From assembly GCA_001642005.1 (NCBI GenBank), contig LWCA01000052.1, positions 2,506 to 66,505 on the forward strand: DNA of 64,000 nucleotides, in the 5' to 3' direction. Made by a program: the position numbers and the translations under genes. This DNA is from Intoshia linei. Its lineage: Eukaryota; Animalia; Orthonectida. Positions 1 through 64,000 of the stretch are shown piece by piece; within the stretch, counting starts at the first letter, position 1, and every line of letters begins with the position of its first letter. The notes under the pieces are model-generated. The model was not told the DNA's origin and did no database searches. It worked only from the letters and a program-made list of their open reading frames with translations.

Positions 1-145
1 TTCTAAATTCTAGAACTCTTATTTATGATTTCTATTTAGATGTTTTTTTTCGTGGAGCGCAGTGCTATTATTATAACTTTATTAATTTTTTAATTAAACG
101 TTAACTGTTAACGTATACATAAAATAGAAATTTAATTTTATACAA

Positions 146-1165
146 TCATTACTTATATAATATGCTAACCAATATTTGTGTATGTGTGTTCCACTTTATT
201 TCAATAACTACCAGTCTCAGAATTTTATAAAGTCCATATTTCAATTACAGTTTTTTCGGGGTGATAATAATATAAAATTCAACCTCCCAAACTCACATCT
301 TACGGGTCAAAAAACAAAATTTTTCTTTTTTTTGAAAATCAAACGAGTTGGTGAATCTAAAAAAATATATACGCTCATACGGATTTTAAAATCATTTTTT
401 TGGAAAAGTCAAATAGAACATTATAACCTCTCACACTGCAAAATATTGATCCTATAATTTCAAAAAAAATGTGAATTGAACGTCTTCACATTTCCAATAA
501 AGAAATATGGGTGAAAATCTATATAATTCTTTCCTTCGCAATTTTTAAATTTCAAATTCTCATTTTCAAATTTTGTTTCAAATTTAAACTACAACAACGA
601 AACTAAAAGTAATACAACTTTGTTATTATCATTTTTATATTTATTACAATCCTTTATAATATTGGTAAAATTCGCCGTAAATTTTAAAAATGTTTATAAA
701 GTGAAGATTCGGTTAATTATTGATACATAATTGGTATTTTTAAGTATTTATTAAATTGGTACTGAATATATATCATCACATTAAAAATGACAAAATAGGT
801 TTTTATAATTTTGTTTTTTCTGGAATTTATGCTATTTATGACAATTTTTAGGATTGGACTGTTTTTACTTTACTTTTAATATTATACACACATTTTACTA
901 ATAAATTAAAAAAATGGGATAAGAATTGTTTTTAAAATTCTGTATGCAAATGTTCACAAAAAAATTAAGATGGAATAATGCATTTTAAAGTAAAAAGTAA
1001 TGTGATATGATGGTTCCACCTGAAAAAAGTTTGGGAAACACTCCTTTAAAGGATTGATAATAGTAAATAGTAGGATTTTCAACGTGAATTTATTTTTTGG
1101 TATAATAAAAATGTCCCTCGGCAGAGCTAGGTTGTGTTTGTACGTAGAACATAACAATCAACCTA
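146..1165 (+). mobile_element. Non-autonomous Helitron-like dispersed repeat, near full-length copy
   Basis: Starts A|TCATTACTTATATAATATG followed by a GT-rich tract. Matches the reverse complement of 24794-25916 over ~1 kb and partial copies elsewhere. 3' hairpin TAGGTTG...CAACCTA. No TIR or TSD seen. Confidence 0.6.
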
Positions 1166-1762
1166 TATTTTATAGTTAAATTATAAAATGTGCCTATCCG
1201 TCAAAAAGGTGAGGACTCTGAGTCGGGGCTTGACTTAGTATACCACCAAACCAATCATGAATACAAATATTTTGGTTTACAATGTAAACTTTACATGAAA
1301 AAATTTTTATTCTCAATAACTGGTCTGCAAATATTGATTGTCAAGTGAATACGCTGAGTAAATAACATTGTAAATTTACAAAAGCTTACACAAAAAAGTC
1401 ACTTTCATTCAACCATCTTTTAAGAAAAAATCCACTTTTACCATTTTATTTTGTCCAAAAACAGTACTAAATTGATGGTAAACCTTGTAAATTTCTGATT
1501 GAAATGTATGAAACTCTGCATTACTTTCTTATGGGTAAATTTAATGATGGCTTCATCGTGATTGGAAAGTTTTCGAGTTTTTATTCATTGAAAAAATGGA
1601 TATATGATTTAAGAGAACATTTAAAAGTTTTGTAGTAAAATTAATGAATATGAAGATGTTAAAAAATGGTTTTTTTCAATTTCACATACGACAGAATCGA
1701 CTCTAGTAAAAATAACAACAAAAAGTATGTTAAAGGTACATATCATTTATTTTAATTTAATA

Positions 1763-4039
1763 TTAATTCTCGTCGGGTAGACTATAATCACTTAAATCGG
1801 TAGATTCGTCATTATTAATTAAAGATATTTGCTCAACTTTAGCGTCACTTGTAAGATATGAGATTCTATATTTTCTTTTTTTTCTATGAAAATATCCGTA
1901 TTGCAATATAAACAATAACAGTATTATGGAAAAAACGAATGATACCGTGTAAACAATTCGATGGACTTTAATTACAACGGGATGAAAACTTGTAATGTAA
2001 GTTTCTATAACATCATTAAATTTTGAATCGGTACAATTATCACCCGTGTCACTAATTGAATATTTTAGTAAAGACTGTATTTTTTCGGTGTTGCACATAT
2101 GAGGATAATGTAAATCACTGGCATAAGGTTCATAACCTATAGACGTTATTCTTGTTATTTTATTATTTATACACGTATACCCTACATTGATAGAATTAAA
2201 GTCTTCATTCGGAAGACATTTATTAGTTTCTTCGTCTCTTAAATATCCAATAGAACAGATAAAATCGTTTTCGTCACACAAACAATTATTATTTTTTTCA
2301 AAGACACGTTTATATAATGAAACATAGCAAAAGTTATCTAGAGAACCAGAAATTTCCTTATCGGAATATATGTACAATTCACCACTATCACAATGGTTTG
2401 GAATTGATTTTTCTTCAATTTTGCATTCACTAATTTCAATTTTAATGATAAATTCAGTCATTGTAACGGAATTTATATCAAACACTACAAATTCAACATT
2501 TTGTATTAAATGGTTATGCCTCGCATACATATACTTGTTCATATTGTGCTGACTTAAATCATTATCAGACGTCGATAAACTCTGAAAAATTTCTTGATGA
2601 GCAGATATATCAATTGTGTACCACGAAAGGCCTGCAGACAGAGAAATATAAAGGATGCTTTTGCAATGAATGATTATCATTTGATATCTACTAATCGGGA
2701 AAAACTTGGTATCCATAGACAAATCTGACACCGGCATTTTCCACGACTTACAACCATCAAAAGTAATATAATAGTGAGATAAACCATTTTGAGGGCTTTC
2801 CCTAATTCCAATGAACCCCAATTTTTGTAAATAATCATCTACATGAACAACATGGATATTCTTTCCGTCAACTTGAATATTTTTCCAACTGTCACCACTG
2901 TTAAACGATATAAAAGAGGAAGAATGAATTGTCAATATAGGAAACACGAATTCATCCTTTGAAGTACACCAAAATTGTATTTCGTTGTCGACATCCTTCA
3001 AAATGTTGATAAACTTGGTAGGTTGATAAACGTAGCCATGAATGTCACTAATAAACAGATCAGAATTCACCTTCCCACTTGAGGCATCCGTTTCATGCAT
3101 GAATAACAATACTCTATTTCGAATAGAAAAAATATTTTTTATGGAAAATTTGTTGGTATGATACACGCTTTCGTGGTTTTTTATGATGGAAGAAGGTAAA
3201 TGAGAAACATTATTTAAATGGCTGCCTCCAATAATGTGCATACAAGTAAAAATATTACCCTGGTCCGCTGAAACCATTTTTTTCCCGTCCAAATTGACCA
3301 AAAAAATGTACTTATCTTTCGTATATAGATTCATAATATTATTATCCACATGTTCTATAGTTTCCTTTTCAGCGACATATCTATATAAACTATTTTTGGA
3401 ATCACGTATATAAGCCACGTGTTCATTAAGATTAAAAAAGAATCCAAAATTCTTTCCATCAACCCAAACAATACTGACAATATCACCCTTAAGATTATTT
3501 AGATTAACATTTACCATTGTATTTTTCAAAACATCAACAATGTACAATTTACGAGAATTATAAAGAGCAATAGATGAAAATGCATTTCCCCTTATTGTAG
3601 ACGCCTTTAAATCAGTTGCAACTATTTCCACGTCTCCAGAAATTTCAACACTATTTCCATCATTTCCGATTATGATGTGAACAACATATTTTTTCTTTTT
3701 GGGAATATATACATTCATACGAGTAAGACTGACATTATTTATAATGTACCCTCTGTCATTCGTACCATTTATGGAGAAGGGTGTAACACTTTGTATATCA
3801 TCTAATATTTCCATCACTTCCATTTTTTTATCGTCAAGATTCCACTTGAAAAGAGCACCATTTTTATCATTGTTGAATAATACAAAATACACATTTCGAG
3901 TTACCCACTGAAATTTGAGTTTACTTTGAGTATGTAAGTTTTGAGGGAAAATTTCTTGCGCCAATTTAATTAAATTTAAATGTTTAAAACATGCCACGTA
4001 ACGCAAAATATAAACAATCATCATCAGCTTTAGAATCAT
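1763..4039 (-). CDS. VPS10-domain (sortilin-like) type I membrane receptor, 758 aa, intronless
   Basis: Hydrophobic N-terminus. Asp-box/BNR-like motifs SADQGNIF, SFNSGDSW, TFDGCKSW, SLSAGLSW. Cys-rich 10CC-like segment CLCDENDFICSIGY. Single TM (IVYTVSFVFSIILLLFILQY), basic stop-transfer HRKKRK, acidic tail. Confidence 0.75.
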   Translation of the reverse strand: MILKLMMIVYILRYVACFKHLNLIKLAQEIFPQNLHTQSKLKFQWVTRNVYFVLFNNDKNGALFKWNLDDKKMEVMEILDDIQSVTPFSINGTNDRGYIINNVSLTRMNVYIPKKKKYVVHIIIGNDGNSVEISGDVEIVATDLKASTIRGNAFSSIALYNSRKLYIVDVLKNTMVNVNLNNLKGDIVSIVWVDGKNFGFFFNLNEHVAYIRDSKNSLYRYVAEKETIEHVDNNIMNLYTKDKYIFLVNLDGKKMVSADQGNIFTCMHIIGGSHLNNVSHLPSSIIKNHESVYHTNKFSIKNIFSIRNRVLLFMHETDASSGKVNSDLFISDIHGYVYQPTKFINILKDVDNEIQFWCTSKDEFVFPILTIHSSSFISFNSGDSWKNIQVDGKNIHVVHVDDYLQKLGFIGIRESPQNGLSHYYITFDGCKSWKMPVSDLSMDTKFFPISRYQMIIIHCKSILYISLSAGLSWYTIDISAHQEIFQSLSTSDNDLSQHNMNKYMYARHNHLIQNVEFVVFDINSVTMTEFIIKIEISECKIEEKSIPNHCDSGELYIYSDKEISGSLDNFCYVSLYKRVFEKNNNCLCDENDFICSIGYLRDEETNKCLPNEDFNSINVGYTCINNKITRITSIGYEPYASDLHYPHMCNTEKIQSLLKYSISDTGDNCTDSKFNDVIETYITSFHPVVIKVHRIVYTVSFVFSIILLLFILQYGYFHRKKRKYRISYLTSDAKVEQISLINNDESTDLSDYSLPDEN

Positions 4040-5039
4040 TTTATTTTGATGAGGAATCTTTAAATAAAAATTTGTAGTATTATAGTTTGTAAATAAAATC
4101 GTTTATTGACAGTATGAATTTGACATTGCAGATCAAATGATTATTTTAGTATTTATGGTACTATTAACTTGTAGAAAAAATTTTTAATCCAAATTTTCGA
4201 GGCGCATTGTTAAAATAAAATGAATAAACTATCTCACATTACATGTTAATAAGGTTGACTGTTATGTACTATGTACAAACAACTATGCCGAGGACGGACT
4301 TTTTTAATTCTACACATAAAAATAAATTAACAATGTAAATAAAAAAATCTAACTTAAAAATGCTATTATTCACTATTATCAAAACTTTAAAGGAGTCGTT
4401 CCCAAACTTGTTTCACGTGGACCCGTCATATCACATTACCTTTTAATTTAATTCCACCAGGTGAATTATTCCACCTTAATTTTATTTTGTTAACATTTGT
4501 GTAAAGCAAAGCAAGAATGTGGAGCGAAGCGATAAAAAAATTTTAGGGTCCCTTTTTAGAAAACAGGGTATACGGTTGGTTGGAGACTTAGATTTTTATT
4601 TCATTAAGTATTAATAAAAGCATTAAAAGATATTATGTAGGTTTCTAGTAACTTTTATTTCTTTTACAAAAACTTACTTTATATTGAACAAAGTTTACTT
4701 TTTCATTTGAAAATATGCATCATGCAGTCACAAAAAATTCTTGAAAATTCTTCACAAATGTTGTTTTCTCACTTTTTCTGAGTGAAATCAGATATGATAT
4801 TATCAAAACTGATATCATTCTCAATTGACATTAAGGAGAGCGCATTCAAACGAGGTTGATATTGAAATTCGGCGCCTCTTTTTAAGATATAAATGTAAAG
4901 TACTTTTATTAATTTGGGCCTTTTTTAATGAATGACCCTGGGCTACAGCCCATATTGGCCATGCCTTAAAACGGCTCTGCACTTGCATATAAAGTAATTG
5001 AGTTAAAAATGTAGGTCCATTTGTTTGTCGATCTGTTGA

Positions 5040-5920
5040 TTTAAGAATGTAAGGAGTCAAATTTTAAAAATGCAATATTTCTTTTACAGTTTTTCTAGAG
5101 TGTGTTAAAATATGTAATGTTATGTTAATTTTATGGCAAATTTCTTTTTTAGAATTGAGTCCTTGAAGGTCAAAAACCCCAATTGTCCTTTTTTTTAAAT
5201 TCAAACCCGACCTAGAATTATTAAAAATATACAATCTGATCAAGATTTTAAAATCATCAACATTATGATTAGTTTCAATTTCAAAATATTATATCTTTAC
5301 GGCCAAAACCACAAATTACCTTTTTTTGAAAAAATGAAAAAAGGTCTAGGATTTTATACAACCTAAATTCCGGGATTGTTTTTAAATTCATAAGCAGTAT
5401 CATAAATGGCAACCTAAAAAAGATCATTTTCATGATCAAAAACCCAGATTAAAAATGAAAAATCTTAGAATTTCAAAAAAAATTACAGATGATACAGTTA
5501 TATCAAGTTAACACACACAAAATTTTTTAATCTGACAAAGTGACGCTTTCACGGTCAAAAAACCACTTTAATATTCATATTTTTTTATTTCGAAACTATT
5601 TTATTAAAACATATACAATAATGTAATTTGAAATAATTAACTGTCCTATAATTAGAAAAAAATTATTCTGATAGTTTATTCCAGTTGACATAAATACAAA
5701 ATTTTAACCCTAGACATCTACGAATTCCCTTTGAAACATTTTTAATATATTATCAACGAATATTTTTTAAATGTTGGATTAAAATTAAAAAGTTTATAAT
5801 CATTCTACAATTTAAAAAAATAAATATGGGTGGAAATCTATATAATTGATTCCTTAGAAATTTTTTTCTTGCTACGTAATTTTTCATTCTCAAATACTCA
5901 TTTTCAAAAAATTTGAAATC
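5040..5920 (+). repeat. Partial copy of the Helitron-like repeat family
   Basis: Shares blocks (ggccaaaaccacaaattacc, ttcacggtcaaaaaa, aaatatgggtggaaatctatataatt) with 146-1165, 24794-25916, 58460-59290 and 63570-64000. Confidence 0.6.
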
Positions 5921-6233
5921 ACTTTGTACAAAATTTTAATTTAAAATTGCTACAAAAAAGTACTAGAAAGAACAACTTACTTTCTTAAATAAGCTGGAAT
6001 AGACGGAAAATAATCAAACAAATATACATTTTTAACTAGATTACTTTACATAAGTAAATATAGCTCTAAGAAAATTTATTAAGCTTCGTAGATAGTAAAA
6101 GTCAGTTTACTGGGAAAGACTAAATTTTAACAATTTTCCTTTATACATTTTTAATCAATAAAACACAACCAGTTGATTGATATGAAACGTATTCTGCAAG
6201 AAGATGATGTGTATGACATTTGTTTGTTTTAAA

Positions 6234-6381
6234 GTAGAGTGGCCAGAAAAAATACGTACTTTCAATTTTAGTTTATTTGGTGATAAATATACAGCCAAAA
6301 CAATCTATGATGATTGATGACGAATAAAAATTTATTCCAAATAAACTAAAAGTGATAGTACGTATTTTCTGGCCACTTTAC
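6234..6381. mobile_element. MITE-like element with ~50 bp terminal inverted repeats
   Basis: gtagagtggccagaaaaaatacgtact...tagtttatttgg at the left; ccaaataaacta...agtacgtattttctggccactttac at the right. No clear TSD. Confidence 0.65.
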
Positions 6382-6808
6382 ATAAATACGTTTTTGAATG
6401 ATTAAATGATGGTTGAATTCCTCATAATTAACCAAAAACTCTAGATAAACCTCAATATGAACTTTGAAAAACCAGAATAAATGAGCTGGAACTGAATTTA
6501 AAAAAATGGTAAACCCAATGTATTTAACCCATGAAATAAATTAGCCATAGCAACCAACTTAAAACTGACATAACACCAATTGTGTTCTATAAATGTTATA
6601 ATTAATTCAAATACATTTAGTGAAGGGTAAATTTACTAATTTAAAAAAACGATTTCGTAACCAATATTCAAAAAAATATTAAAATAGTGACGGTACCTTA
6701 AAAAGGACCATGCCAGATATAGTCGAACCGACAATGCTTGAGCCCTATATGTGAAAAATCTAAAAAACGTGCGTAACGCCATATACCTCTAGCCAGCTCT
6801 GAACCAGT

Positions 6809-7932
6809 TTATGATAAATTAAAAAAACCTTTTCCACATTTCAAAATAAAAGGAACACCTCTCCATCTGTTATTATCTATCGTGAGAACAGTGCAAGCAT
6901 ATGTAGGAGTAATTGAATTTTTGGGAACACCATCTTCATCAAGATACGAAGTAGATTCCGCAACGTCATTATTTTTAACATATTGTCCTAAAACAGTGGT
7001 ATCCATTTCTGCTGGTAATATATTCATCAACACGTTAACCTTAGCATCACGCACATCTGAAACTGAATCAGAGTTTGGTTTTTCCATAGCCACAAGAGAT
7101 ACAAGTTGCATTAAATGGTTCTGCATAGCATCTCTAATCATACCGTACTGGTCAAAAAATGAAGCTCTTCCACTAATACCAAAAGGTTCCTTAAATGTAA
7201 AAGTAATGTTTGCTATACGGTCATTATTCCAAATTGATTCGAATATCATATTCGAAAATCGTAAAACCATAATATTCTGAACCATCTCCTTTCCCAAATA
7301 ATGATCAATCCTGTAGAGTTCCTCTTCTTTAAACAAATTTGACAAGGTTTTAGATAATTCCAAGGAAGAGGCACTATCGTGACCAAAAGGTTTTTCGATT
7401 ATTAATCTTGTTTGGAAACCATCTGTGACTCTTCTGGGTCCTTCGATTTTTTCAACCATGTTACTTACAGAAATGAAAACATTAGATGGCAATGCTAAAT
7501 AGTAAATTCTATTTGCGGATGGATCAATATCATTCAAAAAATTATCAAATTTGATAAAATCATCAAGGTTATCGTATGAACCTTGATAATATAGGTTCAT
7601 TTCGCTAAAAAATTTATCAAACATTTCCTCTTCCTTTTCAGACTAAAAATAATGTAATTTGGCATTGAAACAAAATAAAAAACTTTTAAAGTAATGTACT
7701 TTTTGACGCTACATTTTATTTTTTCTACACTAATATCAGATCTAGCATATCCAATCACTTTTATAATCTTGCCCATCCAGTTGTCTCGATATAAACACCT
7801 AAAATTAAAATAAAACTTTCAATCTTACCATAATGATGGATATATCTTTTTCTTGGCAAGATCACCCTAATTCATAATAATATAGTGTATTATTTCAGAT
7901 TTTACGGAAGCTCCAAATAGAACAAAGAACAT
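6809..7932 (-). CDS. G6PD: Glucose-6-phosphate 1-dehydrogenase, multi-exon, apparently lacking its C-terminal ~150 aa
   Basis: Exon 1 MFFVLFGAS splices to GDLAKKKIYPSLW (NADP-binding motif). Large exon has YYLALP, IIEKPFG, YRIDHYLGKE, RDAMQNHL and WRGVPFILKCGK. The expected downstream ALNERK exon was not found. Confidence 0.9.
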
Positions 7933-8905
7933 TTTATTCTGATCCAAAATTATGCGAAATATCAACAGTAAAACTTTATTGAATGCTTTAAAACTATCTT
8001 ACCATACATCACAATAACATAACATGACCTTACAAAAGGAACTTGGAAACAAATATATAAATGGTGTAGTTGAACTATTTTTAGATGAGTATTTAATACA
8101 TTTTGTATGTTTAAACTTTAGACAGGTATATAGATACATTGCTATTGCACTAATCTTGATTCGAATGTATACTTTTTATATAACGCACATGTAATGCTTA
8201 CTTGATAGAGGGTTTATAGTCATTCATTATGTACTATGAGGTATGAGATGGAATCACGATTTAATTAAGCAAGTCACCCATAGTCTAACCTAGTGTTTCC
8301 CAAATGAGGCGCTTGGCCCCACCAGGGTGGCTTACAGAGTCTGAGGGAGACCGTAGATTTAAGAAAAATTTTAAAATTAACTTAGAATCATTATCATTAA
8401 TTTGAGTTAGTATTTGATATTTAATTAATATATTCTTGAAATTTGGATTAATTGTAAATTATAATAAATTTAAGTTATTAACCCTTACGCGACAATAACA
8501 TGTATATAAACAAAAAAGAACAATCATAAATTTACAATTTTTGTATACTAGGCCCTAATAACTAGGAGTCAACTATATTAAAGTATGATTTATAACGAAA
8601 ATAAAACTAGTAATATTAAAAGATAATATTTTTTTAATCGGTTATAATAATATAATAAACATTCACTATTTTGTGTGTTAAATTTAAACTCTGAAGTGGA
8701 AGACCTTGGAGAAGTGACTAGGAGATACATGATATTACATTTCGTTTAGTAATATTTATAGGGTCTATTTTTTATTTTTGGTTTGATCCGCCCGCATGGT
8801 AAGTTTGTCTCTAAGTTCATCTTTAGGAAAGACTACTAATCATTGTCGTATATTACACTGTAAAATAGTTTGATTTTGAAATTTTAATGGAATAAATACA
8901 AAATG

Positions 8906-11431
8906 TTAGTTCAAAATCACATTGTTCTTGCTCAGGTATCCGTTAATAAAATCTTTTGCAGTCATTCGATTACGATACAATAAATTCTCTACTTCAATCC
9001 AACCATCCTATAAAATATTCAATAAATAAAAATTAATGAAATTTAACTATAAAAATACTAATACTAGTGAAGGGCTCCCAACATTTTTTTAGCATGGGCT
9101 GGTAATTTCGAAGTAACATCACGAAAGCATTATCACGATTTTTTTTAAATTCTAGAACCATTAATTATATCAAATTTTTTGAAATACAATAAAATAGTTA
9201 CCAAATAAAAAAATAAATACCAAAATGTTTTTTTGACCGTAAAGGCGTCACTTTATCAGATTCAAATTTTGTGTGTGTCAACTGAATATAAATGTATCAT
9301 CTGTAATTTTTTTTAAATTTTGGAACAAATTTCGCGATTACCCGATTACAGGATTACTGATAGAATATTATCATTACCCTCAGTTTTGGGGGCACTTTTC
9401 AAAAAAGATGCCCCAACACGGGGTTATACTGTATAACAGAATCGGCAATCCTAATCATATTATAATTACCAGACATCGAATAATAACCCTTCCATTATTG
9501 TAAAGTATTTGTCCATAACTATATTTTTGATTTTTTAATAAATCTAAAAATGTAGTTATATTTAAAATAAAATAAATAATTTACAAAACCTCCAAATAAT
9601 AATGGGTATTTCAAAAACTGACCCTGTGATTTTAAAACTTTAAAAAGTGTATGCCTATTCTACAATTGATAGAGGCCTCTTGGATTTGGGTCGATGATAA
9701 ATTTAAATAGTAACGATTTAGTGGCTAAAACGTAGTTCTCAAACTGTCCAACAAATGAGATGAGAACCTACAATGCTAGTCCAACATTGAAAGGGTAATT
9801 ATCTTTCAAAATAACCACCACAATAATTTTGCTTTTAAACTTTAAAATCACCCATAAACATTTAAAATATATTACCTTGGGGAAAATCATCCAAGTTAGG
9901 GTTAAAACGTATATTTAAAAATCGAATAATGTGGTCGTTCCAATAAGAATACAGCATATTCTAAATTTAAATATATTTTAAAATCAATTAATTCAAATTA
10001 ATTAAAAATTACTCGTTCTGAAAGAGCCAAATATTGACATTCAATAAACCGACACGAACGTGTCCAGTGAATTCTACTCATTTTCTTATTAATTTTAGGC
10101 GCTAAATAATCTGTTTTATTTTAAACTTGAAACAAGTTTTATGGTAATTTTTAAAACAAATTAAAGGAGTTTTTTGGTAAATTCAACTTTACATCTGTGG
10201 ATAGCATCAGTTTTCAAAACATTTTCGTTGTACAGTAGTTATCCCATCATTAAAATGAAATGAATTAAAAACAAAACCAAAACCAAAACGTGGTATCAAG
10301 ATGATATAAAACAGTCATTCTTAAACTTAGAAACTTACCTACTGCTCGAAGTCACCGAAAATAAAAATAGAACCTGAAAAAATTTTGAAAACAATGATTA
10401 ATACCATATACCCAGCCATTTCTCCACGGGCCTGGATTCGACACTTTAAATTTGACACAAAAATTAATTAATAGTCAAAAATACAATTTTATAATGTTCA
10501 ATTTTGAAAAATGAGGGCTGATTTTACAAATATTTCGTCGAGGCCCTGAAGAGGGTACGGCAATCGTATACAATATATAAACTATACTATAAATATTTAC
10601 CTTTATTAGATACGAAACCAGTAATTTTAACTGGATTAAATAAATATTTCTGTGGGTTTTTCAAGACATTAATCACCTAAATAAAAAGTATCACTTAAAA
10701 ACAAAATAAATGTACCATTGAAGCTCCATTTAAAGCCAATTTTTGCGTCAGTTGATTGGAGAACAATTTGTTGTCTGAAATATTAAGAGATTCTTGCATA
10801 ACAACTGGACCTGAATCAAATCTAGTAAATAGAAAAATCAAAATAATGCATACGATTTAGGAATGATTTTCATCAATGTCACACCAGTAAACTCTTCATT
10901 ATTTAAAATGACATGTTCAACTGGAGCTGGACCATAATATTTGGGCAAAAGGCTTGGATGAATATTGTATATTCCACTAAATCAAATTAAATTTTTTAAA
11001 TTTTAAAAAAATTACAATTTACAAATATGAATATACAATTCAGGTATTAATTTACCAAAAGATGCAACAATACCAATATCAAATTGATTTTTTAAAAATT
11101 CACTGTTTGGCCAATTTGTACAAAAATTTAATTTTTTGTCTGTGCAATAATTGTGTACAATTGTCTAAATATTGAAATAACGAAAAAATAGACAAAATAA
11201 AAAAAATTAAAAAAATTACATTTTTCTTACAAATTACTGACAGATTAAATTCTTGCCTAAAAATATTTTTAAATTATAATTTAAATTATTATTTTACCTT
11301 CTATATTCATTAATCTTTTTAAGATGTACAATGGAAAATTTATCGCTTCCAAAAAATAATAAACTTTTTATTTCGCTGTGAAAGTTCTGAAAGATAAATT
11401 TCGAGAATTGCCATTTTTTACCCAGTATCAT
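8906..11431 (-). CDS. MTFMT: Mitochondrial methionyl-tRNA formyltransferase, multi-exon
   Basis: Hand-spliced exons give [41 protein letters not shown] (HPSLLP signature), FTGVTLM, FDSGPVV, APKINK and the terminal [10 protein letters not shown]...*. The N-terminus resembles a mitochondrial presequence. Missed by the ORF track because the exons are short. Confidence 0.9.
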
Positions 11432-11702
11432 CAATATACAACCATTATGAAATAACTTTATTTATTTTTATTTTAAAATCTTAGTTAAAAATCACTAATT
11501 GTTATTAATACAGTACTGTACTTGTAAATTATATTATTAAAGTTTTATATAATACACTGTAATAACAATATAAAAACGTATCAACGAGGTTTGCAGGTGA
11601 TGCAGATGTTAATTACTTTAACGAGTGCCCATTATTTTAAATAAAATTAGTTTTAAATTAAAATCGTGAAAATTACAACATTTTTATTTCATATAATTGT
11701 AA

Positions 11703-13384
11703 ATGAAGAGAAAATACAGCAATTCAAATAACATAAATGGGTCCAAGAGACGCAGGTCCAGCTTAGCTTATATGAGAGATATAAAAAGTAATATAAAACT
11801 AATTAAAATTTAACCTATATAGTTGATACAAATGTTATAATGCAACATGAACCGGGAATATTATGCACGGTTGGGCAAGGAGACATAGGTCAACTAGGAT
11901 TAGGTCCAGATGTACTAGAATTGAAAAAACCTAGAATAGTTGATTTTGGAGAAAATGTGAGTCAAGTAGTTTGTGGTGGGATGCATACTGTAGTTTTGAC
12001 CGTAACCAACAAACTGTATACCTTTGGATGCAGCGATGAAGGAGCTCTCGGAAGAAATATTTTGGCCGAAAATGAAACTAGTACCGATGCCGATAGAACA
12101 ATGGAGTGTGTACCCGGAATAGTTAAAATACCAAACAGCAATAAAATTATACAAATTTCCGCGGGTGATTCTCATACTGCTGTTCTCGATTGTGACGGAA
12201 ACGTTTTCATGTGGGGTTGTTTTAGGGTACTTTTATTGTCTATTAACTTTATAATTTATATTTTTTACTTTTAAGGACTCTAGTGGAGTTATTGGATTAA
12301 TTAAAGAAAGCGAAATTGAAACTAAACCAATAATTATGAAATTCAAAAAAACTATAAAAATCAGCTCTGGGTCAAATCATATTGCCCTATTAACAGACAA
12401 TGGAGAAATTTACACAGCAGGTTGAATTTGATTTAATTTTTAAATAATTAATGCAGGTGCAGCCGAGCAGGGTCAATTGGGTCGTGTAGCAGAATATTTT
12501 GTCAACAGAGGTGGAAGAAAAGGAATAAAAAGTAATGTTACATTTATTTTATGATTTATAAATTAGACACACTTTTAAACTTGCAAAAAATTAAAGTTGT
12601 CGGATCAAAAAAAATTTACTTTACTGACGTTTGGTGTGGAGCGTTTGGTACTTATGCATATTCATCCAACGAGAGACTTTTTGCGTGGGGATTAAATAAC
12701 TTTAATCAGCTTGGAACAGATTTTAATAATAATCAATTTATTCCAGTCGAGATCAATCTTCCGTTCGAGGGAAAACCCAATAATATCGCTGTAGGTCAAC
12801 ATCACACTCTTATTTCCAGTCAAAGCGGAATCGTTTATTCTTTAGGTCGATATGATTATGGACGACTCGGTGTTGGGGAAAAGGATATGAAAAGAGAAGA
12901 ATTTGTCCATAAACCTACGAAAATAGACTCATCGTTATTATACACATATATTGCTTGCGGTGAAATTGTATCTTTTGCTATCGATAAATCCGGTAAGACA
13001 TATGCTTGGGGAATGGGGACCAATGGCCAATTGTCTCAGAATGATGAAGAAGATATTTATTCACCAACTCTTATGAAAGGAAAAAACATTGTCAATAGGT
13101 TTGTTTTAATTTTTTACTGCTTTAAATGTGGCCTAGTTGACGTCATTTTTTTGATAATCCAAATGATAAAAAAATAATTCCTCGGTTTTTTAAACAGCTT
13201 GGTAAAATCGGGGTTTCTAGTTAAATTTTATTAACTATTTAAAATTTAAATTTAAGTAAAATTCAAAATTATTAACTAAAACTTTTATACTGTCTTTGTA
13301 CTTTTATTTTAATATAGGAAATGCTATGCTGTATCATCCGGTGGACAACATACTGCTTTAATCGTTTCCAAAGATAATATTTAA
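11703..13384 (+). CDS. RCC1: Regulator of chromosome condensation 1 (Ran GEF), multi-exon
   Basis: N-terminal basic NLS (MKRK...KRRR). RCC1 repeats GQGDIGQLGLG, CGGMHT, FGCSDEGALGR, SAGDSH, WGCFR|DSSG, AEQGQLGR, WGLNNFNQLG, GRYDYGRLG, WGMGTNGQL, and SSGGQHT in the last exon. Confidence 0.92.
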
Positions 13385-13492
13385 TTTTGATTTTTTTCAA
13401 GCTTTGTAATATTGTAAATATTCTGTTCCAAAATTTATTTAAATTTTAACCTATTCGGTTAACGCAATATTAATTAATAAAGTTATATTTTA

Positions 13493-16400
13493 ATGCCTAC
13501 CTTTGTTAAAACGCGCAATGTTAATGTTAATTTTCCGTTTGAACCATATCCGTCCCAAATTGATTACATGTCAAAGGTTTTGGAATGTTTGGTAATTTGC
13601 ATGTGTGTATTTTTGTTTATATTATTTAGCAAGATGGTTCTAACGGTTTACTAGAATCACCAACTGGTACAGGCAAAACTTTGTGTTTGTTGTGTTCTTC
13701 GCTTGCATGGCTAGAAAATAAGAAAGCTCAAGTCCAAAACAAAAAATTTGTTGAAATTAACAAGGAAGCTTTAAATATGCCCAATTTAGATGACTATAGG
13801 CATCATTTAACTCAAAACCTTGATAAAGCGTGTGGTAATTGATATATCATTTTTCCCAAGTTATTTTTAATGCAGAAAATATAATAATCATGCGAAATTA
13901 AAATAATAAAACTTGAAAATATTAATAACAGTTATTTTTAATTTATATGCTTAAAAAAATGTTTTTTCATATTTGAAGATTTTAGAATATATTTTTGATT
14001 TCAATTAAAAAAAATCGTAACGGCTAAGATTGATTTTTTTAGTTTTCTACCCTCCATTCTTAATTTAAATATTTAATAATATTTATCTGAATCCTGTTTA
14101 ATCATACATGTATACTAGGGTGTCAATTTTTTTTAAAATTGAAACGTAGCAGAAATATCAATTGAAATTATTTCATTTAAAGAATGCCGTTTAAATTTTA
14201 CAAAAATAATTAATATTGAAGTCTTTGTTATAATGTATATGAGTAATGTTTTTATAATTTTCTCTTTCGATTTGTTTTTGTTTTTTTTCTGATATCATTG
14301 GATTTTCTAATTGATTCCAAATATGGATGATTTATAGTAGTGGATGGTTTTGAAAATTAAAGAATTCAATATCCTCAAAGTGTGTCTTAGATAAGTGGTC
14401 ATCTTTTGCGACTGAAAAAATATTATCTAATTTATTACGATATACTTGAGCTCTGGGTAATGTTGAACTTGGTAGAATAATTCGATATTCACCAAACAAT
14501 TTTTTGATTTTATATTCAATTTTAATTAATGATGTTATATTTAAGCCAGTTTTATTATAAATGGAAAGAACTTCTTTCGATATTTGTCGAAATGGGCGTA
14601 CCTTCTTTGTTTCTGTTAACCATAATAACCTCTGCAATACATTTATTAGTGTACCCATTTTTCTATCATTGAAATTAAATGAAATCAATTTGCAATGATA
14701 ATGTTTCCATTTCTTTGAGACATTTTAAAATGATTAAAAGATAAATTAGTACGAAATATAACTTTTTTTTATTATAAATATTAAAACGAGAACCGCGAAT
14801 TCGTTTATGATTATTTTTATCAATTTTTTACGGGTATATGCTTAAAATAATATTTTAATTCAATTTAAATCTACACTTTTATCAAAAACAAAAAAAGTTG
14901 ACACCCTAATGTATATGAACATTATATTCTAACTTGACCCTACCAAAAACTACGTTTAACAGACTTGCATGAAATCCCACTGTTAATGATTTAGTAGTCA
15001 CTTGAATTAAATTGATATTTTATATTTAGGAAATTATCATTGCGAGAATAACCCAAAAATTATATATGCAACTCGGACACACTCACAAATATCTCAAGTA
15101 ATGTCGGAACTGAAAAAGACGGCCTATTCACATTTTAAAACGACAATTTTAGCATCTCGAAGTAGATATTGTATCCACCCTGTAGTATCAAAAGAAACTC
15201 ATGATGCTGCTAGAAATTCTTTGTGTTCCCTAAAAGTTAAAACTAGAAAATGTATATATTACAATAGAGTTGAAAATAATTTGGGTAATTTTGACAAAAT
15301 TTACACTTTGGATGAAATGGTGACTAAATCTACCAAACTGGGGGTGTGTCCATATTTTACATCGCGAGAAATGCAAAGGAATGCAGATATAATTTTTGTT
15401 CCTTACAATTATTTGTTAAGTCAAGACATGCGGAAAGTTCACGACATTGACGTAAAAGATTGTATAATAATTTTTGACGAAGCACACAATTTGGAGGGGT
15501 TTTGCGAAGATAACTTATCGGTCGAATTCACTTCAATAGACGTAGCATTATCGATTCGTGATATTGTGGATATAACACCAATTTTTTTGAGTGAACAAGA
15601 GTTTGTTAAAGATAAACTTGAAACAAAGGGTGATAAGAAAACTAATGAACCATTAAAAATTTCTCATTTAATTAAAGTAAAACAAATTCTCGAAATAATT
15701 GAAAAAGAGTTGGAAGCTATTCAATTATCTGGCGATCCGCCGTCAATGACTTACCCTGGAAATTACATTTACACATTTTTAGATAAAGCTGGGATACATC
15801 AAGGTAACAAACGGTCCATTTTGCACAATATGGAAGTTATTATTGATTATATAACAGATAAATTTGACGGTGGAATAAAAACCAAAGGAAATGGGCTGAA
15901 TAAAATGTATAAAGTTTTCAAGTCCATTTTGCGTAAATCTACCAAGGACAATGACAATATATTGAATTATAAAATTTATATTGAAGAAGTAGACCCTAAA
16001 CAAAAATATCAAAATTCTAATTTTACAAATAAATACAAAAGTCTCAATTTCTGGTGTTTTAATTCAGCTGAATCAATGCAAGATTTAATGAGTTGTGGAA
16101 CTGTATCAATTATTCTTACGAGTGGCACTCTTTCTCCGTTTAATTCATTCAAATATATGATGGGAATAGATTTCAAGGTTACCTTACAAAACTCGCATGT
16201 TATCGACAACGATCAAATGTTGATTAGAGTCGTACCACAAGGACCAGATCAAACTTTTTTAAACCCTTCCTATAAAACCAGATTTTCTCAGAAATACCAA
16301 GATTCATTAGGCAATACTATAATCAATTTTTGTCGACATTGTCGGGATGGTTTTCTTATATTTTTTCAATCTTACAGTTTTTTAAATTTAATCATTTCAA

Positions 16401-17501
16401 GTTGGAAGACTTCGGGTATTTATGCGAGATTGGAAAAATTAAAAAATATTTACGTTGAACCTAGAAACAAGGGAGAATTGTCTGTTTTTATGCAGGACTT
16501 TTATTCCAGTATAGACCAAAACGTGAAAACTGGTTCGATTTTTATAGCAGTTTGTGGAGGAAAAGTTAGCGAAGGAATCGATTTTTCTGATAAATATGGT
16601 AGATGTGTCGTTTTGATTGGTATACCGTTTCCCCCCAAAAATGATCCACGCATTTCTCTGAAAATAAAACATTTAAATTCTAAAAAAGATGTCGATTTAA
16701 CTGGACAAGAATGGTATACTCAACAAGCGTACCGTTCTGCCAATCAGGCTATAGGAAGAATTATTAGGCACAGGCACGATTTTGGTTGCATTTTTGTTTT
16801 TAATGTTTATATATTTATTTTTAGGTGTAATTTTATTGGTGGACCAGCGATACACGTCAAAATTTTCGCAGGATCAGTTACCCAAATGGATACAAAAAAA
16901 TGTTCGCGTTTACAATTCCTTTAGTAGTTCTATAGGCGAATTGATTCGATTTTTTAAAACTAGAAATTCAAAATGTTTCCCCAAGTCTGAACTTAAAGAA
17001 TTGACACAAATTGAAAATGATGTACCTTCGACTTCCACTATGAACACTAGTCTGAAAATTAATATCAAGAATCTTAAAAGAAATAAATCTATAGATGAGG
17101 TTCATTTTTTAATTTTCTGCTTCTACAATTGTAGTACATACAAATGGTATATTTAATTTTTATGTTTGATTTACAGAAATATCAAATTCCTCAGAAAGTA
17201 CCGTTAAAATTGAATAATTCTATGAATTATCTTGGAGAAATTAGAAAATTTTTGAGTAATGATGAATACGAATGTTTTTCAACTATTTTGAAATTGTATA
17301 AACAGGATCAAAATATTTTAAAAGTTATTCAAGAGTTGACCACTTTATTTCTAACTAAAAAGGAACGCAATTTTTTGTACAGAGGTTTATATTCATTTTC
17401 TTTTATTTTAAATCTTTTTTTTAGATTTTTCTCAATTTGTCCGCAAGAGTCAACAAAAAACTTTTAACGACAGTTGGGATAAATTTGTTTGCAATATATG
17501 A
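13493..17501 (+). CDS. RTEL1: Regulator of telomere elongation helicase 1 (XPD-family Fe-S helicase), multi-exon
   Basis: [49 protein letters not shown], Fe-S cysteines, [56 protein letters not shown]-terminal harmonin-N-like helical domain supports RTEL1 over FANCJ. Confidence 0.88.
14116..14908. mobile_element. TIR DNA transposon remnant in an RTEL1 intron, carrying a 118-aa ORF fragment (14332-14688, -)
   Basis: TAGGGTGTCAATTTTTTT at 14116 and AAAAAAAGTTGACACCCTA ending at 14908. Superfamily not assigned. Confidence 0.7.
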
Positions 17502-17566
17502 ACAAATATTTAATGTATAATAAATTTATTACATAGGTTCAAGTTTCGTGAGTTATCTGGATTTAT

Positions 17567-20500
17567 TTAATCTTCTTCTTCGTCTTCTTCTTCACCTAAT
17601 TTTATCGTGTAGTTTTTAATTTTTAATTAATTATTAAATTTATTTTGTTAGTCATTTTATATATTTATTTTACGAAATCTTTGAGGGAGAACAAAATTAA
17701 AGAAAAGAATAAAAACCTTATTTTTAATTTGGGTAGAATTTCTCATTTTATAAAACTAATTCTGGAAAAAATCATATTTTTTTTATTTATATTTAGAACA
17801 GGAAATATCATTTTATGATATTTTCTTGAGAAAAACCAATTATTTAAAAAAAAACAACTATATCTAAATCCTTCGAAATACACACGTTGTGAAACTTTTT
17901 ACAGAAAAACAAATCAATATATAGAATCGTACCCGAGGCTCCTCTTCAGGACCTCGACGGAATATTTGTAAAATATCAAATTTAGCATTTAAAATATTTT
18001 ATTCTTTATTATTATAATAGTTATTGGTGTTAAATTTAAAATGTCAAGTCAACACCTCGTTTGCAATACAAAGCATAGTTTACGAAAATTGTGTTAGGGT
18101 CTATTTCAATTTCCATGGCTTCGCGATGGATAGATTCTGCTCTGTATTTATATGTTAAATAGAAATCTTACTTTTATATAAATTTTTTTATGAAAAAGTT
18201 TTATAAACTGATTTTTTTTTTATAAAAAAATTAATATTTTCACATTTCTGGAAATCTGCTTCTTTAATAAAATGTTTCTATAAAAAATATTTGACACAAA
18301 AATCGCAATGAAACTTTTTAAATAAAAATAAAATTTTTTAAATGTTAATAGCAAAACATAATATTGCTTTAATTTAGATACAAACTAAATTTTCAAGAAA
18401 AACTAATTTTTACTATGTCTAAAAAACTAATTACACATATGTATTCTCAATTTTACAAAAAATTAATTATTGACGAGTCTGACCGTTCATCTAAATTTTT
18501 GAAAATATCAATGTCTATGAAACTAATTATTGAAAAAATGAAATTAATATAGATTTGAAGAAAATATATAGATTAAAATGTTAATAATATCGAATTTCGT
18601 TAGAAATCTCAATTTTATGAGATTTTGCTCAGAAAAAATGAAATTTGAAAAATACAAAAGTTTAACATTATACATTTAACGGGAAAACCTTATTGTAGAG
18701 CTAGGGTTCTCACACTTTTTTCACCGCAAATCTGTTATTTCATATAAAATTTATCTGGGCCGCTAAAACGAAATTACTGTGTAAAATTTAAAAAAATACG
18801 ATTATATAAATTTAATAATTAAAATATTTATTGTCAAAAAATTTTAAAAAAACTTTTTGTAGAAAAATTTATTTTTACTTCATTTGATGAAAATATTTCA
18901 TTTTACATTAATTTTGTATGAAATAGTACTTGACATAAAAAATTTTGACTATAATTCAAATATAATGTATGTCGAAAAAGCCCTTTTCATAAAACTTAAG
19001 ACTTTAAAACATGTATAAATAACTTTTTAGAGATAAATCAAATTTTAATAGCATTTGACACTCAAGTACAATTTTATAAATTGACTAAATCAAAATCCCA
19101 ATTATTACTAAAATTGATGATAAATACCCATTTTTTTAAGCATTTCCGAGAAATATTAAATTTTACTGCACTTGACATGCAATGTTCGAGAGAAAAACCA
19201 ATGTAGTATATAAAAATTATCAAATAATATTATTAAAATTTCATAAAACAACTTTCGATCTTTTTTCTGGGGTATACGGGGTGTTATTATCCAAAATTAT
19301 ATGAAAAATTAAACAGGATCAATGATCTGTTTCAAATCAAATTTGCATATTTTAATTTCTAAAATTACCTTCTTCTTCCATTTCTGCGGCAATATCGGCA
19401 GCTTCTTGTTGGGCAGCACGCAGTGAAGCCTATATTTAGTTTACATGTTTTAATCTTTAAATAATGTTACCTCTTCTTCAGGGGTCGGATCATCTGCTTC
19501 CGTAATTTCTGGACCACTTGGATATTCAGTCATTAACATTGGTAGTAATACTGGATCAAAGTTTTCGCCAAGGTATTTTAATCCCCAACCAACGTAAATA
19601 TTTTCAAACTTTTTTTCGACGGCATAAGCAACGGCTCCCGGCCATAAATTTGATCGTATTACTGCAATAGAATATTGTGGAATAAGCCCACTAGACAAAC
19701 TTGTTGACCATGGACTAATAAATTTAATTTCAGCATCCTCTGAAAGTGGATTCAATAATGGTGGACCCGTTTCCGGCACTGGTGCATCTTCACTTTCTTC
19801 CTCCAATTCTTCTTCGTCCTCTTCAAATGCATCAGGTTGTTTTTGAACAGGATTCCACCATGTGCAACGGCCTTGTGGTAAAATATGCTGTACATGATGT
19901 ACCCAATTAGCTAATGAAACGTCGCATAATTCACGAATTGGCATGGGTTCGAAATCTACATTTACCATAAATGTATCTCGGCCATCGCTTTCCTCTAATT
20001 CCTCTTCTTCCTCATCGTCAAATTGATAATATCCTAATGGAGAAATTTGAGTTCCAGCACTGATTCTTGCTATTTGGGAACGTAGGTAATTTGATTCGTT
20101 ACCTGGGAAAGGAGGGTAGCTATTTATCTTTGAGTTTAAATTTCCACTGAAAAATGAACGAATTTGTCTTGAAATGTTTATTTGAATTGGTGTGACATAC
20201 TAAAATCTTGAAATTAAACTTTTTTAGAAAATTTAAATTTTACAAGTTTGAATTAGCATTTAGACCAGTGTTTCCCAACCCATTTGGCGTTATCGCCCAT
20301 TTTTTAAAATTTTATATATTATTTTTATCGCCCATTAAAAATAAAATTTTAATTTCAAAATTTAAAGTTCTATATATTGTATGCACGAACAAATACATTT
20401 ATTTTTAGATCTAATATGTCAATGAATCTACTTTCTATGTCTTTTTTGGGATCATTGATGTGATCAACAAATTTCTTTATATCAGTACAATTTATTTCGT

Positions 20501-23041
20501 TTTTTATAGAATGCAATCTAGGAAGTTGGTATAATTCCTTTTTTGCTAAATTATAACTAAAGATTTCTAATTTTTTAATAAACACTGAGATAATTTTGTT
20601 GCAGCATATCAGTGTCAAACTATTTTCTATCTTACTTACTACACAGATAATTGGTGTTAGATAATTTATATTTTCAAACTCTTAATAAATTAATTATTGT
20701 TCAAATTAATTCAATTTTTTCTTATTTGATAAAATTGAAAATTTAATTTGTTGAAAAAAATTAAAAAAATATATTTTTTTTATATATTTTCGCATTGGTC
20801 AGTAAAAAAGTCGAAATCGCCTACTATTGAGATTGGGAAACACTAATCTAGACTTTATTTATAAAAAAATATTCAAAATTTGAAAAAATGCGTACAATTT
20901 TCATGTGTTGAATACAACTGATCCACAGTGCAGTCAATCCAAAAATTAATCAATTATAATAGAAAATAATATTTCTAATCTAATCGAAATCTCCTAAAAT
21001 TTCGAATTTATTATAAAGTTTAAAGTATAAACTTTATAGGGTAACATTGAAAATTTTTAAAATATTTCTTTAAAAAATTATAATATAATATAAATAATAA
21101 ATTTAAATAAAATTTCCAAAAATCTCAAGATTTGAGTGTAATATTGGCGATTTTAAAAAAAAATTTTTGAAAAAATCGCTTTTTCCAACCAATACCGAAA
21201 AAATCTCAATATGATTATAATTTTAACATCAATTTGAAAATTTTTTTGAAAAAGTATTATTTCTAATGAATACAGTTAAAATTTCCAAATTTTCTATTTT
21301 TTAGGGTAACATTGACAATTTTTGAAATATTTCTTTAAAAAAATATTATTTCTAATGAATTTAAATAAAATTTCCAAAAATCTCAAGATTTAAAAGGGTA
21401 ATATTAGCGATTTTAAAAAAATTGCTTTTTCCAACCAATACCGAAAAAATATCAAGAAAAGCTCAATATGAGTATAATTTTAAACCTAAATTTTTTTGAA
21501 AAAGTATGATTTCTAATGAATACAGTTAAAATCTCCAAAATTTAAAAAATTTCTTGAAAAAATTACTTTTTCCGTCTAATATAAAAAAGTGGAAGATGGG
21601 TATAATTTTTAACAATGTTAAAAATTTTTTGTCACACAATATTTCTAAATTTCTAATAATCTTAGATATAATTTACAAAAGTATCAGGTGATTTTAGATA
21701 ATATTAACGATTAAAAAAAAAATTTCAAAAAATTATATTTCTAGTGAATACAGTTAAAATTTCCAAAAGGCTCAAATTTACATGGTAAAATGACCGATTC
21801 TATAAAAATGTTATTTCTAATGAATCAAAATAAACCCACAAAAATTTAAAAACAAAAAATAAATATTTATAACCAAAATGAAAAAGTATAATATACATTA
21901 CCGGTAACCGCGTCCACGTTTCTCCGGGATTATTGCAAACATAGTAAATTTTCTTATTAACACCTGACCTCGGATCCTCACGTGGAACATCAACAGGTGG
22001 CTTGTAATCAGATTTAGGTAATTGATCAAACTCATTAGCCTCTTCATTCTCTTCTGCAGTTTCATCATTAACTTCTGCCTCTAAATTATTTGCATTTTGA
22101 TTTTTTGCGTTCTCATCTTCCTCTTCTTCTTCCTCTTCACCTTCTCGATATTCTGCTTCAACAATAATATAATTATTTACCGTTCCCAAAATTTTTCCCC
22201 AAAATCTAACATTTATTATAGGATGTAATTCCACAAGTTTTTTAATTGCTAGCCATATTTGCATAACTTCATTTGAATTAAATCCTACCCCAGCTTGCTT
22301 AAAATAGTAAAAGTTTTCCTGTAAATTTGGTAGTAGTTGTTCAGTTTCTTCATTTACAGCAGAGTCAATTATATCTTCCGTGTTTATTTTATATAACTCG
22401 ATTTGCTTTTCAGCCTTTTCGATGCTTTCTGGTACAGTTTCAATGGGTGTGAGTTTTGAGTCTATTTTCATTCTAAATTTTTTTTCTTCTCTACTTATAT
22501 CTTCAAAAATATCTACAACGTCATCAGGTTGTTCATCAAGAGTTCTGGTTATTACATTTACCAAGTGGTCATAAAGTGATAAATCTGAATCTACTGAGCA
22601 TTTCATTAAATACGCTTTTGCTCTTAAAAATTCTTCTTCGTCTTCTTGGTCAATGTCGTCTTCTGGTTTAATGTCCACGCCAGTATATACATTTTCTTCA
22701 TTATACTCTTCTTTGTCTTTTTCTTCTTCGCCTTCATCTTCAATGGCGTCCATGCCCATTTCGCCTTCTAACGGTGCTTTTTCTACTTGGTCATTCTCTT
22801 TTTTATCTTGAGAAACAGTTTTATCTTTATTTCCATTTTCTTTTAACAATTCACTTGTTTCTGGGTTTTCTTGTTGTAAATCTTCCTTATTAGGTTCTAT
22901 ATCATCTGATACTACATCTTCTTCTGGAGGATCTTGTACTTTTGTTATTTCTTTTTCATCAACATTTTTAATATTTTCGACATTTTTTACTTCAGTGTCT
23001 TCAGTAGGACTTAATACTTCGACTTCTTCTTTGATAGACAT
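17567..23041 (-). CDS. RSPH4A: Radial spoke head protein 4/6 homolog, multi-exon
   Basis: AKAYL...[104 protein letters not shown]. Acidic micro last exon at 17567-17596. Confidence 0.92.
20266..20845. mobile_element. hAT-family MITE in an RSPH intron
   Basis: TIRs CAGTGTTTCCCAA / TTGGGAAACACTA. 8-bp TSD atttagac/atctagac. Confidence 0.8.
20960..21840. repeat. Degenerate tandem repeat array in an RSPH intron
   Basis: Recurring tttctaatgaatacagttaaaatttccaaa, gggtaacattga and ttttccaaccaataccgaaaaa, with ~90 bp sub-units and ~250 bp higher-order units. Confidence 0.7.
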
Positions 23042-23173
23042 TTAATCGGTCTGTTTATTATAAATTGCTACGATATTTCGAAAGCCCGATAAATAAGGTA
23101 AATAATGCTTAGATATAAATAACATAATTTAATAATAAATAATACAAATTTTGAAAATATTTTGATTAATTAA

Positions 23174-26631
<3,458 letters not shown>

Positions 26632-28559
26632 TTATGTATTATTTATAATTTATAATTGATACTTTGTGAGACATTGAAATACAATTTAGTTTCATAGTAA
26701 TTTGGATTGTATGTTTCTACAACACATGTTATTTATTGATAAATTAGAAATTTAATTAATTTGATATAATACATAAATATATGTAGTATTTTAAAATGTA
26801 AATAAAATTGTATTCTTAATTATACAAAGTTGAAGAGTACGTCAAAATTATCTTTCATTAGCACCATTTATTTAATTTATATAGATTCTCATTAATTAGG
26901 TAAAAATGGAAATTTCACGGTTAAACAAGTAAATAAAATGAAATTATAAATAAAACATCGGTGTCTTTTATGTTTGAATTTGTATAGCTTATCCGTATCG
27001 TATTCCATTAAAATGTAATGCTCATTGAACATTGGTAAAATCAAACTGACTTGTTTTTTATGCAAAATAAAATCAATTTCCATATATAAAATCAATTTTA
27101 GACATGTTTCAAGTGATGAATTAAAATTTAATAGAAAGTTTTTAAATAATACATTTATTATTGTCATTTTAACATTTTCTTTTGAAAAGTTTTGTGAATA
27201 TTATGAACAATTTCCGTACAGTGTAATTTGAACTTTAAAATGAAAAGTTTAAAGTTTAAATGATACATGTATAATTCACTAATTGTTGATTATAATAAAT
27301 AAATAGTGCCATACCAAACTCTCATTAATTTGTTAAATTTTTGATGCATGAAAAAGATGATGCAAGTTACAATTAAGATTTAATCTGGTATCAAGTAGAC
27401 ATTGGAGTAATGAGTATTTAAATAGTTCACTAAATTAACTAAAATAACTCCACTTTACCCTTTTAACACTTTAAGACTCGAGAACTGCATATGCAGTTTG
27501 GAATGTGAACTTCAAATTTACTTAAACAAACTTTTTAAAAACATATCAATTTTCTTATACATTTTTTCAGGTGACTGTTGAAATTGTGGCATCATAAAAA
27601 ATAAATTTAAAACAAAAAATGTCTGACTACGAAAGTGTCAATACAGTAAATTGATAAAGTCGTTACTTTTTATCTATTTGTCAAACGTGACAAAAAGAGG
27701 CACCTGTAGGTTTTTATAAATTAGTGATATAAAGGAAAAGTTTATGAACTCAATATTGAGGAATAAATTATTGTTTATAAATCATAAATGCAATGACATG
27801 ACATTGCTCTTTAATTGTTTTTTATTGTATGCCATAAAATGTTAAATGAGTTTGTTTGCTTATTTGCATCTTTTGTTGTTTAGATTTGTTAATAGGTGTA
27901 GGACATTGACTTTTATTATCGGTTGGAATTTAATAAACTCATTAATTAACGTATTAATGATGCTAAAAAAGGAATACAAAGTGTAGTCCTATTTACATTA
28001 TAACTTATAATTTATAAGTTATACATTAAATACGACCGACTAAAATTAAATTACAACTAATTCTAACTAACCAACGCTAATTCATAGCACATCATCATAT
28101 AGTCTTATTTTTTACAGTGTATAATTACAAAAATTAAAAAGTGTATATGAAAATGCAGCGTAATAGACAAATGTGGTTATGAGCCGTAAATCTAACACAA
28201 CAACAACATTTAAGCTGAGATAGGAAATGAATCAAGTGTCTATAAATAAAAGAGTACCACCTCAAAACATATAAATAAGTTGCATTGTTTGAGTTATAAA
28301 TGTGACAATTGGATAGTCTACTATAAATAAACCGTCTGCAAAACCTGAGCTATGTGGTAATGTTATTTGTAACATTTAGCAATCGAGATCATAAAAATCG
28401 ACACAAAACTAAATTATGATGATTCGCAATGATCTTTCAGGTGTTAATTTAGGATATCCATATGCTCATCCAAAATTGACAATTACAAATATTTTGTGAT
28501 TACATCAAATTATTATACCTTGTTGACCAAAATATACCTTATAAAATATTTCCAATATA

Positions 28560-29534
28560 ATGTCAAAACTAACAAAGACTGATTCAAATTCTTCAACTGT
28601 ATCACTCCCCACATCTAAAAAATACATGGAAAAGGGAATTTTACCATTCAAACCTTTTATGGAAGAACTCGACAATATAAAGAGTATGGCTCAATCCATG
28701 AACCAAATTATTAACGAAGAAGATGTTATCGTTGATTCTCTTAAAAACAAACGAGTCGACTTTTGTAAGTGGAAATCACTTGATAATATCAGAGGTAACA
28801 CATTCAATAACGTATTCAACTACAAACATATTTTTGATTCATGTTGTGAAGAACAATCAGATGTGGAGCAAGATTTTTTCAATGTAAAAATTTACCAAAA
28901 AAGTTTTTTAAAAGAATTTGCTAGTCAGAATGATATTACTTTCTCTGGTTATGAAGCGGATTGTAATTCCAGTATTTCAGAATCAATAATAAATGATATT
29001 GGTGATTTTGTCGATATTGATGAAATTGATGGTACTGATGACACTGACGAGTTTGTGTCGGAATCAGATTCTGGGTCTAGTTCTTGTAATTCTGATTTAG
29101 AATTTCGAGAACTTGAATCAGAATATGAATATGATTATGATGAATTGGAAAGCATTTCTGACATTTTTCAAGAATGTGATAATGTGAATTTTACGAGTGA
29201 TGGAGGGAGTGAATGTTATAATAAATATTGCAATTTTTATCAATTTGATTCAGATGATGTGTTTCTTGAATCTATGGTACCTGGGAATTTTTTTGATATT
29301 GGATTAAGTATTAGTTCCGATTCAAATAAATTTAATCAATCTGTTGACCTTTTTACAAAACAACTCAAAAATTTTACATTTAAAAACGAAAAAAATAAAT
29401 CACATGACGTTTATCCAGTACAAACTAATCCACTTGATTTGTCCATTAAAAAGATTGAAAGAAAAAGTCACAATTCTAAAATTCAACATTGTTTGCTTCA
29501 AGAAATTTCAGGTTTGCATTTTAGTTTATATTAG
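28560..29534 (+). CDS. Acidic, Ser-rich orphan ORF (324 aa); probable exon 1 of a longer gene
   Basis: Long ATG ORF in AT-rich DNA. D/E/S-rich, with motifs KRVDF, PLDLS and several [FY]xx[LIV]. Candidate splice donor CAG|GTTTGC at 29511/29512. Confidence 0.75.
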   Translation: MSKLTKTDSNSSTVSLPTSKKYMEKGILPFKPFMEELDNIKSMAQSMNQIINEEDVIVDSLKNKRVDFCKWKSLDNIRGNTFNNVFNYKHIFDSCCEEQSDVEQDFFNVKIYQKSFLKEFASQNDITFSGYEADCNSSISESIINDIGDFVDIDEIDGTDDTDEFVSESDSGSSSCNSDLEFRELESEYEYDYDELESISDIFQECDNVNFTSDGGSECYNKYCNFYQFDSDDVFLESMVPGNFFDIGLSISSDSNKFNQSVDLFTKQLKNFTFKNEKNKSHDVYPVQTNPLDLSIKKIERKSHNSKIQHCLLQEISGLHFSLY

Positions 29535-30393
29535 GGGTCGAAATCTGTTCTGTGTGGTCGGGTGAGATTTGTTTGTAAAGTTATTTGCAAGTTTTAGAAA
29601 GTTACAATTTTAGGGGTAGTTGTAGTACGGTTACGAAATTTTCTGAAAATACTCAAAAATTAAAAAAATAAAACTTTTAGAATAATTTTTAAATTTTTAG
29701 GAAAAATTTCTACAAAAACATTAAAGCAAAAAAATCAATGAATTTTAACAAAAATTCGAAAAAATAAATATTTTATAGTAATTTTAGCACTGTGATGAAA
29801 TTTTCTTAAAAAAATAAGTTAAATTAATGAATATTCACTATAATTTCAATAAATTGAACTTTGAGGGTAATTTTTTGATTTTTACCACAATTTCTTAAAA
29901 AACAAAAGAATCAATGAATTTTAACAATAATTTTAAATGAAATGATGATGAAAGAGATAAAATTTTCTTAAATAAAAAGATAAATCAATGAATATTCACC
30001 AAAATTATAAAAAATAAAACTTTAAGAGTAATTTTTTATTTTTACCAAAATTTTTTTAAAAAAATGAAGAATTTTAACCAAAAGTCAAAAAATTAAATAT
30101 TTTATTGTAATTTGAGCACCGTCTGATATTTTCAAAAAAGTATTTATATATTCAAATTAATACAACCAAGAATGCAAAAAAATAAAAGCTTTGGGTAATT
30201 TTTAAATTTTTACGAAAATTTCTATAAAAAAATCAGTGAATTTTAACTAAAATTACAAAAAATTAAACTATTAAGGTAATTCCAACATTTTCATAAAAAT
30301 ATTAATTGTTTTTGAAAAAAATGTAAATATCTGACAACCGTCATGCATCAATTATTTACCCGGACATTAATGGAACAAGGTTGCCGACCTCTC
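29532..30393. mobile_element. hAT-like MITE with an internal tandem array
   Basis: Ends TAGGGGTCGAAATCT and AGGTTGCCGACCTCT are imperfect inverted repeats. Interior repeats aatcaatgaattttaac...aaactt..gagtaatttttt. Confidence 0.55.
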
Positions 30394-33048
30394 ATGTTAA
30401 AATTACATAATATATCAATATATCGTATACATAAGTAAATAAACACAATACATAAATAAAGTAAGGATTATTTAATTACATCAAAATACGGTAAAACCCT
30501 TGATAGCAAACATATATATTATCATTCGATTTTAACTAAAGAATCTGTCAGTATCACTATTCTATATACAATTAGCTAGTTCTGTAATTCATCAATCCTA
30601 TCGATTCATATGCGTTTTTTGTATAATTATATTTTTTAACGGGGTATGAAAACCAATCACCAAGACTTACCACACCGATGACTTACCAAAACCAGAAAAT
30701 AAACGTATTGCTTTAAAAAAAATTTGCAGATATATTATACATAATGTAGGTAATTATATTTAAAAACCCATAGCCACCTCTAAACAACTTTCATATCGGA
30801 TTGTTTGATTTATTAAAAAAATTGTTATAAGCATGTTAAATTCCGACAAACAAAAAATTTAGAAAAATATTTTCCAAGATATACCATTTTCTGACTGAAG
30901 TTTAACATGAGCTATTTAGTATAAACCGCCGTAATTTTATGGGCCAATGTATAATTAAAATTCTTGTAATGAAAAATCAATTTTAATGATTGGTTGTAAT
31001 TTAAATGCCTTTATTATATGTATTGTAATATTGTATTTATTGTCCAACCCGATACAGATTATTTGCAAGAAAAATTCAAATTTTCAAAAAAATAATTTGT
31101 AGTCATTATTATGTTAATTAAAAAAAATGGAGATGATGATAATTTTCATTTTTAAATGTCACTACCGATCTCGACCTAACCTAATTTATTGTTTTCTAAT
31201 AAATTTAATTCTTTACTACCTTCTAATAATTATGAAAATTGATAAAATTAAGATGAAAAGATGAAAGAGTATCTGAAAAAAAATCAATTTTAACATCTGC
31301 TAGTTTGTAATCTAATATATAGCGTTTCACAATATTACCATTAATAACATTACATATTTAAAATTTAGATTTCATTAGCGATCACGATATTTTAATTTTG
31401 ATTTAAAAAATGAAAAATATTTCTGAACCTTTTGTTAGTTTTAACATTTTTATTATAATATCTTGAGAGGAAGCTTAATATCCATGATACAGCCTGGGAA
31501 GCAAAATTAAGACAACTGGATTTATTTGTATTATTTTATGTTTATGTCGTGCTTACTGAGTAATAAAAGTAGTAGTATTTTATTGAAACGTATTTCCAAT
31601 TTTATTATAATAAAATCTTTCAGATAATAGGGCATATGTTGGGTTGTCAATCGTACTTTAATTTTATAATACTCCTTTATTCTGAAAACTATGGCTGATT
31701 TAATTATAAGTATAGTCAGTTTAGAAATTTTATTTAACAATTAATTAAGCATCATTTACAATGGGTATTTTAATAGGTAAACTATTAAATATGGTAATTT
31801 TCAAAACGCAATGGTATTTATGTCGACATTGTAAATTTTGCCACATTTATTTAATGTGTAAATTTCAAATCAAGATATACATTTAACAATTTGTAAAACT
31901 AATTTACATTGACGTTATTATAATACAAATCTATTCATGTCCAATGGACATTGTCCATTTATATTCCCAGATGGATTTTAACCGTAGGGTGCAGATAGCA
32001 TCAAAAGACATTTAAACATTAATAAATTGAGATACTTAATATGTATTTAATGTTTTAAAGCATTATTGACGGCGAAATTAGTTTTTATAAACAGTAAAAC
32101 CAGAATCATGCGTTGATTTGTTTTACAGTAAAATACATATATAATATACATTGCATGTTTTAGGATGAATGATTTTGCACCTGTTAAATGTGATTTCCTT
32201 TTTATAGAAAATATAGACCAGTATCTGGCACAGTGAATACACTTAAACAAAAAATTTTCATGAATGAATATATTTATATTTTGACGTTAATTTGTTAAAA
32301 TTACTACTAAAATTGAATCCAAAAATTATAAATCTAAATTTAATAATTGTATTTGATAGGCAGTGATATATTTAACCATTTAGTCAAATTTAAAATATGA
32401 ACATTAACATTGAAAACACAAAAATGATAGTTTATTGGGTGTAATCTAAACCAATTAAATGTGAATATACGTAAACTATACGCCTGGGGGTTTATACATA
32501 CAATTGTTATTGTCTAGATTTTATTTTAAATAAGAGTAATTTAGTTAAATGGTCACATCAAATTTAACACGTGCAAAACTATTCAAGCTTAAGCATTTAT
32601 CATTATATAACAACTCAATTGAAGGTTTATATACAAAATTTCACTTTCAAATTCAAGGCACAAAAATGTACTTTTTTTTATTATAAACGCGAATATTGTT
32701 TACAAAATAGTTATTGGACAAATTTTACAAGTTGGTTTATATTTTAGTCAGATTGATGATTAGTGAATATCGGAAATAACATTAACATTATTATTTCATT
32801 AGTTTTTTCAATTTCGGTACTTGTTTCAAGTCTTAATTTTTTAAAATGTGTATATTTTAATGTCAGTGGGTGAAGATAATTAGCGCTCATCTTCAATGAT
32901 TACAGTTCATCGACTCGATCGACATATTGATAAATGTTATAAATTGTACAAACATTTATAAATAAACATCAAATGATTATAGTATAGTTGTAATTTTATT
33001 TTACAACTTGTAGTGTTTTTTCAATGTTTTAATGAGTTTCAAATTTAG

Positions 33049-33431
33049 AACCAATAATACAGGATACATATGAAAGAAAATTGAAAAATATAATGCCATT
33101 ATCTGTAAGCTCACCGAATTTGCCCAATATATATTATACAAAAACCAAAAGATCAAAATCATGCCCTTCGAGATGTATTGAAGAATATGTAGGGTCTGAA
33201 TTGAGAAAGTATGGTGATACGTTTCATGAAGAAATACAAGTAGTTTTTATAAATATTTTTTTTCATGTTCAATTTTAGTCATACGAAAAGATTTCCAAAA
33301 TTCAATTATTTCTTGTCACGATTACTGTTGTGTGCATGAACTGTTTCAATGTTTCATTTCAAGTTATTCAATTAATATTTAAAAATGTTGTATTAATTAT
33401 TTTATTATTTTTAAATTATTTTGATTTTTAA
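33049..33431 (+). CDS. Candidate BH3-motif exons with a C-terminal hydrophobic tail (33049-33239 and 33279-33431)
   Basis: Reads ...LSVSSPNLP...KRSKSCPSR..EEYVGSELRKYGDTFHEEIQ, then a 39-nt GT-AG intron, then SYEKISKIQLFLVTITVVCMNCF...*. LRKYGDTF fits the BH3 LxxxGDxF consensus. Confidence 0.6.
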
Positions 33432-33676
33432 TAAATATTTTTATATACAAATTCTCATTCGATAATACCAAAAAAAAAAAATAATAGATTTAATTTCCTA
33501 AAATGATTTTAATTTTTGAATATTAAAACGAAGTCAATAGAATATTTTTTTATTTTAAAATCAAATACAAGTACTAAAATTTTTTAATGCTTTCTAAGTG
33601 GGTGTTTTAGACTTAAAAATGATGAAACACTTAATCGAAACGAATATACATGAAACATTTAATGTAATTTACAAAT

Positions 33677-36600
33677 TTATGCAATATGGAATATTGTTCC
33701 AGTTCTAGTTATACCTATTGTTCATAATGTAAAAATTTAATGAAATTGAAAAATACCGTTGAATACGAAAAAATTGTGTATAACAGAATCACTTTTCGAA
33801 ATAAACTAAATTTTTGTATATAAATGTATAACGCAAACATTGTAATCGTATTACTTTAATCACATCTGCAGACAAAATTCCCCCAACTATTGAACAAATT
33901 GAAACCATAGTAATAATAAAATTTCTAAAAATATTGATAAGTCTAAAATAGTAATAAACACAATATTTCGGGTCATTCTTTTTATTCTGACCATTAATTT
34001 TAATTTATAATAGAAAAATAACGTGATCAACACTTTAAATTTTTTTATTTAGAAAAAATCCAAAATAATGAAATTCTTTACTTATTGGAAATTTAAGACT
34101 CATTATTTTAATTGACAACCCTGGATTATGAAACCACTTGTTAGAACATATTCTAAATATTACAGTGTTCCTCGAATACTAGAAAATTAATGAAATAATT
34201 AAAATGAATGGAAAATGTTTTTATTGCTTGTTCTGAAAAGTAGAAATTAGTATTTATGGTTAGTATTAAATTTTAAAAAGATGTTCTTTAGCTCAACCCA
34301 GTTCAGTAATTTTTAATGCACTACCCAGCATATATCAAATGTGGATCGATGGAACGAAAGCAGTCCTTATAGAAAATTTTATATAAAATAACTATCACTG
34401 ATACAAAAGATTTTGGAACGTCTGTAATATCCTAATCTTTACAAAATCACCGGTTTAATTCCTTTCAGATTAATACAGAAATAGGGAAGCATTTACTTTT
34501 CGAAGGCCGCATTAACGTCTCCAAAAAATTTAATAAGGCCACACATTTCTAAATAAAATTTAATCAAATAGAGCAGTGCTTCTCATGGGGTGACTGGTCA
34601 CCCAAAATTGTATTATTTTAATATAAGGTGAATACAAAAATTTTCGATAATTGGGGTGAATTATAATTTTTAAGCATATTTTATTCAATTTAGTAAAATT
34701 GTTTGAGAAAAAATCAAAATTTTACCAACCCTTCAGAAAAAAACCGCTTTTACTAATATTTTTCTGAAAAATATCCATTTTACCAAACTTTTAGATCAAT
34801 AACCCTCTATCTCAGGGTATCTTAACCGGGGTGCTAGAATTAATTTCAAAGGTGCTAGAAAAAATATTCTTATTATTTAAATTTTGAATAAAAATCTAAT
34901 TAAACGTATTTTCAAATTGAAATTTACTTTATCACTCAAATAAGTGTATATTGATCTATGCAAAAAATTCGCAAATAGAACAATGAATACGTAAAGTATG
35001 GATTTACTGGGCTTATAGAAATTGGTAAGAATGATAGAGCTCAATGCATGACTGTCATTTTATAATATGTTATTCCAATCTTAAACCTTGTCGTCTAAAC
35101 CTAAAACACCTAGAAAAACATTCAAACGATGAAAATACATCGATTGATAATTTTCTCATTAATAGAGCAAGATATGACCAAAAAGGGAAAATAGCTGTTG
35201 TAGAACAAAGTTAGACGTTATGATTTTATCTGAATTTTGGTGTTCACAAATTAATACACATCCTAAACTTTCTAAATTTGGATTGGAAAAAATTAGCCCT
35301 TTTCCAACAACATATCTCTGCGAGAAAGCATTTTCAAGTATAATTAGATCTTATGATAATTAATTTATAATATAGCTATGCTCCACATAAAATCGAAAAC
35401 TAAAAATAGATTGGGATAAGTTGTCACACGATATGAGAGTTGCCTTATCTCGAACAAAACCCAGATATGATAAACTTGTTTCCGATAAACAGTAACAAAA
35501 ATCTCACTAATTATATAATCAGTGATGATTCATCACAAATTTATAATGTAAATTAAAATATATTTTTGATTACATAGTTTTGTTGCTTTTATACACAAAT
35601 TATATTCTAGAAAAACATTGGTTTAATTGATACATAATTTAAATCTCATCAAATACAGCATTTATTGATTAGGTTCGATATGGTGATTTTTTAAAATCTC
35701 AATATAATACGATTTTTAAGTTGAATTTTAAGGTATCATTATATAATTTTTCAGGGATGCTAAGTTTAAAAAAAATTAAGAAACCCTGCTCTATTTGATC
35801 CCAAAAGAAAAAAATCTAATTTCATCAACCCTTAAGGAAAAAACCGCTTTTACCAATATTCTTCTAAAAAATCCCATTTAACCAAAAATTAATATTTTAA
35901 AAATAATATAATCAATAAAATAGTTTTAAATGAAAAATAATTCAAATTGTTCAGAAGGCCGCACCAAAACGTCAATAAGGCCGCACTTTCCCGACCTCTG
36001 GTTTAATATTACATTAAATAAACGTAAAAAATGCAAATTACTAGAAATAAACAAAATACCTTTGGAATAAATGTTCATTGAAGAAATCTTTATATTCGTT
36101 GTAATCTCGTAAAATTATAGTTTTTATCTTTTCTGTTAATTCAACATTGTTTAAATCGGAAATTTTTAATTCTTTGTTAATTTCTGATAAAACTAGACAT
36201 ACTTATTTATTAGTTAAAATATATACGACAAAATACCAAAATAAAAAAAATTAGATTATCCTAAATTATCCATATTTTACCTTAAACAGCCTGATATATG
36301 TTACTTATTGGGCAATAATCGCCACCAATTTTTTAATATAAAAAATTAATTAAATTTGTTATGAAATCAGTTGGTAATCATCGGTCATAGCTTTTTAAAA
36401 CAAAAATAACCTTTTTCAAGAATAAAAACAGCATTTTGAGTATATTGCCGTTTACTTTTATTTTTTTTAAGCCATTCTTCAATAGATATTTGGTCTCGTC
36501 TATTGTATTTAATAAGCTAAACATGTAAAAAAATTTAATATGAATTACTTTCAATATTTCTTCATCCTGATCATTAAGTCTAAACAGAAAAATTGTAAGT

Positions 36601-37760
36601 TATCAATAGAGTACCACTATAATAAACTATATTAATCTAAATTCAAAATCCTGTTACGGGTTCAAGATATTTTAAATAAAAAACAATTTTACTTAAAATT
36701 TTTTCTTATGGCCTGTTAAAATATAGATGAATTTAGGGTTCACGGGAAAAAGTTTAGATAAACTCAATTATATTATACGATAAAATTAAATACAAAAAAA
36801 TAAAATTACTTGATATAAGAGTAAATATCAAAATCTGTAAAGATTGTCCCATAATAATCAAAACAATTTGCAACATAAAAACCGACATGAAAAATTCTAC
36901 AGTATAAATTGAGTTGCTGTAAAGCGTGTTCTGTCATCATGTATAAACTAGATACGACAATGACTTCATATTTTCTTAAAATGTTTAAACAACTGTCCAC
37001 CTCATCTTCCGATTTGTGATTCAATAAACAAGTTTCTAAAACCATTTTAATCTGTTTTTCAGGTGTAACTTTGACATGAGGATTTAATTCTGATAATTTT
37101 GATGCAACTGATTCCATAAGCTGAAATAAAAAATGACATTAATGAAACAAATTAATTGACACATAAAATATAAAATTTACAGTTTTATCCTCGACTGTAT
37201 CAACCAAAAAATTAGTATTTACATCTGATTCTGTAACTACTTTATCGTCATATACATCAATTGTTTCTATTCCGGCTAAAACCAAATTTTTACAAATATC
37301 GGCACCAAGAGGGTTCAACCCAATTACAAGAATATTTGATGCTTTTAATCTAAACATTATATTATTAAGGTTACTATATTCTTTTGTCAGCAAAGAACCA
37401 AAAAAATATTTAGGAATATTAAGCTCAAATTTTTAATCCGATAAAAAAAGATTTAAATAGAATCATACCGTATCTACAAAATGTGCACATTCTATTATTA
37501 GATTTACATTGCACAATGCTCAAAACGATACAAATGGTAAAATCTAATCATTTCAAGTAATTCCGAAATTTTTACGTATTCCTGGTTATTACGAAAGTAA
37601 AAAACCTTTTTTGAAGTTGAATACCCCACAACCTAATTTGTCGGTCATATCGGTCCATTTCCTCTTTGTTTTCAGTTTTATTGACAGGTGGACAACCCTC
37701 ATACTCTTTATAATAATTTATATTATTTTTGAAAGAATTTATATTCACTTTATCACTCAT
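33677..37760 (-). CDS. SAE1: SUMO-activating enzyme subunit 1 (Aos1), multi-exon
   Basis: RYDRQIRLWG, LKASNILVIGLNPLGADICKNLVLAGI, LSELNPHVKV. Terminal exons MVSICSIVGGILSADVIK, FISKSDSVIHNFFVFNG and ITRTGTIFHIA*. Middle exons are uncertain. Confidence 0.85.
34476..36000. mobile_element. hAT MITE hosting nested insertions (SAE1 intron)
   Basis: Ends CAGAAATAGGGAAG and CTTTCCCGACCTCTG, aggccgca subterminal motifs, TSD gattaata/gtttaata. Confidence 0.65.
34813..35788 (+). mobile_element. Internally deleted hAT (Buster/Charlie-type) element
   Basis: TIRs CAGGGTATCTTAA / TTAAGAAACCCTG, TSD ctctatct/ctctattt. Remnants FPTTYLCEKAFS and KSKTKNRL...HDMRVALSRTKPRYDKLV match the hAT C-terminal dimerisation region. 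Confidence 0.82.
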
Positions 37761-37977
37761 GAATTTTTTGTTTCTATAGAGATATATAGTAAAATTTTGT
37801 ATGTAACAAAAAAGTTGCTTTAAATTATTAATTAGTTTTCAATTTAATACTGGCATTCTCGCACCTCAAACTGTTCGCACTTCTTCCCGAATTTATATTT
37901 AATTTTTAAGTTTTATAATTTAAAATTTTGATAAAATTGTGTATCTTTATTATCGTACAAAATAAAATTAAATTGAT

Positions 37978-39989
37978 ATGGTTTTGCTATCAAACGAAAC
38001 GGTTTAATTTTAAATTGAGACTATTCATTAATATTTAAAATACTAGTTTTTAAATGATTTAAACAATTTAATACAAAAAGCAAATGGATCCAAAAATGGC
38101 TCATTATACCTTACCACCAAAAAATGTTTTAATTTTAATTTTAAATACCAATTAAAATTAATTTTTTATTTAGATGATGGACGAACCTGTCCAAAACTCA
38201 AAGATAATTGTAAACCGACAAATAATTTGGTTTTAATTAGAGCCGTTTTCAATAAAATTAAAATTTCTACCGTGGTATGTATAAAAATATCCCTATAATA
38301 CATTTACTGGGTTCTATGTAAATCTTTTGGAATCAGATAGAGGAATTATTGATCTATGTTTGGTAAAATGTGATTTTTTAGAAAAATATTGGTAAAAGCT
38401 GTTTTTTTCCTTAAGGGTGGGTAAAATTAGGTTTTTTTTTGAATCGGATAGGAGCATTTTTGATTTAAAATTTTGGTAAAATAGGATTTTTCAAAACAAT
38501 ATTGTTAAAATGGGATTTTTCAAATAAATATTGTAAAAGGGGATTTGTTCCTTAAGCGCTGGTAAAATTTTGGTTTTTTCTTATAAGATTTTACTAAATT
38601 GGATGATTGAATGAAATAAGCTGAAAATTTTAGATTCGCCCACAATCATCTAAAATTTTTGTATTCACAGCCTGGAGTTACCAGTCACCAACATGAGAAG
38701 CACTGTCGTAGAACGACATAATCATAGATTTGGTTAATTAATCATATTGATTTTTTCACACAATTTATAAAGATTTTGAAGGTAATTTTGGGATCAAAAT
38801 TTGGTAAGGTTTTTAAGGGAAGTTTTAAATTCTCTATCTCACCAAATTTCCTATCTCGCCAACTTATAAATCTAAATCCCAAGAATGGCAAGTTATATGG
38901 AGAATACTGTATATCTACTCTTATTTGTAAAAACTAAATTTAATTAAATAATATATTATTATTATAGTAAATAGTATTGTAAGAAAATTATCTAACATAA
39001 AATTAAAATATGATATAAAAAATAAATAATTTTTTTAAAAAATTGTTAAATGATATGTAAAAACTAGCAACACAACATAAAATTTAAATGTTTTCTTTAT
39101 TTTATATTTTGTAATAATTTATTTTTAAAATTTCAAAATTTTTAGTAAATAAGTCGGAAGGGTTAATAAAGTATCATTTTCGTATTTAGTTTCTTACAAA
39201 TTTTTTTAGTGTGAAGTTAAAGATGTCAACAAATTTCAAATGGTAATTTTATTATGATATCAAATAAATCAGCTTCAGAGAGTCGGAGGAAATTTTTACA
39301 AATCATTAATTAATGTTAAGATACTTTTTTCTGTACAATGTACTTTTACAATAATATCGCCCTGCATTCTCTACGGGTAATTCAGTAAGCAGAATTTGGT
39401 TCTGCTTATTTATAATATAGTTTCATGTCCATTTTAAGTCCAATGGTCTCAAAATTCATAATAAAACAGGGCTGACTACATGGTCGCATAGTAAATATCA
39501 AATTAATTAAATTAAATCTTTTTTTTGTTAGATTATCACCAATGTTTCTCAGTGTACCCTTTGATTATTTTTGCATTTAGCTCTTTTCGGGTAGGTAATT
39601 GAGCATGTTTAAAATTTATATTGATTACTTTTATTTTTTCATATGATTCACAGCGTTCTAGATAATTCTGCAAATTCCCGTGTAAGAACCGATAACGTAA
39701 TGTATTATACGACCAATATTATTATGATTTAATGTATTTTATGGATCTCACTAAATAGTGAATCACAGTAAAAAATAGAAGAGAACTAAAATCTCTTTGG
39801 TCAACTGTGATTCACTATTTAGAAATTTTTTACTTTGATTCACTGTTTAGTGTGACCGGTATTTTGTCATTCTCTTATAATTTTGTTAAGACTATTTGAA
39901 AATTAATATTTTTAATTATTTAGGTTTATCTAAACAACTTGAAATGTATGTACAACACTAAAAAAACAATTTCCAATATGAAAGATTAA
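37978..39989 (+). CDS. SRP14: Signal recognition particle 14 kDa protein, 5 small exons
   Basis: MVLLSNET|FLNDLNNLIQKANGSKNGSLYLTTKK|YDGRTCPK...VLIRAVFNKIKISTV|...KDVNKFQM|VYLNNLK matches the SRP14 pattern (TLKKYDGRT, KISTVV, VNKFQM). Not in the ORF track. Confidence 0.88.
39742..39858. mobile_element. Small palindromic MITE in an SRP14 intron
   Basis: cactaaatagtgaatcacag occurs once forward and twice inverted. 8-bp TSD gtatttta/gtattttg. Confidence 0.65.
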
Positions 39990-40163
39990 AACTAGGAACC
40001 ATGTTATCTAATTAAATATAATCACATTCTTGTGTTATAAATTGCTACGAGTTTTGAGTAAATATTAATTTAATTGAATTTTTATGATTTATTTAATCTT
40101 TAATAATTATTTGCATATTTATCAATGCTATACTGAAGCACGTTTGATATTCAATATGTGAAT

Positions 40164-40670
40164 ATGGAATCAAATAAATTCAATATAGTGAAAGCAAAAA
40201 ACAATTTGCGTATAACTTTCAATAAAGGAAAAATGTATAATAGCAAACAATTTGAATTGTCTTCAAAGGGAGTTATTCCTATCAATACCAACCATTATCA
40301 AAAATCTGAATCATACGCTTGTTTGAATGAAGCTGCTCCCCGTAAAAAACGAAAAAGGAATTTTTCAAATGATTTTATTACACAATCTCGCGTCCGGCCC
40401 GTTTACGCTGTACCTGAAGTTATCACATCAACCAGACAACCTGGCAAGTCTTTTTTCAAAGATCCTCAACATCAACTTAAAAACCGAAAATTGAAAAAAC
40501 CAATGTTCAAATTATTTGCTGCCATTGGGTACATTGCACTAATTTTTGCCCCAGCTGTAATTCTCGCCATTTACTACATTTATAATTGGTACCCAAATAT
40601 CTTACTTTTGTACAGCAGTAATGTAATGAAAACTTACACATCCAATTTGTTCAATACAACAAAAGTATAA
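40164..40670 (+). CDS. Orphan basic protein with one C-terminal transmembrane helix
   Basis: 168-aa ATG ORF with NLS-like PRKKRKR and TM LFAAIGYIALIFAPAVILAIYYIY. Confidence 0.65.
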   Translation: MESNKFNIVKAKNNLRITFNKGKMYNSKQFELSSKGVIPINTNHYQKSESYACLNEAAPRKKRKRNFSNDFITQSRVRPVYAVPEVITSTRQPGKSFFKDPQHQLKNRKLKKPMFKLFAAIGYIALIFAPAVILAIYYIYNWYPNILLLYSSNVMKTYTSNLFNTTKV

Positions 40671-40695
40671 TTTTGTATATTTATTAAAAAATTTA

Positions 40696-43600
40696 TTAAA
40701 TACATTTGTATATATGACTGTCCGGAACTTCGTCATTTTCACAGGCTTGGAATAAGAGAACTATAGAAAAATGGTTGTTTCCAAATTTGTCTGAAACATC
40801 CTAATGAAGTATTAATTTACATAGATTAAATTTTTTTACGTTTATTAGTCCAAAGTTGTTCAGAATTTTGTTTATTTTGTTGATTTCGTGCAGTTGCTTC
40901 AATCGCCCAAAGAAATTTATGGTTATATCACAAAGGGGCATAAAGTTGAAATTATAGGCATATATGTTATTTTCGGGTACACCACATTCTTGCTATATGA
41001 ATTTTTACTAACATTTATCAATTCATTTTTACCTTTACAGCGTTAACGACGTTATTACCGGCTATGTACAAATTGACGGTCGATATCATTTCGTGGTTAT
41101 TTACTGATGTAAATCTAAAATATTATACTTTTTATCTAATGTACCAAACTTTGATTTGAAAATATATTTGTTCAGAAGTGACATGTCTATTTTTGAGATA
41201 TCAATCTAATTTAAATTAGATAGGTTTAAATACTCTTACCCAGCACTTTATAATATAGAATGGTCTTTTTATATCGGCATAGTTTATACCCAAACGGGAT
41301 AAAACACTGCCAAACTTTGATACATCATGTTGCTAAAAAAATGTTGAAAATTAAAATTAATTAGTGGTATTAGCATTGTAATTATAATATTAATAAAAAT
41401 GTGTAAAAACTGGTGAAAAAAAATTACCTGAATGTTTGTTATTGAGTCTGCATGTACTGATAAAATTTCATCCGAGTAAACGTGGTTCTAATTAATATCA
41501 TTACATATTCAATTTTTGTATATACAGTAATAATCCTTAATAAAGACTATTAGCGGAAGTTTGAATTATTTTTTCTTAACGAATTTGTGTGAACCAAAAA
41601 TTCCGTTAATAAAAATTTTAACTCTAGAACAGGGGTGTCAGAATCAATTTGCTTTGCGGGCCGCACAAAAAAAATCTTTACTCAAAAAATTATGTTAAAA
41701 GTAACAGATTTAATTAATTTTAATTAATAAAATAAAATATGAAACAATAAAAATGGAATAAGTGTAAAAATTGAAATAATGAATAAATAAATCATGAAAA
41801 ATATATGAAAAAATTGTAAAATAAGAAATATGTGTAAAAACTTGTTATAAAAAATAAAAATTTTTATTATAACGCGGGCAGCACATTCCATAATTGTGGC
41901 CTCATAATTGATACCCTGCTTTAGAATCTATTTTTACAGACTCATAATAATGAACTAATTTTTTTAATAATAGAAATCAATTTATTACATTTTTATCATA
42001 TTTTTAATAGATATTAAATTAAATAACGTTAATTAGAAATAATTACTATCATTGCGGAAATATCATTTTTAACTTTATTTTATTTCTGTAAATAATTTAA
42101 AATTGATAAAATTTTTCATGAACCCTAAAAAACTGCTGTGGACCCCAGAATTCCACATGGACCCCGTTGATAATGTTTTCTGTATATTACTTCGTTATGT
42201 ATTATTCAAAAACTCATAATAACAAGAAATATGACCATTTAATGGTTTTTATTTCAAAAAATTAAATTCCTGTATCAAGGGTGTTAGTACGGGAAAATTT
42301 CGTAATAATTTGAAAATAAGGACAAAGACTGTATAATTCAGTTTTGATGTCTCAATTCGACCGAAAATTATAAATTTCTTAAAAAATTAAATCCAATTGA
42401 AAAAAAGTTGATAAGGCTGAGTTAGAATAATTAAACCTGAATACATTACAATATGTATGTTCAGGAAATTATTAAAATAATTGTGGTGTCAATTGAATTT
42501 GGAATCAGTTCATTATAACTGGTTTAAGTTTTTATTTATTGTAGAAAACAAAATATAATTATCCTATACATAATATTACGTACATAGGCTAATATCAAAA
42601 GGTTAAATTCAAAATATACAACAGATACTACATTAAAATAGTATGTGGTGGTATCATACCACCACTGACATGCAACACGATAGAAAATACATTTTTTTAT
42701 AAAAATTTTGAAATAATTTTGTTTCAGAAAGATTAAACTCCTAGATAAGAGGTTGCCAGATTGTGATATAAATATAATTGTAAATATGTAGGAGTTCCAC
42801 AGTGGGACACATAAAAATTCGACAAACAAAAAATATACAACATTTATAAAGGCAGTAGCGAAACAGAAACTGCTCTTCATGCCCTAGACGAATTTTTTGT
42901 AAAATCGGGCCTCATATTTCCAATTAAACATTAAAAAATTAATGACTAACACGATTGTGAATCTCAATATATCCTTGAATATCAAACTATATTGTGGATA
43001 AATTTCAAGCCAAAAGCTATGGTGTTAAAGGATATTATATATTTTTCGAAAAAAAATTTTAATAGCTTATTTACTTTCGGTTGTCTCGATTATAGTAGGT
43101 TTAGCTCTGAGTGGAAGGAAATCGCCTAATTTAGCTAGTACAAGAAATTTAATTAATTGTGGTGTCAAACAAATTTTATTTAGAAATTTAGAGTCACACT
43201 TTGAATATTTGTCAAATTTCTAACACATTATTTTTGTAATTCAAAGGATTTCAAAATAATAGTATGATTTAAGTCCTGTGAATAACGTACGTAAGATGTG
43301 TTGTTTGTTAAACATGTTTCTAAGATGCTAGAAATTTAAATCAAAGAAAAAAATGTAAGGCACATGTAAGCAAAATACTGAAAATGTCGACCCGTGAAAA
43401 GTTCTATAATATTAAACTACTTAACCGTTAAAATATATTTTAATCGTTGTCTGTTTAATTAAATTATAATTCAATAACCTAGTCCTAGAATTTTAAAAAA
43501 CAAAAATTTTCAGTCTAAATAGAATTACTGTTTGGTATTGGAGTAATATTAAATAAATTTTATCTTCAGAAACGAATTTGACCAGATTGGCCAAATTTGT

Positions 43601-45640
43601 ATTTTTATATATGCAATATTGGTAATCAAAAATAAAAATTTCAATACCCAACAATCCTAGTTGACATCATATAAATGTAATTAAACAGTAACAGTAAAAA
43701 CTACATGTAGTCGAAACATATCATAAATTACAAAGCTTAACAAGCCAAGTACATTGTATATTGATATCAAAGACAAAAAGTTGAAAATCACATTTTTTTA
43801 CCTTTGTACTCAAGGCTGGGTCAAACCTACACCACCGATACCATCTTCGGCATAGACGAAATTTTTCCAAATTGAGCATTAAAAAATTATATTCTTGAAA
43901 ATCAATTATTTTGTGTTAAATTTAAAATGTCAATTCAAGACCATTAGAGAGATCGCTAAGGGCTGACACTACGTACCGTGTGTGAAAAATTGTTTTGGAA
44001 TTCATTTTTCATTTTAGGGTGGCCTCGAGCTGAGTAGGTTCGGTTCTGCATACACCAATTGAATTAATAAATAATTAATGTTTATTTAAAAATATATATT
44101 ATAATATAAGTAATTCTTCAATATGCAGTAATTGCATTGCAATTATGTTGATGTAGATATTGTCCCTGAAATTTTTCAACTTTTCCATTAAGCCTAAAAG
44201 CCAAAAGTCGGTAATAGTTTATTATCCCATTTATGCAAAGTGTACGTGACTTAAAAACATGCGTTATTACAAATAACAACTTATTACTTACACTCTGTTA
44301 ATAGTTCTACTTAGCCACTTGCAATGACGTGTATAAACAAACGAAAAATTAAAATTTACAAAAATATTTTGAGATAGACACACATAACCCAGATAGAAAG
44401 TTGCAGACACTTAATTATATTGATGTGAATTAAATGTGACAAAATAATAGTTTTTAGAAATACATAATCAAGATTAAAAAAATTAATATTTTGACCATTA
44501 TCTTGAACAGTGAAATAACTATTAAGGCTTACATTTGTTTTTGTAAAAGTTGGATCAAGAATAGCTACATAATTTGATAATGCCAAATTTTCATCCCCAA
44601 CTGTGTCACATAATCTAAAATATAAATCTAGTTACATTAAAAATATAGGTACAATCAAGACGATGAAACCCACTTAAAATGATCCAATAGTGGTGGAATT
44701 TTAGGAAAACTAAATCAATACTATATGAATAGAATAAATAAACGAATGTAAATGGAACGATAATATAAATAAGCAAAATTTGTGGACAATGGACAATGTT
44801 GTCACAAGACAACGTTTTTCTAGATAATATGATGGAAAATCATCATGGATTTCGAACTGAATGTTGATTCAATTAAACGTACGAAACACATCTCACAGGA
44901 AATGATTGATTTTGTAACAATTACATTTAATCATATTTAAATTTAATTATCCACTTTTTTAAAATGGATAATTTCGCATTTTGAATATCTAATTTTAATC
45001 GTATGCACATTTATTTTGTGAAATAATTTAAATTGTACAGGTAGTATAATATAATAATAGCTATTCTTGAATAAAAACGGTAAGTAAAATTACATGTTTG
45101 AACTGGATGAATTATTTCCCTAAAAACAAATTAACAAGAAATAACCACAATGCAACCTTGATATTGATATATTCCTTGGATTTACGTCTCGCGAGAACCT
45201 GAATATGACTGGAAACTTGTTTTCTAGTCCTACTTTTACCCGTACGCAACTTTATGTACCTGGCAATCAATTCGTTACGACCTGAATTGAGATGTAATGA
45301 GAAAAAATAAAGAGGTATTGTTACCGTACATCTTTCCTTCGTTGGAAAGTATAATTTTACGTCGCCCGCAGGGCGGATAAATAGCCAGAGCCTCCTGGAA
45401 ACTTTGTTCAATGTCACATGACCAAACTCCTTCCGCATCGACCGGAGTGAGCTCTGAAGAAGAAAGATTTTTCTCATCGAGAGATTCATTTGAATTTGTC
45501 AAATCTTTCTTTGTATATGATTCATTATTGTCATACTTGGATTGTACGTTCGTAATGTACGCATTCAAATTTTCAATATTTTTTATGGACAAATTGCTAA
45601 TTTTCTTTATAGGTGAATCCATATGCGAGTGGGGAATCAT
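40696..45640 (-). CDS. TEAD: TEAD/Scalloped transcription factor, multi-exon, with divergent YAP-binding domain(s)
   Basis: TEA domain [39 protein letters not shown]|[33 protein letters not shown]. Distal exons [35 protein letters not shown]...ILNNFGL and LLFQACE...SHIYKCI* resemble the YBD. Exon structure at 42400-44400 is uncertain. Confidence 0.85.
41630..41918. mobile_element. hAT MITE
   Basis: TIRs CAGGGGTGTCA / TGATACCCTG, gcgggccgca motifs, TSD ctctagaa/ctttagaa. Confidence 0.78.
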
Positions 45641-47740
45641 TTAAAACTAGTCTACTGATAATATTTTATCAACATTAAAATTTGACTGATGAATACACAA
45701 TACAAGTTGAGATTTTATTATCTATGTAAACAAAATTATGCGTGTTTGAAATCGAACTATCACTGAGTCAAATTATATCATTGTGCCTATAAATGTGTCG
45801 TTGACAGAGTTACACTTGAATTTAACAACAGTTTAACGGTGTGATTATCGTCATTTCAGTTTTGTCTACCTGAAAATTAGACACTTTATTTCTATACATT
45901 CCATAAATAGAGGGTGTCATGTTTACTTAATTAAATTAAAATTATTTTAATTTTTTATATTTTATATAATTCCATTTATAGCGCAGATGTTTTCTTTATA
46001 AACAAATCTCCATTATTTATTATGAATCAGTTTGATATTTTTTTGAATTATAATTAATAGTATATTAATTAATTTGCAAGAATTTGTCAGCGTATTACCG
46101 TTATTTTAAATATTTTATTTTGATTCATTATTTCGATATAAAATTTATTTTAAGTATATTCACTTGAATGATAGATTGACTATCGATATTAATTTAATAT
46201 TAATCAATAAAATTATTGAATTTGTGAATCGAGAGGCCTGGAACGAAATATTGGACAAATTAATTTTTACAGCTTATTAGGTAAACTAGATTTTTTAAAA
46301 AATTGAATCTTTTTACACATTTCAGTTCCTAGTTCCAAAGTGGAATATAGTTTCATAACAGATTAACATGATTGTTTAATCAATTTAGTCAAAATTAAGA
46401 TTTATAAATCGTTGTATAAGACTTATTTTTGACCTACCCTTGTTTGATTGTACAACTGTATTATCAACTAATAATTTTGAATTAATTTCATGCGAAACTC
46501 GTATTCCAAATATAGTAAAGTGAAAATTGTGCATCAGGCATGTATAACATGATATTTTTAAAATTTGACCTAATACGGACAATATTATTAGACTTTTAAT
46601 TTTAGTGTATCGGTTAATTCTCATCTTGGTAACAAATGTGTATTCATCATGAGACAAAATATTAAATACGTTAATCCTCTTAGAGTAATATAATATACTA
46701 ATAGAGATTATAATTAATCGATTTAATTAAATTTTAATTAAAAATATCATACGGTTCCGACAATATGTCATGGTAGGTGAACAAGCGATTTACTATGAAA
46801 TAAGCATTTATTAAAATCATCATTTACCAACTAAATTTTAGTTACTTGCTAAAATTATTGTTTTATAAAATCTGTATAGACTTGGCTGGTGAAAATAAAA
46901 ATCTTGGTAAAGTATACAATCATTTTATTACAATTAGTGTTGATAACCGGTTAATTTAATTCTAAAATACAAACAATAAATAAAAGATAAAGATGTTGTG
47001 CGACTACCTTGTAAAGATGGTTTAAGCTTTAATGTTATACCCAAGAATTAATTCATTCGGAATCTTTTAAAAAATATAATTGATAATTTACCACCAAAGA
47101 GTCATTCTTCCGTAAAAAATATTATTGTGAGATTTGCTGCTGACAAAAAACAATTACAAAAATATTATAAAGAAAAAATTTAATTGGGCACTAGGTATTC
47201 TCTAACCCTAGATGAGTACACTTCCATTAAAAACGAACGCTACATAAACATTCATGAGAAAGCAAAAAATTGGTCATTGGGTCTTATGAAATTAAATGGA
47301 TCAATTTGTAATACTAAACAGATTGAAATACTTTTCAAAAAATTAAAAGAATTCAACATTTATCAAAATATACTCATAGTTGGATGTACAATAAATGAAG
47401 CGTCAGTTAAATTTAGAAAAGATGTTGAACCACTTCACCAAATCTGTATAGCTAACACAATCCATTTAGCGATAAGTGATACACTATGCACCTCAAATAA
47501 TGATAATAATCTTTCAGATTCAGATACTGAAAGTGAAGACATCTATGTAGAAAAATTTGACGATTTCGAATATATTGAAAACATAACATCTTGAATTAAA
47601 CGAAAACTATAAAAAAATTATAAAGTAAGAATAATTAGTAAAATTTTTAGAAAATCTTCGATTAAAAACGAAAAATTGCAAGATTTCGTTTATGGCGAAT
47701 TTGCTAAAGAAATCAATCTATTAGTCAACATTAAAATTAG

Positions 47741-48018
47741 GGCGCACTATCAAAAGATCATAAATCATAAGATCGTAAAAATATACTAATATTCGAATTT
47801 ATAATTGAATTGGATGAAAAAATATTCTCTGGTGTAAACACCACAGAATATTTCTATTTTTTTTGTAATATGGTTTGTAGGTATAATATGGTATCTTAAT
47901 ATTTCAGTTTTAACTTATATCTGTAGATCTACGATCAAATATTATCATATATTAAAATAAATATTAACTACGATTATAAAATACGATCTTTTGATTTACG
48001 ATCATTTGAACGGACACG
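47741..48018. mobile_element. Mutator-like MITE nested in the hAT transposase
   Basis: Perfect 9-bp TSD TAAAATTAG (47732-47740 and 48019-48027). Inverted ends tcaaaagatcataaatcataagatcgta / tacgatctttttgatttacgatcatttga. Confidence 0.78.
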
Positions 48019-48040
48019 TAAAATTAGATGGAATAGTCTA

Positions 48041-49593
48041 CACTGCGCGACAAAACTATATCACATTCATATAACTTCATGAATATTCTTTAAAAATTAT
48101 GATTTTGTTAAAAAATTTATACCCTATTATGCAACAGTTTATTGTTATACTGGAAACAAAAAATTAAGATCGTTTGTTAATTTTATAGAACTTGAATATC
48201 AAATAAACTTTTTATTCCAATTTCAACTCGCAACAAAAGTGTGCTATACAAAGTAATTTTAAGAATTTTTATTGTCTGTTTATAGTTTTGGTCATATTTT
48301 TGGCAATAATTTTATAAAAAATTTAGATCATTGCATTAATAATCCAAAATATGCCTCGTGGGAACCTTTCTTTCAGATTATGTGAAAGGTCAAATTGATG
48401 CTTTATTGTCTGAAGGAAAAATGGTCACATATATTGCAAAATCCATAGGAAGAAGCCACAAAGCCATATATAACTATATTAATAGATCAGGATCTTTGAA
48501 TACACCAGCAAAAATTAAAATTACCGGCAGACTTTCAAGATTAACATGTAAAGAAAGAAGAAGGATAATTAGAAAAGCCTCAAATTCTGTCTTATCGGTT
48601 AGAGACACAAGAGATAAGCTAGATTTGAATAGTTTTGTACGGACAATACAAATAGCTTTGAAAGCCTGTCCACATATCGAACGCCGAAAACTCAAATGGA
48701 AACCATTTTCTTATCAGAAAAACATCGAAAAGATAGGATGACGTTTGCCCGTGAAAATTTAAAAACAAACTGGTTTTCTTCTTTTCTTTTTTTCATACAA
48801 AAAAAGGTTTAATTTGGAAGGTCCTGATGGAGAGTCGCATTATTGTCACGATTTAAGAAAAGATGAAATGTCTAAAATGGGAAGAAAGTTTGGAGGGGTA
48901 GTATTATATTATGGGCAGCATTTGGAGTTAACACGGACAGCAAATTATGCTTTATTAACATAAATATGAATTCTAAAGTTTATATTGACGTTTTAAACAA
49001 CTACCTACTACCCTTTCGAAGGTCGTTCAAAATATTTCAGCAGGATAATGCATCAATCTCAAGAAACAAAAAGGTGGCTAAATTCAAAGAGGTTGAATGT
49101 TTTGGGATGGCCGGCATGCTCTTTAGATTTAAATCCTATTAAAAATTTATGAGCAGTTCTTTCTCACATGATATATAAGAATGGCACATAATATGTGTTT
49201 ATTAATAATAATACAGAAATTTAAATGAGTTAAAAACGGCAATTGAAAGTCTGGACATCCATACCAGCAATTACCATTTCTAGCATGGACGACAGGATTT
49301 TTGAGGTTATAAAGAAAGATGGTGGCCACACGCATTATTAAACAGTATTTATATGATATATTTTGATCAAAAATAAAATGATAATTGTGCTATAGTTTTG
49401 TCACACATTAAATACTTATATTTTCGATATTTAGTCATTATTATTTTTTTACTTACCATATTATAATTTCGACGGTAAAATATTTATTTGAATGACACTG
49501 AGTAGATTTCTTAATGTAATAAATTTTACTTTTTAAAGATAATTTGGAAATATCATCAAAATTTTAAATGTGCTATAGTTTTGTCGCGCAGTG
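48041..49593 (+). mobile_element. Tc1/Tc3-like transposon, full length, with a frameshifted transposase
   Basis: TA TSD and TIRs CACTGCGCGACAAAACTATA / TATAGTTTTGTCGCGCAGTG. Transposase from ATG 48351 (MPRGTFLS, HTH), KRFNLEGPDG, FQQDNA, WPACSLDLNPIKN. Confidence 0.93.
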
Positions 49594-50669
49594 TATTACC
49601 TATGATAACACCGTTTATAAAACTAAATTAATTGTATACATAAAGCTCTCAGAGTAATTGGATCAACGTATACAGTTAACAAAACAGAATTAACGACTTT
49701 CAATATTTTATAGATGTTTTAAGTCCTATAGAAGTTGCCAAAAAAAATAGTAAGATCAAATATAGAAATAAAACTTAAAAGATTGAATATTGACGATAAT
49801 TTTAGTGAAAAAACAATTCCATGAACCCCAAATAGATCACGATATTTTAAATAATGATAACCAATTTCAATTTTTAAAAGAATACATGCATGCTATGAAT
49901 ACAAACATTATACCTATCAATAATAACATCAGCACTGTATTAAAATGTTACGAAATTACACAACTAAGAATCATTATATAGGTTTATATTGTCTATTCAA
50001 GCAACAAGTGTGGAAGCAGAAAGAATATTTTCATCAGTTGGTCTATTTCTAACTAAAATTAAATCTTGGCTTTCAGATGAAAGTATTGATGCACTATATT
50101 TTTTAAAACAATTTTTAAAAATGTCTAATAAATTTTATTATATATAATTATATTTTGGAATTAATATTATAATAGTAATAATAAAAAATTTATTATATAA
50201 ATTTTTTTCGGTTATTTGTCATCTCTAATTACAATGTATACATCGGTTTTTGCGTTTTTATAATTTTTTAAATGGAATCATTACTATATCACTTTTTACT
50301 AAGCTTTAATGAGTTGACCAATGTAAACTCTATTTAAAAATGTATTTATTCATATAAAGAAAATTGATCTGAGTCAAAAACAATAGATCCTTACTTATAT
50401 TATAATATATATAATTATATATATTCATAGCATATTATAATTATATGCTATGCAATAGTTGTTTGTGTACGTTACCGTTTATTTCAATAACTACCAGTCT
50501 TAGAAGTTTATAAAGTCCACATTTCAATTACAGTTTTTTCTGGGAGTGCTAACAAAATAAGTTTCAACCTTCCAAACTCACATCTTACGGATCAAAAAGA
50601 CCAATTGTCTTTTTTTTTGAAAATCAAACGAGTTCGAGAATTTAAAAAAACATATACTCTGATACCAAT

Positions 50670-51469
50670 ATTTTGGAGACGTGTATTGGTGCGTTATCTT
50701 GCTGAAATATCCAACTTAATCCTCCAATTGTAGAACCAATATGTTTAAGATTCGATTTATTTAACATTTTTATGTATCCACTTGAATTTAAACGTCCATT
50801 AATTACTTCTAAATTTAGCTTTCCGTTATAACCGAACGCGCCCATCCCATTATTGAACCGCCTCCATGTGCACGAGAGGAAAACAATGAATCATTTTTTT
50901 TAATATCATTCCAATAATACTGCAATCCATCAGGACCATCCAGATTAAATTTCTTTTCATCGGAAATGATGACATTTCGCCATTCCTCTCGCCATATGTA
51001 ATATTTTTTAGCAAAATCTAATCAGCACACTTTATAGCGTTTTAGTAACCTAGGCGAAACTTTTTTTTAGTAAATTCTACCATTTTTTTCAAATTACGTT
51101 GGATTGTACTTTTTGATTCAAATTCAAAATGATTACTATTAAATTCAAATTTTTCTTTAATTGTGCCGCTGATTCACCTTCATTGTTACTACTATGGCGT
51201 AACAATCGTCGAACATCACTCTTACCGATTGTCATTTTTGTCCAACCTTTATTATTTTTGCCGTAGGTAGATTTTTATTTTAAGTAGTTAAAAATTACGG
51301 ATTTACTCCTATTTAATATAGATGCAACATACCTAATACTTTTTCCAGTTGCGAGGAGACTGTCAGCTTTACCCATTTCAAATTTGGTTAGTCTTTTTCC
51401 TCGACCCATTGTTTATCTGTTAATTATTAATATTTTAAATAATTGTCCCTATTCAAGTGTCGCGCACTG
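50670..51469 (-). mobile_element. 3'-truncated Tc1/Tc3-like transposon
   Basis: TA|CAGTGCGCGACAC terminus, ATG 51409 MGRGKRLT, VIISDEKKFNLDGPDGLQYYW, WIFQQDNAPIH. Has stops and frameshifts; second TIR absent. Confidence 0.88.
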
Positions 51470-52525
51470 TATGTATTCCATGTTATCATATATATGACAA
51501 TAATAATTAAATATATTTATATACATTTTACAAATTTTATGACCATATGGTCACATCTCCTAACTTCTTCGTCTAGTTTCCCATTTACATAAAAATCAAA
51601 ATATGAAAGTTTGAGACAATATGTATTGACCAAAAATAATTTCGTTATGATTCATCATAAAAATGGTTCCGGTCTAAATGGGTTAACCCATGATTTTATT
51701 TACAAAATGGCAAATTGAGTTTAAATATATTTAAATATACTGTAACACACACCCAGATATTCAATTTTATATAAGTAAAGGATGCATACTATGCATTGCA
51801 TAGTTTACTCATAGATTCACATACTCCATTTTTGTATATTTGAAATTTTGATCGTCAAGAATTTTCAAGTTGTAATTTACGTTAATGTTCATGTTTTTAA
51901 AATCTGTTCATAATTTGAGTTTTTTAAAATTCCAAAACTCTGCAGTATAAAAAAAAATGGTCATTTGTGGATTTGTCCGTGAAAGTGTCAATTTTTGAAT
52001 TTATCTTACTTTCTGCACCGGAAAAAACTGACTGACTTTGAATTTTTATTTTGCAATATCTGGGACTATCATTTTTCTACATAGACACATTTCGAAAAAC
52101 TTTTACTTCATATAGTAAGGATTAAAGATATTAAAAAATAAACAAACTGTATTTTTCTACATGTATTCATTGACAAAACTAACCCGAATGCCTCACTTTG
52201 AAGTTAAATTAAATATAGTATCAATTAGAAAAATCAACACCGCTATGACACATTTCCTATACAATTATACTTTCGATTTTTAAATGGGTATCATGCAGAC
52301 ATAATAATTAGATTTTGTGTTTATTATTGAATATATTCAACATTTTCGGAAATACATGCATATAATTAATGAAAATGTAAACTAGTGTTAAATTGAATTG
52401 TTCCATGATACAAATACTGTGTGATAATAATATATCACGATTTTTTAATAAGGTAAAAAAGTAGAACAAGTATATTATAATAAAGACTACATTTGTATAA
52501 AATTTAAAACTAAATAAAATTAAAC

Positions 52526-55172
52526 ATGAAAAATAGAAAAATAATGTCGGCCAAAGAAAGGTGCAAATTTTCAATGCCGGGTCAATACGTTCATGATGGT
52601 ATAGCGTACGCTCAACACATACCATTAAATTCAATTTTCGATATAGACAGGATGAATTTAACACAGGAAGATATAATCATAGCCACCTACCCTAAAGCTG
52701 GCACAGCTTTACTTAGTAATATAGTGACACTACTGTTGAAAAATAAAAATTCTCAGGATTTTGTTAGCAATGCCAAATCAAACATATTCGATGTTACGTA
52801 TCAAATAGAAATTGAATTGGATAAACAACGCAATGTGGACTTAATAAACAGCATTGAACCTCCTAGAGTTTTGAAATCTCATTTACAACCTGGTTACCTC
52901 GCTAACCAAATTGAAAACAATTCACCAAAGGTTATCTACGGAATCCGTAATGTGAAAGATACGATAGTTTCATTTTACCATTTTTACAAGGCCACCAAGT
53001 TACACGGACCTTTTAAAGGTGATTGCAAAAATATAAAAATTTTAAAATTACATTTTTTTAATAGGAAACTGGAATGAATGGTACGAGTTGTTTGAAGATC
53101 GAAAAGTTGTATTTGGAGATTATTTTGACCATGTTGTAAAGTGGTACAATTACTCTGTAGGAAAATCAAATATTTTGGTAGTAACTTATGAAGATATCGT
53201 TACAGATATGTCAGGTAGTGTAGCCAAAATCGCAAAATTTTTAGACATTTCAGTTAATCAGGATATCATTGCAAAGATTACCCAGGAATGCAATTTTGAC
53301 AATATGAAAAAAAATTTTTCAACAGGTTTACGCAAAAAGGCGGGGATAAAAAATTATTTTAAACAAAGGAAAATCGGAATCTGGAAAGTATATTTTAAAT
53401 TACATTCTCTCTACCATATCCAACATTTTTTGTGAGTCGTTTATAAATCGGGGAAATATACATTGGGTCTTTCGTATTTTAGAGCCAATAGTTTGAAGAT
53501 TTTATATCAACTTTATTGAAAAAATAAATATTATCGTAAAACCACTAAATTAAATTAAAATTTATTGTTTCTTAAATTAATCTCTATATTGCAACTAAAG
53601 ACATTGAAGCAAGCATAACTTTTTGCAAACAATTCGGTTTTTCTTATTTTAATTTATTTTATTTGTGAATAGGTCTAATCAGTTCACGTAAGATATGTCC
53701 ATTGTGCAACCGGCAGATGTTTTTTTCGAAAAAGGTGTGTATAGATGTTATAAATGCAGATGTTCAGCCCGTGCCGTGTAGCAAGGTATTATCGATAAGG
53801 AAGGATACATTTTTTGAAAAAAGTCATCTTACAATTGCTCAAATTGTGAGATTGATATATTTTTGGGCATATCAACTCTCTAGCCACACAACATTAGAAA
53901 GAGAATTAAAAATTTCTCGAAACACAGTTGTGGATTGCAAAAGTTTCACGCGAGATATTTGTATCTCAATGATGATGGAACACCCACAGAAGATTGGTGG
54001 GATTGGCATAGAAGTCCAAATTGATGAAAGCCAATTCTCCAAACGAAAAAACGTGGACAGGTATATCTTGAACAATGGATATTTGGAGGAATTGAAACAA
54101 ATTCCAAAAAATGTTTCATTGTGCCAGTAGAGAATCGTACGGCTGAAGTTTTAATTGGAATAATAATGTATGCTTATCTAAATTTATTTTAATGTCAACA
54201 ATTAGGAGATATATTGAACCAGAATCTATAATTATATCAGATGGATGGAGATCATATCACTCGATACGAATGAATGTATATAACCATGAGGTTGTCAATC
54301 ATTCCGAAAATTTTGTGAACTCTGTGACAGGTAAGCATACCAACAAAATTGAAGGTTTATGGGCAATACTAAAAAGAAGAAATAAAATTGGTAGGGACAT
54401 TAATTTTATATTTTTTATAGTCAATGTAGAATGTGGTACTTCCAGATTTTTATTGGATACTTATTTAATTGAATTTATGTGGCGAAGGAGGTTTAAAATA
54501 ATATCATAGATTCTCTGAAAATAGTCCATTTAAGAACGTAATAGATCATATTTCGTTATTATATCCTCAATAAAATCAATTTTATATTTCAATTCGTATA
54601 CAGATTGTTTTAATATAATTAACATTAATTATTTATTTTTTAATTCATTGATTAATGGTCATTCCTTTTTCTGCATTTTCTTGGTATTTGATTAAAAATT
54701 AAATTTATCAATACACAAGTATTATTTTTAGTATAAAATACGTCAAATATGAATTTTTATCTTGTCTATTTGTACACTAAAACTTTTGCCATCACTGATG
54801 TATATTGTTAACAAAGAAACAAACTTTATTGAAAAAATAAAGTTTATAAAAAAATCTTCAAACTATTGGCTCTAAAATACAAGACCCTATAAATTTTATA
54901 ATTTATTACCGGTCCGCCGAGAAAAAAGTGTGGGAACCCCTGTATTATATATGGTTCATGTCTCTATCTCACCAAATTCAGTTCAGTCAAAAATGTTTCT
55001 ATTCCCAAGTTGAAACTCCCACCATGACAAGTAGAGAGAATAGTGTCTATTTAATTTTTATCAAAAAATTTAAATTTTTTAGGAAACCATTTCAGTTAGC
55101 CAAAATGAAAAAATTGATAGAAGAATAAACAAAGAACTAGACAAAATTGATATAGAATTTGTATACGATTAA
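52526..55172 (+). CDS. Cytosolic sulfotransferase (SULT1-like), 3 exons
   Basis: DIIIATYPKAGT, PPRVLKSHL, KVIYGIRNVKDTIVSFYHF, FGDYFDHV, YEDI, KIGIWK. Last exon 55083-55172 ETISVSQNEKID...EFVYD* lies beyond a Merlin-containing intron. Confidence 0.9.
53465..54887 (+). mobile_element. Merlin (IS1016/ISXO2-like DDE) transposon in the SULT intron
   Basis: ~38-bp TIRs GGGTCT..TATTTTAGAGCCAATAGTTTGAAGATTTT and 8-bp TSD tatacatt/tataaatt. Motifs CPLC, VQIDES, WIFGGIE, IISDGWRSY, VNHSENFV, HTNKIEGLW, YLIEFMWRR. Frameshifted. Confidence 0.9.
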
Positions 55173-55566
55173 CTAAAATAAACTTAAATTAGTTTTAATG
55201 ATACTTGATTACAGTTGATGGGGATATTTGATGTTTTGGCGGTTATTTTAAATGTAAAATTTACTTGTAAATGACTAATTAATTATGCCGTTGATGATAC
55301 CTTGTAAGTCCGCATCTAATATAACGCTGCCATGAATCTGGTGAAATTTTTTTTTATTTTATCCTATTCATCAACACAAACCGATGAAATAGTGAAACTA
55401 ATAAACATAAACTAAACTTTATTCTCAATTCAACTTTGTTTCAATCTTAATATATTTGTAATCTTGAAGATGAAATACTTTAGAACAAATAAATAACAAA
55501 ATTCAGATCAAATTGTTGTATTGACTATAAACTACTTGATATCAGTATAAATTACTGAATAAAAGA

Positions 55567-58500
55567 ATGAGTACAATTTTTTCCTTCATCAGATCAGTCG
55601 ATTTGAGCAGCAATTGTTTCCACGATTCTAATCAGATTAATGATGTAATTAAAGTAGTTTCTGGAGTAAGAAACTTGTCAATAAATAAATCATGTATTCA
55701 AAAATTACCCGAGAATTTTCATATTCTTGAAAATTTGGAAACCTTACATTTATCCTACAACGATTTGGAATTTTTAGGTGACTGCCTATCAAAATTGAAA
55801 AATTTGCAAACCTTTGTTTGCAGACACAACAAAATTTCAAATTATAGTTTCCCATCCTCTTTTTTTCAATTGGAAAACTTGACAGTTTTGGATTTAGCAT
55901 ACAATACTCTGGGTTAGTTTTATTTCTCTAATTTTAAGCATTATTAATTTAATTTTTATTAGAATCTATTCCTGACGACCTAGATTCAGCAAAAAATCTT
56001 ATCTCATTGAATTTGAGCCATAATAAACTGACATGTATACCCAACCAACTTTTTATAAATTTGACAGACATTTTGTTTTTGGACATTAGTCACAATTCAA
56101 TTGAAACTATGCCGCCTCAATTGAGGAGATTGACTAGAATAAAAGTTTTAAAATTAAACAATAACCCCCTTATTCATGCTCATTTGAAATCATTAACACT
56201 TTTGACCAACTTGGAATCTCTAAACATTTCAGATACTAAAAGAACCCTCAATACTGTTCCCGCGGGGCTAGTAAATTTGAAAAATATGCAAGATTTTGAT
56301 TTATCTTGCAATGATTTACAACTTATTCCCACTGATGTCTATGAACTTTACAATATCAAACGATTACACATTAATGATAATAAAATTTTTGAAATTTCGT
56401 CTGAATTAGACGGATGGGCTAATATTTCTATTCTCAATCTATCCAGAAACAAACTCAAAAGTATTCCAACCAGTATTTCTAAATTAAAAGGCTTAACGCA
56501 TCTCTACTTAAACGAAAATCTTCTCACGTTTGATGGGATTCCAGGTTTAAATATTGTGTATTTTATTTCAATTTTTATCTAGGTTCAATTGGAAAACTAA
56601 CATCCTTAAAGGTTCTCAGCTTGATTGCAAATCAATTAAAAATTTTAACTGAAGGAGTTTCGAGGTGCACAAAACTTGAAGAATTATTTTTAACTGACAA
56701 TTCTCTGGTTACGTTACCAGATTCCATTTATTTTTTGAGAAATTTGAAAATTCTTGAAACCTCAAATAATCCAAATTTAGTTATGCCAGAAAAACCGAAA
56801 GCAGTCATCGATCCGGCTAAGCAATTGGGAATTGACTTTTCTTTGGAATATCAGCTTGATAAATGCGCTCCTTTATTAAAAGAAAGGTTTAGAAAAAATT
56901 CTGTCAAGCAACATGACAGGTTCAATCGTCGTATTAGAATGCACCAAGGATGGGAGAAACGTGCTGATACGAAATGTGTATTAGATGGAATGAGAAAGAT
57001 TGCTGATATTACATTATCCGAAACAGAAAGTTATATTGAAAACGGCAACCATAATATTAAGACATGGACCGATGGACTCAAAAAACCAAATTTAAATTAC
57101 AATGAACTCTTTTCTGATAACACTGGAGTTGAAGTTGGGGTATTTATTCAGTTTCTTTTGTGTGTATTTATATTGGTGATAATTGTGATCAAATTTTAAG
57201 AGGTTTTTTATGTTTTTAGGAAAAAGTAAATTTGATGAATTGCGACAGTTTGTTTATTATTAAAATAATTGAAGTTAGGGTTATTTCAGAAAAAATAAAA
57301 TAAATAATAATCGAAAACCATCAGTGATATCAAAAATATTTTTGCCCTACAAACACAAACAGGGCCGTGGAGAACCAGCAGTAGGTCCGGGTTAGATGGA
57401 AATTATAGGCCCCTATTCAGTGTTTAATCGATCTTTCATTATCTAAAAATTAAAAATAACCGTTGGAAACCGCATTGGTTATCGAATTTTTGGTATACTT
57501 AAGAAATTTCCAATATTACCTATTAATACATTAAAAACGTAGGTCCCTCATGCTTGTAGACACGGACTATATGGCCCCTAGTCCCTCTCCACTGTCCTGA
57601 TCACAAATGTTTATGATTATAAAAAAAATTTATTTTTAAAAACAAAAATCATGGTTTTTATTTGAAAATTTTATCGCTTTTGATGTCGTAAATTACGACT
57701 CCCAATGTTCTGATGTGAAGAATAGATTTTTATATTTTTAACAAAATTTTCTGATATTATACAACTTACTTCAAATTTTTGGATTTTTATATGGAATTAT
57801 GGAATATGAAGGAATTTTTAATATTGTAAATTAATGAATTGATTATTTTTTATTTTACACCTAGATTCTATACATAATATGTATTACATATATGATTATT
57901 TTAGAATAAATGTGTCAATTATGGAATGTGGCGTTATGATATAAATTTTTATTTTTATAACATAATTTTTTACAAAATTGTACCTGTACTTTTTAAACAG
58001 TTTTTATATATTTTCATGATTACAATTTTAACATTAGTTTTATACACTTATTCCATTATTATTGTTTCTTATTTCATTTTATTAATTAAAATTATTATTA
58101 ATTAATTAAAACTGAGTTTAATTATGGTTTAAGTAAAGATTTTTTTTGCGACTTGCGTAATAATTTTTTTCACATTTACCCCCTTAAACAAATTTAGTCT
58201 GACCCCCTAATTCTAGAACAGGATTCAGCAACCAGTGACCTACAGAATAATGTTGGTGGCTCTTTGAATAAATGTGTAAATTATTTATTTTTAAACTTTT
58301 AAACACAGTTTTAAACATTTTCTACTATAATTGACTCATTATATACTAGAGCCATTTCTCGTCAGTTATAATTGAAATATAGCATGTGTAAAATTCAAAA
58401 ACGGGGCCGGTATAATTTTTGGTATAAAAAAATGGCCCGAGATTCACTAGGTTGCCGATCTCTTTAATTTAAATTTTAAATAAAATATTTTGAAAATGAG

Positions 58501-61500
58501 AATTTGAGAAATAAAAAAATCCCGAAGGAATCAATTATATAGATTTCCACCCATATTTATTTATTGGAAATGTGTAGACGTTCAAAGCACTTTTTTTTTG
58601 AAATTGTAAGATTATTTTACTTTTTCATTTTTAATTTTAATCGAACATTTGAAAAATATTGGTTGATAATATATTAAAAATTATTTTTCATCTTGGGCAT
58701 GCATAGACTTCTGGGGCTGAAATTTTGTATTTATATCAAATGGAATAAGCTCTATCAGAATATTTTTAATTTTAGGACCATTAATTATTTCAAATTTTAT
58801 GTTAATAAAATAGTTTCCAAATAAAAAAAGAAAGAATATTAAATTATTTTTCGGATCGTGAAGGCGTCACTTATTCAAATTAAAAATCTTTATGTGTCTT
58901 AACAGGATACAACTGTACCATCTGTAATTTTTTTAAAAGCTAGGGCTGTTTTCATTTATAAAAAAATGGTAATGTGGGGTTTTGACAGTGAAAATTATTT
59001 TTTTTTAGGTTTCCATTTATAATAATGTTTATAATTTTAATAACTATACCAAAATTTATGTTTAAATACATTTTAAAACAAAGGATAATTTATGGATTTG
59101 ACCATGAATGTATGCGTTTCTGAGTCTGAAATTAACGACAATGTTAATGATTTTAAAATGCGTCCCAGAGTATGTTTCATTACATTTTTGGGCTGATTTT
59201 TTTTTAAACAAAATCGATTTCTTAAGTTCTACGACTGTCAATTTTTTAAATAAACGGTAACAGACACATTCATTTTTATATAAGTAAAGGATAATATAAT
59301 TTATTTTTTATTTACATCGAAAATCAGCGACATAAATTTTATGTTTTGAATTTTATACGTTTTGTGAACGAAGTACTTTTACTAAAATTTGAAAAAAATA
59401 CTTACTGAGTTTTTATTTTGTAAAACTAAATACTTACATTATGATTAGTAACTTTATAACATTCAAATTTTTTATATATGTTAATTGGAATAAGGTGCAT
59501 TAAATGTCATGTTTTTTAAAATTTTAGGACTTTTCACTTTTTACTTTTGAACTTTTTAAAATAATGTGTAATGGTTTTGGCTGTCCAGATATAAGCTTTT
59601 GAGGTTGAAATTTAAGATAATTCTATACTAATTTTATTTAAAAAAAAGGATAATTTGTGTTTTTGACCCTGAAGGACTCAATTTCTGCAAATAAAATTTA
59701 CGATAATACCTTAATCTCAAAAAATTATATTAGAAATTGTTAATTTTAAAACTCTACATCTTTTACTTTATTTAATAAATTGGAACAACCAACATGCATT
59801 TTTAACTAAATTACATTATGTAGCAAGGGGTTTTAAAGTTTTAGAATGATTGTGATTGGGAAAATGTTACAATGTATTTTATTTTATATAATATATAATA
59901 TTTTTTATTATTTAGCTCAGTTTATGGGAAATTGATCAATTTTTACCTGTTGAAATGGAATTGGAAGATATTGGAATATTTTACCTATCTGATTGCTATA
60001 TTATACTTTCATCTACACGTAACGCGACCTCAAGGAACCTAGATTACAATATATACTATCTGATTGGACCTGATTGTAGTATAGATAAAGCTACATGTGC
60101 TGCAATGCACGCTGTAAATTTGAGAAATATGATTTCTGCTCAATGCAGAACTGTTAGAGAAGAAATGCAAGAAGAATCAGATGAATTTTTAATGTTATTT
60201 CCGCATGGGCTTCAATATTTACCTGGAGCTCACTCATCTAGCGGTCTCTTTACATTATATGATCCGATCAAAGAACACCACTTTTTTGCCGTTACAAAAG
60301 ATGACGTCCAGACTAGACCAAAATATTACCTTATACCTTACCCTTACTGCTACAAATCATTATCCTCGTCGTCCATATATATTTTAATTAGTAACGACAA
60401 AATTATGCTGTGGATTGGAGAAAATGTACCTACTCCTCACAAAATACAGGTATTTTATTTTAAAGCATTTCATTATTTTTTTAACTTTTTGAACTGGTTC
60501 CCGATAAAGGCTTGAAATTGTGGACCCCTGAAATGTATACCCGTTGATAATCTCTAGATTTCATTGTACTATAAAGACATACAGAAAAATAAAATATTTG
60601 TTAAAATTATTTAAGTTTTTTTATTTTTGATGATAACATTTTTCATTTTAATGCATTTGTGCACAAAATGCGGTACACGGACCGCATGCGACCCATTTAC
60701 CGATTATGTGCGGTCCAGTAAAAAAAATTTTAAAAAATATTTCTTTTTGTTACTACCCAATTATGTTTTAATTGCTGAATTTAATAAAATTAAGAGAAGA
60801 AATTAGGAAATTTAATAGGAATGACAGGGTAAACATTTTGTATATAAGAATATTTCTAATAATATTACAGCCCATCTCTCCATACTTAATTAAATTTCAT
60901 TGAAATGCGCTTTATATTCATTTTCATAGTGTTGATGTATAAAAATGTTCATTTGTGTATTAAAATTATGATTAATTTCGTATATGCCTAATATGTACTT
61001 ACATTATAATACAATATTAAAAGACTTATTTTTCAACATACGTTTGTTCAAACGAAAAAGGTTCTGCAACATTTTTAAAAGTATTGGTTAATAAAAGGGT
61101 AAAAAGTGTTTTTGAGATTGAAAATGCTGAAACTGCATTATACATTTCGTATAAAATGTAATTTGTGTTTTATAATTTCTAGGGCTTTTAAATAATCTAA
61201 CACAGAGTTGAGATTTGATGTAAGAAATCCTTACTGAGGATATAGGAGTATATGTACAACCTTAAAATTTTATTTTAGACAAAATTACTTGTAACATCGA
61301 TATGTAACACTGATTATCAAAAAAAACCAAAAATTGTTGAATTTGAAAGAAATCATGAACCTAGTGATTTTATGAATAAATTTCACTCAAATTGTAATGA
61401 GTGCAACAATACTCTCGAAACATCTCATAGTCACAATAAACGGTTTCCAATTTTATACACAGTTGAAATGGGTTCTGGGTATTTACAACTCATCCAAATT

Positions 61501-63161
61501 GCACCGATCTACGGGATTGGCTACGAACAAAATTGTTTAAAAACCGATAGAGTGTATGTTATGGATACTTTTTACACGGTCTCTGTTTGGTTTGGCCGTA
61601 AATCATCCAGATTAGTACGTTCCGCAGCGCTAAAAATGTCTAATGAAATTATGAATTTAATAAAACGACCAAAACATGCAATTCATTTGACATTTATGGA
61701 AGGAAAAGAAAAGTATATTTTTAGGTGTAATTTTTATAAATGGGATAATATTGATACAGTAAACTATTCAAAAACCAAACATGTTTTAAATAGCAAATCA
61801 AACATATCTGTCGATAGAATTGAAAAAAAAGAAAAAAATTCTGACATGTCTGCGTTATTCCGTAAAAGATGCAACGCTGAAGATTACCCTGAAATGTTTA
61901 ACAGTGAATGGAACATTGACTTTGATAGAATGTACTTTTTGGTTTATGAAAAACGGACTTTTGTTAAACTACCCCAAAAGGAAGTTGGTCAATTTTATTC
62001 CAAAAATTGTTATGTAATTATGACATATTATACTTATTTGGTGGAATCAGTTAATTCGGGAGTTGAATCATCTGAAACTTTAAAAAAAAGTGAAACTGAC
62101 GAGTCAAATGAACAAACTTGTCATGTGTATTTTTGGCAAGGCCGAGATGCTGGAAACACGGAATGGATTAGTTTTTCTTTGTCTTTGAAAAAACGGTTAT
62201 CTAAAAGTTTAAATCATGAAGTTGTGTTCCAGAGAGTCTACCAACAGCAAGAGGATGTTAATTTTCTCGGAAATTTTCCAAATGGTATCATTATTAAATC
62301 TGGAGATCGGAAAGATACTAATTATATCAATCAGTGTCATTCGTTCCAATGTAGATTTGTTGGTTCTTCAAATTTAAAAAGATGTGTTGAAGTATCCTGA
62401 TAATTTTTTTAAAAAGTGTATATGTAGATATTTAGATTCAAATTGACTCAAATTGTTTCAATTCTCATTTTGTGTAATATTTCTTTACAATTACAAGTAA
62501 AATTTCTTTTTAGTTATATTATTTATATCGCTTCCGAATTTGAAAAAAAGTGCATAATTTGGGAAGGATCTGAAGCAAGTAAAATTCTCCTAAATTTGGC
62601 ACAAAATGCTGGACAATACTTTAATGTAAACTGTCATTTTATTCAACCTTAAATTATCTTTTAGACTAACGTGACAATTATTTCTGAAACCAACCAACCT
62701 CACTTTCTCAATAATTTGTACAATAAACAAATTGACGTCTCGAATGTATGCAATATAAGTATTATTAACTATTTTATACATTTAGTACGCTTTTATAGAC
62801 AATACACGTTTATTTCGCTGTTCATTTGAGAAAGGGTATTTTACAGTATCTGAAAAATTTATAGATTTTTGCCAGGTAATTTAATTTTTCGTTTCATAAT
62901 TTCATTTAGGATGATTTGAATGAAGAAGATGTCATGTTATTGGATAATGGACAACAAATTTACGTTTGGATTGGAAATGATTCTAGCGATATAGAACTGA
63001 CATGTGCTCTAAGATCATCCAAATTGTATAGAGAATATATAACGATGGAAAACGAACAAGATACCAGAATAATTAGATTAGCATCCCATGATAACCCACC
63101 TGTAGAATTTACCCAATGCTTCCTAGGCTGGAGTCATTATACCACCACAGTAAGAGATTGA
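55567..63161 (+). CDS. FLII: Flightless-I (N-terminal LRRs + gelsolin repeats), multi-exon
   Basis: [64 protein letters not shown]. Gelsolin repeats [60 protein letters not shown]. Confidence 0.95.
57360..57599. mobile_element. hAT MITE in an FLII intron
   Basis: TIRs CAGGGCCGTGGAGA / TCTCCACTGTCCTG, TSD aacacaaa/atcacaaa. Confidence 0.75.
58460..59291 (-). repeat. Inverted copy of the Helitron-like family in an FLII intron
   Basis: Reverse complement of blocks in 146-590 and 5040-5920. The minus-strand 5' end reads A|TCCTTTACTTATATAA. Confidence 0.65.
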
Positions 63162-63179
63162 TTAAATTAATAAATGTAT

Positions 63180-63467
63180 TTAAATATTTTTTTCAATGTT
63201 TTCTATACATGTTTTGGTTAAACTCCAGAGGTGATTGGTTAATGATTCATAATCTTTATAGTATTGGCTATCAAATGTAAATATTTCACGTATATATTTC
63301 ATAATTTCTTCCTACATTGAAATAAACATTTATATAATATTTCGAACTTTGAAGCAAATACATAAGGTGTGTATTTTCGAATTTGTCGGTCCAAAGAAAC
63401 CCCAAGCTAAAGTTGGCGAAATTATTTCACAAATGTCGTAGTATTTGCTGAAGAATCCATCTTGAAC
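63180..63467 (-). CDS. MIGA: Mitoguardin (FAM73) last two exons; the gene continues beyond the window
   Basis: VQDGFFSKYYDICEIISPTLAWGFFGP...LCICFK|EEIMKYIREIF matches the MIGA C-terminal pattern (DGF..FY...E..SP.LA.GF.GP). Confidence 0.78.
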
Positions 63468-63566
63468 CTGAAAATTGAATTAATATACATTATTGTCTAT
63501 TGAAGCCATTTTAAGCGTGTAGATATAATTCTGGGATAATTTTATTGAAAAACGACTACATTGTAG

Positions 63567-64000
63567 TCCTCACTTATATAATATGCGACGCGATTTTTGT
63601 TTGTGTGTGTGTCTGACTTTAATGAAATAACTAGACCTCTTAGATTTTTTTAAAGACCACATTTCAATTACAGTTTTTTTCTGGGACGTATTAATAGATA
63701 AATTTAAACCTCCCAATTTCACATCTTAAGGATCAAAAACCCCTGTTGTCCCTCTTTTTGAAAAACAAACGAGTTGGAGAATTTAAAAAAATATATACGC
63801 TGATGCGGATTTTAAAATCATGAACATTATCATAATTTTAAAAAAATTATATCTTCATGGCCAAAACCACAAATTCCCTTCCTTATTTTTTAAAACAGCC
63901 CTAGAATTTAAAAAAATTTACAGGTGGTTCAGTTGTATCATGTTACCACACATAAAAAATTTCAATCCGAATAAGTGACGACTTCACGGTCAAAAAAGCA
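63567..64000 (+). repeat. 5' part of a Helitron-like family copy in a MIGA intron
   Basis: TCCTCACTTATATAATATGC...GTTTGTGTGTGTG followed by the same internal blocks as 146-400. Confidence 0.65.

Follow-up and report, generated by a model that had tools for sequence, protein, structure and literature searches.

Two "orphan" open reading frames of the orthonectid Intoshia linei were found to be joined by splicing and to form one transcribed gene with a predicted product of 431 residues. The gene lies on the forward strand of the window, which is the whole 64-kb stretch of DNA analysed here and from whose first letter all positions are counted. Judging from its motifs, the product is probably a lineage-specific BH3-only protein and a new representative of this class; the resemblance to a mitochondrial BH3-only trigger of cell death lies in its last 100 residues. 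The more complete reading, in which a transcribed, unannotated and lineage-specific I. linei gene combines an acidic N-terminus, a BH3 segment and a hydrophobic anchor in a protein with a Bcl-2-type role in cell death, was regarded as about evenly balanced between right and wrong.

Splicing and transcription of the gene

The coding part of exon 1 (28560..29511, +) comprises 317 codons and one additional base, and encodes an orphan N-terminal region whose centre is acidic and rich in Ser. Its end in the sequence is the donor TCAG/GTTTGC at 29511/29512, and the stop codon of the exon 1 frame at 29534 is located seven codons downstream. Intron 1 (29512..33048, +; 3537 nt, GT..AG) is terminated by the acceptor TTTAG/AA at 33048/33049, followed by exon 2 (33049..33239, +; 191 nt), the regulatory-plus-BH3 exon. 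A GT..AG micro-intron of 39 nt (intron 2; 33240..33278, +) separates exon 2 from the coding part of exon 3 (33279..33431, +), which consists of 50 codons and the stop codon. Both junctions, 29511>33049 and 33239>33279, were present in the spliced contigs of three out of three public runs, all of which belonged to one study and carried no RNA label on record. The joints were described in all three runs as 'skips 3537, GT..AG (cut +2)' and 'skips 39, GT..AG', and a single contig of 1661 nt spanned exons 1 and 2 and reached into exon 3. The coding pieces of 952, 191 and 153 nt were in frame and gave the 431 codons. The preliminary description of this DNA had placed the donor seven codons before the stop, an acceptor restoring the frame of the BH3 exon, a 39-nt intron leading to a hydrophobic C-terminal exon and a joined product of about 430 residues, and had named the two junctions for a check in transcripts; in all these points it agreed with the contigs.

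A contig of the major isoform also covered the transcribed 5' leader (28400..28559, +), which contains an in-frame stop at 28542. This contig extended a further 303 nt beyond 28400 on the 5' side, where colinearity with the genome is an assumption; on this assumption, 12 upstream ATGs are present in the leader. At the other end of the gene, the sequence holds an AATAAA poly(A) signal (33430..33435, +) overlapping the stop codon.

Spliced contigs also revealed an alternative 5' exon. Its 3' end (26600..26635, +) lies opposite exon 1 of a gene resembling UDP-glucose 4-epimerase, in antisense orientation. The donor GT of this exon at 26636 was spliced to the acceptor at 33048 that is common to the major isoform. 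The resulting junction reads T/AA, which is a stop codon in the BH3 frame, and an in-frame ATG at 33093..33095 (+) is the candidate start of a 99-residue product (49 + 50 residues). Judged from its reading frame, this minor transcript, which is devoid of the coding part of exon 1, could only encode at most a 99-residue module of BH3 and tail.

Transcripts of this kind might also arise without productive translation, as antisense or read-through by-products across the epimerase gene that make use of cryptic splice sites. The use of the acceptor by the alternative 5' exon as well, which is non-coding and runs antisense to that gene, agrees with such an origin, as do the upstream ATGs of a colinear leader and the introns of 3.5 and 6.4 kb at this locus, much longer than the micro-introns of 39-42 nt found elsewhere in the genome. 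This explanation was nevertheless judged highly improbable, as the open frame of 317 codons has a chance probability of about 3e-11 and joins 113 more open codons across two introns, the ORF ends at the poly(A) signal, and the GC content of exons 1 and 2 is 29-30% when compared with 15-23% in the introns. The GC content of exon 3 is only 20%, and that of the whole genome is 27%.

The stretch adjacent to the donor had been taken for a MITE beginning at the exon 1 stop. This reading was not confirmed, since the stretch 29505-30420 has neither a second copy in the genome nor convincing terminal inverted repeats. It is single-copy and contains a degenerate tandem array, with units of about 74-169 nt at about 29632-30298, inside intron 1.

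No self-match of the locus was obtained in protein databases containing annotated I. linei proteins, so that the gene appears to be unannotated, and no homologue was found in the protein databases searched with single exons. The earlier proposal of an undescribed gene missed by homology search was thus borne out.

The BH3 motif, the 14-3-3-type site and the hydrophobic tail

The BH3 class pattern tested was hydrophobic-x3-L-x2-hydrophobic-[G/A/S]-D-x-hydrophobic on an amphipathic helix. The segment VGSELRKYGDTF (33189..33224, +) encoded by exon 2, already proposed as a BH3 in the preliminary description, matched the full pattern in its strict form with G-D. The strict form has a probability of 1.1e-5 per residue, corresponding to 0.0013 matches expected by chance in exons 2-3, and VGSELRKYGDTF was the sole strict match when the open segments of the window were scanned in all six frames. 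Within exon 2, the helical hydrophobic moment reached its peak over this segment. When compared with the BH3 sequences tabulated in PMC9171138, six of the 12 positions were identical to human BIM IAQELRRIGDEF and six were identical to BAD YGRELRRMSDEF. Upstream of the BH3, exon 2 encodes RSKSCP (33150..33167, +), which corresponds, as a motif only, to the mode-1 14-3-3-type site RSxSxP. The end of RSKSCP is seven residues from the BH3, and the chance of such a motif occurring 30 or fewer residues upstream was about 1e-3.

The hydrophobic tail is encoded at about 33306-33422 in exon 3. Its 19-residue Kyte-Doolittle hydropathy maximum of 2.29 was in the top 3% of the open-frame tails in the window, which upheld the hydrophobic C-terminus as a candidate tail anchor. 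The hydrophobic stretch of about 40 residues is broken by N, Q and K and has an acidic end (...NYFDF), in contrast to the basic flank of a classical mitochondrial tail anchor. Hydrophobic tails rich in I, L and F arise easily in a 27%-GC genome. For BH3-only proteins, tail-anchoring is treated as established in PMC9171138, where Wilfling 2012 is cited for it.

Neither the Bcl-2 fold PF00452, nor other BH domains, nor any Pfam family was detected in exons 1, 2 and 3 searched separately; the database and Pfam searches were run exon by exon, in which a junction-spanning domain could be missed. Sub-threshold Pfam matches to Get5_bdg (E 0.06), DUF3975 (0.054) and ACP_SdgA_C (2.8) were judged to be noise. 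Three phmmer matches of exon 2 among 1.84 billion representatives were long repeat proteins, and were discarded as artefacts because their scores were sums of 2-8-bit stretches. Exon 2 showed no match to PDB sequences at E up to 10, and matched only the locus itself in its own genome, without any paralogue. The neighbours of exon 2 in the ESM Atlas were the clusters of BMF, a BAK fragment, BMF/BIM, PXT1, BIM and BMF/PUMA, at scores of 0.76-0.84 that were all below 0.9 and are leads only. Eight of its ten best family matches in the Atlas shared a family or clan.

A structure model of the BH3 with the species' own Bcl-2 protein had also been suggested. Co-folding of exon 2 with the Bcl-2 domain (residues 195-339 of a protein that also carries a CARD) gave an ipSAE of 0.58 (0.53, 0.58 and 0.59 in the individual runs), a score which was obtained without alignments and may reflect prior exposure of the method to the numerous Bcl-2:BH3 complexes of known structure. 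The controls gave 0.00-0.02, the best of three being 0.02. At least 60% of the contacts were common to the runs, and the pLDDT of the partner was at least 49. Of 78 solved complexes, 51 reached the mark of the method, as did 2 of 108 mismatched pairs; with a score of 0.60 or under, the mark was reached by only 5 of the 78 solved complexes, and by all 4 passing mismatches out of 180. The tool graded the model as 'weak support'.

As a short linear motif, the BH3 is degenerate and of poor predictive value (PMC9171138), with many false positives, and in a proteome of 3.5 million residues chance alone would produce about 40 strict matches. By our rough estimate, a chance BH3 followed by a hydrophobic tail would occur about 0.3 times in this proteome, essentially the whole genome having been scanned. 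The product might be an orphan protein with a tail anchor or a hydrophobic end, in which the strings resembling a BH3 and a 14-3-3 site arose by coincidence in a genome that is AT-rich and evolves fast; its function would then be unrelated to Bcl-2 proteins. The failure to find homologues of the exons is compatible with coincidence, as are the modest Atlas scores, the low grade of the co-fold and the AlphaFold2 model of exon 1, which was predicted with no alignment and was uninformative (pLDDT 33, no confident fold). However, several independent features all occur within 113 residues: a full BH3 that shares E-L-R and G-D-x-F with BIM and BAD, an RSxSxP site just ahead of it, the amphipathicity peak and a hydrophobic C-terminus. 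The joint chance of the clustered features amounts to much less than one case per proteome. The Atlas neighbours, nearly all of BH3-only families, and the near-zero co-fold controls also argue against coincidence, which was considered rather unlikely.

The acidic N-terminal region and the mitophagy-receptor proposal

The centre of exon 1 is acidic, D and E accounting for 27% and S for 17% over residues 126-260. The acidity of the disordered region postulated in the preliminary description was therefore real, and the two S-x-P motifs were present where they had been placed. A search of exon 1 against 5.8 billion clustered proteins gave no match. Adenovirus E1A, the sole ESM Atlas match of exon 1 (0.78), was read as an effect of composition.

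It had been proposed that the product is a mitophagy receptor resembling BNIP3/NIX or BCL2L13, in which LIRs of the acidic region would bind Atg8, and the protein would be tied to Bcl-2 proteins on mitochondria through its BH3 and its transmembrane segment. The order of elements, namely a disordered acidic N-terminus, a BH3 and a C-terminal hydrophobic segment, is indeed like that of BNIP3/NIX (PF06553), in which a disordered N-terminus is followed by a BH3-like motif and a C-terminal membrane segment. LIR-type cores such as GDFVDI and YDEL exist in exon 1, and Atg8 is encoded in the genome, with matches on two contigs. These cores, however, did not exceed the chance level of shuffled sequences: 8 LIR-like cores were observed against a shuffled mean of 6.5 (P 0.30), 1 xLIR against 0.6 (P 0.47) and 3 acid-flanked cores against 1.7 (P 0.24). 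The PF06553 profile matched none of the separately searched exons and nothing in the whole genome, the latter search being run without a positive control. The translation of exon 3 contains neither Gly nor His, so that both the GxxxG-type dimerisation motif and the Ser-His signature of BNIP3 are absent. The BH3 of the I. linei product is canonical, whereas that of BNIP3 is atypical. As no Bcl-2 fold was detected in the separately searched exons, the product is not BCL2L13-like either, and the minor isoform lacks the entire LIR-bearing exon. A mitophagy receptor was consequently judged very unlikely. Of the earlier proposal, the half concerning BH3 and tail stood, on the motif statistics, the Atlas neighbours and, weakly, the co-fold, and the half concerning the LIRs and the BNIP3/NIX layout was not sustained.

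Relation to known BH3-only proteins and possible role

BH3-only proteins are stress sensors of mitochondrial apoptosis and are almost invisible to homology search. To our knowledge, none has been reported from orthonectids. The layout of the I. linei product is closer to the tail-anchored BH3-only type represented by BIM, BIK and HRK, combined with a BAD-like 14-3-3 site. It shares with BIM (BCL2L11), BIK and HRK a single BH3 with four hydrophobic positions and G-D, the absence of BH1, BH2 and BH4, predicted disorder in the rest of the protein and a hydrophobic C-terminus on its own exon, to which half of the BH3 residues of BIM can be added. It differs from them by the lack of detectable homology outside the motif, by an acidic N-terminal extension of 317 residues, and by a tail that is longer, interrupted and acidic-ended; its binding and killing are predictions only. 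The likeness to BAD lies in the same number of identical BH3 residues and in the RSxSxP site ahead of the BH3, which is 14 residues from the BH3 leucine in I. linei. The RSRSAP of human BAD, at Ser99, precedes the BH3 leucine by about 15 residues. In contrast, the BAD profile PF10514 had no match in the separately searched exons at E up to 10, a Gly takes the place of the phosphorylatable Ser inside the BH3 of BAD, and BAD is without a transmembrane tail.

The product also resembles the schistosome BH3-only proteins and EGL-1 of C. elegans in being lineage-specific, of protostome origin and beyond the reach of homology search. The work of Lee et al. 2011 on the schistosome proteins is summarised in PMC8998228. 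According to the same source, cross-searches between lineage-specific protostome BH3-only proteins fail, and within Lophotrochozoa BH3-only proteins are named there only for schistosomes.

The I. linei genome contains two Bcl-2-fold loci and several caspase loci, and 14-3-3 matches were found on two contigs. If the product is a BH3-only protein, the major mRNA of three exons would direct the synthesis of 431 residues, with a long acidic and probably disordered N-terminus, a regulatory-plus-BH3 part and a membrane anchor. The hydrophobic tail would enter the outer membrane of mitochondria or that of the ER after translation, and the amphipathic BH3 helix would bind the groove of one of the two Bcl-2-fold proteins. 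This binding would tip the cell toward caspase activation, as with BIM, BIK and HRK. Phosphorylation of the RSKSCP serine and its capture by 14-3-3 could keep the protein inactive, as in BAD.

A low probability was assigned to the bolder idea that orthonectids evolved their own BH3-only trigger, with a long, acidic, regulated form and a minimal 99-residue form made from alternative 5' exons, acting on an unusual CARD-carrying Bcl-2 protein. If this were true, BH3 binding would directly control a CARD platform, and one of the smallest animal genomes would hold a compact switch like EGL-1/CED-9/CED-4.

The present locus indicates that genes whose introns are atypically long are missing from the public gene set of the 41.6-Mb I. 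linei genome. It provides a transcript-supported, unannotated BH3-only candidate. The parasite is extremely reduced, yet its genome has kept two Bcl-2-fold genes, caspases and 14-3-3. Together with these retained genes, the candidate makes a three-part Bcl-2 system in orthonectids a testable claim.

Gene structure and transcripts of the locus

The window (27% GC; on the contig labelled C1835 of the 41.6-Mb, 3520-contig assembly of the orthonectid Intoshia linei, a highly reduced spiralian parasite) contained the two orphan open frames where the preliminary description had placed them, at 28560-29534 (324 residues) and 33081-33278 (a small frame). The splice sites proposed to join them were also found in the sequence: the donor GAAATTTCAG/GTTTGC at 29511/29512, the acceptor TTTAG/AACC at 33048/33049, and a 39-nt intron (CAA/GTAG...TTTTAG/TCA) at 33240-33278. 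The start was assigned to the ATG at 28560, as an in-frame stop is located at 28542. The coding pieces of 952, 191 and 153 nt have a total length divisible by three and encode 431 codons that end at a TAA stop (33429-33431, + strand) overlapped by an AATAAA signal.

Contigs of three public sequencing runs (X1, X2 and X3) from a single study were mapped to 28400-33600. None of the runs is recorded as RNA and the library type is unrecorded; the strand was judged solely from the GT..AG orientation. Each run contained 23-31% of the words of the stretch, approximately the exonic share. All three runs carried a GT..AG joint 29509>33047 skipping 3537 nt, which with a cut of +2 corresponds to 29511>33049, and a second GT..AG joint 33239>33279 skipping 39 nt. 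One 1661-nt contig of X1 spanned 28400-29509, 33047-33239 and 33279-33333, and extended 303 bases upstream of 28400. No unspliced contig crossing from the intron into exon 2 was detected in the three runs over this region. As both joints were present in contigs of all three runs, the two "orphan ORFs" are exons of a single mRNA. The splice prediction was thus exact, and the junction check proposed with it gave both junctions, in contigs, not reads, of one study. Non-productive transcription was regarded as a highly improbable account of this spliced 431-codon frame.

At 28493 in the 5' leader, all three runs had A versus T in the assembly, which is either strain variation or an error of the assembly. 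Low-depth contigs of X1 matched intron 1 exactly at 30308-30509 and 30641-30841, one of them with a 16-nt deletion at 30664; these may derive from pre-mRNA, carried-over DNA or an allele. The supposed MITE at the donor had no second copy in the genome. Intron 1 instead contained an internal degenerate tandem array (29632-30298; seven units of approximately 73 nt, spaced 74-169 nt and nested in 161-167-nt units), which was single-copy in the genome by DNA search.

A second isoform was detected in X2 and X3, where a separate contig of approximately 1033 nt ended on 33043-33078 and was preceded by unrelated sequence, the last 30 bases of which matched 26600-26629 (+ strand) exactly. In the genome, this alternative 5' exon ends at 26635 (+ strand; ...GCCATTTAT/GTATTA) and is spliced from GT (26636) to AG (33048) over 6.4 kb, to the acceptor used by the major isoform. 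It runs antisense to a UDP-glucose 4-epimerase-like gene on the - strand, opposite that gene's first coding exon (26497-26631), and the transcript may be a natural antisense transcript of the epimerase gene or arise from an alternative promoter of the candidate BH3 gene. The junction T/AA interrupts the BH3 frame with a stop and the remaining two frames are closed after a few codons, so that this isoform cannot carry an N-terminal extension; as read from the sequence, it would code at most for a 99-residue product (49 + 50 residues) from the ATG at 33093. The depths of the two upstream branches and the downstream contig were roughly additive (40.5 + 17.9 vs 54; 39.9 + 18.7 vs 64.9), from which only the existence of both isoforms was taken, contig depth being a poor measure by the tool's own warning.

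Other genes in the window, recognized as ORFs only, included G6PD with a nearby large sortilin-like ORF, RCC1-like, RTEL1/FANCJ-like helicase, radial-spoke-head-like, epimerase, TEAD and sulfotransferase genes, transposase fragments, and a flightless-I-like gene with LRR plus gelsolin.

Features of the encoded protein

Exon 1 (28560-29511) encodes 317 residues, of which residues 126-260 contain 27% D+E, 17% S and 2% K+R. The AlphaFold2 model obtained without alignment had a mean pLDDT of 33, which fits disorder and is uninformative alone. The LIR-like motifs reported for this region occurred at chance level (observed vs shuffled mean: cores, 8 vs 6.5; xLIR, 1 vs 0.6; acid-flanked, 3 vs 1.7; P 0.24-0.47). 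Neither the profile of the BNIP3/NIX family nor its transmembrane signature was present, and we consider the proposed identity as a mitophagy receptor of this type highly improbable. BNIP3 itself was not detected in the genome by a search run without a positive control. The basic end of exon 1 harbors PLDLS, the classical CtBP-binding motif (29430-29444, residues 291-295), and the sole neighbor of exon 1 in the ESM Atlas was adenovirus E1A at 0.78; both are probably coincidence or an effect of composition.

Exon 2 (33049-33239; 63 residues) holds both of the S-x-P motifs claimed previously, together with RSKSCP. The BH3-like motif VGSELRKYGDTF begins 7 residues after RSKSCP, and the helical hydrophobic moment of the exon is maximal over it. 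The 50 residues of exon 3 (33279-33431) are hydrophobic from about residue 10 to 48, with a 19-residue Kyte-Doolittle maximum of 2.29.

Motif statistics were based on the amino-acid frequencies of the window's long open frames. For the strict BH3 pattern (hydrophobic-x3-L-x2-hydrophobic-G-D-x-hydrophobic), p was 1.1e-5 at each position, corresponding to 0.0013 expected matches in exons 2-3 and about 40 chance matches in a proteome of 3.5 million residues; the six-frame open segments of the window, 14,307 residues in total, contained no match besides the motif of exon 2. Tails as hydrophobic as exon 3 accounted for 3% of the window's 237 open-frame tails, and a hydropathy of 2.0 was reached by 8%. 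By our own rough, post-hoc estimate, a proteome of 8,700 genes would contain about 0.3 chance cases of a BH3 with a tail of this kind after it. An R[SFYW]x[ST]xP site is expected by chance in the 30 residues before the BH3 with a probability of about 1e-3; with this 14-3-3 motif included, the expectation falls, again roughly and post hoc, to some 1e-4 to 1e-3 cases. The main rival explanation, in which an orphan membrane protein carries the motifs by coincidence, is considered possible and rather unlikely. We give about an even chance to a lineage-specific, tail-anchored protein of the BH3-only type with a BAD-like 14-3-3 site, carrying a long acidic N-terminal extension in the major isoform. 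Such a protein would insert into a membrane, engage a Bcl-2 groove through its BH3 motif under 14-3-3 control, and promote cell killing.

Relatives of the candidate

The exons were searched separately. Exon 1 had no match among 5.8 billion clustered proteins. A search of 1.84 billion representatives with exon 2 yielded only artefacts summed over repeats; this exon had no match in Pfam or PDB, and the genome itself contained no paralogue of it. These databases hold annotated I. linei proteins, yet no self-match was returned, which suggests that the gene is missing from the public annotation of the species. The earlier expectation of an undescribed gene invisible to homology searches was borne out.

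The feature search of the ESM Atlas with exon 2 returned one unnamed cluster, followed by BMF, BAK fragment, BMF/BIM, PXT1, BIM and BMF/PUMA clusters at 0.76-0.84, all leads only as the scores are below 0.9; 8 of the 10 best family matches share family or clan. BH3-only proteins are a functional class delimited by a short motif; they do not form a family of homologues. Sequence searches with those of schistosomes and nematodes recover neither one another nor other protostome candidates (PMC8998228), and a Drosophila member was recognized only in 2023 (PMC10107002). BIM 148-159 (IAQELRRIGDEF) and BAD 110-121 (YGRELRRMSDEF; table in PMC9171138) are each identical to the candidate at 6 of 12 BH3 residues, and both have the E-L-R and D-x-F residues in common with it. 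No reference to a BH3-only protein was found in the literature mentioning Intoshia together with apoptosis.

Possible Bcl-2-fold partners in the genome

Two Bcl-2-fold loci were detected in the genome. The first (contig C3300, 1459-2514, - strand) is a 351-residue open frame comprising a CARD (E 1.7e-10), a coiled coil and a Bcl-2 domain; an alignment with the Bcl-2/Bcl-xL chimera chain 7yb7_A covers residues 198-339 of the frame and 3-146 of the chain. It is annotated at NCBI as "Bcl-2-related protein A1 [Intoshia linei]" (391 residues), an entry of this name being 100% identical to a protein of the assembly, and a word-index search found no other protein with this domain combination. The gene has a 42-nt micro-intron after the GGW motif. 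The annotated C-terminus is without a hydrophobic segment, whereas a hydrophobic tail results when translation is continued directly past 'STISNT'; the public gene model may therefore be wrong at its 3' end. The second locus is split by a micro-intron, and its nearest matches are Bcl-xL and a Schistosoma japonicum Bcl-2 protein.

The genome also holds caspase matches, and 14-3-3 and Atg8 matches on two contigs each. The only other CARD found is N-terminal in a 986-residue ORF (contig C2803, 943-3903, - strand) that also has PDZ domains. A CARD was found neither on a caspase nor on an Apaf-1-like gene, and NB-ARC gave only a marginal 24.8-bit match (contig C2038).

Modelling of the BH3 region with the species' own Bcl-2 protein had been proposed as a check. 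Co-folding of exon 2 with residues 195-339 of the CARD-Bcl-2 protein yielded ipSAE values of 0.53, 0.58 and 0.59 (median 0.58), compared with 0.02 for the best of three controls; the tool's verdict was 'weak support', with no interface reported. The runs agreed in at least 60% of contacts, with a partner pLDDT of at least 49. In the tool's own calibration, 51 of 78 solved complexes attained its mark, as did 2 of 108 mismatched pairs, and passing scores of 0.60 or lower comprised 5 of the 78 solved complexes and all 4 passing mismatches of 180. Since many Bcl-2:BH3 complexes have been solved, the pass may reflect likeness, not binding. The candidate would be notable if binding were shown, especially with the CARD-bearing Bcl-2 partner.
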